Virus record (IMG/VR): IMGVR_UViG_3300045974_000132
Location: 1-64,000 of that record
Direction: 5' to 3' (one strand)
DNA: 64,000 nucleotides
The position numbers and the translations under genes are program-made. This document shows positions 1 to 64,000 of the stretch, one piece after another; positions within the stretch are counted from its first letter, which is position 1; each line of letters begins with the position of its first letter. Below the pieces are notes generated by a model, which had not been told where the DNA came from, did not search any database, and saw only the letters and a program-made list of their open reading frames with translations.

Positions 1-3
1 GCA

Positions 4-3000
4 ATGCAACCTACTATTGCATTCTCGTTTGCTCTTAATCTTCCGATCAACATCGTGCAATACATTGTTCAAGCTAAGGACAAAGTCAGCCTTGCTTCTT
101 TGAACGTATGGGCATCTGTTTGGGCATCTGCTATGATGAAGCCACCCGGTATTAAGGGTACGGGCTTGCAGACAAACAAGATTCCGCGTTACGTGCTTAT
201 GCCTTCTGCTTCTAGCTACCTATCTAAGAAGCGTGAAGAACTCGGCTTGTACTCAGAGCCAGGCCGTTCAAACAAAGACGGTATATATATCACTGAGCGC
301 GGTAACATTTCTTATCTGCCTAAGCAAACAGAAGCAGTAGAAGAGAATGCCAAGGCTTATGAGAAAGTTCTTGAAGACAGCTTGGCTCTAAGCTATGAGG
401 CAGGTACTCCTCTCATTACTAGCCAAGAAGGTAGTGCTGGTTCGATCTTCGATCTAGCTAGTCCTGAGTATAAGAGTAAGATCAGAATGACCAAGAGCCA
501 GTTACATGGCTTCAAGGGTTGTATGCAGACTTACAATTGGGACTTGAATTGCATTATCACGACTTCTGTTGTCAGCCCTGATCGTTTTGTTAGCCAGAAG
601 CTTGTGGGATGCTCTATTCCTGATGAACTAAACCTTGCCAACTACATGAGGACAGACTTCATGAAGGGCATGTGCAACATGTTCTCAGACTCTACGATTA
701 AAGAGGGTGCAAAGCGCATCAAGCCTGAGCCGAAGCACTTTGCTGATCTGCCTTCTGCTATTACCGATAGTTCCTTGTTCCTTAACTTCTCTCAAGCTTA
801 CAACATGCTTGAGAAGCGCAAACTTGTTCCTGGCTTGAAGGAACTAATCGACCGTTCAATGGCATCTTTGAAGCTCAAGTCACTCCGTGATGAAGAAGTT
901 TCCATGTTTGAAATTGATCGCTTCGATAGCAACAAGACTATTTACGGTAACTTCTTAAAGCCCGATCTTGGCTTTAGCTTAGTCGGTGACTCTGATGCAA
1001 ACAATGCGTCATTGCTTCTACCTAATACAGGTAAGACAATTCTGCACTACTTAACGGTTGTTGCAAATGATGCTCGCGCTCTGGGTAGAAGCAACCTAGC
1101 TGCTTACTGCATCAAGGAGAACGTTGATCCTGCTGATACGGGTCGCTTCTTTGACTCACAGACTCATGCAATCCATGAGTTTGAAAACCTATTTAAGTAT
1201 GTAGGTGGTCAAATATTCCTGCAAGCAATGAAAGCTATTGTTGCCGTATCGTCTAAAGACCTTATGACTATCGGGGAAGAAACTGATCCCAATGATAAGA
1301 ACTCTTTCGCAGGCTTCTCTGCGCTACAGTCAGAAGTTGTTCCGTTCTGCTTGATGTTTAGCAAATACGTTACCGACTTGAAGGAAGCTATCTTCAAGAA
1401 GGCTGAAGAGATTGAAGATACAAACAAGCATCCTAAAGTCTCTGAAGAAGAGTTGAACATTGCAGGTAGTCGTGCCCCGACTGCTAATCGTCCGGGTATG
1501 CAGTTGTTCCCGCACCAAGCAGAGTGTTTGGCAATTCTAAAGAACCATCCTCGCTTTGCAGTGCTTGACATTGCACCAGGTGGCGGGAAATGCCTTGTTG
1601 GAGATAGCTTAGTACCTACTTCTGACGGTATTCTTTCCTTGAAGGAAGTATACGCTCGTTCAGACGTTTCTACTAATAAGCGTGGTTTCCAAGAGTATAT
1701 TACATCTGTTGTATCTCACGAAAATCGTGTAGAGAAAACCGACTTTGCTTACTCAACCGTCGGTATTACGCATAAAGTAAAACTATCTGACGGTACTGTG
1801 ACGCAGGGTTTGCCTGAACATAAGCTATGGGCAGTACCTCTTACGTCTAATGCCCCTGAATTTATTAGGTTGGATAACTTACGTAAAGGAGATTGGCTGC
1901 CCAAAGCTTTAGGTACTGAACTCTATCCTAAGAAGACCCCTATTCTGTCTTTCAATGGACAAAAACATACTCTTACAGAAGAATTAGCTGAGATTTTAGG
2001 CTGGCTAGTGGCAGAAGGTTATGTAGTAAAAGACCGTTGTCACTTTGAACAACATAGTCCTGAAATGATGGCCCGTTATATAAACAAAGCAGAAACTTTG
2101 TTTGGTACAGGCTCCGTAGTTATACGTAAAGGTACGACGACCTCGGCTAAATTCTCAGAGAAAGCTGTGTTTGAATTTGTTCGAGACCTTATGACTTTAG
2201 GAACTTCTGCTTTCAAGGAAGTACCTTTGTGCATTCGTACTGCACCTAAGAAGTATCAACAAGCTTTCTTAAGGTCTCTATTTGAGGGTGACGCTAGTAT
2301 CTATCATGGAAGTCAAGGTAGAAACCAGAGTCGTATTTGGAAGTTTGAGTATTGTACAATAAGTAAGACACTTGTGCACCATGTAAAAGCAATGCTTGAC
2401 AACATGGGTATTCTCACTAGCTTAAAAACAGGCAACGCGTACAAGTCTAATGGGCACGATCACGTTAAACGTGTATATCGCTTGTTTATTAATTGGAGAG
2501 CACTGCCTAAGCTTGCACAAGAAATTGGTTTCCTTAGCACTGCTAAAACGTCTTTGCTAGAAGAAGCTGTTAGTCATGTGGAGTTCGTTTCAACCTCTGC
2601 GCAGCAAACTACAAATACTAAAGTAGGTAGTGCAGAAAATCGTATACCTGGCTACGAGCTAGCAACCTTTGTTAATCTTCGTATTCGTGAAGTTCTTAGC
2701 ACATACACGTATGAAGTACCTAAAACAAAGAACGGCGCAGGGGGCAGGACAGAACCTTGGTCTATTATGAAAGTAATGCGTGATGCAGAGCTAGGCCGTA
2801 AGTCACTACCCGCTTCGTACGGAAATGATGCTACAAATAAATACTCAGTTGAGCGCCTTTTCCGTATAATCGAAGGGGTGCCCAAGGAAGCTAAGAAGGA
2901 GCTGCTTTCTGACTATTATGTTGCACAAGCTATTGATTCCTTAAAATACTTTGTAGCCAACACTTGGGTACAGGTTAAGTCTTCACGCAAAGCAAAAGAA

Positions 3001-6000
3001 GAGCAGGTATATGATATTAGTGTACCGGGCCCGCACTCCTACGTAGTTAATGGCATATATGGCCATAACACGACCTTAGGTATTGCTGACATTTCAATGA
3101 CGTATGCTGACGGATTGATTAAGCGTCCGTTTATCATCTGCCCTAACGGTCTTGTAGGTAACTGGGCTGAAGATATTCACAAGCACATGGAAGGACGTTG
3201 GAACGTAATCCCAGTAACTACTGAGACTTACGGGGCTTGGGGTGATGAACGCCTTACTGAAATGATTAAGAGTGCTCCTACGAATACAGTAGTTGTCGTA
3301 GGTAATAGCTTCTTAGGCAATCGTGGCAAGTTCCAACTGATCTTAGGTAATGCTGTAGAGAACGTTTCTGATTCACTAGAGTTCTGCAAGAAGTTCCATC
3401 CGGATTATATCTTTATTGATGAATCCCATCGGATGCGCAACCTAGGCTCTGGTATTCATAAGATCGTTAAGTCTATGATGCAGATTAGTAGCGTAAAGTA
3501 TGGTCGTATCGGTACAGGTACTTTCATTCAGAACGTTCTGTCGGATGCTGTCGGTCAAACTGCTCTTTACAATGCTCAAGTCTTCCGTACTAAGGAAGAG
3601 TTTGATGCAAGCAACAAGGCTATGATTTCATCTATCGGTGGAGAAGATGTGTATGACTACACACCTGATGCTCCTGCTAAGGTGAAACGTCGTTTAAGTG
3701 AGTTTGCAACAATCATTTCTTACAAGCGTAAGGAATGGGCGTTCATGCTTCCGCTGCCTGTAGAAACGTTTATCTCTGTATCGTTTGATGATGCAGAAGA
3801 CCCTGAAATGGGTCGTGCCCATCGTATGTTCTACGATGCTGTACTGAAACAAACTATGGAAGAACTGAAGACTGACAAGGTACTTCAGAAACTTCTAAAG
3901 GGTAGCTCAGAAGACGACGAAGATGACGATGCTGATGATACGCCTGAAGGTAGCACTCCTGATAGCAAGGATGGAAAAGATCGCACTGTAACCACTGCTG
4001 AAGGTACTAAGATTGACGTTACTGACGGTGATGATGACAGTGATAATCTTGATAAGCTCGAAGCTGCTTTAAATCCTTACTTGCAACGGCTTGAGCGCAT
4101 CCTAACGGATCCGTTAGGTGATGAAGACTTAGCAGAAGTTGCTAAAGAGTTCTTCGGAGAAGCAACCCGTGATACTTTCGTAACACCTAAAGTCTCTAAG
4201 GTAATCGAACGTATCAAGAAGAACTTTGAAAGCAATGAGTGGCGTAAGGGCATGGATATTAAGTCCTCTGACATTGTTGATTTCAATGGCAAATCTTATA
4301 TCTTCAAGTCTGAAGAGCCCATGGGCAAGACAAAGACCAAGTCTCTTATTGCCCCTGACGAAGATACCGAAAACTGGAAACCTCAGTCTAAGGGTAAGGT
4401 ACTAGTCTTCTGTCGCTTTACTCGATCTGTCGATGCTATCTATCGTGCACTGCCTGCTGATCTGAAGAAGCAAGCTGTTGTATTCCATGGTGAAGTCGAA
4501 GGTAACAAGTGGGAGAATCTCGAAGCGTTCAAGAATGATCCTAAGATCAATATTCTGATCGCAAATGAAATGGGTATCTCTGAAGGGCACAATCTTCAGA
4601 TGGCTTCACGCTTCATTCGTGTTGAATCTCCTTGGGCACCGGGTGAGCTTGACCAGTCTTCATCGCGTATCTTCCGCCCTGACGTATCAGGTAAGTATGA
4701 ACGTCAAACAATCTTCCTTGATTGGATTATTTGTGACGGTACGCTAGAAGTTGCGAAGATGGGCCGACTGATTTCTAAGATGCTGCGGAAAGCACAGTTC
4801 GATGAACTGGACAATCCTAAATATTACAAGAATCTCAATCCTTTGAACTTGCCTGTTATTAAGATGTCCCTTGACAACATCAAGACATTGAACAAGATGG
4901 CCGATCTTTGTGCTATTGCAGGCGTAGGGGATACGAAAGAGCCTAATTCCAGTAGCTACATTGGGCAGTACGGTTATCTAGTAGGTGAAATGGCTGAAGA
5001 GTTTCGTGAAATGAAGAAGACGAAACGTGCTTACATGATTGATGTTAAGCCTACTCCGATGCCTGATGATGCTAAGGTGATTGAGTTCACACCGTGGGTG
5101 CCTAATATGAAGGTGCCTGATCGTCATGATGAAGGTTTGCTATCGCTCAAGGGTGTTCTACAAGAAGAGGATCATCCTCTGACTATTGCATTCAAGAAAG
5201 ATAAGCGTGCCTTAAACGGTCAGTTTGTCCGATGTGAGTTCGGCTTAGGTACTATCATAGGGGTATCAACTTCAAAGAATTCTTCTAGTGACGAGGATGA
5301 AGATCCCGGAGTATCTGTTAGTAAAGTGAAGATCGAACTTTCTCAGGGTGGTAAGGTTGAATCTTTGTCTGCTTCAAAGGTATATCTGGCAACTAAGATT
5401 ACCGAAAAGACAAAGAGCTCCATGAATAAGAAAGCTCCGAAGATCACGAAAGAAGATAAGGAACGCACTTCTGGTAATGCTAAGAAGGCTGAAGTCGCGC
5501 TTACTCGTGCTGCTAAACGTGAGAAGGACTTTGTCAAGAAGGTGGCTGATGTTAAGCGTAAGCCTAAAGCTGTTGAAGAGCCTGAAGACGCTTCAGAAGA
5601 AACGATGGACATTTCGTTGTATCCTGTAATCTACAACGAATTCTTGGCGCTGGAAGCAGTACCGGAAGATGCCACTGTATCTCTGAAGCAATACGGCTTT
5701 ACGAAGTTTGGCAACTATGCTTGGCTACCTGTTAAGACTTATGCCAACTTTACGAAAGTGTTGGAGTATATTGAATCGAAATATACCCTAGCTCCTAAGA
5801 CGATTAAGCTCCTAGATAGCTTGCACGATAGCTTCAATAGTGGTCGAGGTCGTAAGTTTGCTGTTGAGCTTGCACCTACTTCAATGCTTCCGCAGTTCTA
5901 TCGTCTCCGTCACACAATGACTGTGATTAAGGACAAGCGTAAGCCTGATCTGAAACTATACCCTGTCATCTTGAATGGTAGCTTGCTGTTGGTTGTAGAT

Positions 6001-6231
6001 ATTGCAACCAATCCTGTAATTCGTAAGATCCTGAACAAGACTATTGTGGGTACTTCACCTGCAGTCAAGTTCCAAGAAGCTGACGGTCTTGAGATTGAGT
6101 TCTTTGATCGTAAGTCTAGCTTGGTTAATAAGGTCAAGGAACTTCGTCAAGCAGGCTTCAATGTTATCAACATTGAGGAGTTGAAAGAAGAAGTGGGCTC
6201 GCTTAATCTGAAGCAAGTTTCAACCAAGTAA
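4..6231 (+). CDS. SNF2/SWI2-type SF2 helicase-like ATPase precursor containing an intein; probably 5'-truncated because the frame is open to base 1
   Basis: Q-motif QLFPHQ, Walker A DIAPGGGK|T (split by intein), motif II IFIDESH, motif III GTGTFIQN, motif IV KVLVFCRF, motifs V/VI EGHNLQ...SPWAPGELDQSSSRIFR. Confidence 0.9.
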   Translation: MQPTIAFSFALNLPINIVQYIVQAKDKVSLASLNVWASVWASAMMKPPGIKGTGLQTNKIPRYVLMPSASSYLSKKREELGLYSEPGRSNKDGIYITERGNISYLPKQTEAVEENAKAYEKVLEDSLALSYEAGTPLITSQEGSAGSIFDLASPEYKSKIRMTKSQLHGFKGCMQTYNWDLNCIITTSVVSPDRFVSQKLVGCSIPDELNLANYMRTDFMKGMCNMFSDSTIKEGAKRIKPEPKHFADLPSAITDSSLFLNFSQAYNMLEKRKLVPGLKELIDRSMASLKLKSLRDEEVSMFEIDRFDSNKTIYGNFLKPDLGFSLVGDSDANNASLLLPNTGKTILHYLTVVANDARALGRSNLAAYCIKENVDPADTGRFFDSQTHAIHEFENLFKYVGGQIFLQAMKAIVAVSSKDLMTIGEETDPNDKNSFAGFSALQSEVVPFCLMFSKYVTDLKEAIFKKAEEIEDTNKHPKVSEEELNIAGSRAPTANRPGMQLFPHQAECLAILKNHPRFAVLDIAPGGGKCLVGDSLVPTSDGILSLKEVYARSDVSTNKRGFQEYITSVVSHENRVEKTDFAYSTVGITHKVKLSDGTVTQGLPEHKLWAVPLTSNAPEFIRLDNLRKGDWLPKALGTELYPKKTPILSFNGQKHTLTEELAEILGWLVAEGYVVKDRCHFEQHSPEMMARYINKAETLFGTGSVVIRKGTTTSAKFSEKAVFEFVRDLMTLGTSAFKEVPLCIRTAPKKYQQAFLRSLFEGDASIYHGSQGRNQSRIWKFEYCTISKTLVHHVKAMLDNMGILTSLKTGNAYKSNGHDHVKRVYRLFINWRALPKLAQEIGFLSTAKTSLLEEAVSHVEFVSTSAQQTTNTKVGSAENRIPGYELATFVNLRIREVLSTYTYEVPKTKNGAGGRTEPWSIMKVMRDAELGRKSLPASYGNDATNKYSVERLFRIIEGVPKEAKKELLSDYYVAQAIDSLKYFVANTWVQVKSSRKAKEEQVYDISVPGPHSYVVNGIYGHNTTLGIADISMTYADGLIKRPFIICPNGLVGNWAEDIHKHMEGRWNVIPVTTETYGAWGDERLTEMIKSAPTNTVVVVGNSFLGNRGKFQLILGNAVENVSDSLEFCKKFHPDYIFIDESHRMRNLGSGIHKIVKSMMQISSVKYGRIGTGTFIQNVLSDAVGQTALYNAQVFRTKEEFDASNKAMISSIGGEDVYDYTPDAPAKVKRRLSEFATIISYKRKEWAFMLPLPVETFISVSFDDAEDPEMGRAHRMFYDAVLKQTMEELKTDKVLQKLLKGSSEDDEDDDADDTPEGSTPDSKDGKDRTVTTAEGTKIDVTDGDDDSDNLDKLEAALNPYLQRLERILTDPLGDEDLAEVAKEFFGEATRDTFVTPKVSKVIERIKKNFESNEWRKGMDIKSSDIVDFNGKSYIFKSEEPMGKTKTKSLIAPDEDTENWKPQSKGKVLVFCRFTRSVDAIYRALPADLKKQAVVFHGEVEGNKWENLEAFKNDPKINILIANEMGISEGHNLQMASRFIRVESPWAPGELDQSSSRIFRPDVSGKYERQTIFLDWIICDGTLEVAKMGRLISKMLRKAQFDELDNPKYYKNLNPLNLPVIKMSLDNIKTLNKMADLCAIAGVGDTKEPNSSSYIGQYGYLVGEMAEEFREMKKTKRAYMIDVKPTPMPDDAKVIEFTPWVPNMKVPDRHDEGLLSLKGVLQEEDHPLTIAFKKDKRALNGQFVRCEFGLGTIIGVSTSKNSSSDEDEDPGVSVSKVKIELSQGGKVESLSASKVYLATKITEKTKSSMNKKAPKITKEDKERTSGNAKKAEVALTRAAKREKDFVKKVADVKRKPKAVEEPEDASEETMDISLYPVIYNEFLALEAVPEDATVSLKQYGFTKFGNYAWLPVKTYANFTKVLEYIESKYTLAPKTIKLLDSLHDSFNSGRGRKFAVELAPTSMLPQFYRLRHTMTVIKDKRKPDLKLYPVILNGSLLLVVDIATNPVIRKILNKTIVGTSPAVKFQEADGLEIEFFDRKSSLVNKVKELRQAGFNVINIEELKEEVGSLNLKQVSTK
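1591..3069 (+). mobile_element. Intein (493 aa) with LAGLIDADG homing endonuclease, inserted in the helicase P-loop
   Basis: N-terminal block CLVGDSLV, C-terminal VYDISV...YVVNGIYGHN followed by Thr as +1 nucleophile. LAGLIDADG-like LAEILGWLVAEG and FLRSLFEGDA, block H ISKTLVHHVKAMLDNMGI. Removal restores GGGKT. Confidence 0.93.
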
Positions 6232-6240
6232 TGTAGCAAA

Positions 6241-6269
6241 GGCAGAGGGGTAATTCCCTCTGTCTATTT
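6241..6269 (+). terminator. Probable intrinsic terminator hairpin
   Basis: GGCAGAGGG-gtaatt-CCCTCTGTC 9-bp stem followed by TATTT, just after the helicase stop. Confidence 0.6.
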
Positions 6270-6280
6270 AAGGATGCACT

Positions 6281-6532
6281 ATGAAAAAGATTTTAGGTAG
6301 TGACGAAGCAAAGCATCACGTTTGTTGTATGACGGATCGTAAGTGTGTAGGAACGGCCTGTATGGCGTGGATTCAAGAAACTATTAATGTTTCTACTCCC
6401 TCTCCGTCAACCACACTAACTGTTTCTAAGAAAAAGGGATCTTCAGCAAAAGCTGAAACTGTTCCTCTTTCTACAACTGTTCTTCAAGCAACCAATCGCG
6501 GATTCTGCGGTATGGTTTCTCACAAGGAGTAA
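6281..6532 (+). CDS. Small Cys-rich hypothetical protein (possible Zn-binding)
   Basis: 83 aa ORF with AAGGA RBS; HVCC..C..C..C.AW and C-terminal GFCG. Confidence 0.65.
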   Translation: MKKILGSDEAKHHVCCMTDRKCVGTACMAWIQETINVSTPSPSTTLTVSKKKGSSAKAETVPLSTTVLQATNRGFCGMVSHKE

Positions 6533-6537
6533 CTACA

Positions 6538-6885
6538 ATGCAAACAGGTAGCGAACAACTACGTCGTCAACAAGAGATAATGCGGGCCAAGGGCTTTTAC
6601 GGTGGTAAGCTTGATGGTATTTGGGGTCCGGCAACTGTTGATTCAAAGAAGAAGTGGGAAATGAGCGGCACGTTTGCCCCAGGCTTGCCGAATTTCGGTC
6701 TTCCGCTTTCTAACAAGGGCCCATATCCTAAAGGCGTCATTCTTGATAAAGCAACGGGCATGCTTACATGTACCGAGCTAGAACTTCAAAAGCAGAAGGA
6801 CGCGGATGCAGCGGCTGCTCAAGCTAAACAGGCCACTCTGAGTAAAGCTAAGCCCGTTGAAGATAGACCGTCGTCTGAGGAATAA
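6538..6885 (+). CDS. Peptidoglycan-binding (PG_binding_1-like) domain protein
   Basis: QQEIMRAKGFYGGKLDGIWGPAT matches the Q..L...G.Y.G..DG.(F/W)G..T signature; AAGGAG RBS. Confidence 0.7.
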   Translation: MQTGSEQLRRQQEIMRAKGFYGGKLDGIWGPATVDSKKKWEMSGTFAPGLPNFGLPLSNKGPYPKGVILDKATGMLTCTELELQKQKDADAAAAQAKQATLSKAKPVEDRPSSEE

Positions 6886-6944
6886 AAGAAGTAAACTGTA
6901 AAAGTCATACATAATATAGTAATACAATTGAAAGCGACTTTACT

Positions 6945-7562
6945 GTGAATCCTACATCCTTTATAGGTAGACGATTTCATAAACTAACCGTTCTAAAGTT
7001 TGTAGAACGCACTAAAGGGCATGATATTTATGAGTGCGTTTGCAAATGCGGAACAGTAAAAACAACAAGGCTCTCTTCCTTATTAACAGGTAATACGAAG
7101 AGTTGCGGATGTTTAGCAAAGCCGCACGGGCACCTGTCTGACTGCAAGGTATCTCCAGAGCATAGGACTTACCAAAATATGATGACACGCTGCTATAATC
7201 CTAACAGTGACCGCTACAAGGATTACGGTGCTCGTGGAATCACTGTATGCAAAAGACGGCATACCTTTAAAAATTTCTTAGCTGATATGGGACTTAAGCC
7301 CTTTCTTAGGGCTCAGATCGACAGAAAAGATAACGATAAAAATTATACAAAGTCTAACTGTCATTGGACTACCGCTAAAGAAAATAGTAGTAATAGACGC
7401 AATACACAATACGTAACATACAAAGGTGAAAAGAAAACTGTTGCTCAATGGGCTGAACATTTAGGTATTCCAAATAATGTCCTCCACGGACGTATTTGTA
7501 GATACGGGTGGCCCATCGTTCAAGCTTTTACTACACCTGTTGTACCAAGAAAGCGTCGCTAA
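6945..7562 (+). CDS. Free-standing HNH-family homing endonuclease
   Basis: KLTVL..YECVCKCG..TKSCGC N-terminus, RCYNPN...YKDYGARGITVC, IDRKDNDKNYTKSNCHW; GTG start; abuts the polymerase ATG. Confidence 0.85.
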   Translation: MNPTSFIGRRFHKLTVLKFVERTKGHDIYECVCKCGTVKTTRLSSLLTGNTKSCGCLAKPHGHLSDCKVSPEHRTYQNMMTRCYNPNSDRYKDYGARGITVCKRRHTFKNFLADMGLKPFLRAQIDRKDNDKNYTKSNCHWTTAKENSSNRRNTQYVTYKGEKKTVAQWAEHLGIPNNVLHGRICRYGWPIVQAFTTPVVPRKRR

Positions 7563-10500
7563 ATGAAACACACAAATTTTGATTATGACCTTACCCGTTT
7601 CGAGGCCGACGATGAATATTCATATGTGAAGTTGGCCTACGAGAATAACGGCGATAAGAAGGTGTTGTTTGTCCTCGACGTTATGCCTACGGAGGACCTG
7701 CACAGCGGTAAGCTACTCTCCGGGCAAACTGGAGACTTGTTGAACGTTCTCGTTGCAACAACTAGGCGTCTGTACGCAAAGCAGGCGCCTAGTTTTTCTT
7801 GGCTTGCTGTTACATTCAATGCGTTTCGTACCTTTGGTAAACCGTCTGAGTATCGCGCTCAGGCTGAACAAGCTTTCTCTGAACGTGTAAAGTGCCTTAT
7901 CACTAAGTACCAACCTGACTATGTAGTTGCGTTTGGTACTTCTGTTATGCAAGCTTTGTTGGAAGACAAGATTGTAACAGACGGTAAAGGTAAGACACGC
8001 TTCAGTTATTGGCTAGGTGTTCCTGTTAAGAAGGACATCAAGTATAAGAAGAAAGTACATACCACAACTATTGTTTCCACATTAAGCCTCAATGACATTG
8101 TACGCGGTGATGACGCGGAAGTGAGCTTGCTTGGCTATATGTGCCGCAACTTGTCTGCTGTATATGGGCGACACTATTGTGTTGACGTAGATCGCTTGCA
8201 CAACCATAAGACAATTATGGTCAATACGGTTGCAAAGTTTGACAAGCTTATGGCTGTACTACGTGAGAAGCCCTATGTCTCATGGGATACGGAAGCCAAG
8301 AATCTGCATAAGGTTACGAACAGACTTCTTACTGTCCAAGCTGCTTTTGATATAGATAAAGGGTATTTGATACCTATATATCACAAAGACACACCCTTCA
8401 CACCTGATGAACTCAATTACATTGTTGAGACATTGCAGGATTACTTTGAAGGTAATAATAACAATGATTACCACATCTATGTTAATGCAAAATTTGACTT
8501 AACGTTGATGCGGGCAGAGTGCGGTATCCGTTACTTTGCAAATGATGTATGGGACATTCTTGCAGGCGAGTTCATGCTTGACGAGAACCTTAAGTCTTTG
8601 ATGACAGTGCTTGGCGAGTATTACTATTCCTTGGGTAACTTGTCAGTGCAATACGGTTTCGATGGGTATATCACTGCTGAGTTTAGTAAGCAGCATAGAG
8701 CCAACTTTGAAGCAACAGACCTAAGTGATCCCGCTGTTCAACATTATTGCACCCTCGATGTGGTGGTCCCACTTTCGATCCATTTGCAACAGAAAGAACG
8801 TGCTAAGTATATCAAGTACGCCAAGTATGAACAGGTAGTACGTAATGAGGCTAGTGATACGATCCATGCTTTCTCTAAGATGGAATATACAGGTGCCGGT
8901 CTTGACGTACCTTACTTGTTCTATTTGAAGACTGTTGACTCTCCGATTGAGTTGGAGATTAAGAAGATGGCTGGAGCCCTTCTTAAAACAGATGCTGTTA
9001 AGAAGACCAACTTGCTCTTGTGCAAAGCACAAGGTATGCCTACAGGCAGCTTATTTACAGGCGTTGAAACAGTAGCAGCTTTCAAGCTTAACAAGCCTGA
9101 CCATAAGAAGAAACTATTCTTTGAAGTGCTTGGCTTAGAGCCGCTTGAGAAGGGTGCAGGCGGCGTAGGTAAGCTTGATAAAGGATTCCAGAAAGCGTAT
9201 GCTCACATACCGGAGGTAGCACAATACACTGCACTTGAGAAGGCAAAGAAACTCAAGAATGCGTATGTTAAGAGCTTCATCAACATGCTGGGTTCGAGCG
9301 AAGACCTTCAGAAGGATCATCGCATTCGTCCAAACTATGGCTATCTAGGCGTTGTAACACATCGCGGGTCAGCAAGCGATCCTAACTTGCAACAAGTCCC
9401 AGCACACTCTGCTTTGGGTAAACATATCAAGCGGTTGTTTGTTGCGCGTGAAGGTACTCTATATATCAAGGTCGACTATCGGGTACATGAAGTACGCGGT
9501 TGGGGTCTTATATCGTTTGACAAAGCGGTTGCTGCTGTATTTGCCGCAGCTAAGAAATTGCGTGATGAATATCGTTTGCATCCAACAGCGGAACTTGCGA
9601 AACGTTTGAAGACAGAAGCTGACGTTCACATTCAGAATGCCTCCTACTTCTTCAATGTCGCAATGGAGAAGGTTGATAAGCCTCTTCGTAATGCTGTTAA
9701 GGGTATCATCTTCGGTCTGATCTACGGCATGGGTATGAAGACGCTTGCTAAGAACATCGGGCAGACTGATGACTTCACTAAGACCCTTGTAGATAACTTT
9801 GCCAAACGCTTCCCTAAAGCTATGGCTTGGACGAAAAACGTCAAGAAGTTTGCAGCGGAGAATCTATTCGTAGAAGCACCGACTGGTATTAGACGTAATC
9901 TATTTGGTTATCTACTACCTAGTAGCTTTGAGAGCGCAGGCCAAATGGCCGCTCGTATGGATCGTCAAGCAGGTAATGCTCCGATTCAAGGTATGTGTTC
10001 TAAGTTCATGATGAATGGCATTCGTATTCTTGATTGGCTGATCTTTAAGGAAATCAAGAAGAACAAGAATTTCATGCTATTCATTACCAACTCAGTGCAT
10101 GACTCGCTAGAAAACGAAGCAGGCTATGCAAACTTCCTGAAGTCTCTTGCTATGATTGAATGGGCATTGACAGACGGAGTTAAGAATAAGGTCAAGAAAC
10201 GTTATGGCTTCGACCTAGTAAGCAATCTTGAAATCGACTTTGAAATTGGGGCAACTCTTTCTCAATGTGAAGGCTGGGACTTCAGTATTGCACAGCTTGA
10301 AACACTCGTAATGGATAGCTTGATCTTCCAACGTAATAAGCTTCAGCGCAATATTGTTCCTGACCGCATCATGAAGGTGATCTTCTCTGATCGTGCTGTT
10401 ACTGAAGATGCTCCGGAATGGATGCAGAAACAGATTAGCAACTTGAACTATTCCTTCGAGTTGACAGAGCGCAGTTACATCAAGCGCATGTTAGACGAGG

Positions 10501-10682
10501 GTAAGGCCAAGATTGCAGCAGGTGAGAAAGCAATGGAAGACGTTAAGTTTGTCAAGGGTGACGAACAGAAGAAGGATGCCACTAAAGCTGCTCAAGGTAA
10601 GATTGCAGAAGGCAAAGATACTGTTGAATATGCTCGTGAGTTGATGGACTATCATAAACAATTTTTGAATAGAGGCGAATGA
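7563..10682 (+). CDS. polA: Family A DNA polymerase with N-terminal uracil-DNA-glycosylase-like domain and 3'-5' exonuclease
   Basis: ExoI SWDTEAK, ExoII YVNAKFDL, ExoIII YCTLDV; PNLQQVP, motif A KVDYRVHEVR, motif B RNAVKGIIFGLIYGM, motif C SVHDS. N-terminus KVLFVLD..P.EDLHSG.LLSGQTGDLL ... QPDYVVAFG resembles family 4 UDG. Confidence 0.93.
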   Translation: MKHTNFDYDLTRFEADDEYSYVKLAYENNGDKKVLFVLDVMPTEDLHSGKLLSGQTGDLLNVLVATTRRLYAKQAPSFSWLAVTFNAFRTFGKPSEYRAQAEQAFSERVKCLITKYQPDYVVAFGTSVMQALLEDKIVTDGKGKTRFSYWLGVPVKKDIKYKKKVHTTTIVSTLSLNDIVRGDDAEVSLLGYMCRNLSAVYGRHYCVDVDRLHNHKTIMVNTVAKFDKLMAVLREKPYVSWDTEAKNLHKVTNRLLTVQAAFDIDKGYLIPIYHKDTPFTPDELNYIVETLQDYFEGNNNNDYHIYVNAKFDLTLMRAECGIRYFANDVWDILAGEFMLDENLKSLMTVLGEYYYSLGNLSVQYGFDGYITAEFSKQHRANFEATDLSDPAVQHYCTLDVVVPLSIHLQQKERAKYIKYAKYEQVVRNEASDTIHAFSKMEYTGAGLDVPYLFYLKTVDSPIELEIKKMAGALLKTDAVKKTNLLLCKAQGMPTGSLFTGVETVAAFKLNKPDHKKKLFFEVLGLEPLEKGAGGVGKLDKGFQKAYAHIPEVAQYTALEKAKKLKNAYVKSFINMLGSSEDLQKDHRIRPNYGYLGVVTHRGSASDPNLQQVPAHSALGKHIKRLFVAREGTLYIKVDYRVHEVRGWGLISFDKAVAAVFAAAKKLRDEYRLHPTAELAKRLKTEADVHIQNASYFFNVAMEKVDKPLRNAVKGIIFGLIYGMGMKTLAKNIGQTDDFTKTLVDNFAKRFPKAMAWTKNVKKFAAENLFVEAPTGIRRNLFGYLLPSSFESAGQMAARMDRQAGNAPIQGMCSKFMMNGIRILDWLIFKEIKKNKNFMLFITNSVHDSLENEAGYANFLKSLAMIEWALTDGVKNKVKKRYGFDLVSNLEIDFEIGATLSQCEGWDFSIAQLETLVMDSLIFQRNKLQRNIVPDRIMKVIFSDRAVTEDAPEWMQKQISNLNYSFELTERSYIKRMLDEGKAKIAAGEKAMEDVKFVKGDEQKKDATKAAQGKIAEGKDTVEYARELMDYHKQFLNRGE

Positions 10683-11587
10683 TGAATCTTCAACAAGTAC
10701 CTAAAGATGATCCTACTGCTAAGAAAGCAGAAGTTTTGTTTGCAGGCAGGGTTCGCGTAAGTGAGACATTTCTATCACTTGAGGGAGAAGGGCCTTACAC
10801 TGGATACCCAACTCTTTTTATAAGATTTTTCGGCTGCAACTTTACTTGCTCAGGCTTAGGAACAAAAGAGCCTGCAACTGCTAAAGTTAATGCTTTGAAG
10901 TATGCAAGCCCTGAGACACGCGAAGACTTGTCCAAGTATCAGTTCACGACAGGTTGTGATAGCGCATACTCTTGGGATCCTGCGTTCAAGCACCTTACCG
11001 TAGATCACACTGTTGAGACATTGGCAAAAGCAATCCTTCAGCACATTGAAGGCAAGTATATGATTACTAAGCCTATTCTGTGCTTCACAGGTGGCGAGCC
11101 TATGCTGTATCAAAAATACTTTGGTGCAATATGGGAACTGGTAAAAGAGAAATTCTCGTTTATCTTGATTGAGACAAACGCTTCGATTAAAGCTACCAAC
11201 GAGCTATGGCGAGGACTAGAAGACGCAGGTAATCCAAATTTAGTTTGGAGTCTTAGTCCGAAACTTTCAAACTCTGGTGAGCCTCGTAATAAAGCAATTT
11301 CAAAAGAAGTTGTTGATTCCTACTACGGTCAGAAGTATTGGAAGTTTGTATCAGACGGTAGTGAAGAATCTTTGGTAGAGATACGTCAAGCTCTTGATAC
11401 TTACTCAGGTGGGCATACTACTTACGCCAATGAAGCATGGGCCAAAACGTGGCTGATGCCTGAAGGTGCTTCGCTAGAACAGCAAAATGAAATGCAGCGT
11501 AAGGTAGCCGCCCTATGTTTGAAGTATGGCATTAAGTTCTGTGCACGTGTCCATGTATGGATATGGAAGAATGAAATAGGTACTTGA
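10679..11587 (+). CDS. queE: 7-carboxy-7-deazaguanine synthase (radical SAM)
   Basis: VSETFLSLEGEG.YTG.PTLFIRFFGCNFTC...GCDSAYSW, FTGGEP, IETN, SLSPKL, LMPEG, RVHVWIW are QueE signatures. Confidence 0.92.
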   Translation: MMNLQQVPKDDPTAKKAEVLFAGRVRVSETFLSLEGEGPYTGYPTLFIRFFGCNFTCSGLGTKEPATAKVNALKYASPETREDLSKYQFTTGCDSAYSWDPAFKHLTVDHTVETLAKAILQHIEGKYMITKPILCFTGGEPMLYQKYFGAIWELVKEKFSFILIETNASIKATNELWRGLEDAGNPNLVWSLSPKLSNSGEPRNKAISKEVVDSYYGQKYWKFVSDGSEESLVEIRQALDTYSGGHTTYANEAWAKTWLMPEGASLEQQNEMQRKVAALCLKYGIKFCARVHVWIWKNEIGT

Positions 11588-11588
11588 T

Positions 11589-11972
11589 ATGGCTATAGCA
11601 CCTCCTCAAGGACTTATGCTATTTTCTACAGGTCAGCTAGACGGAGTCTTTTCTAGGTCGTCGGACTTGTATGAAGTAATGGAAATGCGAGCTAGTCAGC
11701 TATACACCGGTTATCTTGTTAGACTTGGTGAAGCACATAGTTTCAAAGAATTTTGGAATGCTTCATTCGATCTAACATACGCACTAAAGGAAGGATTTTC
11801 CTTTTATGTATCTCTAACAAACCTAAAACACTTAATTGAGATAGATAGCCGGATTGTAGTATGCGCTTACATATCCGACCAACAAGTTCTGTGTGCCCAC
11901 TTTGATGTTGTGCCCGAAAATGTAAAAGAACTACATTACATGCACACACCTTTCACTTATACTCGACATTAG
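11589..11972 (+). CDS. Hypothetical protein
   Basis: 127 aa ORF tightly packed between queE and the clamp gene. Confidence 0.6.
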   Translation: MAIAPPQGLMLFSTGQLDGVFSRSSDLYEVMEMRASQLYTGYLVRLGEAHSFKEFWNASFDLTYALKEGFSFYVSLTNLKHLIEIDSRIVVCAYISDQQVLCAHFDVVPENVKELHYMHTPFTYTRH

Positions 11973-11987
11973 TAGGATTAAAATATA

Positions 11988-13124
11988 ATGCTAAACTCTA
12001 AACCCTTTTCATTTATTGCTGACTGCAAGGCACTGGAGGCTACTATCAAGAAGGTAGTAGGTGTTTTAAGTTCTTCCGTAAGTCCTTCATTCTTTATTTT
12101 GGGTAGTAAGAAGAAGACAAGTGTTATCGGTATGAGTGGTGATACATTTGTTATGGCTTCTTTGGCTGATACGAAAGCAGACGCAGAAGGTGCTTTCTGT
12201 TTCGCACCTGATATTCTTACTGGCCTTATCAAGAATCGTAAGGACATGGAGTTTGCTTTTAACGGCAATGAATGCAACTTCAAACAAGTCAAAGGGCCAT
12301 ACAAGGGCCATATTGTCACGCTCCCGATTACAGGTGATCAACAAAGCACCTGTGATACCTTCTTAACAGGTAGCAAGAAGATTGATGCAACCATCCCTGC
12401 TGAAGTGCTGCTGTTATTGAAGGCAGGTTTGAATGCAACCAATGTTAAAGACGTATATCAAGGAAGTACGCTTCTTTCCTTTATCAGTCTTGACAAGAAG
12501 GGCCAGTTGTCTGTATCCTCATTCGACAGTCAGCACTTCGGTATGTTCAAGCTTGACTCTGGCGTAAAGGGTTTGCAGTTCAAAGCAGCACTGCCTGCGT
12601 CGCACTTCTCTCTTATTGACCAAGTCTCTGCTGGTGAAGATGCTAAGTTCTCTATCACTAACGGTAGCATTCGTGTAGAAGGTAAGAGCTTCATTATTGT
12701 GCTCCCTGCTACTCAAGCGGAAGAATCACACTACGAAATGGTTGAGAACTTCGTTGCGGGCTTATCAAAGCCTGTCTTCCGTTGCGGATATGATGCTGCA
12801 CAGCTTTCTACCTTAAGTGAAAACCTGTTCACTCTGTATAACGCGAATACGGCCTTTGTTCTATCTGCAAAAGATGCAGCGACCATCTTGAACATTAGCT
12901 TTACTACTCCTTCGGGTACTGCGTCTGACTCTATGAAGGTGCAACCGGCTAAGGCAAGCAAAGCGTTCAAGGCAAGTGTCGATCCTCGGTTGTTCAAGGA
13001 TATTCTATTCCTTGCTCGTACTATCAAAGAGCCTGAACTCTCTGTTACCGATAAGGTTGTTATCATGCAAGGTAGCACATCGGAAGAAGCAGCTTTGTTC
13101 TTAGCTTGTGCACGGAGCGAATAA
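11988..13124 (+). CDS. DNA polymerase sliding clamp, DnaN (beta)-like
   Basis: 378 aa, beta-clamp size, with three repeats of a beta-alpha-beta pattern (FIADCKALEATIKKV; ATIPAEVLLLLKAGL; CGYDAAQLSTLSENL; ASVDPRLFKDIL); lies two genes after polA. Confidence 0.65.
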   Translation: MLNSKPFSFIADCKALEATIKKVVGVLSSSVSPSFFILGSKKKTSVIGMSGDTFVMASLADTKADAEGAFCFAPDILTGLIKNRKDMEFAFNGNECNFKQVKGPYKGHIVTLPITGDQQSTCDTFLTGSKKIDATIPAEVLLLLKAGLNATNVKDVYQGSTLLSFISLDKKGQLSVSSFDSQHFGMFKLDSGVKGLQFKAALPASHFSLIDQVSAGEDAKFSITNGSIRVEGKSFIIVLPATQAEESHYEMVENFVAGLSKPVFRCGYDAAQLSTLSENLFTLYNANTAFVLSAKDAATILNISFTTPSGTASDSMKVQPAKASKAFKASVDPRLFKDILFLARTIKEPELSVTDKVVIMQGSTSEEAALFLACARSE

Positions 13125-13600
13125 TGGAAATTACAGAAAAGTTTGTTCTGGAGCTTGCTGTTAAAGCTTCTACAGATGCTGCCGGTAACTGCGGTGCTCC
13201 ACATCAACTTATATTTCCTATGGTGTATCTTGCACTTAAGGAAGCTTTGATCGACAATGTTGAGCTAGTACCTACTATCAGTTCTGAATCAACGGTCGGT
13301 GTACTCCCTTCTTCTGCTGAATTTACTTCTGCTTTATGTATTACCAATTCAGAAGGTAAGATTGTTGAAGTTATGCAGGACGGTACTGTCAACATCCATC
13401 AGTTAGGTAGGAATGAAGAAGCTGCTAAAATTTTCTACGAATCTCTTGCTCAGTACGGTTTTACCTTATTAGGTACTCTGAGGGAAGCTATAGCCCTTCT
13501 TAACAGAGTAGACCTTGAAGATGATGCTCAAGAGTCGGCTCTTCGTATTGACATTGAAAACTTTACGAGGCACATCCGTGGCAAGCCCTATAACATTTGA
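13124..13600 (+). CDS. Hypothetical protein
   Basis: ATG at 13124 overlaps the clamp stop (TAATG), preferred over the 13106 start. Confidence 0.6.
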   Translation: MEITEKFVLELAVKASTDAAGNCGAPHQLIFPMVYLALKEALIDNVELVPTISSESTVGVLPSSAEFTSALCITNSEGKIVEVMQDGTVNIHQLGRNEEAAKIFYESLAQYGFTLLGTLREAIALLNRVDLEDDAQESALRIDIENFTRHIRGKPYNI

Positions 13601-13991
13601 TAAGCCTTTCACGCTAACAGACTTTGTTGAACGCCAATTTCATCTGCTTGGTCCTTCTATAGGTAATAAGGGTATCGTACATACCCTTTTCTTATCAAAG
13701 CCTTTAGCTGGTGTTGAAGTAACGGCGCAAGAACCTATTCAACTGAACGGCTTCTGCAAGTATGCGTTCTTGCAAGATCCTGGTGGTATCTGCGGATTTA
13801 TTGTTATCAGCCCTACATCAAACACTCGTGTAAAGAATGTATGCGTAGTAGTCGGCTCTGAATCCGAACACTACAAGACTCTATTCCATCTACAACCTCA
13901 GGGTGTATTGATTGAGGAGTCAACAGACAGTAACACTTTGTTTGTTGCTCTAGGAGTAGAGTCCTCGTTACTTGTGAAAGTAGACCTATGA
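13578..13991 (+). CDS. Hypothetical protein
   Basis: GTG at 13578 with GAGG 7 nt upstream, in frame with the 13515 ORF; fills the gap in the operon. Confidence 0.55.
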   Translation: MASPITFDKPFTLTDFVERQFHLLGPSIGNKGIVHTLFLSKPLAGVEVTAQEPIQLNGFCKYAFLQDPGGICGFIVISPTSNTRVKNVCVVVGSESEHYKTLFHLQPQGVLIEESTDSNTLFVALGVESSLLVKVDL

Positions 13992-14218
13992 CAGTCATTG
14001 GCGATATGGAACTTGTAAAAAACGGCAATGATCGTATCGCTATTTACTTCAAGTACGACAAGGATAAGCCGAAGTGCTGGGTAGTAGATGGCCAGTACCA
14101 GTTCAACAAACAAATAGTTTTCACTGAAAAGCTTTCTCCGTTAAGGATTGATCGTGAATCAAAATCAAATACTGAAGATCAGGGCGCTGGGCACAGAGCA
14201 AGTGCGGGATGTATGTAA
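13988..14218 (+). CDS. Hypothetical protein
   Basis: 76 aa, ATGA overlap with the previous stop. Confidence 0.5.
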   Translation: MTVIGDMELVKNGNDRIAIYFKYDKDKPKCWVVDGQYQFNKQIVFTEKLSPLRIDRESKSNTEDQGAGHRASAGCM

Positions 14219-14438
14219 TATACTGGCTGAACGTATAGGTATACAAGCTTCACCAAATCCAGGTAGTTTTAACGAGTCTCTTAATGTCACCTTGAAACTG
14301 ATAAACGGTGTTACCCTTGATCTTTATTTAATAACTTCATATGAGATAGTACCCGCTGATACACCTGCTAAAATTGATTCGCATGGCAGGCTTGTTAATG
14401 CTGATATAACAATTACCTACCTTGAGGTTGTTAAATGA
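14148..14438 (+). CDS. Hypothetical protein (start uncertain)
   Basis: 96 aa ORF whose stop overlaps the next start (ATGA). Confidence 0.5.
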   Translation: MIVNQNQILKIRALGTEQVRDVCNILAERIGIQASPNPGSFNESLNVTLKLINGVTLDLYLITSYEIVPADTPAKIDSHGRLVNADITITYLEVVK

Positions 14439-14968
14439 AACGCGATTTAAGTCCTATACGCAATAAGCTACGTGAGGACAAGCGATGCCAACGCTTGTTG
14501 GGTATCTTTCAAGACTCAGGTATCTACAAGATTGCTTTCGATTCTCTCACCAAGGAAGTAATGGACATTCATAAGACTCGATCTATTCGTTTCTTATCTA
14601 GGGCGAGTGGGCGATTCATCGAACAAATTGTAGATGCTTCTCTCCGCGATCAATCAAACCGTAGTCGGTTGGCAGAAATCTCAATGAGTTGTTTTAGGGC
14701 TGCTGCTAGTTTAGAGGAAGCCCTAACGCCATTACAAGAGTATCTTATTATGACTTACGGCCCTGAAATGTCTTTTGTACGGACTAAGGATGAGCGTAAG
14801 CAGTTGGTAGAAATGGCACTACGCCCTTTCTACAAGTTCATTAGTCAATGTACTACCTTACGACAATTGACAGACATTGTAATTTTGGATATTGACAAAG
14901 CGGCCTGGGGCCTTCGTCTTTTGGTTAACGCTTATGAACTTCAAAATCGTCCGGAGCAAACAATATGA
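14435..14968 (+). CDS. Helical protein, possibly UvsY-like recombination mediator
   Basis: All-alpha amphipathic pattern; TKDERKQLVEMAL and ILDIDKAAWGLRLL loosely recall the T4 UvsY C-terminal helices; a UvsW-like helicase lies nearby. The functional call is weak. Confidence 0.4.
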   Translation: MKRDLSPIRNKLREDKRCQRLLGIFQDSGIYKIAFDSLTKEVMDIHKTRSIRFLSRASGRFIEQIVDASLRDQSNRSRLAEISMSCFRAAASLEEALTPLQEYLIMTYGPEMSFVRTKDERKQLVEMALRPFYKFISQCTTLRQLTDIVILDIDKAAWGLRLLVNAYELQNRPEQTI

Positions 14969-15897
14969 TTAGCACGTATCTGACCGCCTTTGCCTTAGCA
15001 ACAACAGTGGCCTTTATCATCGCAATGGCTGTATTCAATACACGATTCCTAAAAGCAGAACGCGAGAAGGAAGATAAATATAAGTTTCTGATCGGTAAGC
15101 TATGGAACATTGTTGATGACATTGATACTTATTCTGACGTAGCAAAGTCAGATGATATGTTATATCGGCAGTTGGTTGAAATGAAGCAACGCGAACGTTG
15201 GGAGCTAGTAGGCATTTCACTCAACAAGGATGTGCTTGAATACAACCTAGGTGCTATTCATCTTCAGTTTGAGGATAGTCCCTTGATGGGCGGTGACGGC
15301 AAGGGCTTGCTTCTTAAACAAGCTTTTAACCATATTGATGATGACGCGGACGTTTCTGAAAAAGACGTAGTTGGACTTACAACTGACGTAAGCACAGGGC
15401 TTCCGGTAGAGGGTATACATTGGGATACACAAGAAGTAGCGGATGCTTATAAATTACCTGTAGAAACGCTTATGCCAGTTGCTGTAACTGCAGGTGAAGG
15501 GCTGAAGCTCCCTGAAGCGCCGTCTATTACACTGCTTGAAATAAAGACGGATAACGCTGTTAAAGTATATGGGCCTATCACTTCTACTCAAGAAGACGGT
15601 TTCATGAAGATCGGTACTAATCTATACCTTAAGAACTCTATGCTGTATCGTAAAGAAGGTGACGAGTATATCGAGCAAAAAATGCAGGTAGTGGATGCTT
15701 CGTCTTCAGAAGAAGCTCCTCTTGCTAAGACTGCCGTTACACCTTTATACGGTACAGATATTTCTGCTAGAAAAATGTGGCTGATGCTCTCTGAAAGTCT
15801 TCTTCAGGTGTGTATTCCACCGCAAGCTACTCACCATTGCTTAATCATTCTATCTGACGGTTCTGAGTTTATCTGCCATGCCAAATCAACAAACTGA
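14965..15897 (+). CDS. Membrane-anchored hypothetical protein
   Basis: N-terminal hydrophobic helix YLTAFALATTVAFIIAMAVF followed by an acidic soluble region. Confidence 0.65.
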   Translation: MISTYLTAFALATTVAFIIAMAVFNTRFLKAEREKEDKYKFLIGKLWNIVDDIDTYSDVAKSDDMLYRQLVEMKQRERWELVGISLNKDVLEYNLGAIHLQFEDSPLMGGDGKGLLLKQAFNHIDDDADVSEKDVVGLTTDVSTGLPVEGIHWDTQEVADAYKLPVETLMPVAVTAGEGLKLPEAPSITLLEIKTDNAVKVYGPITSTQEDGFMKIGTNLYLKNSMLYRKEGDEYIEQKMQVVDASSSEEAPLAKTAVTPLYGTDISARKMWLMLSESLLQVCIPPQATHHCLIILSDGSEFICHAKSTN

Positions 15898-16297
15898 AGA
15901 AGTAACACCCGCTGCTAGTTTCCGAATTGTTCACTTTACTGTGCAGGAGTTAGGTAGTCATTCTTTAGTAGGCATCTGTAAGAGTCCTTTTCCACTTAGC
16001 TTTGGAAGTTACTTATCTTTTCTGAATCCAGATAATCGCCAATCTATTGATTTTCGTGACCGCTTAGGTGGGCCTCGCGTTGTCAATATGTGGCATGAGA
16101 ATCTAGTTCACTTATTTGACGAGCAGGGCCTTACTAAAGTTCGTGCTGTTGTATTCGGTACTGCTCCTGAGTGGTTGGCTTTCATTGAAGATGACAATGT
16201 TCCGAAAGACTATTTGAATGATTCTTTATGTATCACAGGTAGTTATGGAAAGTATTTGAAAGCAGTTGAAGCTTACTCGGGCCTACTTCTAATGTAA
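15878..16297 (+). CDS. Hypothetical protein
   Basis: 139 aa ORF overlapping the upstream stop. Confidence 0.6.
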   Translation: MPNQQTEEVTPAASFRIVHFTVQELGSHSLVGICKSPFPLSFGSYLSFLNPDNRQSIDFRDRLGGPRVVNMWHENLVHLFDEQGLTKVRAVVFGTAPEWLAFIEDDNVPKDYLNDSLCITGSYGKYLKAVEAYSGLLLM

Positions 16298-16310
16298 CTA
16301 AGGTGGTATC

Positions 16311-16538
16311 ATGTTTCAACCTCAACATAGTGTTCACCTCAATCCTCCTTTTTGTGCAAAGTGTAAAAAGCAGATAATGCAAGCTAGTATTCAGCAAGAT
16401 CCTATGAGACAAGTTGCTACCTTGCGATATGCGTGTCACGGGGTACAAGGTGAAATGACTTTCACTCAGCAGGAGCTAGTTGAACTAAGTTCTGGCAACA
16501 CCTTAATTGACTTTGTAGAATTCATCAGGCTTGGATAA
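16311..16538 (+). CDS. Small Zn-ribbon-like protein
   Basis: PFCAKCKK...YACHG; AAGGTGG RBS. Confidence 0.6.
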   Translation: MFQPQHSVHLNPPFCAKCKKQIMQASIQQDPMRQVATLRYACHGVQGEMTFTQQELVELSSGNTLIDFVEFIRLG

Positions 16539-18172
16539 TGGCGCTACTACCTAAGATATATGTTCGTGAAAAGGTATTCATACCTATCAAACATATACGC
16601 AGTAAAGAAGACCTGCAAGACGCATATACGAAACGGTTCTTTGATGATAAGGCATGTAAAGCATGTGATTATCTCAAAGACCGTTTTTGCGATATGTGCG
16701 AAGTATGCCCTGCTTACAAAGGTACTGTTAAACTTTACAGCCATAAGAACGTAAGAGGCATAAACTATATAGGTCTTCCTATAGGTGACAAGCGCAACAT
16801 TGAAAAGTATGCAGGCATTGTATTTGAAGACTTTAAGATTGTTGATAGGCGCAAAGTAGTTCCTTTCGATTACAAGATCAAGTTTCTTATTAAGCTACGC
16901 CCGCACCAACAGAAGTTGGTTGATACATTCTTCAAGAAGAAGTACGGTTTGATCGAAGCCCCTCCTCGCTTCGGTAAGACTGTGTGTATGCTGGATATTA
17001 GCATCAAGCTAGGTAACAAAACGCTGGTGCTAGCTTCCCAACATGAATTCCTTCAACAGTATATCTACCATATTGAGGGTAATGAGAAGAAGGGTATTCC
17101 TAAATGTACAAATCTGCCAGAGCTTCAACTAAAGTATAAAAAGAAGCTCTACGGTTTTCCAAAGACCGATGCTGACTTTGAAAATTTCCAAATCTTTACC
17201 ATGACGTATCACCAGTTCATGGATGAAGTATCTGGTAAGAATCGTTTCAAGAAGATTGAGCATAAGATAGGTCTTGTTGAGATTGATGAAGCGCACAAAG
17301 CAGCCGCTGCTGAGTTTAGTAAGGTTGTGTCTATGTTCCCTGCACGTTATCGTCTGGGTGTAACAGGTACTGTTGATCGTAAAGACGGTAGGCACTACGT
17401 TATAAAGAAAGTTATTGGGCCTGTTGTTGCTCGGTCAGCTGTTGAGTCAATGACACCAAAAGTATTCATCCATGAAACAGGTATTAGGATTGCACGGGTA
17501 CCTAAGCAATGGACGTTTGCAATGCTGAATCTAGCGCGTAATAAAAAGCGCAATGATCTACTTATCAAGCAAGCGGTAGCGGATGTTAAAGCAGGGCATA
17601 GCGTTGTGATACCGTTGATGTTCAAGAAGCACGTTATGGACATTGTTAATGGTATTAACGATCTGTACGGCCGACCTATTGCTGAAGCGTTCATGGGTGG
17701 GGGTGGTGATAAGAATAAGGTGCATCGTGACAACATCTTGTCAGGTGTATCTAAAGGTAAGATCAAAGTCGTTGTAGGTATTCGTTCGCTGTTGCAATTA
17801 GGCTTGAATGTACCGCGCTGGTCTATGATCTATACAGCAATGCCCATATCGAACGAACCTAACTACAAGCAAGAAACTTCGCGTGTTCGGACTCCGATGG
17901 AAGGTAAATTACAGCCTGTCATTCGTTTGTTCTATGATGAAGCCATGGGCCCCTCAGTGGGTTGTGCACGTAACTGTGTTACTCACATGCAGAAGTTTAA
18001 GTATGAGTTCTCGAAGGATCAAAAGACAAGGGAAGCTTTAGCCTACTTTGCAACTAAAGGGCGTCGTAGTAATAGTGATAATGACGATGACCAGTTTGCT
18101 CCGTCTCAAGCAAGTCACGATGAAGATGATGCCGGTAGTAACATGGGTCGCGCGAGGGCAGGAAGGCGATAA
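16538..18172 (+). CDS. SF2 DEAH helicase (UvsW/ResIII-like) with Cys-rich N-terminus
   Basis: KLRPHQ, EAPPRFGKT, EIDEAH, LGVTGTVDRKDG, LGLNVP, QETSRVRT; N-terminal CKAC...CDMCEVC. Confidence 0.9.
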   Translation: MALLPKIYVREKVFIPIKHIRSKEDLQDAYTKRFFDDKACKACDYLKDRFCDMCEVCPAYKGTVKLYSHKNVRGINYIGLPIGDKRNIEKYAGIVFEDFKIVDRRKVVPFDYKIKFLIKLRPHQQKLVDTFFKKKYGLIEAPPRFGKTVCMLDISIKLGNKTLVLASQHEFLQQYIYHIEGNEKKGIPKCTNLPELQLKYKKKLYGFPKTDADFENFQIFTMTYHQFMDEVSGKNRFKKIEHKIGLVEIDEAHKAAAAEFSKVVSMFPARYRLGVTGTVDRKDGRHYVIKKVIGPVVARSAVESMTPKVFIHETGIRIARVPKQWTFAMLNLARNKKRNDLLIKQAVADVKAGHSVVIPLMFKKHVMDIVNGINDLYGRPIAEAFMGGGGDKNKVHRDNILSGVSKGKIKVVVGIRSLLQLGLNVPRWSMIYTAMPISNEPNYKQETSRVRTPMEGKLQPVIRLFYDEAMGPSVGCARNCVTHMQKFKYEFSKDQKTREALAYFATKGRRSNSDNDDDQFAPSQASHDEDDAGSNMGRARAGRR

Positions 18173-18792
18173 TGGAAAAACTAATACTAAAACATTTGCC
18201 TAGAGAACGGGAGAAAGTTCTCACAGCAAGAGGGGTACCGCAAGCTGACTTCATTCACGGTAAGGAGCAATATGATGTTGTTCCTAATTTAGTTAAGTAT
18301 GAAGTAGAACTTGCACGTATGCCTACTAGGGCAGTAGGTACTGCAAAGCAACTGAAAGCACTAGAGTCTATCTGTACAAATCCTTTACGTTCAAGTTACG
18401 TGTTGGGTATTAGTAGCTTTCCTAGTGATGCTCTTGCAAAAGCTCTTGCAATCCATATATTCAATCAATCAATGATTTCATGGCAACGAAGGCATCGTCC
18501 AGGTAGAGTACTTCCTATTTGGCATCGTGTATTCGGAGGCTTCAATGATAATCTTCGTGACAAGCCTATTGAAGAAACACCTAGCTTGTTGGTGTTATCG
18601 AATATCAATGAAGCAAGTAGCTCCTACAAGCTTGAGAAGGTGCGAGACATATTGGAGAAGTATTCTCATATACCGCGCATTGTTGTTTTAAGCGGAGCCG
18701 ACCCTTTGACATTCTTTGCAAACAAATTGTACTGCCCTATCAATGCAGGTATATTGATTGGCCCTACAAATCGTGTTAAGGAAATGGGATGA
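18172..18792 (+). CDS. Degenerate DnaC/IstB-like AAA+ protein (possible helicase loader)
   Basis: Layout S-Y-V-L-G...ALAKALAIHI ... PSLLVLSNI.E.S..K...VRDILEKY...PRIVVLS mirrors the DnaC fold but lacks GKT and the Walker B DD. Confidence 0.5.
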   Translation: MEKLILKHLPREREKVLTARGVPQADFIHGKEQYDVVPNLVKYEVELARMPTRAVGTAKQLKALESICTNPLRSSYVLGISSFPSDALAKALAIHIFNQSMISWQRRHRPGRVLPIWHRVFGGFNDNLRDKPIEETPSLLVLSNINEASSSYKLEKVRDILEKYSHIPRIVVLSGADPLTFFANKLYCPINAGILIGPTNRVKEMG

Positions 18793-19019
18793 CAGACGTT
18801 GACAACTTTCTTAAAGACGTTGCAAAGCAAGGTAGGCTCAAGGAGTTTACGGTAGTGTGTGATGAATCCAATAACACACCTGAAGATATAGATCAACGTA
18901 GGCTTAATGTAGATGTTATTTTTTACGGTTCTTTAGCTGAACACGTTCGCAAGCGGTTGGAAGAATCTACTGATAGGACTGCATCGTATGGCTGCCATAC
19001 CACCGAAGACAAAGTATAA
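18789..19019 (+). CDS. 76 aa protein resembling an isolated tail-sheath C-terminal segment
   Basis: FLKDVAKQGRLKEFTVVCDESNNTPEDIDQRRLNVDVIF aligns ungapped (16/39 identical) with the sheath segment encoded at 26068-26184. Confidence 0.65.
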   Translation: MTDVDNFLKDVAKQGRLKEFTVVCDESNNTPEDIDQRRLNVDVIFYGSLAEHVRKRLEESTDRTASYGCHTTEDKV

Positions 19020-19494
19020 TGCTTTAGTCTTAGACTTCGACGGTGCTCTATTCCCACGAAGATTCTTTTTAACTCCGACGGGTGCTGATCCTGTATTGGT
19101 ACAAGTAATAAATACATTGTGCCAACACTATGATTTCCGAATCGTTATCTCAGCAGGCATGCAAGAACAAGGTATAGATAAGTGTAAAGAAGAGTTAAGC
19201 AAAGCAGGTATTAGTGCAGACTATGTTATGCCTAATAACTGGTCGACTCTAAGCGTAGGCTTTCATATACGCGACCGATACAAGCAGGTTGAACGCTGGT
19301 ACGATCAGTATAAAGATTCAATTGGTAGGATGTTGATCTTTGATGATGAACATTGCCCATTCCAATCGCCTATAGCTGCTTACTGGATGAGGTGTGATGA
19401 AGAACACGGATTACGCTTATTCGATCTTACTACTCTGTACGGTGAATACTCAAAATTAATGGAACATAAAGAAGACATAAATGAAAACAAGTGA
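18988..19494 (+). CDS. HAD-superfamily phosphatase (HAD_SAK-like)
   Basis: Motif I LVLDFDGAL, motif II FRIVISAG, motif IV MLIFDDE; ATAGGA RBS. Confidence 0.75.
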   Translation: MAAIPPKTKYNALVLDFDGALFPRRFFLTPTGADPVLVQVINTLCQHYDFRIVISAGMQEQGIDKCKEELSKAGISADYVMPNNWSTLSVGFHIRDRYKQVERWYDQYKDSIGRMLIFDDEHCPFQSPIAAYWMRCDEEHGLRLFDLTTLYGEYSKLMEHKEDINENK

Positions 19495-20143
19495 TATTGT
19501 AAGGCAGCGTATTCTGGAAGCTAATGCTCCTTTCTTTGCAAATGACAACATCGCAAGCTTTGTAACGCCCGAAGAGTTGGCTGGTATTCAAGAAGAAGTT
19601 GAATTTCATATGGACAATCTACTTCGAGCTTTGGTAATCGACGTTGATAACGACCATAACTCGAACGGAACTGCCAAGCGCGTAGCAAAGATGTTTGTGC
19701 GCGAGTTCTACAAAGGCCGTTACGTTGAAATGCCTAACGTTACTGTCTTTCCTAATGCTAAGAAGATTGACCAACTGTATATCGTTGGCCCTGTTAGCGT
19801 TAAGAGTACGTGCAGCCATCATCTAGTACCTATCGTAGGTAAGGTATGGGTCGGTTGCATTCCGGGCGACGATCTAAGCGGCTTATCGAAGTTTGCTCGT
19901 TTAGCTGAATGGATTTTTCGTCGTCCTCAAATTCAAGAAGAAGCTACCCAACAGTTGGCAGAACTTCTTGAAGAGATTCTCAAGCCTAAAGCTTTAGCTC
20001 TCATTGTCAAAGCACAACATATGTGTATGTGCCATCGTGGTGTAGAAGACCCGGACAGTGAGCATACAACCAGTTACATGGGTGGTGCCTTTAAGCAAGA
20101 TCCGGCACTGCGTATGGAATTCTTGACACTGATGAACAAATGA
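19481..20143 (+). CDS. folE: GTP cyclohydrolase I
   Basis: TAKRVAKMF, VKSTCSHHLVPIVG, GLSKFARL...RRPQIQEEAT, AQHMCMCHRGV (Zn ligands intact). Confidence 0.95.
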   Translation: MKTSDIVRQRILEANAPFFANDNIASFVTPEELAGIQEEVEFHMDNLLRALVIDVDNDHNSNGTAKRVAKMFVREFYKGRYVEMPNVTVFPNAKKIDQLYIVGPVSVKSTCSHHLVPIVGKVWVGCIPGDDLSGLSKFARLAEWIFRRPQIQEEATQQLAELLEEILKPKALALIVKAQHMCMCHRGVEDPDSEHTTSYMGGAFKQDPALRMEFLTLMNK

Positions 20144-21075
20144 TTAGCACACTCACACTGCCGTATTTGACTTGTATTGACCATGCTTACGTGGATGATA
20201 TTGGACGTATTCGTGGTCGTTCATACCATGCTTCCTTCACAGTATCGGGTAAGGTTGATGAAGAAGGTGAGAAGGTTGTTGTAGACTTCTCTAAGGTAAA
20301 GAAGCTCATTAAGTCGATTGTCGATGACCATGAGTACGGATTCGACCACAAGCTTTGGGTTGATTCTAATTGCAAAGAAGATGCAAACCCTAGAATTGCT
20401 ACACCCTTTGCACTTCTAAATATTCCAGAGAATGCAATACGCTCTTTCCCTAAAGCTACACATGTACATGCTTCTTCGGCGTGTTTTATCATAGCCCAGC
20501 ATGTACAGGATGTTCTGCTAAATGTTCACGGTATTGAGGTAGACATTAAGTGTGCCCTAAATACCAGCCCTCTGTTTATTCAAGCAGGTGGTGTCTACGG
20601 AATGTTTAGCTACGTTCATGGCCTGCGCGATAGTTCAGCATACGGTTGTCAGAATCTAGCACATGGACATCTTAGTTATCTGCAATTGATTCCTAAGGTG
20701 GACATTATTCGCATGGTCGTTGATCCTGTTCATTGTGCTGATGAAGATAATGCTTTAACAGCCCTTGATAAAGTATGCAATGAAATCTGCAAAGACCTGG
20801 ACGATACGATTTTCATATACGGTGCTAATGTTTGGACAGCAAGCACTGACGAGGTGTCTATTGCTTATACTTCCAAGTCACGCGGATCTATGGGCGGTAA
20901 GTTCAAGAATAACGAGCGTCAAAAGACGGTAGTTCTTGAAACAGAAACTACTGTTGAATACCTTGCAGAATATATCAATGCTAAGTATGGTGAGCTTTTA
21001 CGTGAAGCCGGCGTTGATAAGTTTATCGTAAGTGAGGGCCTTTCTAAGGGTGTTCTGTTTGAAGTAACGTCTTAA
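20140..21075 (+). CDS. queD: QueD-like 6-carboxytetrahydropterin synthase, tandem T-fold type
   Basis: IDHAY...RGRSY.ASFTVSG...VVDFSKVKK.IK...DHKL and a second half FSYVHGL....YGCQNLAHGH; translationally coupled to folE (ATGA). Confidence 0.75.
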   Translation: MISTLTLPYLTCIDHAYVDDIGRIRGRSYHASFTVSGKVDEEGEKVVVDFSKVKKLIKSIVDDHEYGFDHKLWVDSNCKEDANPRIATPFALLNIPENAIRSFPKATHVHASSACFIIAQHVQDVLLNVHGIEVDIKCALNTSPLFIQAGGVYGMFSYVHGLRDSSAYGCQNLAHGHLSYLQLIPKVDIIRMVVDPVHCADEDNALTALDKVCNEICKDLDDTIFIYGANVWTASTDEVSIAYTSKSRGSMGGKFKNNERQKTVVLETETTVEYLAEYINAKYGELLREAGVDKFIVSEGLSKGVLFEVTS

Positions 21076-21087
21076 GGACATTTCAAA

Positions 21088-21633
21088 ATGGAAATATCAA
21101 GACGCGGGTTTCTAAAGCTATTTGCTACGCTACCCGCTGCTTTTGCTGTAACGCAACTAACACCAGCGTTTGCTAAAATCCCGGACTTAACGCCGATAGT
21201 CGTTCCAGAGACCAAAGAAGACTTTGGATTCTTTGATATATCGGACATTGAGATTAGGTTCTCTGACTTTCGCGTGTATGCTTCGTCTATGAATGTTGTT
21301 CATAATCATGGACCATCCTTCAGAACGCCCTATGAAGTTGTATCGGACGAACGTGGCCAATACTTATACTCAGAACTGCGAATACAAACTACTTCCCTAA
21401 CGGGTAGATGCTTTGCCAATCTAGGTGATAAGCTAAGAACTTGGTTTGAAGCGGCTAGGAATATGGGTCCTCCTGACTCTTATAAGAAAGATGCTGAAAT
21501 CTGGTATAAGGGTGAGCGTATTGCTACCTTAAAAGGCGCCTTCCTTAAGTCAATAGAAGCTCAAATGTTCGGTAATCTGATGAACTTTGATTTTACAATG
21601 AGCTATGATGTGTTGGAACATTTAAATGGATAA
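21088..21633 (+). CDS. Twin-arginine (Tat) signal protein with a T4 gp19-like tail-tube-type domain
   Basis: MEI-SRRGFLK-hydrophobic-AFA signal; C-terminal W...A...G.P.SYKKDAEI....LKGAF..SI.....F.FTMSYD resembles the gp19 family. Signal call is strong, tube call moderate. Confidence 0.6.
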   Translation: MEISRRGFLKLFATLPAAFAVTQLTPAFAKIPDLTPIVVPETKEDFGFFDISDIEIRFSDFRVYASSMNVVHNHGPSFRTPYEVVSDERGQYLYSELRIQTTSLTGRCFANLGDKLRTWFEAARNMGPPDSYKKDAEIWYKGERIATLKGAFLKSIEAQMFGNLMNFDFTMSYDVLEHLNG

Positions 21634-22189
21634 CAAACATTACGGTCTAATTGGGGCCCACCGCGTAGGTAAGACGACTTCTGCTCAGAAGTTTGCAGTA
21701 TCACCTCATATAGCCTACTTACAGATTGATACCAATGCAATCTTTGTAGAGCTTGGCTTCAATCCTAAAGATCAATACGATATTGAAACACGATTGACCA
21801 TCCAAGAGCAATTGATTGAGCGTGTAGAACCTCAGTATCGGGATAACAGTTGCAGCATAACAGATCGTACTCCGATAGACTTCTTGATCTACATGCTTGC
21901 GGATGTTACGCGTGACTTTCCTTCACGCTTGGAAGAACGTTTTGCTGCATATCAAAAGCGGTGCATTGATATGTACTTCCAGTACTTCCAACGAGGTTGT
22001 GTTATACAGCCAGGTATCCCGATAATTGATGTTGCAAAGTCGGCTCCACCTAGTGTTGCTTACATAGCACACCTAAATCATATCGCTGTTGGGCTGGCTA
22101 ACGCTCTCAACATTGATGTAATGCCGATTCATATTCTTGATCTTGAAGAACGTGATGAATATCTAACTGCAATCTTTCTTCCTTATTAA
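21626..22189 (+). CDS. P-loop nucleotide kinase-like protein (dNMP kinase/AAA_28-like)
   Basis: YGLIGAHRVGKTT Walker A; ITDRTPIDFLIY (DR motif of dNMP/TMP kinases). Confidence 0.75.
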   Translation: MDNKHYGLIGAHRVGKTTSAQKFAVSPHIAYLQIDTNAIFVELGFNPKDQYDIETRLTIQEQLIERVEPQYRDNSCSITDRTPIDFLIYMLADVTRDFPSRLEERFAAYQKRCIDMYFQYFQRGCVIQPGIPIIDVAKSAPPSVAYIAHLNHIAVGLANALNIDVMPIHILDLEERDEYLTAIFLPY

Positions 22190-22191
22190 AA

Positions 22192-22422
22192 ATGCCCAAT
22201 ACAAATACTGCGGAAGTTCAAGTCCAAACGAAACTGGATCGTTTGAATAAGCTATTGCGTAATCCTAAGTTGAAGCTCCCGTCTTTTCGACAGGAAGTAT
22301 CTTCATCTTTTGGTAATCTACACTGGCTCAAGGCAAAGCTCCCTAAGAATCCAGACTGCGATACTGAGTTGAAAGCTTTGCTCAATCTTGATCCTAAGTC
22401 ATTGCTTGAACCTATCAATTAA
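22192..22422 (+). CDS. Hypothetical protein
   Basis: 76 aa ORF in operon. Confidence 0.55.
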   Translation: MPNTNTAEVQVQTKLDRLNKLLRNPKLKLPSFRQEVSSSFGNLHWLKAKLPKNPDCDTELKALLNLDPKSLLEPIN

Positions 22423-22432
22423 GGTGTAATGT

Positions 22433-22738
22433 ATGTGTGCGTTTCGTCGAGCAGGTCCGCCAAAAGTTAAAACGGTCTCTAAGATCAGACGCACACGTAC
22501 CCAAGCCTATGGTAGTAATTGGGACGCAACTAGCGCACAAACAATTAGTTTAGCGGGACATCGGTGTAGTCGATGCGGTACTGCTGGTAGTAAGACTAAC
22601 AAACTACGGGCACACCATGTAATTCAAGTGTCTAAGGGTGGAAAGACAATACCCTTTTATTTGAAATGCCTGTGCGATAACTGCCATGAACTTCAACCTG
22701 GGCATGGACATCTAAGAGAAAGAAGATTAAAGAAATGA
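22433..22738 (+). CDS. Small Zn-binding HNH endonuclease
   Basis: HRCSRCG...AHHVIQVSKGG.....LKCLCDNCH; the usual Asn before LxxLC is Tyr here. Confidence 0.8.
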   Translation: MCAFRRAGPPKVKTVSKIRRTRTQAYGSNWDATSAQTISLAGHRCSRCGTAGSKTNKLRAHHVIQVSKGGKTIPFYLKCLCDNCHELQPGHGHLRERRLKK

Positions 22739-23043
22739 TAAGCAAGAAACATACACTGCTAACCCTTAAAGCCCTAGCTGTTTGTAAGCCCACATACCGT
22801 GAAGCCCATCAAAGCTTACGGGCTATATCTAAGCTGTGCAACATTGAGGGTGCCACCGGAGAGCTTAAAGTACGAGGAGCTTTAGAGAATCATGTTAAAG
22901 CTCGACGTATGGAACGAGTTACTGACCGGATTACTGATAAGTTTGCATACCGTATTACCCAACAAGGGTTGGATTACATAGAAACAAACAACCTTGAAGC
23001 GTATATTGCGGAGCAAGAAGAAGAGGCTGTTGAAAGTGTCTAA
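22735..23043 (+). CDS. Putative winged-helix DNA-binding protein
   Basis: VRGALENHVKARRMERV...YRITQQGLDYI is typical of a wHTH wing. Confidence 0.55.
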   Translation: MISKKHTLLTLKALAVCKPTYREAHQSLRAISKLCNIEGATGELKVRGALENHVKARRMERVTDRITDKFAYRITQQGLDYIETNNLEAYIAEQEEEAVESV

Positions 23044-23151
23044 ACTTTCTGAAAAATACTAATTTCAGGAAGTAGTCGGACACATCATACTCTTGTGAAT
23101 GCTCTGCGCGTGGTCATGCCGCGTTAGACCTTTAATTGTCACATAAAATTG

Positions 23152-23309
23152 GTGTACGGTGTAGTTGATGTTTCGACAAAAGGTGTCGGGCTTTTAGCCG
23201 GAACGCTCTACACAAGTTGTATACCCATTTTGTTGGGGAACAAAAAGTATGCAGCCGGGGCCTCATTGCAAAGTGAGGCCTTCGAGTGCTTATTTTAGTC
23301 CTCGTACAC
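23152..23309 (+). ncRNA. Candidate structured non-coding RNA or structured leader
   Basis: Nested stems: GTGTACG 23152-58 / CGTACAC 23303-09; GTGTAG 23159-64 / CTACAC 23208-13 enclosing CGACA/TGTCG and GGC/GCC; GTTGTATAC 23216-24 / GTATGCAGC 23247-55 enclosing TTTTGTT/AACAAAA; GGCCTCATT-GCAA-AGTGAGGCC 23259-80. Strand is assumed. Confidence 0.5.
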
Positions 23310-23331
23310 TTACAAGATAAAAGGTCACACT

Positions 23332-23559
23332 ATGGCAACAAAGAACTGCGGCAATTGCAAATACATCCATCTAATTGAAGGCCAAGCTTACCATGATTGC
23401 CGGGAAAGCTCTCCTACTGTTATTGTTCCTTCATTTAAACCCGGTGAAGGCAACCATGCAAAGAGTCAACTAGGTAAGATCATGACGGTATGGCCCCGAG
23501 TTTCAGAAACGGAAAAAGGCTGTGGCAAATTTGCAAGTAAAGAAAGCACAGAGGCCTAA
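23332..23559 (+). CDS. Small Cys-rich hypothetical protein
   Basis: NCGNCKY...CRESSP...WPRV....GCGKF; AAAGG RBS. Confidence 0.7.
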   Translation: MATKNCGNCKYIHLIEGQAYHDCRESSPTVIVPSFKPGEGNHAKSQLGKIMTVWPRVSETEKGCGKFASKESTEA

Positions 23560-23800
23560 GTATAAAGTGCGCGTCTATGTAAGTATTGTGCAGACAGTAC
23601 CGCATGACGAAGAGGGCAGGCTTTCAAAAGTAATTGAGCGGTTTACTGATCGTGTAATTGGAATTCGTAGGATTGTTATACAAGAGTTTGATGCTCTTGC
23701 TAAACGTTCTAGCAAAATACAAGGCTTTACAGACATAAAACTTCTTAATGGGAGTGTTCGGACAATCGCTACTGAGTTCCTTAAATTTAGGGAGCTATAA
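23522..23800 (+). CDS. Hypothetical protein (start uncertain)
   Basis: 92 aa basic ORF filling the gap. Confidence 0.5.
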   Translation: MANLQVKKAQRPKYKVRVYVSIVQTVPHDEEGRLSKVIERFTDRVIGIRRIVIQEFDALAKRSSKIQGFTDIKLLNGSVRTIATEFLKFREL

Positions 23801-23801
23801 T

Positions 23802-24122
23802 ATGGTAGAGGTCTTCAAAGGCCTTACGCAAGAATATAAAGAAATGCTGATGACTCGTTTTAATCCCGAGAGGATTGACGAAGAGTTTAGCCCACATGAA
23901 GTAAGGTTGATTATATTCTTTAACGATTCGCGGGACAGGCAGATTCATTCGCCGGATTTAAGATTTATTTTGTCTGCTCACTTTTCCAATTTTGGCTTTT
24001 TTATACCGTCAGGTAACTCCGTTCTTATTTCGTTTAGATTGAATCCTAAATTTAATAAGTATGATGAACAAGACCTTAGTAAAAAACTTAGTGGGAAAGG
24101 GGCGGGGTATTGTAGCAGTTAA
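23802..24122 (+). CDS. Hypothetical protein
   Basis: ATG at 23802 preceded by GGAG, in frame with the 23748 ORF. Confidence 0.55.
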   Translation: MVEVFKGLTQEYKEMLMTRFNPERIDEEFSPHEVRLIIFFNDSRDRQIHSPDLRFILSAHFSNFGFFIPSGNSVLISFRLNPKFNKYDEQDLSKKLSGKGAGYCSS

Positions 24123-24426
24123 ACGAATTGTAAAAGGCTCCTTGATTGAGTCTTGTCCGGTTGCTCTGTTCTCAGTACCCTTAGGCAGTACTCACATACT
24201 AGAGACATACGCCTTTAGGTGGTCAAAGAATAAAGTAGCTATTGCCTTAGGGAACGGTAGCTTATACAATCACAGTTATACACCCAATGCGGAATACACT
24301 AAAGATATAAAGAATAAGGTATTACTGGTGTATGCTTTAAGAACCATCCTACCGGGTGAAGAAATATGTTTCAACTACAACGGGCATCCAGATAATAAGG
24401 CACCGTTGTGGTTTAAAGTAAAATGA
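24061..24426 (+). CDS. SET-domain protein (putative lysine methyltransferase)
   Basis: GKGRGIVAVKRIVKGSLI, SLYNHSYTPNA, YALRTILPGEEICFNY: GxG, NHS and ELxFxY motifs all present. Confidence 0.9.
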   Translation: MMNKTLVKNLVGKGRGIVAVKRIVKGSLIESCPVALFSVPLGSTHILETYAFRWSKNKVAIALGNGSLYNHSYTPNAEYTKDIKNKVLLVYALRTILPGEEICFNYNGHPDNKAPLWFKVK

Positions 24427-24465
24427 TTATTGGAAGTGAGCGGACTATCTCCTCCGTTCGACATT

Positions 24466-24501
24466 AGAGCAGCCTCCTTAGTTGGACGCTGCTCTTTTTT
24501 T
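24466..24501 (+). terminator. Intrinsic terminator ending the replication block
   Basis: AGAGCAGC...GCTGCTCT 8-bp stem followed by a T run. Confidence 0.75.
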
Positions 24502-24579
24502 GTCCTTGATTTCGTGAAAACAATACAAATTCTAATTTATTGGTAGGGTTACTTATCTATATTCAAATGGAGAAACGTA

Positions 24580-26274
24580 ATGGGTCTTCCATCCTCCCCA
24601 GGTAGTTATGTGATAGAGCGTGATCTATCACAGCGAGTTCGTGCTGTATCCACATCAATCGGTGCTATCGTCGGAGCCTCCAAGAAGGGCCCGATAATGA
24701 CACCTACACTGGTTACAAACAAACAAGAATTTATTGAGACATTCGGACCTCCCGATTGGCGTTTTAGCTTGATGCACTATGCGGCTCTAAAGTTTCTTGA
24801 GAATAGTAGCCAGCTATTAGTTACACGGGTCATCAATGATGATACCAATCACGGCCCTGTGCCGTTAACAGCCGGAGCTTTCTACTCTGTAGATTCAGTT
24901 ACGGCTGTAGCACCGCGTCCTACTCTGTCAGTATTTGACGATGCTAACGGTAATACTCTGGGTAAGTTTGATCCGTTCAATACGTATTCATTCAACCCAA
25001 ATCAACCGGGTATTGCAAACGTCTTATTCTTCATATGTGCTGTCGATCCGGGTGACTGGAATAACACTCTATACATTGAAGTACGCCCAGCTTACAAGGC
25101 AGGCTTGTCTTCATTCGATGAAACATATGATGATCCGTATTCATTCTGGATTGATGTATATGTTAATCATGACAACCCGCGTGATAAGCCTGTTGAGTCA
25201 TGGCTTGTAAAGCGCAACTCAGAGATTAACGGTTTCGGCAATCAGATGTTCATGGAAGATGTTATCAATAAAGCTTCCAAGTATATTCGTGTTCGCAATA
25301 ATGAGTTTGCTCCTACAACTGTTAAGGTTGTAGAACCTGCTAAGGTATTCCTTGAAGGTGGCACTAACGGTCACTATCTAGCTTTCGGTCAAGTAATGAG
25401 AGCATGGGATCTTTATAAGGATACTGAGCATATCAATGTCAATATCTTGATTCAAGGTGGTGCTCCGATCGGCATGAGCAACTTGCAAGATATTTGCGAC
25501 ATCCAACGTAAAATGGCAATCATTGCTGAAGAACGTATGGATGCTGTTGCGATTCTTGACATCCCTTCACCGGAACAAGAAACTGCCCGTGCTGTTGCAT
25601 ATGCTGTTCAAGAGCTAAACCTTGATAGTAGCTATGCTGCCATCTATACTTGTGACATACGAGTACCGGATGTGTACAACGACATGGAAGTCTGGGTTCC
25701 GCCTTCTGGTTATGTTGCTGCAAACTGTGCATTGACTGACGAACAATATGAAGTCTGGTTCTCACCGGCTGGTATGTATCGTGGTCGCATGGATGAAGTC
25801 AACAAATCAAAATACATTTACAACCAAGGTCATCGAGACGCCCTCGACTACGTAAATGTTAACGCTATTCGTTATTTCCCTAAAGGCCAAGGCTGGCGTA
25901 TTTGGGGATCGAATACCCTACAGAGTATGGCGTCTGCTCTGTCGGATCTGAATGTTCGTCGTCTGATGAACTTCATTGAAAAGTCCGTACGCATTGCCAA
26001 TATGTATAGCGTGTTTGACCCGAATGACCAAATTCTTCGTAGTCGGGTTACATCAATCATTGAACGTTTCTTATCTCCAATTAAGAACGCCGGTGGTCTA
26101 TATTGGTTCCAAGTTATTTGTGATGACAGCAATAACACAAGCGACACCATTGCAGCAGGCATTCTTGTTATTGATGCTTACTTCGATCCCGTTATTACTG
26201 CAAAACGAATTCATCTTCGTGCCAACTTAATGGCAACCGGCGCTGACTTTAAGTCCTATCTTATCAATAAATAA
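24580..26274 (+). CDS. Contractile tail sheath protein (T4 gp18-like)
   Basis: SPGSYVIERDLS, GAIVGASKKGP...LVTNK.EF.ETFG.P, WVPPSG.VAA, WFSPAG..RG, NVRRLMNFIEK, FQVICDDSNNT; GGAG RBS. Confidence 0.93.
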   Translation: MGLPSSPGSYVIERDLSQRVRAVSTSIGAIVGASKKGPIMTPTLVTNKQEFIETFGPPDWRFSLMHYAALKFLENSSQLLVTRVINDDTNHGPVPLTAGAFYSVDSVTAVAPRPTLSVFDDANGNTLGKFDPFNTYSFNPNQPGIANVLFFICAVDPGDWNNTLYIEVRPAYKAGLSSFDETYDDPYSFWIDVYVNHDNPRDKPVESWLVKRNSEINGFGNQMFMEDVINKASKYIRVRNNEFAPTTVKVVEPAKVFLEGGTNGHYLAFGQVMRAWDLYKDTEHINVNILIQGGAPIGMSNLQDICDIQRKMAIIAEERMDAVAILDIPSPEQETARAVAYAVQELNLDSSYAAIYTCDIRVPDVYNDMEVWVPPSGYVAANCALTDEQYEVWFSPAGMYRGRMDEVNKSKYIYNQGHRDALDYVNVNAIRYFPKGQGWRIWGSNTLQSMASALSDLNVRRLMNFIEKSVRIANMYSVFDPNDQILRSRVTSIIERFLSPIKNAGGLYWFQVICDDSNNTSDTIAAGILVIDAYFDPVITAKRIHLRANLMATGADFKSYLINK

Positions 26275-26297
26275 TATACAAAAGAAAGACTCACATA

Positions 26298-26597
26298 ATG
26301 GAAAATACACAATCTGTTCCTGTTACCGCTGAACAGCGTAATGCTGAGTTGAACAGTCTCCGTATGCAAACACTACTGGAGACTGTTACTGCTCAAAGGA
26401 ATGACTCTCAAAATAGCGTAGCTAATCTTGCAGCCGATAAAGCTGTATTGAATAAAGCTCTTAATGAGGTTGTTCAGGTAACAAAGATTCAAGAAGAAGC
26501 AATAAACAACTTGAATCACCGGATAGCTGATTTAACACAAGCTCTTTCAGAGGCACAAGAAGCCCTGCGTAAGTTTCAACCTGAATCTATTGATTAA
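26298..26597 (+). CDS. Coiled-coil hypothetical protein
   Basis: 99 aa heptad-rich ORF after the sheath. Confidence 0.65.
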   Translation: MENTQSVPVTAEQRNAELNSLRMQTLLETVTAQRNDSQNSVANLAADKAVLNKALNEVVQVTKIQEEAINNLNHRIADLTQALSEAQEALRKFQPESID

Positions 26598-26610
26598 TTT
26601 GGAGTTTTAA

Positions 26611-28320
26611 ATGGAAAAACGTTTACAGGATTTCATCCTAAGCGTTCAACAGTTAGCAGATGTTCGGAACCTGGACGTATTCAATCCGGTCGTATTCCAA
26701 ATGGAACATCCGATTACTGCGCTGCGCTATACAGTTGTTGGGGCAAAACAAGATCCTAGTTATATGGGAACACCCATAAACGTAACTTGGGTTGTACTTG
26801 ATCCAGCTGATCCTTACTACCTGAGTGCTTTAAAGCTTAAACTTACTCTTGATCCAGCTACTGCTACTACGAAGCCTGAAGTTACGGCTATCAATGCTTG
26901 GTGGCACGTAGTTCGCACCTATGACGAAATCTTCGCTGATCCACAATACTACGTCAACGTAGTCGGTGGTGTCGGTCCTGTTGGTCCTACAGGCCCTGCA
27001 GGCAGTGCAGGCCCAGCTGGTACCGTTGATCTGACAGCTTTCCTTAAGTTGGCTATGGGCCAACTAGGTCAGCTAGCGGGTACTCTTGAGATTCGTGGTG
27101 CCGATACGGTGGCCGCTGCGGGGGCTTCTGTGTATGAGCTATGGCTCACAGAACCTGTAATTGATGCTCAAGGTAATATCACACCTACTACGCGTCAAGT
27201 CTTTGGTCCGATCATTGTTCAAGCAGGTGCCGGTAACACGCTACCTTCAGGTACTGTGATTGATCTCAACGGTACGCTACATGCAGGTAGTTCAAACGTA
27301 GATGTGCCCGTTCAACTTACTGCTGAGTATCCTAGCTGGACACGTATTGTTCAGCAAACGAAGGCTGTAACTATTAGCAGCAAGACTGTTACAGGTATTG
27401 CTATTAACGGGGCTTCGAGTATCTATGCTGGCGCTTCTTCAGCTTATTCTGTTACTGCCACTTACAGCGATAACACTACTGCTACTGTTACACCGACCGG
27501 CTGGGCTGTCGATAACACGACTGCTGCTTCTATCTCTGCCGCTGGTACTTTAGCTGGTGCGAATCCGCTTACTCAAGATACTCCGGTTGTGCTGACAGCT
27601 ACTCTGGGTGGTTTAACAGCTACCAAGAATGTAACGGTTAAGCAACTAGTAGGTACTGTTCTGACGATTAACGGTGCTGCGGCTATTGCAGGCGGTACGT
27701 CTTCGTCTTACGGTGCAATTCTTACACTTAACAGCGGCGCTGCAATCAGTGTTACCCCTACTTGGTCTATGCTTGATGCTACGCACGGTCAGATCACAGC
27801 TGGTGGGGTATTAACTGCTGATAACACTAGCAACCTTCTGACTGTTCAAGCTTCTTACACGTTACCGGGTACTACAGTGCCTGTTACCGCTACGAAGGGT
27901 GTTAATGTGACTGCTGTTGTCGCTCCTGTCTATCCGTTCTACGGTGTAGGCCCTGTGCTTCCGCTGGATTGGCAAGCTTTCATCACAGCCCTTCCGTACC
28001 GTGGCCCTAACGGTAGCGTTAATGCTGAAGTATCTTTTGATGCTATCGGCCAAACGTCTTACATGTACTTTGCGTATCCGAAGTCTTACGGTAAAGCTCA
28101 GTTCTTCGACAAGCTTAGCCAGTTCTTCGGCGGCTGGGGTGGTGCAGGTAATAGCGGCCCTGGTCCTTCTGCTGCTTCTATTGCTGCTTCACTAGATGAA
28201 CCCTTTGAAACTACAGTCGTCATTAACGGTACTTCGTATCCGTTCTATGTGTATCGTTCTGAGTATGCAAATCTAGGTGTAGCTTCTTCTAATCAGTGGA
28301 CAGTTTCGCCTGCCCCTTAA
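26611..28320 (+). CDS. Virion structural protein with Ig-like (Big-2-type) repeats and a short collagen stretch
   Basis: [16 protein letters not shown]; VTGIAINGASSI..G.S..YS repeats; C-terminal FAYPKSYGKAQF domain. Confidence 0.75.
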   Translation: MEKRLQDFILSVQQLADVRNLDVFNPVVFQMEHPITALRYTVVGAKQDPSYMGTPINVTWVVLDPADPYYLSALKLKLTLDPATATTKPEVTAINAWWHVVRTYDEIFADPQYYVNVVGGVGPVGPTGPAGSAGPAGTVDLTAFLKLAMGQLGQLAGTLEIRGADTVAAAGASVYELWLTEPVIDAQGNITPTTRQVFGPIIVQAGAGNTLPSGTVIDLNGTLHAGSSNVDVPVQLTAEYPSWTRIVQQTKAVTISSKTVTGIAINGASSIYAGASSAYSVTATYSDNTTATVTPTGWAVDNTTAASISAAGTLAGANPLTQDTPVVLTATLGGLTATKNVTVKQLVGTVLTINGAAAIAGGTSSSYGAILTLNSGAAISVTPTWSMLDATHGQITAGGVLTADNTSNLLTVQASYTLPGTTVPVTATKGVNVTAVVAPVYPFYGVGPVLPLDWQAFITALPYRGPNGSVNAEVSFDAIGQTSYMYFAYPKSYGKAQFFDKLSQFFGGWGGAGNSGPGPSAASIAASLDEPFETTVVINGTSYPFYVYRSEYANLGVASSNQWTVSPAP

Positions 28321-28333
28321 TTGAGAGAACATC

Positions 28334-31219
28334 ATGCCTATTGCAATTGCCTCTTATTTCATCCCACGCGCAGGTAATAGCTACGCTCTGATGGAAGACG
28401 TATATATTAAGGGCGGCTTCCGTATCGTATCAGACGTTAATGCGCGTAACGCTATTGATGCGTCTGCTCTTAAAGAAGGTATGTGGGTTGTTACTCGTGT
28501 GGATGGTAAAGTCTATACACTAGGTAGCGATCTTGTAACATGGACTGAAAAGTCCTTTGCTGGTAATATTGGTCCTGTAGGTCCCACTGGCCTTCAAGGG
28601 GTTGCGGGTACTCAAGGCCTACCTGGCGTTGCTGGACCGATGGGACCTACTGGTTACACTGGTCAGCAAGGCTACACGGGTGCTCAAGGTAATACTGGGC
28701 CCGTCGGCCCCACTGGTACTACAGGAACTACTGGTAGCACTGGACCCGTCGGTCCTACAGGTGCTCAAGGGGCAACTGGTGCCAATGGTTATACTGGTCC
28801 CGTCGGGCCTACGGGTTCCGGCGGCCCTCAGGGGGCAACTGGTTCTCAGGGTGACTTAGGTCCGATTGGTCCCACAGGTAGTCAGGGTATCAAGGGTGAC
28901 ACTGGCTCAACAGGCAGTACTGGACCCGTCGGTCCTACTGGTATCCAAGGTGACTTAGGCCCTGTTGGACCTACTGGTCTTCAAGGCAGTACAGGCTTAA
29001 CGGGTTCTCCTGGAGATACAGGTCCTGTCGGTCCTACTGGCTTTCAGGGTGATACAGGTCCCGTTGGTCCTACTGGATTCCAAGGCGTCCAAGGCAATCT
29101 AGGGCCTGTCGGGCCTACTGGCCCACAGGGTGTTCAAGGTATCCAAGGTAATGCTGGTGTTGTCGGAGATACAGGTCCGATTGGTCCCACAGGTATCCAA
29201 GGTGAATTAGGTCCCGTTGGGCCTACTGGTACTCAGGGTATCAAGGGTGACTTAGGGGATGCTGGCCCTGTTGGTCCTACTGGCGCAACTGGTGCTAAGG
29301 GTGACTCAGGCACGGGTATAGTCTATCAAGGCATATGGGCTGCAGGTGAGTATGCTGCTGACTCTTCTGTTCTGGCCCCATCTAGTGCTAATCCTGCTGT
29401 AAACTCTATCTGGATTTTAGCTAGTGCAAGTTCATACAACTCTACCTTAGAGCCTTCTTCTGATCTTACTCATTGGGTTGAATATACTTCTGTTCAAGGC
29501 CCAGCTGGTGTAGACGGTGCACCTGGCGTTGCTGGTCCTGTAGGCCCTACAGGGGTTGCTGGATCTGTTGGCGCAACTGGTTCAACTGGACCCGTCGGTC
29601 CTACTGGTCTTCAAGGCTTAACAGGTCCCGTTGGTCCTACTGGAGCTATAGGTCTTCAAGGTGTCCAGGGTGTTCAAGGTATTGATGGTCCTGTCGGTCC
29701 TACTGGTAGTGAAGGTACTCAAGGTAGTACTGGCCCAATTGGACCTACGGGTACTCAAGGTGCAACAGGCAGCACTGGTAGTGTAGGGCCCGTCGGACCC
29801 ACCGGACAACAAGGTACTACAGGCCTAACCGGTCCTGTCGGTCCTACTGGTGTTCAAGGCAATATCGGTCTTACAGGAACTACTGGTGATACAGGCCCGA
29901 TCGGCCCGACAGGCCCACAGGGTGCCACTGGGCCTGCTGGCCCCACAGGAGTTCAGGGTAATACAGGTATCCAAGGTGTCGTCGGCCCCGTTGGGCCTAC
30001 TGGTGTTCAAGGCACTGCTGGTGATGTCGGTCCTGTTGGACCTACTGGTAGCATAGGTCTTACTGGACCAGTCGGACCCACAGGTGTTCAAGGCGTTGCA
30101 GGTACTGACGGCTTAACAGGTCCCGTTGGTCCTACTGGTACGCAAGGTAGTACGGGTGTTGCAGGGCCCGTTGGCCCAACAGGTGTTGCAGGATCCGCTG
30201 GCCCTGTGGGTCCCACAGGTGTTCAAGGTAGTACAGGGGTTACTGGTAGTGTCGGTCCTGTTGGACCTACTGGTAATGCTGGAGCAGCAGGCTCAACTGG
30301 CCCCGTAGGACCAACTGGCGTCGCAGGTAGCCTAGGTCCTGTAGGCCCAACAGGTAGTCAGGGTGTTGCAGGTACTACTGGAACTACAGGTAGTACTGGA
30401 CCAGTAGGCCCAACAGGCGTTGCTGGTTCAACTGGCCCTGTTGGACCTACTGGTCTTCAAGGCCTTGCTGGTAGTACTGGTCCCGTCGGCCCTACAGGCC
30501 TTCAAGGAACCACAGGTAATACGGGTGCCACTGGTAATACGGGGCCTGTAGGTCCTACTGGAAACACAGGTAGTATCGGTTTAACAGGTCCTGTAGGTCC
30601 CACTGGCACTCAAGGTGCTACGGGTACTACAGGTAGCGTTGGCCCCGCTGGACCTACAGGCCCACAGGGTACTTCTTCTTTGTGGCGTGAAGGTGCTGTT
30701 GTTCCTGCAAGCGGCTTAGGTGTTGACAACGATCTATACTTGAATACTGCAACTTCTGACGTATATCAGAAGCAATCAGGTGCTTGGGCATTGGTCGCAA
30801 ACATTAAGGGTGCTCAGGGTGCTAGTTATGATCCTAACACTACTATCTTGTCACTGCCCTACGACATTTCGATGTTCGTCTATGGTAACATGGATGCTGC
30901 TAGTACAACTGTTGCTGAGTTTGTTGCACCGCGTAAGATTTCGTTGAAACAGAACTTAACAGGAAGCTTGGCTTACGCGAAGTCTGCCCCGTCGAATTCT
31001 GTCTCATACGCAATCAATGTTAACGGTGTCAATAAGGGTAGCGTAAACTTCGGTATCGGTTCTACTATAGGTACTTTCACATGGGCAACAGGCTTAAACT
31101 TGCTAGTGGGTGATCTCCTTGAAATCGTTACTCCTGCTTCAGTAGAACCTGCTATCGCAAACGTAACAATTTGTTTAGTGGGTGTAGCACAAGCTCCTAA
31201 CACTGCCATGCTTCCTTAA
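28334..31219 (+). CDS. Collagen-like (Gly-X-Y) fibre protein
   Basis: Two long Gly-X-Y tracts (about 28562-29317 and 29498-30672) dominated by GPVGPTG, flanked by globular N- and C-terminal domains. Confidence 0.9.
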
Positions 31220-31238
31220 CTTTGAGTAGGAGTATGTA

Positions 31239-31685
31239 ATGCCTATTCAAGTCTCCTCAAACCTAATCCCAAAGAGTGGTGCGAAGTGGCCTGTTGTAGA
31301 AGACGTATATATTAAAGGTGGTCTCCGTGTTGTTGCTGACGCAGCGGCACGGGACTCTATTTATTTAGACGCTACAGCAAAGCTAGGCTTGAAAAATGGT
31401 ATGTTGCTGGTGACTGCATCGGATAACAAGCTCTGGCAATATCAAGGTCTTGGTGTTTGGACGGCATTTAAAAGTTCCGCAACATATACGTTTCAAAAAG
31501 CTACTCCTGCTGCTGAGTGGGATATCGTACATAACTTGAATTCAACCTTTTTTACATACACAGTTTTTGATGCGGACGGTTATCAGATACTACCTTCTGA
31601 GTGTCATATTGTTGATGTTAATAATTTAGTAGTATATTTCTCTGCTCCAATAGCAGGTCATGCTACCTTTGTTTTCGACGTTTGA
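31239..31685 (+). CDS. Virion structural/fibre-associated protein
   Basis: [12 protein letters not shown]-terminal module plus W.I.HNL C-terminal module; AGGAG RBS. Confidence 0.7.
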   Translation: MPIQVSSNLIPKSGAKWPVVEDVYIKGGLRVVADAAARDSIYLDATAKLGLKNGMLLVTASDNKLWQYQGLGVWTAFKSSATYTFQKATPAAEWDIVHNLNSTFFTYTVFDADGYQILPSECHIVDVNNLVVYFSAPIAGHATFVFDV

Positions 31686-31735
31686 TTGTTTAATTGTTTA
31701 ATTTGTAGTAGGTAGTGAATACGGTGTTCAAACGG

Positions 31736-31764
31736 TTGACCACCTCTGGTTATAAAGATATAAC
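31736..31764 (+). promoter_or_regulatory. Sigma70-like promoter
   Basis: TTGACC (31736-41) - 17 nt - TATAAC (31759-64) in the 129-nt intergenic gap before 31815. Confidence 0.55.
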
Positions 31765-31814
31765 ACAATACAATATTTTATGTAATACTCATTTATCCCT
31801 AGGAGATATTTCAA

Positions 31815-33986
31815 ATGAGAAGTGTTGGCGATATTATCCTGGCTGGTTTCAGCCAGTTGAAGAATGCTCGTATCGAAAATCTAGCCTCTGATCCGTCGCA
31901 GCCCCAAGCTGGTCAGATTTGGTATAACACCACTGATGGTGTTTATCGTGGCTTTAACGGTACTGCTACCATTACTTTTGCAACGGGTGGCTCTACTGCT
32001 GTTCTGCTGCAAGAGATTGATGCTATTGAAACTTCTGTTGGCCTGGCTTCGGATGGCACGTATGTTGCTCCGAGCGGTTCGACTTATCTTGGCTCGGCTA
32101 CTTCGGTTGCTGATGCTGCTTCCAAGCTCGACACTGCTATCAAGTCTGCTTCTGATGCTGTCGCTGCTGAAACCACCCGTGCTACTGGTGTTGAATCGAC
32201 TCTGACTGCAAACCTGGCCGCGGAAGTTAGTCGTGCTGGTGCTGCCGAAGGTACTATCGCTTCTGATCTGGCCGCTGAAACCACCCGTGCTACTGGTGTT
32301 GAATCGACTCTGACTGCAAACCTGGCCGCGGAAGTTAGTCGTGCTGGTGCTGCCGAAGGTACGCTTACTGCTGCTGTTGCTGCTGAAGTTACCCGTGCCG
32401 GTGCTGCTGAAGCTTCTATCGCTGCTGATCTGGCTTCTGAAGTTACGCGTTCCGGCATTGCCGAAACGTCTATCGCTTCTGGCCTGGCTGCTGAAGTTAC
32501 TCGTGCAACTGCCGCCGAAGGTAGCGTTGCTGCTGCTCTCGCAGGTGAAGTTACACGCGCTACTGGTGTTGAATCGACTATCGCTGCCAACCTGGCTGCT
32601 GAAACGACTCGCGCTTCTGGCGTCGAAGCTGGTCTTGACACCCGTCTGGCCACTGTCGAAGGTGCTTTCATCAACAAGGACGGCTCTGTTGCTTTCACGG
32701 GTAACCAATCCCTGGGTGGCAATCTGCTGACCAACGTTGGTACTGCTGTTGCTAACGGTGATGCTGCCAACAAGCTGTACGTTGATACGAAGGTCGGCGC
32801 TCTGGGTGCTGCTTTCTCGTACATCGGTACGCTGGCTGGTGGTGTTGATGCTGGTACTGCTTTCGATCTGACTGGTGTTTCCTCAGTTGTTCCGGGTTCC
32901 TACTACAAGGTTACGACTGCTGGCTTCTTCATTCTGGCTCCTGGTGCTGCTTTCTACGCCAACGCTAATGACGGTCTGGTCTTCAACACGCTTGATGGTG
33001 TCGACATTATCGACAACACCAACTCGCAAGTTCAAGGTACTCTGAACTTCGTTACCGTTTCGGGTTCGTCTGATCTGGGTTACACTGTTGACCTGGATAC
33101 TACGTTCAAGGCTCGCGTTTCTACTGTTGAAACTGACCTGGCTGCTGAAGTTACTCGTGCAACTGCTGCTGAATCAACTCTGACTGCCAACCTGGCTTCG
33201 GAAGTTACTCGCGCTGGTGCTGCTGAAGGTACGATTGCTGCCAACCTGGCTGCTGAAATCACTCGTGCCGGTGGTGCAGAAACCTCCATCGCTGCTGACC
33301 TGGCCTCGGAAGTTACCCGTGCTGGTATCGCTGAAACTTCAATTGCTGCTTCGGTTGCTGCTGAAGTTACTCGCGCTGGTGCTGCTGAAGCTTCTGTTGC
33401 TGCTTCGGTTGCTGCTGAAACGACCCGTGCTACTACCGCAGAAGGCTCTATCGCTGCCGACCTAGCTGGTGAAGTTACGCGTGCTACTGGTGCTGAAGGT
33501 TCTATCTCGGCTGCTCTGTCTGACGAAACCACCCGCGCTACTGGTGCTGAAGGTTCGATCAGTGCTGCTCTGTCTGCTGAAGTCACCCGTGCTACTGGTG
33601 TAGAAGCTGGCCTGCAAACTGAACTGGACGCTGCTGAAGCTGCTGTTGGTCTGGCTGCCGATGGTTCGTTCGTTGCTTTCTCTGGCACCAACTACATCGA
33701 CACTGCTGCTACAGTAGTTGACGGTGAAGTTAAGCTGGATACGGCTCTGGCTGCGCTGGCTGCTCGTTTCGCTGGCTCTACGTTCGTTTACGATGGTTCG
33801 ACTGCTTCTGCTTCGCACACCGTTACGCACAACCTGGGTCAGAAGTACGCTCAAGTCACTGTTGTTGACAGCGCCGACAAGGTCATTCTTGCTGATGCTA
33901 TCACCTTCAACACTAACAATCAATTGACGGTTGACTTCAGTTCAGCTATCACTTGTAAGGTTATTGTTACTGCTGCTAAGGTCTAA
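31815..33986 (+). CDS. Coiled-coil fibre protein with 18-aa AAEVTRA.AAE repeats
   Basis: Two tracts of (L/V)AAE(V/T)TRA..(A/V)E repeats, GDAANKLYVDT motif, strong codon bias (GCT, CTG); AGGAG RBS. Confidence 0.85.
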   Translation: MRSVGDIILAGFSQLKNARIENLASDPSQPQAGQIWYNTTDGVYRGFNGTATITFATGGSTAVLLQEIDAIETSVGLASDGTYVAPSGSTYLGSATSVADAASKLDTAIKSASDAVAAETTRATGVESTLTANLAAEVSRAGAAEGTIASDLAAETTRATGVESTLTANLAAEVSRAGAAEGTLTAAVAAEVTRAGAAEASIAADLASEVTRSGIAETSIASGLAAEVTRATAAEGSVAAALAGEVTRATGVESTIAANLAAETTRASGVEAGLDTRLATVEGAFINKDGSVAFTGNQSLGGNLLTNVGTAVANGDAANKLYVDTKVGALGAAFSYIGTLAGGVDAGTAFDLTGVSSVVPGSYYKVTTAGFFILAPGAAFYANANDGLVFNTLDGVDIIDNTNSQVQGTLNFVTVSGSSDLGYTVDLDTTFKARVSTVETDLAAEVTRATAAESTLTANLASEVTRAGAAEGTIAANLAAEITRAGGAETSIAADLASEVTRAGIAETSIAASVAAEVTRAGAAEASVAASVAAETTRATTAEGSIAADLAGEVTRATGAEGSISAALSDETTRATGAEGSISAALSAEVTRATGVEAGLQTELDAAEAAVGLAADGSFVAFSGTNYIDTAATVVDGEVKLDTALAALAARFAGSTFVYDGSTASASHTVTHNLGQKYAQVTVVDSADKVILADAITFNTNNQLTVDFSSAITCKVIVTAAKV
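32166..32362 (+). repeat. 89-bp exact direct repeat (32166-32254 and 32274-32362; period 108 nt)
   Basis: GCTGAAACCACCCGTGCTACTGGTGTTGAATCG...GCCGAAGGTAC read identically twice. Confidence 0.85.
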
Positions 33987-34010
33987 GTCATTTAGGTACT
34001 TATAAGCATG

Positions 34011-34044
34011 AAAGGAGGGTAGCAGGAATGTTATCCTCCTTTTT
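34011..34044 (+). terminator. Intrinsic terminator
   Basis: AAAGGAGGGTAGCA-GGAA-TGTTATCCTCCTTT 14-bp stem with T tail. Confidence 0.8.
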
Positions 34045-34067
34045 CTTAATATACTGAGGCGATAGTC

Positions 34068-34676
34068 ATGGATGTTATTGGCAATTTAGACTTTAAAGGC
34101 ATGGGCGGTAAGCTAAAGCGTGCTGTTTTAGCAAGCGGTGATTTTCCACTTAATCCCTCTGAAGGTGAGTTCTTATTTAAGGATCAACGCGTGTTTCTTT
34201 GCGTTAAGATTCTTAACGGTCTGCCCTTTTGGATTCCACTGACTCAAGTTCTTAACACCGTTCGTTTCGACCAAGCAACTCCGGCTCTCGAATGGTCTAT
34301 CAACCATAATCTAGGTGTCAATCTTGGTCTTGTCCAAGTATATGATGCTAGTGGTAAACAAATTCTTCCTGAAGATATTGATTGCAGCCAGAAAGACACT
34401 GCACTGATAGTCTTCAATGTTCCTACAGCAGGTAGTGCTGTAATCATGTACGGTGATGCTCTAGTAGGCGGTGATCGTCCGGTCACTGCATATGAGCAAT
34501 CCTATACTTCTGCTTCGACTACGTGGGTTGTTGCACACGGTCTAGGTTACTATCCCGCGATCACTTGCATCGTAGACAACTATGTTGTTCAGCCAGAAGC
34601 TGTCGTTAATGATAGCGTGATGCAAACAACTATTACGTTCTCTACCGCGCAGGTTGGTTCTGTTCGTTGCGTCTAA
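34068..34676 (+). CDS. Virion structural protein with two W.I.H.L modules
   Basis: EWSINHNLG and TWVVAHGLG modules; GAGG RBS. Confidence 0.7.
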   Translation: MDVIGNLDFKGMGGKLKRAVLASGDFPLNPSEGEFLFKDQRVFLCVKILNGLPFWIPLTQVLNTVRFDQATPALEWSINHNLGVNLGLVQVYDASGKQILPEDIDCSQKDTALIVFNVPTAGSAVIMYGDALVGGDRPVTAYEQSYTSASTTWVVAHGLGYYPAITCIVDNYVVQPEAVVNDSVMQTTITFSTAQVGSVRCV

Positions 34677-34690
34677 AGGAGGTATCTAAC

Positions 34691-34912
34691 ATGCCTCGCT
34701 TATTTGCCAGCAACATGCAGTTTGACCAAACTGAAGCTGCCTCTACCTGGACTATCAATCACGGGCTAAACTGTAAGCCTGTTGTAGCAGTCTATGTAAA
34801 CTACGAAAATAAACTTCAAGAAATTCTTCCGGGTAGCATTGAGTATCCGTCTGACTCACAAGTTGTGATTCGGTTTTCGCAACCGTTCTCAGGTGTTGCA
34901 CGTTTAGTTTAA
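34691..34912 (+). CDS. Single W.I.H.L-module protein
   Basis: ATG 34691 with AAGGAGG RBS, preferred over 34667; TWTINHGLN. Confidence 0.7.
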   Translation: MPRLFASNMQFDQTEAASTWTINHGLNCKPVVAVYVNYENKLQEILPGSIEYPSDSQVVIRFSQPFSGVARLV

Positions 34913-34929
34913 ACGCAAAGGGGTTTATA

Positions 34930-35343
34930 ATGGGGTTTCAATCTGTTCAAATTCGTTACCGTACAAAGCCTGCAGCGGTTCCTTCGATTGCACCTTATTA
35001 TGGCATGAGTACCCTTGCGCTGCCTACAGAGTCAATGATCTTGAATCTATCAGGTCGCGGCCCTACAGCAGGTATAATTGATACAACATTTACGTTGAAT
35101 GCTACTGTCGGTCAAGGCTTGTACCAATGGTTTGCATATCCCGCTGCTTACGGAACTGCTCAATTCTTGGACACCGACTCTAACTTCTACGGTGGTTGGG
35201 ATGGCGCCCACGATGATCCTCAAAACATATATGGGCCTACTTCTGTCGATGTTCATGTAGGCGGAAACCTAATTCCGTTCTATGTGTATCGTACAGACTA
35301 TCCAGATTTAGGCACCTGCCACTGGAAGTCCAGTCAAGGCTGA
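34930..35343 (+). CDS. Virion structural protein, paralog of the C-terminal domain of 26611-28320
   Basis: PYYG...WFAYPAAYGTAQF...FYGGWDGA...PFYVYRTDY. Confidence 0.7.
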   Translation: MGFQSVQIRYRTKPAAVPSIAPYYGMSTLALPTESMILNLSGRGPTAGIIDTTFTLNATVGQGLYQWFAYPAAYGTAQFLDTDSNFYGGWDGAHDDPQNIYGPTSVDVHVGGNLIPFYVYRTDYPDLGTCHWKSSQG

Positions 35344-35356
35344 TAGGTAGACTACA

Positions 35357-35986
35357 ATGCCCATTAATTTAGCTTCGTTCATACAACCTAGAAACGCTAC
35401 TAATCCAGATCCTGCTTTAAGAAATACCTACTACTTGTTAGAAGATATTTATGTCAAAGGTGGCTATCAAGTTCGCACTAATATTGCTGAACGGGATGCG
35501 ATAAACCCTTTGAATGTTAAAGAAGGCATGCTTGTATATACCCAAGCTGATAAGAAACTTTGGATTCTTGGTAACGATTTACACACATGGTCTGAATTTA
35601 AAACAGGTGGTAGTGCACCTGCTAGAACATCAATAACACATACAACAGATTCCTTATCACCTAATGGCTTTGTAGACTTTACGCTTCCGTTAGGCAGTAC
35701 TGTTTTAATTGAGAGTTTATCCGTAGATAAGCCTATTACAGTAGAAGCTTTCGATAGTCCTGCTCGCAACAATTCAAATCCTTACAAATTTATTGCCACT
35801 GCTAGTCACTTAGCTGATGACGGATCTACACTCATGTCAGACGGTAGCGTAGTTAAAGGTAGACGTTATTCGATCTTAGCAAACGGTGAAAGCCCTTTGA
35901 CTAATCTGATTTACTTTAGGATTACGAATAGTAGTCCTGTCGCAACTGCTGTAATCCTAAACATTTCATATTTACCGTTAGAATAA
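35357..35986 (+). CDS. Virion structural protein with MPI..ED.Y.KGG module
   Basis: MPINLASFIQPR...LLEDIYVKGGYQV...KEGMLVY. Confidence 0.7.
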   Translation: MPINLASFIQPRNATNPDPALRNTYYLLEDIYVKGGYQVRTNIAERDAINPLNVKEGMLVYTQADKKLWILGNDLHTWSEFKTGGSAPARTSITHTTDSLSPNGFVDFTLPLGSTVLIESLSVDKPITVEAFDSPARNNSNPYKFIATASHLADDGSTLMSDGSVVKGRRYSILANGESPLTNLIYFRITNSSPVATAVILNISYLPLE

Positions 35987-35995
35987 GGAGTAGTT

Positions 35996-37156
35996 ATGTC
36001 CTCAGGTTTTTCTGTTCAACGTAATGGTTTTGTCAAAGTTGGTGACATCATTGGCTCCGTCATTACTGATCTTGAAGCAAACGGCTTTACTTTAAAGTTC
36101 CCAGCCGTTGCTCCCATTAACTGGGCTTCACCCTATAAGGTTACACTAGAAGCAGGTAGTACTGTTGATCCGCTTGCTACTACTCAGAAGTGGCGTATTC
36201 AATTCACTGTCATTGATGACTTCCAGTGCAAGATGTATGTTGCTGCTGATCTTCAGCTTCCAGATGACGGCAGCGTTGCAAAGCTCAACGTTGATTTCAA
36301 TACTGCTGTTGACAATGCTGGTGTTATCGGTACTGATCTAGTGTACCCCTATAAGCTAGATGGTACAACGCTCATTGTTCCAGATACTCCGTACAATGCG
36401 AGCACTCCTACTACTCTTGCAATGGTTCAACGAAGCAAGCGTATTAATAATGCGGATAGCCAATTCATTGATCGCTCTATTCGTATTCCCGATCTAGCAA
36501 CTGCTGCAAACTACCCAATGAGCTATCTGCTCAATGTTACACCGCGTGGTTTCTCGTTGTGTATTTGGGAAGAAGCTCAAGACATTACAGCTGGTCAAAA
36601 CTTCTCGTGGGTTGTTGTTCAGCGCCCAGTTGATCGTACTACGGGTCAAGCTTTGGTCGATACTGCAACTAAGTGTCCTTTGTTCTGCGTATATGGTCTT
36701 CAGGATATGTATGTACCTGCTGCTATTAAACCGAAGGACAGTGCTGATACTAATGGTCACGCTATCATTATCTATCCAGAGCGTTGGGAAAGTGGTATTA
36801 AGAAGTTTGTAGTGCGTGAGTCTGATGTTGTTAAGCCTACTCCTTCTATGCCTGCTACGTATGATTCTGTTGACAGTAACGGTATCATGAATGCAGGTAA
36901 GCAAGTAACGATCACGGAAGATAACAAGTACGTTGTTACTTTCCCAAACAAACTTAATACCTACCGTTATGCTTATACGCAAGAGCTTGACTTAGTTGGT
37001 TATACTTCTGCCAGCGTCATTGCTCAATATGCTAAGGTTCCTCTCACTGTTTACGGTGAAAGCTCTGCACGTACTTACCAGGCGATGTTAGCAAACGGTA
37101 TCAACAATACGAAGATGCGCGTTCTATTCCTTACGAACGGCGGCGGTATTTCTTGA
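35996..37156 (+). CDS. Putative virion structural protein
   Basis: 386 aa, beta-rich, strong codon bias, AAGGAG RBS, followed by a terminator. Confidence 0.7.
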   Translation: MSSGFSVQRNGFVKVGDIIGSVITDLEANGFTLKFPAVAPINWASPYKVTLEAGSTVDPLATTQKWRIQFTVIDDFQCKMYVAADLQLPDDGSVAKLNVDFNTAVDNAGVIGTDLVYPYKLDGTTLIVPDTPYNASTPTTLAMVQRSKRINNADSQFIDRSIRIPDLATAANYPMSYLLNVTPRGFSLCIWEEAQDITAGQNFSWVVVQRPVDRTTGQALVDTATKCPLFCVYGLQDMYVPAAIKPKDSADTNGHAIIIYPERWESGIKKFVVRESDVVKPTPSMPATYDSVDSNGIMNAGKQVTITEDNKYVVTFPNKLNTYRYAYTQELDLVGYTSASVIAQYAKVPLTVYGESSARTYQAMLANGINNTKMRVLFLTNGGGIS

Positions 37157-37170
37157 TAAAGTACCTAATG

Positions 37171-37205
37171 AGCCTGGGAGAGTGATTTCCCAGGCTTTTT
37201 CTTTT
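37171..37205 (+). terminator. Intrinsic terminator
   Basis: AGCCTGGGAGA-GTGA-TTTCCCAGGCT followed by TTTTCTTTT. Confidence 0.8.
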
Positions 37206-37217
37206 TAGGCGACTCAA

Positions 37218-40200
37218 ATGTATAATTTCGGTCAATCAATAAATCAAAACCCGTCTACTACCGCAATATCTTCTGCTGTAGTTATGGCAGTTGCCCAAAC
37301 ACTTACTACTAGTCTGGGTGTATTTGTTGTTAACGGTATTGTTAAAACCAATTCTGTTGCTGTAGTTGCTAATGACTCTGTTCAGGTTCAGCTAACTACG
37401 TCAGCCGCAAATGCTACTACGGTATTTGCAGTTATATCCAACTCTTTAAATAATGAGTTGGGTTACTACCTAGCTACAACTAAGTCTATTATAGCACATT
37501 CCCTGTCTACTCAGGTATATTTTACAACACCTCAGTTTCTTAATAGAAACTCTTTAATATCAACATCGCTCATTACGGTTGCAGGCATTGCTAGTGATAT
37601 AACTGTTCCTGTAGTAATACCTAATGTTTACGGAGCTTACATATTAAAGAACGGTGTGAATTCAGGGCAGACAACTAATGCTGCATTGAACGATACTTTG
37701 CAAATTGCGTTTACTACGCCCTCTTATTCTAGCCTAGCTATCAGCATACCCATAGCTGTGGGTAATATGAATACCTGGTTTAGTGCAGTAACGCGCTCAA
37801 TTACTACTCAGCCTACTCCCTTTTACTTAAGCCCTAGCGTAGGATGTACGCCGGGAACTACTTACTCAACGCCCTCTATAACTATAAGTGGCCTTGATGC
37901 AGATGCTTCAATACCTGTACAAACACCCACGGGTAGCATAACAAAAAATGGAATACTGGTAGGAACCTATACAACAGTGGTTAACGGTGATCATCTTATC
38001 TTTACAGCGCTATCACCCTTGAACAGTAAGGATTCTGCGTTTATTACAATAACTGCAGGTAGCTATCTGACAATATGGTCTATTACTAATAAGAGTTCTT
38101 CTACATACGTTAGTGACTCTTACTTAGGAGTACAACCGATTAACTATCCTGTTACTACCCTAAATACAGATATAAGTTTAAAGTATCTTAATGGTACTAC
38201 TACAGGCTATATATCTTTAGCTACACCCACTAACACTATAGTATCAGGTAATGATGCTATAGTGCTGCTAAACTATTCTTTGGCTACTGCTCAAATTGTA
38301 GACTCTGTAACAAACAAGTTGGTTAAGAACTTAACGTTTGCCGCAAATAGTAAACCTATAGCTTCAGACTACTATCCTAAAGCAAGCAGCGGTGCTACTT
38401 CTTTAGTTGTTGCACTCAACGGTACTAATACAATAGCAGTATATGATAGTGATTACAACCTATCAAATACTTTTACTCTTCCTTTTAGCCCAGACGGTAT
38501 GTGCGTGGGCTTAGACAACCTAGTGTATGTATCAAATAAAGCATCTAATGTAGTTCAAAAATACTCGATCACAGGCTCATTCGTTGCTAGTTTAACAATA
38601 CCTTCACCTACTCTGTTAAAGTGTATAGATGAGGTATACATTATTTCAGCATCTGGTGGCGTTTATACACCTACTTCCGTTACACCTCTAGTAGCAAGCA
38701 TCTATTGTACAGACCTAGACGTTTTGAACGATCAAAAAGTATTTCTAAATGTCTATGATAATTCTGTCTTAGTTTATCAATTAGGTATACTAGTTCAGAC
38801 AATTTATCTATCTTTTATACCTACTGCTGTAACGCAAGCTAGCAACGGTAACATATATGTAACAGATACGTATAGATCCTTGTATGTAATCAATGGTAAC
38901 ACTATTACTCAGTATGCAACAGGTGCTATGGTTGTAGGTCTAGGCTGTAAAAATTCAATTGTCTATGCTATTGAAACATTGAAGAATGTAAATCTTGCAG
39001 CCTTCACAGTAACAAGCAGTGAACCTACACTCACATATACACCCTCTGACATAGTTAATAGTGCTTTAGGTATAAGCTGTACTTCCTCTACTTTAACTGT
39101 TTCAAATGTTTTGCGGACTAATCAGATTAATATCGAACCTTATCCGGGTTTGAGTGTATCTAAAAACGGTACCGGTATTGCAACGTCTGGTGGAAAGATA
39201 CCTGTATCAAACGGAGATATAATTCAATTTAATGTCAATAGTTCTCAGAGCTATAATACGTTGGAAAAGATAAATGCCAGTATAGGGGCTTCTGCTTATA
39301 CTTTATCAATAACAACTGCACCTGATATTATACCTGAGACCCTCACCTTTAATAACTTGTTGAACAAAGCAATTGATACTGTTGTATCAACAGAGCCTAT
39401 GCTTATAGCAGGGCTGTCCAACGGTTTTACAGCCGTTTTAAATATAGTTAGTAGTTCACCTGTTTATGGGTTTATACTGAACGGAACGTATGTAGGCACT
39501 ACTGCATCTGTTGTTAATGGTGACTTACTTGCTGTTTCCCTAACAGTCGAGGGCTTATACGGTGTGCAGACAGACTATACGATAACAGCATCTGACTATT
39601 TTAATACTACTACTACGGTAGGCGGTGTATCTGTTACGTCATTGTTATTAGATGGGCCTATCACGTGGCCGGTATTTGCTACCTTAACGCAAGATGCAGC
39701 ATTCAAACTTATAGAGTATTCTGCATCTGATGCTGTTATAAGTACACCAAACTTCATAGAAGTAGGCCGTACAGATAGAGCAGTGTCAAATCTTAAGGTA
39801 GGCCGCGTAGTACATAGCCCTATACCTACTTCAGGTGTAACACGTACTCCGATTAAGTCAGATAGTCCTATTAGTTTCTTCAATGAGACAACTCCGTTAA
39901 ATGAAATAAGATGGGCATTAAAGGAAACACCTATAAAGCCCATATTGACATTGTATCAGAATAATAGAATCCACCTAGTTCCTTACTTTATCTCGGCTGT
40001 CTTACAAAAAGCAGCGTTGGAAAAAGCAGGATTGAATACTGGCTTAGTATTCAAGAATTCTATTCCTACATTGAATACTTTGAGTACAGGTGCTATTGCT
40101 CAACATAGTTCTAGTAAAGCTTCAGTAGAGGGCTTCGGCGTATATGTTAATGCGTCCCAACATACTTCTGCTCAAAACTTCGGTAAAGCTCTATCTATTA

Positions 40201-40967
40201 CTGTATATGAGGCAACCGCGAACTACGGAGATGCACCCAAAGCAACCGGTTATATGTATCAACCCTTAGTTGTTCTGTATGAGTATAATACACAAAGACC
40301 TGTAGATCAAATATTTGAACCTAGACCTATATTTGTCTCTCCTGAATACACATTGGACAATTATGTGTTTAGTGAGTATGGGTACTTTATTGAACCTTTA
40401 GTTGGTCTAAATATAAAGGCACAGGAGTATTACTTTACTTACGGCAACCTACTAGATAAGACACAATTTATTGAAATAACAGTGGAAGGATTTGAGTTTA
40501 CACCTAAACCTTATGAAATAGAAGCAAATGCAGCAACCGACTCAGTTAAGTGGGTAGCACACTCTACCGATCAAACCTTTAAGGTGGCAGATTATAATCT
40601 GCATCCTGTAGCATTTGCACATTTTATACACTCAGCATTGTCAACGTATTCTACGGCTATTGCTAATTTTATAAAAGTAACAGATTTAGTTGTATTTGAT
40701 CCTACACCTATAGCTTGCAACTTACATGGGTTGTTTACTAGTCCTAGTTCCCTATATGCAGATGCTCTATTCCAAGGTTTTACCCAGGATCAAGTTTCTA
40801 TAGTTGACTATAAAGGGTGCAAACTGTGGACAGTTCCGCCTGTTGCAGAAACAATCAATTGCGGTTCTTCGGGCTCTTTAACACCTATAGCGTGGGATGT
40901 AAATCAAGGTATAAGTCCTTTGTTCATAGGCGTGACTAAAGACACTGGTTGGGTTAGCGGGGGTTGA
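37218..40967 (+). CDS. Large virion protein with about five Ig-like repeats and an NHL/YVTN-like beta-propeller
   Basis: Repeats T(I/V)(S/A)G...(K/L)NG....V.NGD; propeller-like PDGMCVGLDNLVYVSN and PTAVTQASNGNIYVTD. Confidence 0.7.
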   Translation: MYNFGQSINQNPSTTAISSAVVMAVAQTLTTSLGVFVVNGIVKTNSVAVVANDSVQVQLTTSAANATTVFAVISNSLNNELGYYLATTKSIIAHSLSTQVYFTTPQFLNRNSLISTSLITVAGIASDITVPVVIPNVYGAYILKNGVNSGQTTNAALNDTLQIAFTTPSYSSLAISIPIAVGNMNTWFSAVTRSITTQPTPFYLSPSVGCTPGTTYSTPSITISGLDADASIPVQTPTGSITKNGILVGTYTTVVNGDHLIFTALSPLNSKDSAFITITAGSYLTIWSITNKSSSTYVSDSYLGVQPINYPVTTLNTDISLKYLNGTTTGYISLATPTNTIVSGNDAIVLLNYSLATAQIVDSVTNKLVKNLTFAANSKPIASDYYPKASSGATSLVVALNGTNTIAVYDSDYNLSNTFTLPFSPDGMCVGLDNLVYVSNKASNVVQKYSITGSFVASLTIPSPTLLKCIDEVYIISASGGVYTPTSVTPLVASIYCTDLDVLNDQKVFLNVYDNSVLVYQLGILVQTIYLSFIPTAVTQASNGNIYVTDTYRSLYVINGNTITQYATGAMVVGLGCKNSIVYAIETLKNVNLAAFTVTSSEPTLTYTPSDIVNSALGISCTSSTLTVSNVLRTNQINIEPYPGLSVSKNGTGIATSGGKIPVSNGDIIQFNVNSSQSYNTLEKINASIGASAYTLSITTAPDIIPETLTFNNLLNKAIDTVVSTEPMLIAGLSNGFTAVLNIVSSSPVYGFILNGTYVGTTASVVNGDLLAVSLTVEGLYGVQTDYTITASDYFNTTTTVGGVSVTSLLLDGPITWPVFATLTQDAAFKLIEYSASDAVISTPNFIEVGRTDRAVSNLKVGRVVHSPIPTSGVTRTPIKSDSPISFFNETTPLNEIRWALKETPIKPILTLYQNNRIHLVPYFISAVLQKAALEKAGLNTGLVFKNSIPTLNTLSTGAIAQHSSSKASVEGFGVYVNASQHTSAQNFGKALSITVYEATANYGDAPKATGYMYQPLVVLYEYNTQRPVDQIFEPRPIFVSPEYTLDNYVFSEYGYFIEPLVGLNIKAQEYYFTYGNLLDKTQFIEITVEGFEFTPKPYEIEANAATDSVKWVAHSTDQTFKVADYNLHPVAFAHFIHSALSTYSTAIANFIKVTDLVVFDPTPIACNLHGLFTSPSSLYADALFQGFTQDQVSIVDYKGCKLWTVPPVAETINCGSSGSLTPIAWDVNQGISPLFIGVTKDTGWVSGG

Positions 40968-41659
40968 TGCGTATGATGTATATCACAAAAGGAGATTTTA
41001 GACATTTTATACCTGCAGCGCCGGCTAGAAACTATTACCTACCTGTATATGATTTATATGGAGATAAGATTCTTCATTATGAATTCTCCTCAGACGGTAC
41101 AGGCGTTGCAACTATGCCTGATTTCTTTAACGGAGTAGAAGGTTCTATTTCTGTAACATGCAACGGTATTGACCTAAAACAAACTGACTATAAATACGAT
41201 ACTTATTTTTTAACGGTATCTTCCTACTATGAACTTCAAGTTACAGTTTTGACAGATTCACAAGATCCTACAAAAGTAACTACAAAGTCTGAAAATGTCC
41301 CTGTAGGTGCAATACCTCCTATCGGTAAGCTAATAGAAGTCAATGTCTCTATACCTACTCCTATAGGTGATACGGGATGGCAATATTTTGATTTTAGCGA
41401 ACTGTTAATCCAAGGAGCGAATCCTACAGATCAAACAGTGTTGGACGAATATCATAACTTTCAAGGTGGGTACAGATTAATGTTGGAGATAATATCTCAA
41501 CCTGCTTTTGGAGAAGCTGTAATTAGCGACTACAAATTAGGTATTAGATATAAAGCCCCTGTAGGCTTCAAAGGGCTTGATAGTTTTTCATACCGGCTTG
41601 TAACAGAGTTTGGTCAAAAATCGGAGCCTGCTTGTATTTCATTGCACGTAGGTATGTAG
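40967..41659 (+). CDS. Structural protein with C-terminal Big_9/cadherin-like Ig domain
   Basis: QPAFG......IRYKAPVGFKGLDSFSYRL; ATG overlaps the upstream TGA. Confidence 0.65.
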   Translation: MRMMYITKGDFRHFIPAAPARNYYLPVYDLYGDKILHYEFSSDGTGVATMPDFFNGVEGSISVTCNGIDLKQTDYKYDTYFLTVSSYYELQVTVLTDSQDPTKVTTKSENVPVGAIPPIGKLIEVNVSIPTPIGDTGWQYFDFSELLIQGANPTDQTVLDEYHNFQGGYRLMLEIISQPAFGEAVISDYKLGIRYKAPVGFKGLDSFSYRLVTEFGQKSEPACISLHVGM

Positions 41660-41702
41660 TTATTTCTAATTTAAGTCTACGCTATTGATCTCGGAGATTC
41701 AA

Positions 41703-44507
41703 ATGCTTATAGATGGTGCAAAATTTACCGCTACTGGTAATCAACTAAACTCAGGTGTCGAACTAGTTACGTCACTTCCGGCAACAGGCAACTTTGAAGG
41801 ACGTGAAGTAGCTCTAACCCAAACAGACGGTGATAACGGCGCAGGTATTTATACCTATATTAATGGTGCTTGGGTTGGTTCAGCCGATAGTGCTAAGATT
41901 ACAGCCCTTGTTAATTCCCTTATTACCAATAAAGCAGACAAGGGTACTTCTCTTACTGCTTACGGTATCGGTGATGCTTATAGCAAGACCGAAGTAAATA
42001 CACTACTTGAAAACTTTACACCGGTTGCTTCATACTCTAAAATAGAAGTCGATGGTATGTTTACCAACTTGGTGGGTCTTGCACCTACTACGTTGGATAC
42101 AATTCATGAACTAGCTGCCCAGATGCAAGCTGATGAAAGCGGTGCAGCGGCTCTTGTTACAACGGTTGGCGGTAAAGCTGACAAAGGTACTACTCTAACA
42201 GCTTACGGTATTACGGATGCTTACACCAAGTCTGAAGTGAATTCAGCTATTGCTTCCGCTGTACCTACTGTTACTTTTGCCAACTTATCAGGTAAGCCAA
42301 CGACTGTCGTTGGCTATGGTATTACGGATGCTTACACCAAGACTGAAGTTCAAGCCTTCTTTACGGGCTTAGATCAAAATACTTTTGGTAATGCAATTCG
42401 TTCATACATTGATGATGGTGATGCTTCTACTGCGGCAGGCGTTGCTGCTCAGATTACCGCAGCTAATGCAGACTTGCTGCAAACGGCATTGAACTACTCA
42501 ACGGTAGCAGGTAACAATGCTTCTACTGGTGCTAAGGCTTACGCTGTTTCACAAGATGCTCTCACCCTAGCTGCTGCAAAGAGTTATGCTGATACCCACT
42601 CGGTTGCTTTAGCTGCTGCCCAAGCTGCAACGGCTGCGGGTCTTGCTGACAATGTTATATTGGCCCAAGCAAAGACCTACGCAGACAGTATCAATCTAGT
42701 TGCTACCAATGAAAAGAACTATGTTGACTCCAGCGTTGCTACAGCCGTAAGTACGTTGCGCGGTGAAGCAAACACTATTGCAACAACGGCTGCACAAAAT
42801 CTTTCCGATGCCCATACTGCATTGGATACTCGTATTGATAGTCTGACTACCTCAGCCGCTTTAAGCTTATCCAACGCTGATTATAACATACGCTATGATT
42901 TAAACTCGCGTATGAATCATATGGATGCAGACATCCGTACGTATGCTGATGACAAGGTTGCTGCGTCCTACACAACAACCATGCAAAATGTTACAGACTA
43001 TCTTGCTGCGCGAGTACCTACTTCCAATGAAGTACTGGCTTATGTAGATCAACAGGTTGCTGCTTCTATTGTAACAACTGAAAATGCTGATAACGCCTAC
43101 ACCGACACTAAGGTAGCTGCTTTACATACAGTGGTTGGCACTGAAACTGCTGCTTCGGTCCTGGCTTCTTTAAATACTGCCAAAGCTTATGCGGATAGTA
43201 ATCTTGCGCTTGCAAATCAACACGCTGATGACAACCTGAATCGTGTATTTGCAGGTGGATTTGCTCAGTATGCAACAGACCAATTAACTGCAACCCAAAC
43301 AGCTTCTGTTGCTGCTGCAAAAACGTACACCGATACTCGGGAAACAGCAATAACTACTGCTTATACAAATTTAGTGGCAAGTACCGCTAACGGTATATCT
43401 ACTGCTTATCATTATGCAGATGGCGAACTAAGCAAAGATATTGCTAAGTGCTTAGTTGATGCTAAGGATTATGTTGATACTCAGACCTTAGGTTCTGTCC
43501 GTAAGACATACGTTGATAGCAATGATACTCGCGTCTTGTCTTCTGCCCATGCTTACACGGACACGCAGTTGGTTACTACAGAGTCCAACCTACAACTGTA
43601 TGCTGAATCCCAAGCTTCAACTGCCCAGCAAGCTGCAACGGATTACGCGGATACAGTTGCTGCAAACACTCTGAATGCTGCCAAGGCATACGCTGATAGT
43701 TCTGTGGTCAGCAGCATTACGTCCTACGTTGATTCTACGGTTGCTACTGCAAAGACGGCTGCTAATACTCACTCTGATGCAGCGGTTGCGGCTCTTGCTC
43801 AAACAATTGCAGATGCAGGTTATCAAAACGCTACTCAAGTTGCTTCAGCAATCACTGCTGCGGCATACTCACTCCCTACTGCAAGTAATTCAGTATTAGG
43901 TGGTGTAAAGGTTGACGGTACTACGATTACTATCAGTAACGGTGTGATTAGCTCTGCTGCTTCCTACAACTTACCTACTGCTTCTACTTCAACACTAGGA
44001 GGTGTTAAGATTGACGGCACTACGATTAGTATTGACGGTAACGGTGTGATTAGTGCGGCTGCTACAAGCTTATCAATCGCCTCTACTTCAACACTAGGCG
44101 GTATAAAGGTCGGAGCTGGTCTTGCTATCAATGCAGCTACAGGCGTTCTGACAACAGACGTTACTGTTCAACCGTATGACTTCGCTAGTAATCTTGCAGG
44201 TAAGCCGACAGCAGGCGCAACAGTTATGATGGCAGTTGCTCCACGTAACTGCACGCTGCCCGCAAACTTTGCAAGTAGCTTCGCTAAATCTTTAGCTGCC
44301 GCTACTGCAACGGCAACGTTCTCGATTAACAAGAACGGTACTCAGATAGCAACCTTCGCGTTTGCAGCAAGTTCAACTTCTGCAACATTTAGCACACAGT
44401 CGGCACTCAGTATTGCAGCCGGTGATATTATTACTGTTACCTCCCCTGCTACTCAAGATGCTACACTGTCTGATCTATCTTGGACGTTTGCTGCGTTCCT
44501 GGCATAA
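41703..44507 (+). CDS. Tail-fibre-like repeat protein
   Basis: GI(T/G)DAY(T/S)K x3, many AK.Y(A/T)D coiled-coil repeats, AS.S.LGG(V/I)K x3, C-terminal PYD domain; ATG 41703 with GGAG RBS. Confidence 0.8.
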   Translation: MLIDGAKFTATGNQLNSGVELVTSLPATGNFEGREVALTQTDGDNGAGIYTYINGAWVGSADSAKITALVNSLITNKADKGTSLTAYGIGDAYSKTEVNTLLENFTPVASYSKIEVDGMFTNLVGLAPTTLDTIHELAAQMQADESGAAALVTTVGGKADKGTTLTAYGITDAYTKSEVNSAIASAVPTVTFANLSGKPTTVVGYGITDAYTKTEVQAFFTGLDQNTFGNAIRSYIDDGDASTAAGVAAQITAANADLLQTALNYSTVAGNNASTGAKAYAVSQDALTLAAAKSYADTHSVALAAAQAATAAGLADNVILAQAKTYADSINLVATNEKNYVDSSVATAVSTLRGEANTIATTAAQNLSDAHTALDTRIDSLTTSAALSLSNADYNIRYDLNSRMNHMDADIRTYADDKVAASYTTTMQNVTDYLAARVPTSNEVLAYVDQQVAASIVTTENADNAYTDTKVAALHTVVGTETAASVLASLNTAKAYADSNLALANQHADDNLNRVFAGGFAQYATDQLTATQTASVAAAKTYTDTRETAITTAYTNLVASTANGISTAYHYADGELSKDIAKCLVDAKDYVDTQTLGSVRKTYVDSNDTRVLSSAHAYTDTQLVTTESNLQLYAESQASTAQQAATDYADTVAANTLNAAKAYADSSVVSSITSYVDSTVATAKTAANTHSDAAVAALAQTIADAGYQNATQVASAITAAAYSLPTASNSVLGGVKVDGTTITISNGVISSAASYNLPTASTSTLGGVKIDGTTISIDGNGVISAAATSLSIASTSTLGGIKVGAGLAINAATGVLTTDVTVQPYDFASNLAGKPTAGATVMMAVAPRNCTLPANFASSFAKSLAAATATATFSINKNGTQIATFAFAASSTSATFSTQSALSIAAGDIITVTSPATQDATLSDLSWTFAAFLA

Positions 44508-44520
44508 TTGGTAATACCTA

Positions 44521-44552
44521 ACTACGGATGCTGTAAGGTGTCCGTAGTTTTC
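44521..44552 (+). terminator. Intrinsic terminator
   Basis: ACTACGGATGCT-GTAA-GGTGTCCGTAGT followed by TTTC. Confidence 0.75.
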
Positions 44553-44575
44553 TCCACTTGAATTGGGAAAACACC

Positions 44576-47500
44576 ATGCTTTTAACAGTTAAACCATTCT
44601 ACATGGCTGTCGCACAGACTCTTTCAGGGTTTGATCCGTACTATGATGCGGTAACTCTTTTGCTCCATGCAGAAGGTGCTAACGGCAGTCAAGTTATTAC
44701 CGACGAAAAAGGCCATACAGCAACGGTTGGTTCCGGAGTAACTCTTTCTACAGCTACTAGCATGTTTGGCAGTAGCTGTTTGAAGTTTGACAACACCGCA
44801 ACTGCAACCATGTACTATAACGGTAGTTCGGATTTCGCTTTTGGTTATGATGACTTCACTATCGAGGCATTTGTAAAAACAAACTCCTTTGGCACGACGC
44901 TACAGACCATCTTTGACACGCGGCCTGCGAATGTTAATGGGGCTTACATCTGTCTGTATCTGGAGACTACAGGTGCTATTTCTACCTACGTCAACTCTGT
45001 TGTGCAGCTAACCTCTGCGACAAAACTGTCAACTAACACGTGGGCACACGTTGCACTAAGCCGCACCAACCAAGTAACAAGTTTGTTTATTAACGGTGCA
45101 CTTCAAGGCAGCGTAGTAGATGCAACAAACTACCTCAACGGTGCAAGCCGTCCAAGTATCGGTAATAGTGGGTACTACTCTGGAGGTACGACTCCTTGGA
45201 ATGGTTACATTGATGAACTTCGTGTGACTAAGGGAGTTGGTCGCTATATCGCAGGGGCGGTCCCGGCGTTTACGACCGATGCAAACACGAAACTGCTTGC
45301 ACACTTTGAAAACAACCTGACAGACGTTGTTGGTAACACGATCACCAATTCTGGCGCGACGTTCTCAAGCACGATCTCGAAGAGCGGTTCTTACAGCGCA
45401 TACTTCAACGGTGCTTCTTATGCTGCTGCCCCTGCCGCTGTCGGTCAATTCGGCTCCGGCGAGTTTACGGTTGAAGGTTGGGCATATCTACCTGCCAACG
45501 GTGGCTATCAAACGTTGTTCGGTACGTTGAACCACCCAACAGATGGTTGGGCAGTCCAGCAAAATCGTGTAATGTGGTTTGACGGTAGCGGTTTCCACAC
45601 GGGTACTTATTCAGCGTCGGTTCCAGCAAATTCTTGGGCGCACGTTGCTTTTGTGCGACTTGGTAACACTATCACCGTCTACATTAACGGTGCTTCTGTC
45701 TTCTCCGGTGCTGTTTCTGGAGCATTGACGTCAAACGCTGCATTGCGCTTCGGTTATCGTCCTGACGGTAACGAGTTCATGACAGGGTATTTGGACGAAG
45801 TTCGTGTCAGCAACGTGGCTAGATACACGGCCAACTACACGGTGGCGATGCCCGCACCAACCACGATCCCGACTTCGACAATGCAATCTACTCTTGAGGG
45901 CGCATTCGATCCGTATTACGGTAATACGGTCTTAATGATTCACGGTAATGATACCGTTGGTTTAGATACAACCTTTGTAGATAGTTCTATCAACCAAGCT
46001 GCGATAACGCGGTACGGTAATGTGCGTCAAGGTCTAAATAATCCATTTGGTACTACAACTGATGGCAGTATTTACTTCAATGGTAGTACTGATTATTTAA
46101 CACTACCTTATTCTAATATAGCTACCCAGTGGTGGAATAGTGCGGGATTTACTATAGAAGCTTGGGTATACCCTATTGCGTATACCTCCTCTACTTTAAA
46201 CTCTAATACCGACCCTGTATTAGTAGGTAATCAGACTGTAGGTAGTGCGTCAAGCTTCTGGTCTTTCGGTTTAGATAGTGCCGGTCATGTAAAGCTGTAT
46301 TACTTTACCGGCTCACAAAATCGTATAATAGGTACAGGTGTAGTTGCTCTCAATACCTGGACACATATTGCAATGGTTGTTTCTGGTACCACTGTTAAGT
46401 TTTATATTAACGGTGTTCTTGATACTACTAGCGCAATATCAGGTACTCCGCAAAGCGGTTCAACCTCACCCTTTGTTGTAGGTGCTGGCGGTAACGGTTA
46501 CTTCAACGGTTTTATTTCTAATATGCGGATAGTTGCAGGTACCTCTATATACACTACAGGGTTTATACCTCCTACGTCCTCCTTGACAAACATCGCAGGT
46601 ACGCAGCTTCTGTTAAATACCAAAAACAATGGGTATGTTAGTGATAACACTCAGGTATTAGACTATTCCTCTAATACGCTACTCTTGACTAATGCTGGTA
46701 GTACATCACTAGTACCTGCTTCACCTTTCGGTACATTAGGTCAATCTTTATCCTTCAATGGTAGCACACAGAAGCTGACTACCTCGGCGAACGCAGGTCT
46801 TGCGTTCGGTACGGGTGACTTCACTGTTGAGTTTTGGTTGTTCCCGCTGTCTTTTGTAAACTACATTACCTATGTAAGTACTCGTACCGGTGCTAATACA
46901 ACTAGCTGGTCTATAGGTACTCAAGCTGCTGGACAGATACTGTTCTACGCAGGTAGCGAAATCTTGAGGTCTAGTGCAACCTTAACTCTAAATGCTTGGC
47001 AGCACATTGCAATCGTTCGTAAGAACGGTGTTATTAGCGGCTACATCAATGGGGTTAAGTATGCAGCAGACGTAGCCAATACTTACAACTTTACAGCCAA
47101 CGTTGCTACAGTTGGTGGTGATCCGACTTTTGGTGAGTTTGCTCCAGCTTATCTCAGCAACGTTCGTATTACCAACAATGCTGTATATTCGGCTCCGTTT
47201 ACTCCTTCAACAACCCCGTTGACTGCTGTATCTGGTACTCAACTGCTAGCGGCCAACAAGCCTTACTCGTTCCTGAGCAATACTGCATTGATGGAAGCAG
47301 GCTCTGGCTTACCTATAGCAGTTAACGGGGCACCTATTAATACGGGTGTATATCCTTTTGCAACACAAAGTAGCTCAATCTTCTTCACAGGTGCTACACC
47401 TGACTATCTGAAGATGACAGCACCTACTACTATCGGTTTTGGTACAGGTGACTATACTGTCGAGTACTGGTTGTTCCCAACAGCTTATGGTGCGACCACA

Positions 47501-50500
47501 AGTGTCATTACAGACATGCGGGCTCAATCTACCGGTGTATATTGGGTAGACCAGCTTAGTACAGCTGGTAAGTATTTGATGTACAATGTAGCAACAGCTA
47601 CTACGTACTACACCAGTACAACTGTTATTCCTCTTAACAAGTGGACACATGTTGCATCTGTACGCACTAGCGGTATCCTTCGTGTTTATATCAACGGTAT
47701 TCTCGACGGTCAACAAGCTGACGTTCAGAACTGGACACTTCCTTCTGTTGCAAACAACGTTACAGTAGGTATATCTAATTGGGCTGGTCAGCTAACTTCT
47801 GCTTTTGCGTATTATGGTTATCTGTCTGCTCGCTTTGTTAAGGGCAGTGCACTATATTCAGGACTTAGTTTTGCACTACCTACTACTCCGTTTACCGCAG
47901 TTGCAGGTACTGTGTTGATGTTGCGTGGAGACACACCTTATACTATTGACTCACTGGGTGGTACTTACGTCAATGTTTCAGGTAGTGCGGTAGTAACAAA
48001 GGCAAAGTCCCGTCAAGGTGCAACTTCCTTATACTTTGACGGTGCAGCAGCAACTAGGTTGGTCGTGAAGTCCCCGTGTGCTGCTTCTCCCTTCCTAGGT
48101 AACTTTACAATTGAAATGTGGTTCTACGGTTTAAGCGGAGCTGCTTCTTGGAACTTTTTGCTTGATAGCGAGTATGTAGTCAATGATGTATTAGGTTTAA
48201 GTATTGGTTTTAACAGTTCCTATCAATTATGGATGGGCTATAGTTCAGGACCGACCTATACAATTGCCGCTAGTGCCGCAACTGCTTTTTCACCAAATCA
48301 GTGGAATCATATTGCTCTGACTCGTCAAGGTAATTACTACTATCTTTGGTTGAACGGTAGACAAATAGGCTCTTATCTTAGTGCACAGACATTTACTTCT
48401 AACACAATATGGACTATAGGTAACCAGGTAGCAGGCAATTATGGAGTTAAGGGTTATATTGATGAATTCCGAGTTACTGCAGGTATTGCACGCTATACTT
48501 CTACGTTCTCTCCGAAGCAACAGTCTGCTTTTGCAGATGCGGGCCCAACATATGATCCGTTCTATGCACAAAACGAATTGGTTATTACTGGCGGTACGGC
48601 AACTGCTCAGGTTGATACCACCTTCAATGACAACTCTGGTACGCAACTAGCTGTCTTGAAAGCAGGTAGTCCTTATCAAGGTATTATCAATCCGTTTAGC
48701 ACTTCTACTGACGGTAGCATATACTTCAATGGAACAACTGATTACTTATCAATTCCTAATAGTAAGAGCTATCTAAATCTTAATAGCAACAATTTTACTA
48801 TAGAAGGTTGGTTCAACCGTCAAGCAACTGGAGTTGTGCAGGATATTCTTGATGCGCGAGGTATTGTAGGTGATACTAATAGTACTTGGTGTTTGAGTAT
48901 CGGTGGCGGTTCCTACAGCGCAGATAATAAGTTGCTATTTACTGCTGCCGCAACAAACGCAGGAACTAGTGGATCACCGTTTGTAACTCTTCACGGAACT
49001 ACTGCTTTCCAAGTCGGAGTATGGTATCACTTCGCAATTGTTCGCAACGGCAATGTGTGGACAATGTATGTGAACGGAGCTTCTGAAGCAACTGCAACTA
49101 ATAGTTCAACGGTCGGAAATAGCGCTTCTCTTGTATACCTCGGGGCAGGCTGTAATGGGGCCGGCACTATCGGATACTATAATAAGAGCTACTTCTCAAA
49201 CATTCGTGTTGTTAATGGTACTGCTGTTTATACCAGCAACTTCACAGTGCCTGCTGCTTCTTTGCCTGTAGTTTCAAATACTGTTCTGTTATTGAATACA
49301 AAGAACTCAGGTTTTATTGTAATACCTTCAGCAAATACAATAAAAGAGTGGTCAGGTTCAGGTAGAACTTTCACACAACCGGGTACTCCTACTATACAAG
49401 CTGCTTCACCCTTTGCATCTGGCGTAGGTCAGTCATTGTCACTCAACGGTACTACTCAGTACATCAGCATGTCGCAAACGATGAACTTTGCAGCAGACTT
49501 CACGATTGAGTGTTGGTTTAATGCAAACACAGTTACTCCTGCAACCCAAGGCATTATCGGTGACAACTACAGCAACGCAGGACCTTTCAAGATACAGCTA
49601 GCAACCAACACATTGGTAGCGTACGTACCGTCAAATTCAGGAGTCGTAAATTTAGGCACTGTGGTGGCAGGTACTTGGTATCACGTTGCAGTCGTTCGGA
49701 TAGGAACAGCAGTATCGTTCTACCTTAACGGTGCTAAGGTCGCGACCACTTCTGTAGGTGGTGCGCTCAACTCTGCAAACTCTCCGCAGATCGGTGCGAT
49801 GTATGCCAACACTACGGTAACAAACTTCTTCAATGGGTTTATCAGCAACGTTCGTATCGTAATCGGTACTGGTGTATATACCGGTGCGTTTACTGTTCCG
49901 ACTACACCACTGACGGCAGTTGCAAATACCCAGTTATTGATGTTCAATCAGAATTATTTGCTGACCAGCAATCAAGTGTTTGTTGATAATTCAGCTAATA
50001 ACTTCCCAGTAATTGCAACAGGAGCTCCTTCTCAATGTAGTATTTCTCCTTTTGCAGCCGGTGGGTATTCTGCATACTTTAATGGTAGCACTGACTACCT
50101 AAGTGCGGGTACGTTTGCAGCATCAACAATAGGTAGTTCTGACTTTACCGCAGAAGCTTGGTTTAACGTATCCTCATTCGGTACTGCCGGTACGGCACGA
50201 GGCTATATAATCGGTACGGCTTCCTCTAGTTACTTCCCAATAGGTATTGCTACTTATGTAGATTCTAGTGGTAGAAATATTTTGCAAGCGTGGCTATCAA
50301 GCACAGGCACTTCATGGGATATGATTTCAGGTGTCGGTCAAGACAGCTCCCAGATTACAACTGTAGGTAGTAGTTTATCTACAGGTATTTGGTATCATAT
50401 TGCTCTAGTTCGCAGCGGTAATACTTTTACTTCATACCTGAACGGTGTTCAGCAAGTGCAGTGGACTAAATCGACTGCTTTGATGGCACCTACACAAGCA

Positions 50501-51952
50501 GGGTTTATAGTAGGCGGTATAGGTAATGCAAATAACTGGTTGAAGGGTTATATAGCAAGTGCCCGTTTTGTTAAGGGAAGTGCTGTTTATGTAGGTGCTT
50601 TTACTCCTTCTACTACACCTCTTACTTCTATTACAAATACTCAAGTCCTGTTCAACTTCAGTAATGTTGCAGTTCAGGATGCTACAGGTAATCGAAGTTT
50701 AGCTTTAATAGGAAGTACTCAGGCTAGCACAGCAGTAGCGAAGTTCGGCACTAACTCTATTGCCTTTAATGGTAGTACAGATTATATATCTATACCTGAC
50801 TACAAATACTTAGAGTTTGGTGCAGCGGACTTCACTATTGAAATGTGGGTGTATCCATCATCAAGCACTAATGCAATGACGTTATTTAGTAAGCGTGCTA
50901 CTTCAGCAGGATTGACATCTTTGGTTATTCATAAGATTGCTAGTTCTACTCAGGTGAGCTACTGGGCTTCTAGCAATGGTACTTCTTTTGATATAGCTAA
51001 CGGTGTTTCGATGGGTAGTATGGTTCTGAATCAGTGGAATCATATTGCTCTAGTTCGCAGCGGAGGTGTATTTATACCGTTTGTTAACGGAGCTGCAGGT
51101 ACTGCTACTAATAGCACTGCTACAATAATTGCTGCTGCGAATCCTGTATTAATAGGCGGTGATACGGATGCAATGAAGTTCCAAGGCTTTATGGATGACA
51201 TTCGTATCACGAAGGGTGTTGCTCGCTACCTTGCAAACTTTAAGCTGCCTTCTGCTTCGTATAACAGCTTACTGGCTATAGCGGCTACTGATTATGATCC
51301 TTATGAGCAGAACGTTGTATTTGCACTCCAAGGGTCGATTAGTGATCTGAAACAACATGCTGTAACAGTAACAGGTAGTCCTGCTGTATCAACGGCTGTA
51401 GCTAAGTTCGGTGCTAAGTCTTTGTATCTCAATGGAAGTAGTACGAAGTTGACGTATGCTGCATCTATTGATTGGTACTTGGCAGACACGTTTACTATAG
51501 AGTTCTGGATGTATCCTACTGTGGCACCCGCTTCAGGTAATCAGTGCCGTCTACTGCTCTTAGGTGCTAATGCAACGTCAAGTGCCCTTTATGTAGGCTA
51601 TGGTAATGATGGGTCTATCGGAATGTGGGTTCCTAATACTGGAATCACTGGAATAATGGCACCAGCTGGTACTATAGTTCTGAATACATGGCAACACATT
51701 GCAATATCTGTTCAGAACGGTATTGCAACTATATACAAAAACGGTGTTCAGGTTGCACAGGTTGTAGGTATTACAGCTCAGACACTTTTAGCTACCAATA
51801 CTCTGATCTTAGGGTATGACACAGTAGCAACAGTTAATGCTCAATACACTGGGTACCTGCAAGACTTCCGTATCACTAAGGGTGTTGCTCGCTACCTTGC
51901 AAACTTTACTGCACCTACTCTTGCTAATCCGACTTATGGACTAGATGCTTAA
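44576..51952 (+). CDS. Giant multi-LamG (concanavalin A-like) putative receptor-binding virion protein, 11 domains
   Basis: Eleven copies of FT(I/V)E.W ... W.H(V/I/F)A......(Y/F/W).NG ... R...(A/G).Y; ATG 44576 preferred over TTG 44558. Confidence 0.88.
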   Translation: MLLTVKPFYMAVAQTLSGFDPYYDAVTLLLHAEGANGSQVITDEKGHTATVGSGVTLSTATSMFGSSCLKFDNTATATMYYNGSSDFAFGYDDFTIEAFVKTNSFGTTLQTIFDTRPANVNGAYICLYLETTGAISTYVNSVVQLTSATKLSTNTWAHVALSRTNQVTSLFINGALQGSVVDATNYLNGASRPSIGNSGYYSGGTTPWNGYIDELRVTKGVGRYIAGAVPAFTTDANTKLLAHFENNLTDVVGNTITNSGATFSSTISKSGSYSAYFNGASYAAAPAAVGQFGSGEFTVEGWAYLPANGGYQTLFGTLNHPTDGWAVQQNRVMWFDGSGFHTGTYSASVPANSWAHVAFVRLGNTITVYINGASVFSGAVSGALTSNAALRFGYRPDGNEFMTGYLDEVRVSNVARYTANYTVAMPAPTTIPTSTMQSTLEGAFDPYYGNTVLMIHGNDTVGLDTTFVDSSINQAAITRYGNVRQGLNNPFGTTTDGSIYFNGSTDYLTLPYSNIATQWWNSAGFTIEAWVYPIAYTSSTLNSNTDPVLVGNQTVGSASSFWSFGLDSAGHVKLYYFTGSQNRIIGTGVVALNTWTHIAMVVSGTTVKFYINGVLDTTSAISGTPQSGSTSPFVVGAGGNGYFNGFISNMRIVAGTSIYTTGFIPPTSSLTNIAGTQLLLNTKNNGYVSDNTQVLDYSSNTLLLTNAGSTSLVPASPFGTLGQSLSFNGSTQKLTTSANAGLAFGTGDFTVEFWLFPLSFVNYITYVSTRTGANTTSWSIGTQAAGQILFYAGSEILRSSATLTLNAWQHIAIVRKNGVISGYINGVKYAADVANTYNFTANVATVGGDPTFGEFAPAYLSNVRITNNAVYSAPFTPSTTPLTAVSGTQLLAANKPYSFLSNTALMEAGSGLPIAVNGAPINTGVYPFATQSSSIFFTGATPDYLKMTAPTTIGFGTGDYTVEYWLFPTAYGATTSVITDMRAQSTGVYWVDQLSTAGKYLMYNVATATTYYTSTTVIPLNKWTHVASVRTSGILRVYINGILDGQQADVQNWTLPSVANNVTVGISNWAGQLTSAFAYYGYLSARFVKGSALYSGLSFALPTTPFTAVAGTVLMLRGDTPYTIDSLGGTYVNVSGSAVVTKAKSRQGATSLYFDGAAATRLVVKSPCAASPFLGNFTIEMWFYGLSGAASWNFLLDSEYVVNDVLGLSIGFNSSYQLWMGYSSGPTYTIAASAATAFSPNQWNHIALTRQGNYYYLWLNGRQIGSYLSAQTFTSNTIWTIGNQVAGNYGVKGYIDEFRVTAGIARYTSTFSPKQQSAFADAGPTYDPFYAQNELVITGGTATAQVDTTFNDNSGTQLAVLKAGSPYQGIINPFSTSTDGSIYFNGTTDYLSIPNSKSYLNLNSNNFTIEGWFNRQATGVVQDILDARGIVGDTNSTWCLSIGGGSYSADNKLLFTAAATNAGTSGSPFVTLHGTTAFQVGVWYHFAIVRNGNVWTMYVNGASEATATNSSTVGNSASLVYLGAGCNGAGTIGYYNKSYFSNIRVVNGTAVYTSNFTVPAASLPVVSNTVLLLNTKNSGFIVIPSANTIKEWSGSGRTFTQPGTPTIQAASPFASGVGQSLSLNGTTQYISMSQTMNFAADFTIECWFNANTVTPATQGIIGDNYSNAGPFKIQLATNTLVAYVPSNSGVVNLGTVVAGTWYHVAVVRIGTAVSFYLNGAKVATTSVGGALNSANSPQIGAMYANTTVTNFFNGFISNVRIVIGTGVYTGAFTVPTTPLTAVANTQLLMFNQNYLLTSNQVFVDNSANNFPVIATGAPSQCSISPFAAGGYSAYFNGSTDYLSAGTFAASTIGSSDFTAEAWFNVSSFGTAGTARGYIIGTASSSYFPIGIATYVDSSGRNILQAWLSSTGTSWDMISGVGQDSSQITTVGSSLSTGIWYHIALVRSGNTFTSYLNGVQQVQWTKSTALMAPTQAGFIVGGIGNANNWLKGYIASARFVKGSAVYVGAFTPSTTPLTSITNTQVLFNFSNVAVQDATGNRSLALIGSTQASTAVAKFGTNSIAFNGSTDYISIPDYKYLEFGAADFTIEMWVYPSSSTNAMTLFSKRATSAGLTSLVIHKIASSTQVSYWASSNGTSFDIANGVSMGSMVLNQWNHIALVRSGGVFIPFVNGAAGTATNSTATIIAAANPVLIGGDTDAMKFQGFMDDIRITKGVARYLANFKLPSASYNSLLAIAATDYDPYEQNVVFALQGSISDLKQHAVTVTGSPAVSTAVAKFGAKSLYLNGSSTKLTYAASIDWYLADTFTIEFWMYPTVAPASGNQCRLLLLGANATSSALYVGYGNDGSIGMWVPNTGITGIMAPAGTIVLNTWQHIAISVQNGIATIYKNGVQVAQVVGITAQTLLATNTLILGYDTVATVNAQYTGYLQDFRITKGVARYLANFTAPTLANPTYGLDA

Positions 51953-51970
51953 TTAAGTAATAAACTTTAA

Positions 51971-52006
51971 TGGCTACCGAGGATTAAGTTTCTCGGTAGC
52001 TATTTT
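51971..52006 (+). terminator. Intrinsic terminator
   Basis: TGGCTACCGAGGA-ttaagt-TTCTCGGTAGCTA followed by TTTT. Confidence 0.8.
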
Positions 52007-52046
52007 CACGTCGGCTTAAAATCTCATAAAATGAAAGGTGCATATC

Positions 52047-52490
52047 ATGGAGTACGCTCTAGTAATAAAATTTTTGAAAGATAACTGGAAACCTATAGCA
52101 GGCGTTCTTACTACCTTATTGATTATTCTTGCAGCTAACATGTATCTCGATCATGTATTTGCACAAGGTGAACAAAAGGGTATTGAGGATACAACAAAAC
52201 TCTGGTCTGCAAAATATAATAAGGATGTTAAAGCTCTAAACGGTAAGATAGCTGAAGTTGAACTTGACTCCAAGAATAATGCTGAGATTGCGAGGATAAA
52301 GTTAGACACAGCAAACTTCAAGATAGACAACCTTCTTAAAGAAATTGATAAACAACGTAACAAGTATGACCAATATGTTTACGATCAAAAAGGTAGACGT
52401 ATTTGCGGTTCTGAAACTTCAGGTCCTATATACCTAGGACCTGACTTTAGTACAGAATGGAATATCTTAAATAAGGGAGCGCTACAATGA
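52047..52490 (+). CDS. Inner-membrane spanin (Rz-like)
   Basis: N-terminal TM (IAGVLTTLLIILAANMYL), periplasmic coiled coil, followed by a lipoprotein gene; ATG 52047 with AAAGGTG RBS. Confidence 0.75.
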   Translation: MEYALVIKFLKDNWKPIAGVLTTLLIILAANMYLDHVFAQGEQKGIEDTTKLWSAKYNKDVKALNGKIAEVELDSKNNAEIARIKLDTANFKIDNLLKEIDKQRNKYDQYVYDQKGRRICGSETSGPIYLGPDFSTEWNILNKGALQ

Positions 52491-52777
52491 AAACGATATT
52501 CATAGCTATGTTAGTTACAGTCTTTGCAGGTTGTGCTTCAGTTAAGCCTCCTGTTATACCAGGTACTCTTGAAGGTGTCAAGACTGAAGTTAATATAGAC
52601 CCACGACTACTAGAAGATTGCGATCCTTTATCGGATATAGATAGCAACGTTAGGCCTAGCGATGTTTTAGACCAACACGCAAAAGATGTAAAGGTAGTAA
52701 ATTGCTTGCGGTCTAAGAACAAAGCTCTTGTCAAAACAATGAAGGAAGCTTTCAATCTAAAGGATGCCCCCAAATGA
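52487..52777 (+). CDS. Outer-membrane spanin lipoprotein (Rz1-like)
   Basis: Signal with lipobox FAG-C, Pro-rich start, ATGA overlap with the i-spanin. Confidence 0.8.
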   Translation: MKTIFIAMLVTVFAGCASVKPPVIPGTLEGVKTEVNIDPRLLEDCDPLSDIDSNVRPSDVLDQHAKDVKVVNCLRSKNKALVKTMKEAFNLKDAPK

Positions 52778-53301
52778 ACTCTTATGCTTACGATCAGCTT
52801 AGAGGTAGTGTAAAAGCAGGACAGTTAGTGTTCTTTAAAGCAACTAAGTGGAATCAAAAACTTATTACTTTAATTACAGGTGGAAAGTATTCCCACTGTG
52901 GTATGGCTGTATGGTTGACAGACGGTGTGTCTTCCCGTTTGATGCTGATCGAAGCAACTAACGGTGGGCGTAGAATTATCTCCCTAAGTCATTATGCAGA
53001 TCGCTCATTTGAAGTAATTGACGTAAAGTTGAACTACCCAGATATAGCAGAAGAGGTTTTGGAACATACTGGACTTCCATATAGCTATATTGACTTTATC
53101 AAGATTGGTATTCGTGACATTATGTTACGTTTCGGTATTAAAACACATCTACCTAATAGTGTAGGTGAAGTATGCAGTGAGTTCTTGTCGAATACTGTTC
53201 AGAAGGCTGGTATTAAGGTATCTGATGCTCTAATATCTCCATCTGCTTTGTATAAAGAAATGAAAGCACTAGGGACTGTAATTGCTGCGTATAAACCCTA
53301 A
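52774..53301 (+). CDS. Permuted papain-like NlpC/P60 (YiiX/YebB-like) amidase
   Basis: KAGQLVFFK, YSHCGM (His), LIEAT, LPYSY and VCSEF (Cys after His, the permuted order). Confidence 0.85.
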   Translation: MNSYAYDQLRGSVKAGQLVFFKATKWNQKLITLITGGKYSHCGMAVWLTDGVSSRLMLIEATNGGRRIISLSHYADRSFEVIDVKLNYPDIAEEVLEHTGLPYSYIDFIKIGIRDIMLRFGIKTHLPNSVGEVCSEFLSNTVQKAGIKVSDALISPSALYKEMKALGTVIAAYKP

Positions 53302-53314
53302 TTCATGGACATGG

Positions 53315-53353
53315 AAAAGCCCAGCAATCCTTAATTGGAGGCTGGGCTTTTTT
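53315..53353. terminator. Bidirectional terminator at the convergence of the + and - blocks
   Basis: AAAAGCCCAGC...GCTGGGCTTTTTT with A and T tails on both sides. Confidence 0.8.
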
Positions 53354-53374
53354 ACGACCGTGTTCTTGGAGCAG

Positions 53375-54175
53375 TTATATAGTCTTCTTTCTATACATAC
53401 CCATAGTGATAGCTGCCTTTAATGGGCCGCCTGTAATGTCAGGATCTGCTTCAAGGGTATAGCGTAAAAAATAAGGGTAGACCATCATAAACGGTTCCGG
53501 AGACTGAATGCTATTAAGATTGTCTGATCCTACTAGGTGCATTTGATTTATAAATCTAAACAACTTAACTTCTACAGGAGCCGTCATGTATGCTCCTGTG
53601 TTAGTTGTATTAGGAACAAAACCAGTTGCCGTTAGATCAAGAGTACCTTGATGGGTAGGATGGGGGAAAGGTGTATTAGGTGGACAATATACTTCAATTG
53701 ACAGATGACTATCAAAGCCCGCATTTAGATAACGAACTTCTCCATCACGGATATAAACGTCATCTGCAAAGTGTATATCAATCGTAGCTGTTTGACCAGC
53801 TTCTGCAATCAAATGAATATGCGGGCCTGCACCGATCTTTTTAGGATTGGAAGTTACATCATCACCGTTGCCTGTGAAGTGCCGATAGAAACCAGCAGGG
53901 CGATCAGAAGAAGTTGTAATCTGCTTACCATCTTTTGTGAATTGCGTACTCAAGCCCTTCAAGAAATTCACAGCATCCATCTTAATGTACGTTTGGATAC
54001 CGTCATTGATCTGAAGATCACCGTTAAGGATGTGAATAATTAAGCTGGCTGAGTTGATAAGAGTATTTTCATCGAAAGCCAATCCATTAGCCGTAGCACC
54101 TGCGTCGATGACTAAGCCATTCATATCAGTTATAGTAACAGAACTTCCTGTTACGTTGATAATATTACGAATCAT
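53375..54175 (-). CDS. Putative virion structural protein
   Basis: 266 aa beta-rich ORF, GGGGA RBS, last gene of the minus-strand cluster. Confidence 0.65.
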   Translation of the reverse strand: MIRNIINVTGSSVTITDMNGLVIDAGATANGLAFDENTLINSASLIIHILNGDLQINDGIQTYIKMDAVNFLKGLSTQFTKDGKQITTSSDRPAGFYRHFTGNGDDVTSNPKKIGAGPHIHLIAEAGQTATIDIHFADDVYIRDGEVRYLNAGFDSHLSIEVYCPPNTPFPHPTHQGTLDLTATGFVPNTTNTGAYMTAPVEVKLFRFINQMHLVGSDNLNSIQSPEPFMMVYPYFLRYTLEADPDITGGPLKAAITMGMYRKKTI

Positions 54176-54191
54176 TTAATTCCCCTAAGTG

Positions 54192-54785
54192 TTAGTTACG
54201 CGCAGCCGTATCGACTAAGATAACAGGATTGGATATATCAGACGTAGATTCAATAGAGAAACTAAGTTCTTCACCTTCAGCAAGTTGGATTGCTAAGTTT
54301 GTAAACTTACGAACCTCAGCAGTTACATTAAACCTGGTAGATTCTACACCGTTGATCTTTGCAACTAGGTCGTAGTTATCTGCACCGGCTGAAGAAACTG
54401 CAACACTCATAATCAAACGATTACGTTCGACTGAAAATGTGCTACCTGTAGTAACAAAAGGTATATCAAACTTACGAACATTTGCAGCCTTAACTGCAAA
54501 CACCAGAGTAGTTACATTGACGCTCACAACAATATCCTGATATACAAAAGAAGGGGTTCCGTCTGAAAGCTTATTAGTTGGGATTACAACGTGTGCTGCA
54601 TCATAAGCAGCTTTTTCTTCGACAGTCATTTCCCTAACACTGTCACCTTCTACCAACCAGTAACAAGGTGCCACGCCGGCTACCGCACTTAGATCAGGAT
54701 TGATAATCCAATCTGTCTCGGGGTAGTCAGGTGTATTAACAGAGGCCAAGTAAGCACCTGTAGTTCTACTTAATACGTTTGCCAC
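54192..54785 (-). CDS. Putative virion structural protein
   Basis: 197 aa, GTG start with AGGAG RBS; YWLVEGDSVREMT.EEKAAYDA motif. Confidence 0.65.
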   Translation of the reverse strand: MANVLSRTTGAYLASVNTPDYPETDWIINPDLSAVAGVAPCYWLVEGDSVREMTVEEKAAYDAAHVVIPTNKLSDGTPSFVYQDIVVSVNVTTLVFAVKAANVRKFDIPFVTTGSTFSVERNRLIMSVAVSSAGADNYDLVAKINGVESTRFNVTAEVRKFTNLAIQLAEGEELSFSIESTSDISNPVILVDTAARN

Positions 54786-54804
54786 AATATAACTCCTTGT
54801 TCTC

Positions 54805-55512
54805 TTACATAGTATTAGTCATTCTACGCAACCCATGCACTGAAGGGCCATAGACACAACTACCATAGGGTGTTCCGTGCATTCCTAACAGTCCACTATC
54901 TTTAATACTGTTAGTGCCGCTTGCTATCGTACCTGAAGGTTGTTCGTCAAGAGCAAACCTAAATAACAGCCCGTTGTAGATACTGTCACGCCCCTCACAA
55001 TTACGAATAGTTGTAATCTCGTTTTGAGCCAAAGCTCTATTGTAAAGGCGTAAGTCTTCTAAAGACCCTTGTAGGAATTCAGTAATCCCTGTGTCACCAG
55101 CAGCTTGAGCGTTAGCTCCGACTACTACACCTGTTGTGTCTGTTGTGAAAGTTTGAGTACGTGCAGCACTACCTACTTGTAGTGCATCTTGATAGATCAA
55201 CATTGTAGTACCATCATAGGTCATAACCATATGATACCAAGTATTGATAGCTAAAGCAGGAGCAGTTGTTGCACTAGCTGTAGATACCGAAGCAGCACTA
55301 CCTATCAAGCCTCGTAAGCTATTACCGTACGCATCTAATGCCCACCATTCATTACCAGGTGTAGCGGATACCATACGATTAATAAACATCCCCATACCTG
55401 CAAGTGCTGAGAAGTTCACCCAACATGCAATAGTTAGCGGGCCTGTTAGCGTATCGAATCCTGCATTGTGTGGTATATACACATAGTTGTTTAAGTTGAA
55501 TGCCAGGCTCAT
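54805..55512 (-). CDS. Single LamG-domain protein
   Basis: LTIACWV, NTWYHMVMTYDG....YQD, GSLEDLRLYNRAL. Confidence 0.85.
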   Translation of the reverse strand: MSLAFNLNNYVYIPHNAGFDTLTGPLTIACWVNFSALAGMGMFINRMVSATPGNEWWALDAYGNSLRGLIGSAASVSTASATTAPALAINTWYHMVMTYDGTTMLIYQDALQVGSAARTQTFTTDTTGVVVGANAQAAGDTGITEFLQGSLEDLRLYNRALAQNEITTIRNCEGRDSIYNGLLFRFALDEQPSGTIASGTNSIKDSGLLGMHGTPYGSCVYGPSVHGLRRMTNTM

Positions 55513-55514
55513 AG

Positions 55515-56168
55515 CTATCTCCTTTGTAAGAATAAAGAAGATTGGGCTACAGGGTAGGCAGTACCAACTAATGTCGCCACAAGATTCGACTGTGTTTCTT
55601 TGATAGCAGGTGTCCCATTAAAGACACTACCTACTTGATATTCACACATAGGCCAAAGAGCAAGCAAACTGTAGTCCATAAAGTCACGCTGCTTACTATT
55701 CATTATGGTAAGTATGTCATTAACAGTCAGGGCACGATTGTACAGACGCATATCTTCCATCTGATAATTGACTGCATTCTCATTCCACTGATTACCACCT
55801 ATTTGACATACTGTAGGCTGCCCTGTTTGAGGAGCTGTCGTAGAAGTAACTTGACTTACCCCGTTGTAGTACAAGGTATGCGTAGTACCATCAAAGGTGT
55901 ACGCTATATGTACCCAAGTATTAATCGCAGGAGGGTTGGCTGAGACTAAAGCATTACCACCGTAGCTCCATACAGCAAAACTAGTAGAGCTGCGGAGTCC
56001 TACCTGATAACCCCACCCATTAGTTGGATCGACACTATTGATAAAGGATTGTAGGGTAGCATTGTCACTCAAGTTCAGCCAAAAGCATATTGTTCTAGCT
56101 GCTTGAGATAACGGAAAAGCTGTTGCAGGGTATTGATGATAGTGCGTACCGTTGAATAAGATACTCAT
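55515..56168 (-). CDS. Single LamG-domain protein (tandem paralog)
   Basis: RTICFWL, NTWVHIAYTFDG....YYNG, MEDMRLYNRAL. Confidence 0.85.
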   Translation of the reverse strand: MSILFNGTHYHQYPATAFPLSQAARTICFWLNLSDNATLQSFINSVDPTNGWGYQVGLRSSTSFAVWSYGGNALVSANPPAINTWVHIAYTFDGTTHTLYYNGVSQVTSTTAPQTGQPTVCQIGGNQWNENAVNYQMEDMRLYNRALTVNDILTIMNSKQRDFMDYSLLALWPMCEYQVGSVFNGTPAIKETQSNLVATLVGTAYPVAQSSLFLQRR

Positions 56169-56177
56169 ATCTCCTCC

Positions 56178-57314
56178 TTAGGAGTAAGATACAGTAGCAT
56201 TCAACAGATGAAAGTCACCTACTAAAGTATCCGCAACATTACTACCTTGGCGCGTAAATTCAAGTTGATATATACTACCTGCTGACATACCAAGAGAAGC
56301 AAGTGATATAGTCTGTTGGAAGGCTTGATAGTACGCATTAGTAGGTATGTTAAGAGCAGATAGAATAAGCCCTGCTGACCAAGAACCCACCGCTGCATTC
56401 ATAGGAATAGCACGAGTAAATAGTCTAGGTAGTACTACCTTAGCAGTTGCGGGTGCTGTTGCACACTTACCTGTAAGATTTAAAATAAGGTTGGTCGCTC
56501 CTGCTGGAACATTCAGAGTAAACCCAATGCCTTCTTCAGCAGTATCGTCGAACGCTCTAACAAGAATACCTGCGTTGGTAGTATCTGCAATAACTGGAGC
56601 AAGGACAGTAACAGCCCAGTTAGAGTTATTCGGATTGTCGAACTGAGCAGCAGAGAACAAGCTTGTACTTTGTCCACCCGCAACACCGGCTGGCCCTTGT
56701 GCACCGGTTAAGCTCAGTGCAGAAAGAGTACAACCTATTTGTAGCGTACCTGACGTACCTGTGTTGCTTGAAGCAGCGACCGTGATATAGTCGTTTGCAT
56801 TCAAGTACAGCGGGATTACCTTAGTTGAATGCTCTCGTGCTGACCGTGTGTTTGTGGTAATCAAACCGTTCGGAACCGCAGTACCATTCACTTTGATTTG
56901 GAACAGGTTGAGGTTGGCGGTCGTCGTATTGATGTCCTCTGTTTCGAGTATTACCAGATATAAACCAGCGACCTTGGCAATCAGTTGGCTTGTCGTAGCA
57001 CCTTGAACTAATACATTGGTGTTATTAGCGTAGTCAACCGTGTTGAATGTGATGTCAGTGGCTGTTGTCGTCAACGCCAAAGTTGTCGTCCGGCGCAGAG
57101 CGCACGCGACTAGATTGCTACTACCCAATACGAACTGCTGCCACGAGCCATTAACTAAACCTTCAAATGTTATTAGGTCCGTGCTGTAGCGAAAGGCACC
57201 GTCCAATGCACCCGTCTTACGCTGTGCAGTTGGGCCAGCAGGTAGGTTCACACCACCCGTACCCGGCAAGGAAAGATCAGGCAGAAGGTTGTCACCGTCT
57301 ATTAGTGTTCTCAT
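56178..57314 (-). CDS. Virion structural protein with C1q/TNF-like jelly-roll domain
   Basis: DITFNTV...LIAKVAGLYLV...IKVNG...LYLNANDYITV. Confidence 0.6.
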   Translation of the reverse strand: MRTLIDGDNLLPDLSLPGTGGVNLPAGPTAQRKTGALDGAFRYSTDLITFEGLVNGSWQQFVLGSSNLVACALRRTTTLALTTTATDITFNTVDYANNTNVLVQGATTSQLIAKVAGLYLVILETEDINTTTANLNLFQIKVNGTAVPNGLITTNTRSAREHSTKVIPLYLNANDYITVAASSNTGTSGTLQIGCTLSALSLTGAQGPAGVAGGQSTSLFSAAQFDNPNNSNWAVTVLAPVIADTTNAGILVRAFDDTAEEGIGFTLNVPAGATNLILNLTGKCATAPATAKVVLPRLFTRAIPMNAAVGSWSAGLILSALNIPTNAYYQAFQQTISLASLGMSAGSIYQLEFTRQGSNVADTLVGDFHLLNATVSYS

Positions 57315-57325
57315 AGCTAAACCTT

Positions 57326-57358
57326 TAAAATAGCTAGGGGAACTTAATCCCCCTAGCT
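57326..57358 (-). terminator. Probable intrinsic terminator
   Basis: AGCTAGGGG/CCCCTAGCT 9-bp stem; ATTTT follows on the minus strand. Confidence 0.65.
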
Positions 57359-57378
57359 TGTTACAGACTAACTACCTA

Positions 57379-59172
57379 TTACTTCCAGTAAGAGACACGA
57401 ATCTTGTCAGTGCCGCTTAGAACATACAGCATAGTGATAGCAGTACCGGAGATCGTGTAGTCATTACCTGCGCCAGCATCTTGCAGTTGGCCGTTAACAA
57501 ATACCATTTCAGTACCGACAACTGGTGTATTAGCCAGTGTGTAAGTAACGTTGACACCATCAACTGTACCAGCAGGGGTTTCACTACGAACGAAACGAGT
57601 AGTACGAAGAACGTTTGCATTCAAAGTAACAGCACCCGTGTTGTCCATAGTTGCATCACCTGATAGGGTATGTGCAACAACATTGGAAGCGCCTTGGCCG
57701 ATCAGAATTGCACCAGTTGCTTGTTGCTTGGTGACAGTTTCGTCAATAGCATTCAGAGCAAGCTTGGCAGTAGTAACTGAAGCACCGGCTAGCTTTGCAG
57801 TAGTTACAGCATTGTTGGCAATAGTGATAACGCCAGCGGCTGTAATAGTTGCATCACCCGACAGAGCAACTGCTAGTGAGTTAGTACCTGCACCTTGACC
57901 AACGATCAAAGTACCAGCAGCTTGTTGAGCCATCTTGCTAAGGTCTACAGCATTAGCTGCAAGCTTACCAGTAGTGATAGCCAGAGCAGCAATAGTAAGA
58001 GCACCTGTAGCAGCAAGAGTTGCATCGCCTGACAGAGCTTGAGCAACAACATTGGAAGCGCCTTGACCAACCAGCAGAGAACCCGAAGCGATCTGAGCAA
58101 GCTTGGTTACATCAACTGAGTTATTTGCAAGCTTGGCCGTAGATACGGCACCTGCTGCAATAGTCAGAGCGCCCGTAGCTGCTAGAGTTGCATCACCCGA
58201 AATTGCTTGAGCGATAACATTGGTACCCGAACCTTGACCGACGAATACAGTACCTGCAGCGGTCTGCTTAAGGATTGTTTCATCCACAGCGTTCAGGGCA
58301 AGCTTGGCAGTAGTAACCGACAGAGCAGCCAACTTAGCAGTAGTGATTGCCAGTGCAGCAATAGTCAGAGCACCTGCGTTGGTGATAGTAGCATCGCCCG
58401 ACAGAGCAACACCCGTTGCAACATTTGTACCGTTGCCTACTAAGATGTTACCAGAAGTCAGAGCAGCCAACTTCAGACCAGTACTACCGACAGACAGTGT
58501 GCTGTCTGCAAGTGTCAGGGCAATTTGACCAGCAGTGCTTGAAATACCACCGTTAGCTGATATAACATTGAACTGACTACCGGTAAGCGTTAAGCCGTTA
58601 CCTGCTGAGTAAGTGCCTGAACCGCTAAACTGTGCGAAGGCTAGTGACGTAGTACCCAGAACGATCGGATTAGCCGTAGCCAACACCCAACCGCTAGTTG
58701 CATTTATCGTACCTTGTTCAACGAAAGTATGCAGACCAGCAGTGACTTCACCAGTAATGCTATTATCAGCATCAGAAGAACGTGCCCAAGCACCGGCAGC
58801 TACAATGTAGATACCGTTTTGGGTTGCAGTAGTTTGGTTCTTGACCAGAACACGATCACCGGCGATAACAGCTATACCGTCAATAGTCTGGGTACCAGTA
58901 AGGGCGATGTTTGCAGTAGTAGCAACACGAACAGATGCTTTTACATCCAAGCCGACTGCGATAGAATCAACGTAGTTCTTGGTTGCAAGATGTGCAGGGA
59001 GTGTCGGATCAATACCGGCAACAACTGCGGTGAAAGGAACGCTACCGTCATTCTTAACTAGCGAAGTACCGCCAGCAATCTTTGACAGAGCGATATTAGC
59101 TCCAGCTGCAACTAGCGCATCGGAAATGATGCCTGGTGAGAGTTGCTTGGCTGTAAATTGACTTTGCGACAT
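57379..59172 (-). CDS. Fibre/decoration protein with SGDAT repeats
   Basis: ATKNYVD..GLDVKASVRVATTANI.L.G.QTIDG..V..GDRVLVKNQ..NGIY head; five SGDAT..GALTI..TTAKLA-type repeats; C-terminal VFVNG..DYT module. Confidence 0.85.
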   Translation of the reverse strand: MSQSQFTAKQLSPGIISDALVAAGANIALSKIAGGTSLVKNDGSVPFTAVVAGIDPTLPAHLATKNYVDSIAVGLDVKASVRVATTANIALTGTQTIDGIAVIAGDRVLVKNQTTATQNGIYIVAAGAWARSSDADNSITGEVTAGLHTFVEQGTINATSGWVLATANPIVLGTTSLAFAQFSGSGTYSAGNGLTLTGSQFNVISANGGISSTAGQIALTLADSTLSVGSTGLKLAALTSGNILVGNGTNVATGVALSGDATITNAGALTIAALAITTAKLAALSVTTAKLALNAVDETILKQTAAGTVFVGQGSGTNVIAQAISGDATLAATGALTIAAGAVSTAKLANNSVDVTKLAQIASGSLLVGQGASNVVAQALSGDATLAATGALTIAALAITTGKLAANAVDLSKMAQQAAGTLIVGQGAGTNSLAVALSGDATITAAGVITIANNAVTTAKLAGASVTTAKLALNAIDETVTKQQATGAILIGQGASNVVAHTLSGDATMDNTGAVTLNANVLRTTRFVRSETPAGTVDGVNVTYTLANTPVVGTEMVFVNGQLQDAGAGNDYTISGTAITMLYVLSGTDKIRVSYWK

Positions 59173-59185
59173 ATTTTACCTTCCC

Positions 59186-59557
59186 TTATTTAACAAAGAT
59201 ATCTAGGACTACATTGTTTATGTCAGCTAGCTCATAGTTGTGAATTACCAATTCTGTATCTGACAGTTCGGTATAATCAACACCTGGAGCCATCCGCATA
59301 CCGTTTATATAAAGTTTCGTTGTATTAGGTTGAAATGCAACCGAACTTACTACCACAAAGATATTGTCAATGTACGTAAAAGTGGTTGCCACATTAGGAA
59401 GTTCACTACTTCCTACTTCGACAATACGGACACCCGTACTGAAGTAAAGTTTTGCATCTGCGGTGTTTATAGCAAGTTCACCTGCCTGCAGTTGTGCAGT
59501 AGTAGGGACCTTACCCGGTACATTTGACCGTTTAACCAACACTGGATTATAGCTCAT
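59186..59557 (-). CDS. Small fibre-associated protein
   Basis: KRSNVPGKVPTTAQLQAGELAINTADAKLYF N-terminal module; LYINGMRMAPGVDYT. Confidence 0.7.
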   Translation of the reverse strand: MSYNPVLVKRSNVPGKVPTTAQLQAGELAINTADAKLYFSTGVRIVEVGSSELPNVATTFTYIDNIFVVVSSVAFQPNTTKLYINGMRMAPGVDYTELSDTELVIHNYELADINNVVLDIFVK

Positions 59558-59575
59558 TTAGTCTATTCCTTTATG

Positions 59576-59791
59576 TTAGTATGTGCCAGCGTCTATATAG
59601 TCGCCGTCTAATATTAACTGTACCCATTCATTAGCTCTGCGTATGTACGGTGTTTCTTGATTACAATTATCACCATCGTTACATAGCAGCGTAAAAATAT
59701 CACCGTCTTCTGCATCTGGGGGAAGAGTATTACCTTTTCGTACACTCCGAGCAGTCGGATCATCTTGTTTAATCTTACCGTATACCTGCAT
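59576..59791 (-). CDS. Small hypothetical structural protein
   Basis: 71 aa, AGGA RBS, ends in IDAGTY like the neighbouring DGG.F termini. Confidence 0.6.
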   Translation of the reverse strand: MQVYGKIKQDDPTARSVRKGNTLPPDAEDGDIFTLLCNDGDNCNQETPYIRRANEWVQLILDGDYIDAGTY

Positions 59792-59812
59792 ACGTTCATC
59801 CTTCTATAAACG

Positions 59813-59844
59813 AAAATGGAGCGACTATCTAAGCCGCCCCATTT
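59813..59844 (-). terminator. Possible terminator hairpin
   Basis: Minus strand AAATGGGGCG...CGCTCCATTTT with one mismatch. Confidence 0.45.
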
Positions 59845-59856
59845 AATAACGTTAGC

Positions 59857-61059
59857 TTAGAAGACACCACCGTCAATTGTGTAAGATTGAAGGAACTGAA
59901 GCGTAACAGCTTCCATAGCACCGACTGGGTCTTGCGACATGTACAGAGCACCTAGCATAGTGTCACCGGCCTTGTTGACCGCCGTGTAGCCCAGAGCAGC
60001 TTGCTTGCCATCCAGTTGTGACTGAATAGAAGAAGTAACACCGACCAGGTAGTTAACTTCAGCAGCACTGGCATTGACAGCATCAAGCCAAGTGTTTTGA
60101 GCAGAAGTCAGGTGAAGAGCATAGTCAGCCAAGTGAGCATCGTAGCCGTTCTTTTCAGCAGTCGTCAAGTGAAGGTGATCACCAGCAGCGCCGCCTTGAA
60201 GATTCTTCAAAGATTCATGGGACTGGGTAGCAGCTTGAACCTTGATCCAGCGGCCAGCAGCACCTGCATCAGCGGGTTCAACAACGTCAGTACCATCAGT
60301 AGCGATAGTAGATTGAGCATCGAAGCGGAAGATAGCGCCTTCATCTTCAACCAAACGCATTTGCTTGTCTTGAAGTGTTGCAATAGCAATAGCCGTTAAG
60401 TCAGCAATGGCTTGAACCGGTGCAGCATACTCACCAGCCATAATACCAATAGAATTGTCAACGTATTGCTTAGTAGCTGCACCGAGAGCTTGAGCTGGAT
60501 CAGCAGAAAGTACAAGCAAGCCAGACATAGTATCGCCAGACTTACTAACCAGACCAGAAGCAGCAGCATCAACGTAGCCCTTAGTAGCAGCACCGTTAGT
60601 TACAGTTGGGACACCGGCTAAGACCAACGGGCCTTGCATAGTGTCGCCAGCTTGGTTTACCGGAACATAACCGATAGCATCTTGCTTGGCTACAAAAGTA
60701 GCGAAGTCAGCAGATGACAGAAGGCCAGTATCAGTAGCTGAAGCAACCTTCAGACTAATAACACCTGCAGCATCAACATCAATGTTAGCACCGACTTTAA
60801 CGCCACCCAGAACAGAAGCGGAAGCGATAGGCAGAGTATAACCAGCAGTCCAGCTAGAGATTTGAGCATCAGTGACGAAACGATGGGTACTATCTGTGGA
60901 GATGTTTGCAGCAGCATTGATAGTGAAAACTTCAGTGCCTGTATTGGCAAATAGTTTCTTATCAACAAGATTGAGACCGAGTTCGCCCAGAAGCATTTCT
61001 GCTACTGACGGGGTATAACCGGGGGTAGAACTGCGGCGTAATTGAACGCGATTAGTCAT
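59857..61059 (-). CDS. Fibre-like virion protein
   Basis: RRSSTPG.TP....LLGELGLN, LPIASASVLGGVK, AATK.YVD and (K/Q)(A/S)GDTM repeats; CAGGAG RBS. Confidence 0.8.
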   Translation of the reverse strand: MTNRVQLRRSSTPGYTPSVAEMLLGELGLNLVDKKLFANTGTEVFTINAAANISTDSTHRFVTDAQISSWTAGYTLPIASASVLGGVKVGANIDVDAAGVISLKVASATDTGLLSSADFATFVAKQDAIGYVPVNQAGDTMQGPLVLAGVPTVTNGAATKGYVDAAASGLVSKSGDTMSGLLVLSADPAQALGAATKQYVDNSIGIMAGEYAAPVQAIADLTAIAIATLQDKQMRLVEDEGAIFRFDAQSTIATDGTDVVEPADAGAAGRWIKVQAATQSHESLKNLQGGAAGDHLHLTTAEKNGYDAHLADYALHLTSAQNTWLDAVNASAAEVNYLVGVTSSIQSQLDGKQAALGYTAVNKAGDTMLGALYMSQDPVGAMEAVTLQFLQSYTIDGGVF

Positions 61060-61136
61060 TTAAAAACTCCTGAAAGTTGAGAATATGTAGATTTTATTAT
61101 GTAGTTTAAAGTACCTACAATGTAGGCAGTAGAAAG

Positions 61137-61727
61137 TTAAAACATCCCGCCGTCAAGGTTTGTAACTGTCCCTGACGCATTTGATACTAAAAGCCAACGG
61201 CCTACACCGCTAGCTGGAACAATAACACCTGCGCCTGATGCAATACTTGTAGAGTCGTAACCATAAATGGCACGTTCATTCTCTACATAAATTAGAGTCT
61301 TATCTGGAAGACCTGCTGTATCCATTGCTACCAGATCAGAAGTAGCTGCTACTGGTTGACCGATAGCTGTACCGCCGCCCGTACCACTTCCACCAGCAGC
61401 CCCGCCGCCTCCTTGATCTTCTGCTACAGAATTATAAGGAGAGAACAAGTCTGCAAATGAATAGATTGAATACCATTCTTTAGCAAAAGGATCAGATTTA
61501 AAGATTAATCTGTTCGTAGGATTAACCCATAGTTGAGTTTCAATCCCGATAACAGGCTTTGCATAGGAAATAGTTACATAGCGTTCAGGTGCTGCTAGAT
61601 CACCTTGCGATGTACTACCTTGGAGCTTAATCTTTACAGGAGTAATTGCATTAAGACCCTGTTCCTTCGCAGCATTAATCAAATTTAGCACAGCTTGTGC
61701 TAGGCGCCCTTGTAGTGAAGCAGTCAT
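61137..61727 (-). CDS. Putative virion structural protein
   Basis: Gly linker; module DL.A......DK....VE.E.AI...D...GRW shared with 59857-61059. Confidence 0.7.
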   Translation of the reverse strand: MTASLQGRLAQAVLNLINAAKEQGLNAITPVKIKLQGSTSQGDLAAPERYVTISYAKPVIGIETQLWVNPTNRLIFKSDPFAKEWYSIYSFADLFSPYNSVAEDQGGGGAAGGSGTGGGTAIGQPVAATSDLVAMDTAGLPDKTLIYVENERAIYGYDSTSIASGAGVIVPASGVGRWLLVSNASGTVTNLDGGMF

Positions 61728-62942
61728 TTACTTTCCTTCCTGTAGTTTCTTAACGAGTGCAGGTATATCCTGCGTCTGTAGCCAGTCTTCAAGTCTGTCT
61801 GTAAAGTCAGTAGGCTCAAAGGAATCTGCATCACCTAAAGGAACTATCTTACCCTTAGTTTCACTCTTGTGACCTGCACTCTCACTTCGATCAGAACTTT
61901 CAGAATTATTACCTGATAACAGATTCAAGAAATGCTCACCTAGTTCAGGAGCCATACCTGCAAGAGGCGTAAATAATGCAGCGCCCACTGCTACACCTAC
62001 TACGAGTTTAGCGGCCATGCCAGCCCAACTCTTAGCCATAAGCTTTTCTTTATCGTTTAAGTTCCCACCCTTCAAGAACTTACCAACAGCTTTCATACCT
62101 ACGCGATTGGCTTTCAACGCATGATTAATCTTCTTACGTGCATGGTAGTACGCTTTATGGAAGATTGACTTATGCCTTACGGCTTGTGTCCTTTGATTAG
62201 TATCAAGTTCCGCATCTTGATCTTGCTTAGATGGGCCCCCTGCGGGCATTACTTTAGGAGCAGGTATAGGATTGTTGATAATAGGCTTAGGTGCCGGACC
62301 GGTAGAGTCCTTGTTAGCTTGCTTAACGCTAACAGGTGACTTACTTCCTTCAGGAGGTTTCATCTTCTTGATCTGATCGTTGACCTTTTTAGGGTCACGC
62401 TCAAGATTAGAAGTAGGGGAGGGCTTTATTCCAGCTTTCTTCTGTGCTGCCTTTAGTGTCTTCTCTAAAGCAGGATTGCCTTTAGCACCCTCTTTGCTAT
62501 ACTTACTAGCAGGGTGTTGCTCAATGTACTTCTTCTTACCCAATTCAGTCTTTTTAACCCACCACTCTGGAAGTTTCACTGCTTTAGACTTGCGAGTAGT
62601 TTTAGCCTTAGCTTTCGGCTTGGCTTTTGTCTTCGTTGTTGAAGCTTTCTTTTTAACCGGATAGTTTGGTTTCTTTCTAGCGGGCTTAACAGGTTTCTTA
62701 GGTTTGGCAGGCTTCTTGAGATTGGATACGCGCTTTGAGATTGACTCATACGCAGCCGACACTGATACGCCGTTCAAACTTGCAACATTCTTGAAAATAC
62801 CCATTACGTATTTCCAGTAGTCTTCACCTTGAGGATCTTTATTCTTCTTAGCCAAATCTTTGGCTTTATTCCAGTATTCTTCTAGTTTCTTCAGAGCTAC
62901 ACCTCGCTCGTCAGCAACTTTCTTTAGGTAGGCTGTAGGCAT
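61728..62942 (-). CDS. Lys/Pro-rich basic protein, possibly virion-internal
   Basis: 404 aa; KPAKPKKP tracts, hydrophobic LVVGVAVGAALFTPLAGM segment near the C-terminus. Confidence 0.7.
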   Translation of the reverse strand: MPTAYLKKVADERGVALKKLEEYWNKAKDLAKKNKDPQGEDYWKYVMGIFKNVASLNGVSVSAAYESISKRVSNLKKPAKPKKPVKPARKKPNYPVKKKASTTKTKAKPKAKAKTTRKSKAVKLPEWWVKKTELGKKKYIEQHPASKYSKEGAKGNPALEKTLKAAQKKAGIKPSPTSNLERDPKKVNDQIKKMKPPEGSKSPVSVKQANKDSTGPAPKPIINNPIPAPKVMPAGGPSKQDQDAELDTNQRTQAVRHKSIFHKAYYHARKKINHALKANRVGMKAVGKFLKGGNLNDKEKLMAKSWAGMAAKLVVGVAVGAALFTPLAGMAPELGEHFLNLLSGNNSESSDRSESAGHKSETKGKIVPLGDADSFEPTDFTDRLEDWLQTQDIPALVKKLQEGK

Positions 62943-63094
62943 AGTTATCTCAACTCACATGCACATCGTTCTGCAACGGTTTACCTTGAAGTGTCGAGAC
63001 AGTATTCGACCATAGCACCCAAGGAAGCGTTACATAGTATTTCATTGCTTCACAAGCTCTACGAAAAGGAAGCATCCTGTAGTATTCTTTAGTT

Positions 63095-63103
63095 ATTATA
63101 CCA
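63095..63103 (-). promoter_or_regulatory. Extended -10 promoter candidate (TGnTATAAT)
   Basis: Minus strand reads TGGTATAAT just after the 63105 stop; no -35 match. Confidence 0.45.
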
Positions 63104-63104
63104 G

Positions 63105-63998
63105 TCATGATGCTTCACTCCTTGGGTAGTATTTATCGAATAGCGCATCTAGGAATTGCTTAGGCGTAAATTTATTAGTACGCATAATACCTATAAGCTT
63201 GTCTAGCATTTCACGTTCTTTTGATATGTCACCCGCTTTAGCACCCTTTGCATTATGCAGGTCTGCACTAAAGCCATGAACAGCATCTGCATACCTTAGA
63301 CGCTGAAAAGCATCGTAGGCTTTACCGCCTAAAGCTCTTGCTGCCATGTAAGGGTCTTGCCCGGGCTTTATCTTAGCAAACCAAAGTTCCAACCAAGGGC
63401 GAATTGAATTCTGCCTATTACGATACTTGAAATCGTACTCACTATTAAGTCTGTTAGCTGGGGCAAAAGCCGACTTATCAAACTTAACAGGGACTGCTTT
63501 AGCTTTATTCAACAGCATTAGTTCTTTGGTATCTTCATAAAACCAAATCTTTACACCGTGAAGTAATGCTGCCTTCTTTAAGGAAAACATTAAGTGTGTT
63601 CTTTCGTTCACATGGCAATGTATTTCCTTTATATACTTAAAAGCAGGTATCACAGGCTTGCGTGAGAATACGCGATCTTCTGATTCATACCTATCACGAC
63701 GAAGATGATACGCATCATCGGTATTGTAAGGAGCCGCATTTGCTTTATCAAGAGTTGCCCAGTAGTCTACCGGAGCAATCTTATATGACTGGCCAAGCTT
63801 ATACCCATCTAAAACAAATATAACACTTGATGACCAAACATGTTGTCTTGTATAGCTACCTACCTTAGTGCGTGTTGTACTAAGGTAGTAAGCTCCTTTA
63901 CCTAATGCTTCCTCTGCTGAAGTACCTTCACTAGGCTTTAGATAAAACTTATCCTGCGTAACGATTTGAGCAGCTGGACTTAAGGTAGTCAGATGGTA
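63105..63998 (-). CDS. 5'-truncated ORF with ADP-ribosyltransferase-like motifs; runs off the window
   Basis: Manual translation shows the frame is open from 63998: YHLTTLSPAAQIV...YYLSTTR...VIFVLDG...RYESEDRVFSRKPVIPAFKY, joining the 63653 ORF. Confidence 0.6.
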   Translation of the reverse strand, partial: YHLTTLSPAAQIVTQDKFYLKPSEGTSAEEALGKGAYYLSTTRTKVGSYTRQHVWSSSVIFVLDGYKLGQSYKIAPVDYWATLDKANAAPYNTDDAYHLRRDRYESEDRVFSRKPVIPAFKYIKEIHCHVNERTHLMFSLKKAALLHGVKIWFYEDTKELMLLNKAKAVPVKFDKSAFAPANRLNSEYDFKYRNRQNSIRPWLELWFAKIKPGQDPYMAARALGGKAYDAFQRLRYADAVHGFSADLHNAKGAKAGDISKEREMLDKLIGIMRTNKFTPKQFLDALFDKYYPRSEAS

Positions 63999-64000
63999 TA

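What the first reader, a model, noticed from the sequence alone, without database searches (positions are those of the whole stretch)
23152..23309. Densely base-paired ~160 nt element in the largest intergenic gap: candidate novel ncRNA
A closing stem (7 bp) encloses three arms: a 6-bp stem carrying two small hairpins, a long interrupted hairpin (9 bp + 7 bp, GGGG loop), and an 11-bp hairpin with a GCAA GNRA tetraloop. Several G-U pairs fit the + strand transcript, which points to RNA-level rather than DNA-level structure. It does not match tRNA or the preQ1 riboswitch pattern by eye. It ends 22 nt before the next ATG, so it may be a small RNA (for example a protein sponge or anti-defence RNA) or a regulatory leader.
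Basis: partly seen in the sequence, partly recalled or inferred. Interest (0 to 1): 0.7.

Follow-up and report, generated by a model that had tools for sequence, protein, structure and literature searches.

The report
Conserved structured leader RNA, jumbo phage
The flagged ~160-nt element is a real, evolutionarily conserved, four-helix folded RNA with no match to any known RNA family, sitting in the unusually long 5' leader of a small gene cassette (Cys4 protein plus SET methyltransferase) just before the tail-sheath gene of an uncultured freshwater jumbo phage; what it does is not yet known.

Summary
Window 23152-23309 (+) folds far better than shuffles (z -5.25). Nine distinct homologues from other metagenome assemblies keep the same arms through many compensatory changes: 91% of cells are paired against 30-52% in slid controls, and 34 of 51 pairs change on both sides. 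G-U pairs (59 cells against 8 A-C) and energies place the fold on the + strand RNA. Comparative data correct one detail: arm 1 is a single long hairpin with a conserved GUCGGG loop, not two small hairpins.

The element lies about 95 nt downstream of a phage promoter-like motif (TWCTAATTT). Of the motif's 16 genome copies, 15 are intergenic, and the others sit 16-81 nt before a gene. So this is a roughly 270-nt 5' leader of a 75-aa Cys4 gene and a SET-domain gene. The sister clade lacks both the element and the SET gene.

No Rfam family, tRNA or open reading frame explains it, and it occurs once in the 286-kb genome.

Four near-invariant segments can pair in two mutually exclusive ways (2:3, or 1:2 plus 3:4) at similar energy. 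My best guess, at modest confidence, is a cis-acting conformational switch of the riboswitch or attenuator type. No transcript data exist. It is a new RNA family of a known general kind.

The parts
23057..23065 (+). Phage promoter-like motif TACTAATTT (genome consensus TWCTAATTT, usually followed by A).
   Evidence: The genome holds 16 copies. 15 of them are intergenic and oriented towards the next gene; the other 14 lie 16-81 nt from its start. Only 6% of the genome is intergenic, giving P about 7e-18. The motif is nearly invariant at the same relative place in the homologues. That it is a promoter is an inference, with no transcript data.
23078..23090 (+). Conserved start of the leader (GGACACAUCAUAC), just after the presumed transcription start.
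   Evidence: Identical in six of the nine homologues. Its role is unknown.
23091..23140 (+). Variable part of the leader. It differs in length and sequence between homologues (about 50-110 nt).
   Evidence: Alignment A1.
23141..23159 (+). Segment S1, near-invariant (consensus AUAAAGUUGRUGUACGG). Its 3' part (23152-23158) is the 5' strand of the closing stem P1. Alternatively, GUACG (23154-23158) can pair with S2.
23159..23213 (+). Arm P2, a long interrupted hairpin. Outer stem 23159-23164 with 23208-23213. Middle stem 23170-23175 with 23199-23204. Inner stem 23178-23182 with 23191-23195. The apical loop 23183-23190 carries the conserved GUCGGG.
   Evidence: The outer stem is 98% paired with 5 of 6 pairs changed on both sides. 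The inner stem is 95% paired with 5 of 5 changed. It folds as the same hairpin in every homologue taken alone.
23214..23255 (+). AA linker plus arm P3. P3a (segment S2, GUUGURU.., with segment S3, ..AYGCAGC) is 23216-23224 with 23247-23255. P3b is 23228-23234 with 23239-23245, with the GGGG loop at 23235-23238.
   Evidence: P3a is 97.9% paired but mostly invariant, with two invariant U-G pairs. One position shows A-U, G-U and G-C. P3b is 90% paired with 6 of 7 pairs changed on both sides.
23256..23284 (+). Arm P4, directly abutting P3. It has a conserved base (CGG with YCG), a variable covarying stem, and the GCAA loop at 23268-23271.
   Evidence: 97% paired, with 8 of 12 pairs changed on both sides. 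RNAalifold also recovered it on a plain MAFFT alignment.
23285..23296 (+). Segment S4, conserved (RRUGYNUAUUU). It is single-stranded in the four-helix fold. Alternatively it pairs with S3 (AGUA.GCA) and so extends P4.
   Evidence: Invariant columns in A1. The alternative pairing is 97.6% paired, with changes on one side only.
23297..23309 (+). C/A-rich tail that holds the 3' strand of the closing stem P1 (23303-23309).
   Evidence: P1 is 76.7% paired with 3 pairs changed on both sides. Summed S1-tail duplex energy over the nine homologues gives z -3.1, p about 0.008 against shuffled tails.
23310..23334 (+). A-rich linker, Shine-Dalgarno AAAGG (23320-23324) and the ATG (23332) of the 75-aa gene.
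   Evidence: The Shine-Dalgarno sequence is not consistently paired in either fold.
23332..23559 (+). First gene of the cassette, a 75-aa protein with four invariant Cys. It served as the anchor for finding the homologous loci.
   Evidence: No Pfam or PHROG match. The AF2 model is poor, pLDDT 59.8. The Atlas search suggests HiPIP-like or BssC/TutF-like small Cys4 proteins, as a lead only.
24061..24426 (+). SET-domain (SAM-dependent methyltransferase) gene, the last gene of the cassette. It is present in every locus that has the RNA and absent from those that lack it.
   Evidence: Pfam PF00856, E 2.3e-14. Gene tables of the loci.
24530..24538 (+). Second copy of the promoter-like motif, 50 nt before the tail-sheath gene (24580-26274).

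Best explanation
**Shown.** The element is the core of a conserved, highly structured RNA read from the + strand. It has a closing stem P1 around three arms: P2 with a GUCGGG loop, P3, and P4, which abuts P3. About 45 invariant nucleotides are concentrated at the helix bases and in the joining strands.

**Shown by position, inferred as to transcription.** It lies between a phage promoter-like motif and the ribosome-binding site of a cassette made of a Cys4 protein gene and a SET methyltransferase gene. That makes it a roughly 270-nt 5' leader, where this phage's other such leaders are 16-81 nt.

**Inferred mechanism.** The leader acts in cis as a conformational switch.
- Four near-invariant segments (S1 to S4) can form either the four-helix fold or a mutually exclusive alternative.
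- In the four-helix fold, S2 pairs with S3 as the base of P3, and S1 pairs with the tail as P1.
- In the alternative, S1 pairs with S2 and S3 pairs with S4. This lengthens P4 into a hairpin that ends in a U-rich stretch.
- A ligand or protein that stabilises the junction would favour the four-helix fold and read-through into the cassette. The alternative would favour premature termination or decay.
- The phage encodes a sigma-70-family protein. This suggests host RNA polymerase transcribes these genes, so such attenuation is mechanistically possible.
For: **Fold**
- z -5.25 on the + strand.
- All nine homologues give z -2.8 to -6.2 on the + strand and are less stable on the - strand.

**Homology and covariation**
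- A covariance model built from the window sequence alone finds all ten other copies, at E 3e-24 to 2e-3, all at the same genomic position.
- On that alignment 91.4% of cells pair, against 30-52% when partners are slid by 1-3 columns. 34 of 51 pairs change on both sides, against 6-11 in the slid controls. None of 500 shuffles reached the observed values.
- RNAalifold on a structure-blind MAFFT alignment independently recovers the P2 base and P4 with compensatory changes.
- Each arm folds as the same hairpin in every homologue when folded alone.

**Strand and coding**
- 59 G-U cells against 8 A-C cells.
- No reading frame is open in all homologues.

**Leader position**
- Distribution of the promoter-like motif and its conservation upstream of every copy.
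- Sister-clade loci without the RNA have the motif 30-50 nt before the same gene.

**Switch**
- The alternative S1:S2 plus S3:S4 pairing is 97.6% paired, against 18-67% in slid controls.
- The four-helix pairs are 97.9% paired for P3a and 76.7% for P1.
- Constrained energies differ by only 1-7 kcal/mol. The four-helix fold is better in 6 of 9 sequences and the alternative in 3 of 9.

**Polymerase**
- A sigma-70 region-2 match lies in a 377-aa ORF of this genome.
- The related PaBG group also carries a phage sigma factor (PMC7412058, read).
Against: - There are no transcript data. No RNA run was listed, so the transcription start, the 3' end and any termination are all inferred.
- The alternative pairing rests on invariant or one-sided changes only, with no double compensatory change. 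It may partly reflect the sequence similarity between S1 and S2.
- The would-be terminator is atypical. It has a 2x2 internal loop near its base and only a modest U run, and the terminator scan found none here.
- The Shine-Dalgarno sequence is not sequestered in either fold.
- No ligand or binding protein has been identified.
- The link between the element and the SET gene is a single evolutionary event: the two clades split with 95/98 support.
- Only nine distinct sequences are available.
Confidence: 0.38

Rival explanations
1. It is a stable non-coding RNA that acts in trans, for example as a protein sponge or decoy or another trans-acting RNA. It is made from the strong phage promoter and released from the 5' end of the cassette transcript. 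The downstream genes merely share the promoter.
For: The compact closed fold (P1 around three arms) with many invariant junction nucleotides resembles stand-alone structured RNAs. No canonical expression platform is present: the scan found no terminator and the Shine-Dalgarno sequence is not sequestered. The sheath gene has its own copy of the promoter motif, so the upstream promoter is not needed for it.
Against: No terminator or conserved processing site marks a 3' end. The RNA is always placed directly before the same gene, in the same orientation, and occurs only once per genome. No RNA data are available.
Confidence: 0.2
2. It is a cis-acting leader that modifies RNA polymerase or protects the transcript. 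Either it gives processive antitermination in the manner of the HK022 put RNA, or it is a 5' stabiliser that lengthens the life of the late mRNA.
For: It is a promoter-proximal, nascent, highly folded RNA at the head of a run of same-strand late or structural genes transcribed (by inference) by host polymerase. HK022 putRNA is a precedent for a phage leader RNA that acts alone on the polymerase (PMC9378689, abstract seen). The lack of an expression platform fits this reading.
Against: There is no sequence or structural similarity to put, which has two hairpins and about 70 nt. The element starts about 75 nt from the presumed 5' end, so it is not a terminal protective hairpin. The sister clade expresses the same gene and the sheath without it. 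The sheath has its own promoter motif.
Confidence: 0.15
3. It is a self-cleaving ribozyme of a new class that trims the leader.
For: A multi-helix junction with conserved nucleotides concentrated at the junction and helix bases, in a phage context where small ribozymes are common (my own knowledge of the field, not tested here).
Against: No match to any ribozyme family in Rfam, even at E up to 10. No candidate cleavage site was identified. The data give nothing that distinguishes this from a ligand-binding fold.
Confidence: 0.08
4. It is a DNA-level element (origin, packaging site or cruciform) or a chance fold.
For: It lies in the largest gap of the window. The - strand also folds better than shuffles in the window copy, z -4.0.
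Against: The strands are strongly asymmetric. There are 59 G-U cells against 8 A-C cells. The - strand z is near 0 to -1.8 in five of the nine homologues, and the - strand is always less stable than the + strand. The stems change by compensatory substitution. The element sits downstream of a promoter motif and in the gene orientation.
Confidence: 0.03

Closest known systems
Riboswitches and attenuator leaders with a multi-helix junction aptamer (for example the four-way-junction SAM-I class, or the terminator-embedded HMP-PP/thiS class, PMC6478431)
   Same: A 5'-leader position. A closing helix around several arms. Invariant junction nucleotides with covarying stems. Mutually exclusive pairings that share a strand.
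   Different: No sequence or model match to any Rfam riboswitch at E up to 10. No canonical terminator and no Shine-Dalgarno sequestration. The ligand is unknown. The switch strands lie inside the conserved core rather than in a separate downstream platform.
HK022 put RNA and other cis-acting antitermination leaders (EAR, nut sites)
   Same: A phage-encoded, promoter-proximal folded RNA placed ahead of an operon that host RNA polymerase transcribes.
   Different: This element is about 2.5 times larger and is a four-helix junction rather than two hairpins. There is no sequence similarity. No terminators to be overridden have been identified downstream.
ToxI antitoxin RNA (RF02519), the only Rfam hit
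   Same: An 11-nt and a 6-nt stretch match the two ends of the 34-nt model.
   Different: 19.3 bits against a gathering score of 50, E 2.9. There is a single copy rather than tandem 36-nt repeats. The matched stretch is the S1 segment plus the start of P2. This is a chance match.
Structured stable RNAs of large phages (tRNA-like RNAs and tmRNA-like genes, also present in this genome at 153-174 kb)
   Same: Phage-encoded, highly structured, and non-coding.
   Different: ARAGORN does not recognise it. It lies far from the tRNA cluster. It sits in an mRNA leader rather than in an RNA gene array.

Membership tests
Any Rfam 15 family | Covariance-model score at or above the family's gathering threshold. 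| tested here: not met
   No match at gathering score in the whole window. With E up to 10 on 22000-24500 the only match was ToxI, at 19.3 bits.
ToxI (type III antitoxin RNA) | Tandem array of about 36-nt repeats next to a toxN gene, and a score of at least 50 bits. | tested here: not met
   19.3 bits, E 2.9. No tandem or direct repeats longer than 15 nt in 22900-23450. The neighbouring genes are an HNH gene, a 102-aa ORF and a 75-aa Cys4 ORF.
tRNA / tmRNA | Cloverleaf or tmRNA architecture recognised by ARAGORN. | tested here: not met
   No genes found in the window. The genome's 7 tRNAs and its tmRNA-like gene lie at 153-174 kb.
preQ1 riboswitches (classes I-III) | Match to RF00522, RF01054 or RF02680. 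This family was considered because FolE and QueD-like genes lie upstream. | tested here: not met
   No match at E up to 10. The FolE and QueD-like genes at 19481-21075 belong to the preceding gene block.
Riboswitch (general kind) | Conserved aptamer fold supported by covariation. | tested here: met
Riboswitch (general kind) | Location in the 5' untranslated leader of the regulated gene, in the same orientation, in all representatives. | tested here: met
   A promoter-like motif lies upstream and the Shine-Dalgarno sequence and ATG lie downstream in all nine copies. The transcription start is inferred, not measured.
Riboswitch (general kind) | Expression platform: a terminator/antiterminator pair, or Shine-Dalgarno sequestration coupled to the aptamer. 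| tested here: inconclusive
   Conserved mutually exclusive pairings exist. However, there is no canonical terminator and no consistent Shine-Dalgarno pairing.
Riboswitch (general kind) | Direct, selective ligand binding. | not testable with these tools
The RNA-protein job was not folded. Neither is evidence.
Intrinsic terminator | G+C-rich hairpin followed immediately by a U run. | tested here: not met
   No terminator-like sites in 22000-24500. After P4 come eight non-U-rich bases before UAUUUU.
Protein-coding gene (49-aa TTG ORF at 23149-23298) | A reading frame kept open in homologues. | tested here: not met
   Four of the nine homologues have stops in all six frames. No frame is open in all of them.

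The most novel reading that the evidence does not exclude
The RNA is the aptamer of a new riboswitch class, or less likely a new self-cleaving ribozyme, confined so far to a clade of uncultured freshwater jumbo phages. By sensing a metabolite it would gate expression of a Cys4 (possibly Fe-S) protein and a SET methyltransferase at the onset of tail-gene expression. SAM or SAH, suggested by the SET gene, and a 7-deazaguanine or pterin intermediate, suggested by the FolE and QueD-like genes upstream, are the obvious untested candidates.
Probability: 0.25. Interest if true: 0.8.

Novelty: new member of a known kind. Interest (0 to 1): 0.55.

Why it matters
Few structured RNAs in jumbo phages have been characterised, and phage leaders with multi-helix junctions and dozens of invariant nucleotides are rare. 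This one has comparative support good enough to justify bench work. If it binds a ligand, it would be a phage-specific riboswitch class tied to late-gene timing and to a SET methyltransferase. If it acts on RNA polymerase, it would be a second example of put-like regulation. In either case it gives a defined, testable RNA handle on gene regulation in an uncultured phage lineage distantly related to PaBG. The analysis also yields a likely promoter consensus for that lineage.

Tried and rejected
**Searches for more copies**
- DNA similarity to 50,697 phage records: no match. The 75-aa protein by tblastn: no match.
- Exact-pattern scan of IMG/VR with the two invariant blocks: 0 hits.
- The same idea on JGI metagenome contigs gave 11 hits, and on GTDB genomes 22 hits. 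All are chance matches lacking S1, S4 and the flanks. The family was therefore reachable only through the protein index.
- Model R1 on the complete PaBG and NCTB genomes and on two IMG/VR fragments of relatives: nothing. On the phage's own genome it finds only the one copy.

**Sequencing runs**
- Three pond DNA runs hold the phage but show no variants. They give no extra covariation and are not independent, and one may be the source sample.

**Pairings tested and not supported**
- Pseudoknots between the G-rich P3 or P2 loops and the C-rich tail looked attractive by eye (GGGG with CCCC, GGUGG with CCACC). They are not better than shuffled tails, p 0.23 and 0.34, so I dropped them.
- In the window, 23127-23136 can pair with the Shine-Dalgarno region at 23317-23326. 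This is not conserved in the homologues, so I rejected it as a mechanism.

**Other dead ends**
Neither is evidence.
- The AF2 model of the 75-aa protein is too poor (pLDDT 59.8) for a fold search.
- The first genome-wide z-score scan timed out. I replaced it with a regression of energy on composition.

Full report
**1. What the window is**

The window is the first 64 kb of a 286,393-bp IMG/VR virus record with direct terminal repeats, judged complete. It was assembled from pond metagenomes.

By tail-sheath protein, the nearest cultured phages are phage NCTB and Pseudomonas phage PaBG (about 43% identity) and Lu11 (37%).

Gene order around the finding is as follows:
- helicase
- HAD-domain protein
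- GTP cyclohydrolase I (19481-20143)
- QueD-like PTPS (20140-21075)
- AAA_28 protein
- HNH endonuclease (22433-22738)
- a 102-aa ORF (22735-23043)
- the 288-nt gap that holds the element
- a 75-aa Cys4 ORF (23332-23559)
- two small ORFs
- a SET-domain gene (24061-24426)
- the tail sheath (24580-26274)

**2.

- The + strand folds at -62.9 kcal/mol, z -5.25, with 0 of 200 shuffles as good.
- The - strand is 14.5 kcal/mol weaker, z -4.0.
- In a genome-wide scan of 14,312 windows of 160 nt, with energy regressed on composition, the element placed in register ranks about 19th.
- The few stronger loci include a collagen-repeat gene, the tmRNA-like gene and a leader hairpin.
- The gap is the largest in the window.

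**3. It is not a known RNA and not a gene**

- Rfam 15 gives nothing at gathering score in the window.
- At E up to 10 around the element, the only match is a chance hit to ToxI: 19.3 bits against a threshold of 50, E 2.9.
- ARAGORN finds no tRNA or tmRNA in the window.
- No terminator-like site is present.
- No reading frame stays open across the homologues.

**4. Homologues**

DNA searches of phage records and of IMG/VR found nothing. The 75-aa protein downstream has 11 relatives (59-86% identity) in the 5.8-billion-protein index.

Fetching their contigs, together with one IMG/VR relative, gave two kinds of locus.
- Nine distinct loci have a 270-360-nt gap upstream of the gene, and all of them carry a recognisable copy of the element. 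These are the window, L004, L005-7, L008, L009/10, L011/12, L013, L018 and L019-24.
- Four loci (L002, L014, L015, L016) have a short gap and no element.
- On a tree of the 75-aa protein the two groups are separate clades with 95/98 support.

Every locus with the element also has a SET-domain gene after the 75-aa gene. In the element-less loci that reach that far, the 75-aa gene is followed directly by the sheath. Because the two groups are separate clades, this co-occurrence is a single evolutionary event and only weak evidence for a functional link.

**5. Structure from comparison**

Conserved blocks alternate with variable hairpins:
- S1 (AUAAAGUUGRUGUACGG)
- P2
- AA
- P3, whose base is S2 (GUUGURU) paired with S3 (AYGCAGC)
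- P4, directly abutting P3, with the base CGG paired to YCG
- S4 (RRUGYNUAUUU)
- a C/A-rich tail
- the Shine-Dalgarno sequence

Each of P2, P3 and P4 folds as the same hairpin in every homologue when folded alone, although the stems differ in sequence.

RNAalifold on a plain MAFFT alignment already shows compensatory changes in the P2 base and in P4: 12 of 28 predicted pairs change on both sides.

A covariance model built from the window sequence alone (R1) finds all ten other copies, at E 3e-24 to 2e-3. It finds nothing in the element-less loci, no second copy in the phage's own genome, and nothing in PaBG or NCTB.

On the resulting alignment:
- 91.4% of cells pair, against 30-52% with partners slid by 1-3 columns.
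- 34 of 51 pairs change on both sides, against 6-11 in the slid controls.
- The covariation score is 0.50, against 0.05-0.10.
- None of 500 shuffles reached the observed values.

That alignment is fitted to the model, so the numbers lean towards the structure. The margin is nevertheless large, and the structure-blind results agree.

The closing stem P1 is weaker: 76.7% paired, with 3 pairs changed on both sides. S1-tail complementarity summed over the nine sequences still beats shuffled tails, z -3.1, p about 0.008.

The homologues keep one long interrupted hairpin whose apical loop carries (U)GUCGGG.

**6. Strand**

- Paired cells include 59 G-U cells against 8 A-C cells.
- In all nine homologues the + strand is more stable than the - strand, by 6.6 to 32.8 kcal/mol.
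- The + strand z-scores are -2.8 to -6.2.
- The functional fold therefore belongs to the + strand transcript.

**7. It is a leader**

About 95 nt upstream of S1 lies TACTAATTT (23057-23065), which is nearly invariant in all the homologues.

- In this genome TWCTAATTT occurs 16 times. That count is not above chance for so A+T-rich a word: 3 observed against 2.5 expected in the window.
- However, 15 of the 16 copies are intergenic and point at a gene start. Apart from the copy upstream of the element, those starts lie 16-81 nt downstream. Only 6% of the genome is intergenic, giving P about 7e-18.
- One copy sits 50 nt before the sheath gene.
- In the element-less relatives the motif lies 30-50 nt before the 75-aa gene.

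I therefore read the motif as a phage promoter. On that reading the element is the core of a leader of about 270 nt, the only long one among these promoters.

The genome encodes a sigma-70-family protein, as PaBG does (PMC7412058). Transcription by host polymerase with a phage sigma is a reasonable inference but is not shown.

**8. Alternative pairings**

RNAalifold preferred a different use of the invariant blocks. GUACG of S1 pairs with UGURU of S2, and AGUA.GCA of S3 pairs with UGY.UAUU of S4. This extends both P2 and P4, and it excludes P1 and the base of P3.

- On the alignment this alternative is 97.6% paired, against 18-67% in slid controls, but it shows only invariant or one-sided changes.
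- P3a is 97.9% paired, with one position running through A-U, G-U and G-C. P1 adds three positions with double changes.
- Constrained folding puts the two states within 1-7 kcal/mol. The four-helix state is better in six sequences and the alternative in three.

Segments that must satisfy two partners would be expected to be frozen in sequence, which is what S1 to S4 show. This is the classical 1:2/3:4 against 2:3 logic of attenuators.

The 3:4 hairpin is not a canonical terminator, however. The Shine-Dalgarno sequence is free in both states.

**9. Interpretation**

- Firmly supported: this is a new, conserved, structured RNA family on the + strand, in a promoter-proximal leader.
- Inferred at modest confidence (about 0.4): it works in cis as a ligand- or protein-responsive conformational switch.
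- Rivals: a stable RNA released from the leader; a put-like or stabilising leader (precedent PMC9378689); a ribozyme.
- A DNA-level element or a chance fold is essentially excluded.

**10. Limits**

- Only nine distinct sequences are available, all from one clade.
- There are no RNA data.
- The DNA runs carry the identical sequence.
- The host is unknown.
- The complex predictions could not be used.

Noticed in passing
window 23057-23065, 24530-24538, 41664-41672, and 13 more sites in the genome: The motif TWCTAATTT(A) behaves like a phage promoter. 15 of its 16 copies are intergenic and correctly oriented. 14 of them lie 16-81 nt before a gene start, and the 15th is the copy 275 nt before the ATG of the 75-aa gene. 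GTAG often follows about 8-12 nt downstream.
   Followed up: partly
window 28334-31219: A 961-aa ORF made almost entirely of collagen-like G-X-Y repeats, probably a tail-fibre-like protein. Its G+C-rich repeats (56-59% against 44% for the genome) account for the strongest 'structure' signals in the genome-wide scan. A 45-nt tandem repeat lies at 30415-30507.
   Followed up: partly
window 19481-21075: GTP cyclohydrolase I (E 4e-46) followed by a 311-aa protein with a QueD-like PTPS domain. This suggests a 7-deazaguanine or pterin pathway just upstream. The same pair is syntenic in phage NCTB and in several of the homologous loci.
   Followed up: partly
window 23332-23559: The 75-aa protein has four invariant Cys (C6, C9, C23, C64) and an invariant GKIMTVWPRV motif. 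The Atlas feature and structure search points to HiPIP-like or BssC/TutF-like small Cys4 subunits. This is a lead only, because the AF2 model is poor.
   Followed up: partly
window 23044-23073: An 11-bp inverted repeat brackets the promoter-like motif immediately after the stop codon of the 102-aa ORF. Similar short inverted repeats flank the motif in several homologues. No U run follows, so it is not a canonical terminator.
   Followed up: no
window 23127-23136 and 23317-23326; also 23175-23184: GACCUUUAAU is complementary to the Shine-Dalgarno region AUAAAAGGUC. A near-copy of the Shine-Dalgarno stretch lies inside P2. This is seen only in the window's own sequence and not in the homologues.
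   Followed up: yes
own genome (outside the window) 153.5-174.2 kb: ARAGORN finds seven tRNA genes and a permuted tmRNA-like gene (157215-157601, tag AANDASFRKAA), all on the - strand. Several of the genome's largest gaps lie in this region.
   Followed up: no
own genome (outside the window) about 95,700-95,784 (- strand): Another copy of the promoter motif is followed by an 81-nt leader made of one long, near-perfect hairpin. It is among the most stable windows in the genome. It is unrelated in sequence to the element studied here.
   Followed up: no
own genome (outside the window) 165,918-166,303: A 386-nt ORF-free gap that folds strongly on both strands, with a promoter-motif copy at 165,958 (- strand). 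It may hold another non-coding RNA.
   Followed up: no
window 22433-22738, and the upstream gene in most homologous loci: A small HNH endonuclease gene is conserved immediately upstream of the promoter in both the element-bearing and the element-less clades. It is therefore a resident gene, not a marker of a mobile insertion. The 102-aa ORF between it and the promoter has a counterpart (a 99-aa ORF) only in L005-7 among the fetched loci.
   Followed up: partly

Follow-up and report, generated by a model that had tools for sequence, protein, structure and literature searches.

The minus-strand frame at the end of the window, the 64,000-nucleotide stretch of viral DNA analyzed here, is a real 310-residue jumbo-phage gene, and its product is predicted to contain an ADP-ribosyltransferase (ART) fold. 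We put at about 0.6 the probability that the gene encodes an active NAD+-dependent mono-ADP-ribosyltransferase effector, virion-associated or delivered, or acting on the host in another way. It is probably a phage weapon against its host. The family to which it belongs, with approximately 2,700 representative clusters at 50% identity, is not named in Pfam, NCBIfam, PHROGs, or PADLOC, so that its members are annotated everywhere as "hypothetical protein".

The frame at 63105..63998 is open to the window edge (297 aa, 5'-open), while the ORF list also holds a 182-aa ORF from a GTG at 63653. An earlier inspection of the letters (hereafter the sequence-only reading) had described the frame as open upstream of 63653, with 115 extra codons, and the two frame lengths bear this out. 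The true start, sought in the adjacent DNA as that reading had proposed, is an ATG at 64037. In the 286-kb genome the full coding sequence spans 63105-64037 on the minus strand, with the ATG 13 codons past the window. This start is supported by the homologues, whose N-termini begin at the same point as the 310-aa protein with ME[VIL]L[VI]S[IL]S. The GTG start of the ORF track had removed 128 residues together with the catalytic motifs of the domain, which is a lesson for annotation. The GC content of the gene is not unusual, and a promoter and terminator scan around it gave no signal above shuffled expectation. The standard genetic code was sufficient, with no need for an alternative code. The features of the locus are listed in Table 1.

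Table 1. Features of the ART-like gene and the ORFs downstream of it, in window positions.
Feature	Position	Strand	Remarks
404-aa Lys-rich protein with C-terminal hydrophobic segment, downstream	61728..62942	-	Neighbour also kept in L006 (closest contig with context)
52-aa ORF, ATGA overlap with the ART stop codon	62950..63108	-	Not conserved in L006
In-window part of the 310-aa coding sequence	63105..64000	-	ATG 37 nt beyond the window end
Family-specific all-α C-domain, residues 183-310	63108..63491	-	Conserved H261-N262-A-K and K302-[WY]
ART-fold domain, residues 1-182 (14-182 in window)	63492..64000	-	Predicted from model and fold searches
GTG used as start by the ORF track	63651..63653	-	Internal codon V129
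E-S-E-D-R, residues 118-122	63672..63686	-	E118, E120, and R122 invariant; E120 opens the fifth main strand, the catalytic-Glu position
Hypervariable loop before E-x-E, residues 94-117	63687..63758	-	Occupies the place of the substrate-recognition ARTT loop
Strand motif Y-Y-L-S-T-T-R, residues 50-56	63870..63890	-	Aromatic pair; S53 invariant, R56 99%
Strand 1 motif L-Y-H-L-T, residues 13-17	63987..64000	-	H15 at 63993-63995, invariant; first base of the L13 codon is 64001

The AlphaFold model of the protein (pLDDT 84, pTM 0.76) shows an ART fold in residues 1-182. As modeled, this region has the fold-level features of the ART superfamily, a split β-sheet core and helices after the strands. 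The strands predicted at residues 12-18, 50-55, and 120-125 carry H15, the segment Y50-Y51-L-S53, and E120 as first residue, respectively. In a Foldseek search against the PDB, DarT came first (E 1.4e-4), with Tpt1 next. VIA-align against 48,161 chains placed the NAD+ lobe of Tpt1 at the top (Z 11.4, rmsd 2.5 Å over 111 residues), followed by four DarT structures with Z scores of 9.3, 8.9, 8.5, and 8.2 and then about 25 other ARTs, many of them ART toxins. The Atlas and BFVD fold results are consistent with an ART fold. The sequence-only reading had suggested Foldseek against ART folds as a check, and ARTs top both this search and the independent VIA-align search. That reading would have been refuted by a predicted structure without an ART fold, and on this point the outcome supports it.

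T4 Alt, ModA, and ModB, which that reading had cited as examples of phage ARTs, are not the nearest relatives; these lie on the DarT/Tpt1/PARP side of the superfamily. The T4 enzymes (R-S-E clade, Alt/VIP2 family) are phage ARTs as well, and share with the present family a Ser second motif and an E-x-E-type third motif. However, they carry an Arg on strand 1 where the family has an invariant His, and the R-S-E Pfam families find no match here. The 50 best VIA-align matches include no T4 Alt/Mod structure, although other R-S-E toxins (pertussis, LT, and Scabin) do appear, at Z 4-6.

No family was returned when the whole protein and its two halves were scanned against Pfam, NCBIfam, PHROGs, and PADLOC, and Pfam ART-family models had no match to the protein or its N-domain at E <= 10. 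PDB sequences, searched with profiles and with single sequences, yielded no meaningful match, and in none of the searches run did a named ART family match significantly in sequence. Among 67 members, the only recurring sub-threshold Pfam matches were to Tox-ART-HYD1 (PF15633; four members, best E 0.008) and to the PARP catalytic domain (PF00644; three members, best E 0.0018), every one of them under the curated thresholds. Compared by eye, and as a lead only, the pattern H-x-T / G-K-G-x-Y-[YF] / Y62 / E-[YD]-x-V looks like the PARP1 elements HGS / GKGIYF / Y907 / E988. PARPs differ in that the regulatory/helical subdomain is absent here, and they rank low in the fold search (Z ~4). Language-model look-alikes of the family fall in DarT, PARP, OspC, and Arr clusters. 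A kinship with staphylococcal nuclease was also considered, since the Vibrio homologue alone matched about 200 mutant entries at E ~0.01; we took this as chance because the family profile finds nothing and the fold differs.

The motifs YHLT (residues 14-17), YLSTTR (51-56), and YESEDR (117-122), from which the sequence-only reading had proposed an ART-like triad, are all present where it placed them, and they are no chance resemblance, as they make up the core that a large family keeps without variation. H15, T17, S53, R56, E118, E120, D121, and R122 are invariant in 28 homologues. In a diverse set reaching down to ~25% identity, all 170 modules carry H15, S53, E118, E120, and R122, and 99% carry R56. 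Of the four residues STTR, true conservation extends to the S and the R but not to the two threonines, so that the proposed S-T-T motif is better written S-x-x-R. The aromatic pair Y50 and Y51 ahead of it is kept as Y or F. The label "H-S-E variant" is therefore fair if read literally, although the aromatic pair before the Ser adds an H-Y-E look. Mapped by strand and conservation onto the model, the conserved His, Y-x-S, and Glu fall on the strand 1, 2, and 5 positions of the ART fold.

This conservation bears on whether the protein could be a catalytically dead ART fold that serves the tail in a structural or adaptor role. The position of the gene between tail-fibre genes would suit such a role. 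However, the positions that bind NAD+ and catalyze transfer in ARTs are invariant in the 170 members to ~25% identity, and many homologues lie outside structural modules. Such 100% invariance is not expected of a pseudo-enzyme, and we regard a dead fold as highly improbable.

The part of the domain that varies most is the loop at residues 94-117, whose length ranges from 6 to 34 residues among family members and which is modeled with low confidence. Beyond the ART fold, residues 183-310 are modeled with confidence as an all-helical domain of no known fold. Folded alone, this domain reached a best Z of 4.1, and Foldseek returned nothing below E = 1.

Together, these features suggest how the putative enzyme may work. 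H15 on strand 1 and Y50/Y51-L-S53-x-x-R56 on the next main strand would hold NAD+, while E120, which opens the fifth strand, would serve both to stabilize the oxocarbenium intermediate and to activate the acceptor. Choice of the target may fall to the hypervariable loop together with the helical C-domain. The protein would be present in the virion and delivered at infection, or act on the host otherwise, and would ADP-ribosylate a host macromolecule for takeover or counter-defence.

Comparison with DarT (PF14487; PDB 7omv, 7yk3, 8baq, 7omu), the top Foldseek hit and the enzyme that ADP-ribosylates ssDNA in DarTG toxin-antitoxin systems, shows a shared compact ART fold (Z 8.2-9.3). In DarT, strand 1 carries a His, an Arg contacts the NAD+ phosphate, the "Y" position is filled by Tyr in DarT2 and by Ser in DarT1, and the catalytic residue is a Glu (PMC11543638). 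Their equivalents here would be H15, R56, Y51/S53, and E120. The two nevertheless differ in several respects. The PF14487 profile has no match in the protein (E <= 10) or in the genome. The Arg precedes the Y/S position in DarT but follows the Ser here (S-x-x-R), and the single Glu of DarT contrasts with E-x-E-D-R and an extra C-terminal helical domain. DarT is a bacterial toxin-antitoxin toxin, whereas the family here is phage-borne.

The likeness to DarT raises the possibility of a toxin in a toxin-antitoxin or superinfection-exclusion module, with a flanking small ORF (the 52-aa ORF, or one of 62 aa upstream) as the antitoxin. The ATGA overlap of the 52-aa ORF with the ART stop codon and, in P0027, a Zeta-toxin-like kinase as upstream neighbour fit such an arrangement. 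We consider it very unlikely. No Macro, NADAR, NadV/NAPRTase, DarT, or Tpt1 gene is present in the 286-kb genome, so that a DarG macrodomain or NADAR partner is missing. The flanking small ORFs are not conserved in L006 and are different in both Lu11 and L004; they were rejected as antitoxins, and the 52-aa ORF is probably not a partner gene. The family is also essentially phage-borne, as a plasmid tblastn and a scan of cellular genomes with narrow patterns found no relatives. The corresponding scan of viral contigs found only 2 loci because the patterns are narrow.

The other close structural neighbour, the NAD+ lobe of the RNA 2'-phosphotransferase Tpt1/KptA (PF01885; PDB 7yw4, 7yw2, 9ld3), has an LYH-T strand 1 in common with the family (LYHGT in E. 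coli KptA). In hhalign, VHLS of KptA aligns with YYLS, but the comparison of the family with E. coli KptA is not significant (probability 0.3%). The N-terminal RNA-binding lobe of Tpt1 is absent here, because ART strand 1 begins at residue 12, and the PF01885 HMM is unmatched. Tpt1 represents the H-H-h clade, whose name reflects the active-site profile it conserves (PMC9503650), in contrast to the invariant E-x-E of the phage family.

The idea of an injected effector beside structural genes draws genuine, if indirect, support from the gene's own neighbourhood and from the fusions and virion detection described below. In its own 286-kb genome, the gene lies inside a baseplate/tail-fibre block and beside a lysin-like gene, co-oriented with both, and we infer that it is co-transcribed with them. 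The earlier description of the gene as "beside structural genes" is thus right for this locus, but does not extend to several close homologues, which lie in replication-gene neighbourhoods. In Lu11 and on contigs P0009, P0010, and P0015, the gene is found among replication genes and not structural ones. Linkage to a peptidoglycan hydrolase is seen in the own genome, L006, P0020, and P0027. Topoisomerase IB lies within about three genes of four close homologues, and only one or two genes away in three; of those contigs, two have an NAD-dependent ligase nearby and a third has a DNA polymerase and an SNF2 helicase. The homologue of Vibrio phage 6E35.1a comes after the RNA ligase gene rnlB. Gene context is not conserved across the family.

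These linkages are compatible with an intracellular nucleic-acid-processing enzyme, Tpt1/KptA- or DarT-like and not injected, whose substrates would be the ends or bases of phage or host DNA or RNA and whose partners would be topoisomerase IB, NAD-dependent ligase, or RNA ligase. Removal or capping of terminal phosphates in RNA or DNA repair, or the marking of DNA, would be examples. The Tpt1 lobe as best structural match favors this explanation, as does the membership of the gene in L017 and L004 in a run with 4-nt overlaps that includes topoisomerase IB. Topoisomerase IB is also near the gene in Lu11 and L014, LigA is near, and rnlB adjoins it in the Vibrio phage. On the other hand, the RNA lobe and any PF01885 or PF14487 match are lacking, and in the own genome topoisomerase IB is ~38 kb away from the gene, which lies among tail genes. 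Transferases that act on nucleophiles other than a 2'-phosphate typically have an invariant E-x-E, and the polyvalent fusions and virion detection described below point to delivery. We regard this explanation as unlikely, if worth keeping in view.

The 310-aa protein is the solo version of a module that is often embedded in giant multi-enzyme "polyvalent" phage proteins. The module occurs fused to GNAT, Pol-beta NTase, NUDIX+ParB_N, LysM+SLT, ART-PolyVal, ASCH, amidoligase, and metallopeptidase domains, with tandem copies in P0031, P0041, and P0138. The neighbourhoods of two long fusion proteins gave nothing informative. Occurring solo, in multiple copies, and in large multi-enzyme phage proteins, the module fits the polyvalent-protein repertoire, whose members are predicted to be packaged in the virion and injected (Iyer et al. 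2017, PMC5512222). The ART-PolyVal domains of phages are likewise found solo, in tandem, and in giant multi-enzyme proteins, typically by GNAT (PMC5512222). This ART-PolyVal or "N4-like" ART group (PF18760; Tox-ART-HYD2 clade) thus shares its mode of occurrence with our family, and early action on the host after delivery is predicted for both. The two are distinct, however: ART-PolyVal has H-Y-D where the module has H / Y-x-S-x-x-R / E-x-E-D-R with an invariant strand 5 Glu, PF18760 does not match the module, and ART-PolyVal lacks an obligatory helical C-domain. In P0031, an ART-PolyVal domain (971-1128) lies beside the module (664-958) as a separate unit.

Fusion to GNAT, NTase, and NUDIX partners is typical also of enzymes that modify small molecules, and brings in a further alternative, in which the protein is an NADase, an NAD+ phosphorylase, or an Arr-like enzyme that modifies or destroys a small molecule such as an immune signal, providing counter-defence without modification of a macromolecule. 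In L014 and L017, Acb1 (anti-CBASS) genes are no more than ~3 kb away, Arr is among the language-model look-alikes, and Iyer et al. 2022 (PMC9503650) raise NADase activity as a possibility for some phage ARTs. Against this, the hypervariable ARTT-like loop and the obligatory extra domain suggest recognition of a macromolecular target that diversifies, the closest folds belong to enzymes that modify macromolecules, and NAD salvage (NadV/NAPRTase), which could make up for a loss of NAD, is missing from the own genome. We consider a small-molecule substrate improbable.

Indirect evidence for the preferred reading, a virion-associated or delivered effector, comes from Vibrio phage 6E35.1a. Its homologue VP6E351A_0174 is distant but keeps all motifs at 33% identity and consists of the N-domain only, without the C-domain. 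This protein was detected in purified particles by mass spectrometry, with 12 and 17 counts (PMC12028318 Tables S4/S8). Carry-over is possible, since replication proteins are also in that virion list (SSB, helicase, and dUTPase, at low counts; PMC12028318). A precedent for delivery is T4 Alt, which is made late from a gene associated with baseplate genes, packaged, and injected (PMC5512222).

With respect to the target, the top structural neighbours, Tpt1 and DarT, act on DNA or RNA, and from the fold neighbours and gene linkages we slightly favor a DarT/Tpt1-like action on nucleic acid over an Alt-like action on protein. The combination of E-x-E with an S-T-like strand is classic of protein-arginine ARTs, which makes a protein target about as likely. 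ADP-ribosylation is used by both sides of the phage-bacterium conflict, as in T4 Alt/Mod, DarT, AcrIF11-type anti-CRISPRs, and CmdT. Once defined, the target would add a new effector class to the biology of phage takeover and counter-defence and would explain one recurrent domain of polyvalent proteins. The family may thereby yield a new nucleic-acid- or protein-modifying enzyme.

A bolder proposal, which we hold only tentatively, is that the family represents an undescribed clade of nucleic-acid-modifying ARTs, defined by H / S-x-x-R / E-x-E-D-R and a new helical specificity domain, and packaged and injected by jumbo phages to ADP-ribosylate host or own DNA or RNA. If so, phages would have in it their own counterpart to DarT, the bacterial defence toxin. 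The loop before E-x-E would then be tuned to different targets, and tandem paralogues would widen the range. The family is large and has an unmistakable catalytic signature, and members ready for experiment are present in cultured phages: the Dickeya JA phages, KVP40-like vibriophages, SCTP-2, and Lu11, which holds three tandem paralogues.

The gene for P0001, the ADP-ribosyltransferase (ART) gene product, was followed beyond the window into its own genome, which comprises 286,393 bp with direct terminal repeats and a GC content of 43.7%; the window makes up its first 64 kb. In the ORF list, a single minus-strand frame had given both a 182-aa ORF starting at GTG 63653 and a 297-aa frame open at the edge (63105..63998). 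The own genome continues this frame for 13 codons to an ATG at 64037, yielding a protein of 310 aa, and GTG 63653 proves to be the codon of the internal residue V129. The N-terminal extension proposed in the sequence-only reading is thus genuine, and the true start, which that reading had sought in the adjacent sequence, is well supported, since close homologues share the N-terminus ME-[VIL]-L-[VI]-S at the same position. The GC content of the gene is unremarkable, and no promoter- or terminator-like signals above chance were found around it.

A word-index search with P0001 returned 27 relatives, none of them named except for fusion partners. The residues invariant in their alignment (H15, T17, S53, R56, E118, E120, D121, and R122) match almost exactly the three motifs noticed earlier, all of which are present in P0001. 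An exhaustive profile search extended the family to 2,689 representative clusters (E <= 1e-3), 1,019 of which reach E <= 1e-30. Of the top 150 profile matches, nearly all span profile positions ~6-303, which defines the unit as a fixed module of two domains, ~290 residues in length. Across 170 diverse modules, H15, S53, E118, E120, and R122 are conserved in 100%, and R56, Y62, G78, D91, Y92, W93, D121, H140, and Y167 in 94-99%. Within the STTR segment only S and R are truly fixed. Position 50 holds an aromatic residue (Y or F) in 167 of the 170 modules; position 51, a Tyr in P0001 and invariant among the 14 closest homologues, is conserved in less than 80%. The family showed zero matches to Pfam, NCBIfam, PHROG, and PADLOC models. 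At this level it appears to be a new and very large ART family, with the distinctive sequence signature H / S-x-x-R / E-x-E-D-R and an obligatory helical domain that resembles no known fold; it may already be named in the ART classification of 2015 or in the supplements of 2022. ARTs have been reported in over 40% of jumbo phages, with head packaging proposed (Iyer et al. 2021 and 2022).

The alignment-based AlphaFold2 model of P0001 is confident (pLDDT 84.1, pTM 0.76), with strands at residues 12-18, 50-55, 71-77, 86-90, 120-125, and 136-142 and the helices after them, a layout that equals the ART pattern given in PMC9503650. Foldseek against the PDB placed DarT on top (7omv, E 1.4e-4), followed by further DarT entries, Tpt1, KptA, pertussis toxin S1, and EcPltA. 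VIA-align, an independent search of 48,161 chains, matched best the NAD lobe of S. cerevisiae Tpt1 (Z 11.4, rmsd 2.5 Å over 111 residues), followed by DarT (Z 9.3, 8.9, 8.5, and 8.2), mouse Tpt1 (7.7), and KptA (7.2). Lower matches form a long ART series including TreX, SopF, EcPltA, TreTu, Scabin, pertussis toxin, CteC, LT, PARP16, pierisin, and NarE. With ARTs ranked first by both methods, the proposed ART fold is upheld. An ESM-Atlas shape search and language-model look-alikes pointed to DarT, PARP, OspC, Arr, and giant-virus DUF5846/DUF5863 clusters, and in a permissive Pfam scan of 67 members the only recurring families were Tox-ART-HYD1, hit by 4 members, and PARP, hit by 3 (best E 0.0018). 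None of the sequence-level bridges from the family to known ARTs succeeded. Separately, the ESM Atlas look-alikes of the ART domain include bacterial clusters of DUF2971 (PF11185; TM 0.63 by query), some of them carrying an SLFN/AlbA_2 fusion; DUF2971 is possibly an ART-like family that has gone unrecognised.

In the model, the first strand holds H15 and the next main strand Y50-Y51-L-S53; E120 opens the fifth main strand. Predicted secondary structure and conservation together map these residues to the canonical places of the ART triad. The segments HLT, GKGAYYLS, Y62, and SEDRVF presumably parallel HGS, GKGIYFAD, Y907, and NEYIVY of PARP1, which we take as a lead only. The family reads as a hybrid, sharing its His with the H-Y-E clade and its Ser-containing strand and E-x-E with the R-S-E clade. 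DarT1 also has a Ser at the 'Y' position, and a conserved Arg contacts the NAD+ phosphate in both DarTs (PMC11543638). The model and conservation support well an ART fold with an intact, strongly constrained active site, and we predict, with a probability of about 0.8, that P0001 is an active NAD+-using enzyme.

The loop between W93 and E118 occupies the position of the substrate-recognition ARTT loop of other ARTs. Its length differs between family members, from 6 to 34 residues (24 in P0001). It has the highest column entropy in the domain (3.4 bits vs 1.2-1.9 in the catalytic strands) and is the part of the model with the lowest confidence. Residues 183-310 fold as a domain of their own, entirely helical (pLDDT 94.5 when folded alone), in which N262 is conserved in 97% and K302 in 95% of the 170 modules and position 303 is Trp in 92% (Tyr in P0001). 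A fold search with this domain gave no convincing relative (best Z 4.1, no Foldseek match below E = 1). Almost all of the 150 best profile matches carry it together with the ART domain; the ART domain stands alone in the KVP40-like vibriophage homologue, and an Alishewanella tblastn match likewise covers the N-terminal part only.

The phage is distantly related to the PaBG / NCTB / Lu11 jumbo myoviruses (PMC7412058), with ~30% identity in the baseplate wedge. It carries a single copy of the module, and a search of its genome found no DarT, Tpt1, Macro, NADAR, or NadV/NAPRTase. Every gene from ~53 kb to ~95 kb lies on the minus strand, and the ART gene sits among baseplate and tail-fibre genes (table), with 102-aa and 62-aa ORFs between it and the endolysin-like gene and four more tail-fibre-like genes downstream of the Lys-rich gene. 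A tail-fibre-like product of 597 aa contains ~5 tandem repeats of ~55 residues, of the type '...LSGDATL.A.GALTIAA.A.TT.KLA...'.

Motifs of P0001, genes around the ART gene, and its paralogues in Pseudomonas phage Lu11
Feature	Position	Strand	Remark
Motif L-Y-H-L-T	residues 13-17		
Motif Y-Y-L-S-T-T-R	residues 50-56		
Motif Y-E-S-E-D-R	residues 117-122		
Baseplate hub/lysozyme	79486-81015	-	upstream of ART gene
Baseplate wedge	76510-78234	-	upstream of ART gene
Tail-fibre proteins	70851-75806, 67194-67742, 66711-67181	-	upstream of ART gene
310-aa ORF between tail-fibre genes	65762-66694 (L007 1762-2694)	-	GT2 glycosyltransferase match, weak and below threshold (E 1.6e-4)
114-aa membrane protein	65297-65641 (L007 1297-1641)	-	precedes 250-aa endolysin-like gene
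250-aa signal-peptide protein	64590-65342 (L001 3091-3843)	-	'endolysin' PHROG match
62-aa ORF	64043-64231	-	ends 5 nt ahead of ART start
52-aa ORF	62950-63108	-	downstream; overlaps ART stop codon by ATGA
404-aa Lys-rich protein, C-terminal hydrophobic segment	61728-62942	-	downstream of ART gene; no family match
597-aa tail-fibre-like protein	57379-59172	-	tail-fibre, head-decoration, virion-structural PHROG matches
Lu11 paralogues	L003 4917-5831, 6001-6948, 8145-9026		

Part of this arrangement recurs in L006, the closest contig with usable context (homologue P0008, 57% identity), where a tail-fibre gene is followed by a membrane protein, a lysin-like protein, the ART, and a Lys-rich protein (364 aa), without the small ORFs. 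The 52-aa and 62-aa ORFs have no counterpart there and are therefore unlikely to be genes, or at least to be partners. The 114-aa/250-aa pair is located within the tail-fibre block and kept next to the ART in L006; it may be either a cassette for lysis or a wall hydrolase associated with the virion. GH19 hydrolases adjoin the more distant members P0020 and P0027. Elsewhere the context differs. In four other members of the same subfamily (those of Lu11, P0009, P0010, and P0015), topoisomerase IB lies one to three genes away, in either order, with 4-nt gene overlaps in the P0009 and P0015 runs (L004, L017). A SNF2 helicase and a DNA polymerase are near P0009, and an NAD-dependent DNA ligase and Acb1 near P0010 (L014) and P0015. 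Lu11 has three tandem paralogues within ~4 kb (Lu11_0200, 0202, and 0206), all annotated hypothetical; Lu11_0200, with F-H-G-T and S-V-R-R, shows that the motifs change around a constant H, S..R, and E-x-E-D-R. Topo IB and two Acb1-like (anti-CBASS) genes of the own genome lie at ~99.8, ~102.3-102.9, and ~113.1 kb (L018-L020), ~36-49 kb from the ART gene that they flank in related phages, so the linkage is not obligatory. In Vibrio phage 6E35.1a (L011 1734-3549), the ART-only homologue lies directly 3' of rnlB, an RNA ligase gene, an arrangement hinting that the ART of KVP40-like phages may be connected with RNA repair.

In long members the module is fused to a wide range of other domains, in many cases to GNAT acetyltransferases. 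Other partners are a Pol-beta nucleotidyltransferase, NUDIX with ParB_N (and a weak GH19), LysM with SLT, ASCH, an amidoligase, a putative metallopeptidase, and DUF5661. In P0031 an ART-PolyVal domain directly follows the module, and some proteins carry the module in two or three tandem copies, or have two ART domains in tandem. These fusions and tandem copies match the pattern that Iyer et al. 2017 (PMC5512222) describe for 'polyvalent proteins', which are predicted there to be virion-packaged and injected; the typical ART of such proteins belongs to a different, H-Y-D family, usually beside GNAT. According to the same paper, genes of the T4 Alt family are linked to baseplate genes, and their products are packaged. 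The 6E35.1a homologue, VP6E351A_0174 (QZI87311.1, 197 aa), was detected by mass spectrometry in purified particles (PMC12028318, ISME J 2025), with 12 and 17 counts in two replicates and a listed abundance of 14.5 (Tables S4, S8), under the labels 'No_PHROG' and 'hypothetical protein'; a caveat is that the same particle list holds SSB, helicase, and dUTPase at lower counts. This homologue retains every catalytic motif (IVYHGTS, YYLSTAR, ELEDRVFS).

Four indirect lines, namely the position in the late structural block, the linkage and fusion to wall-degrading enzymes, the polyvalent repertoire, and the homologue in virions, suggest that P0001 is an effector used against the host, probably virion-borne. 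This is partly contradicted by several close homologues that lie among replication genes, and we give delivery of P0001 itself in the virion an even chance. As for its target, nucleic acid is slightly favoured, in line with the fold neighbours DarT and Tpt1, the topo IB, ligase, and RNA-ligase linkages, and the ASCH, ParB, and NTase fusions. A protein target is nearly as plausible: the E-x-E and the Ser motif speak for it, as do the GNAT partners and the precedent of Alt. An NADase or small-molecule role is unlikely. The family is carried by cultured phages and is therefore directly testable.
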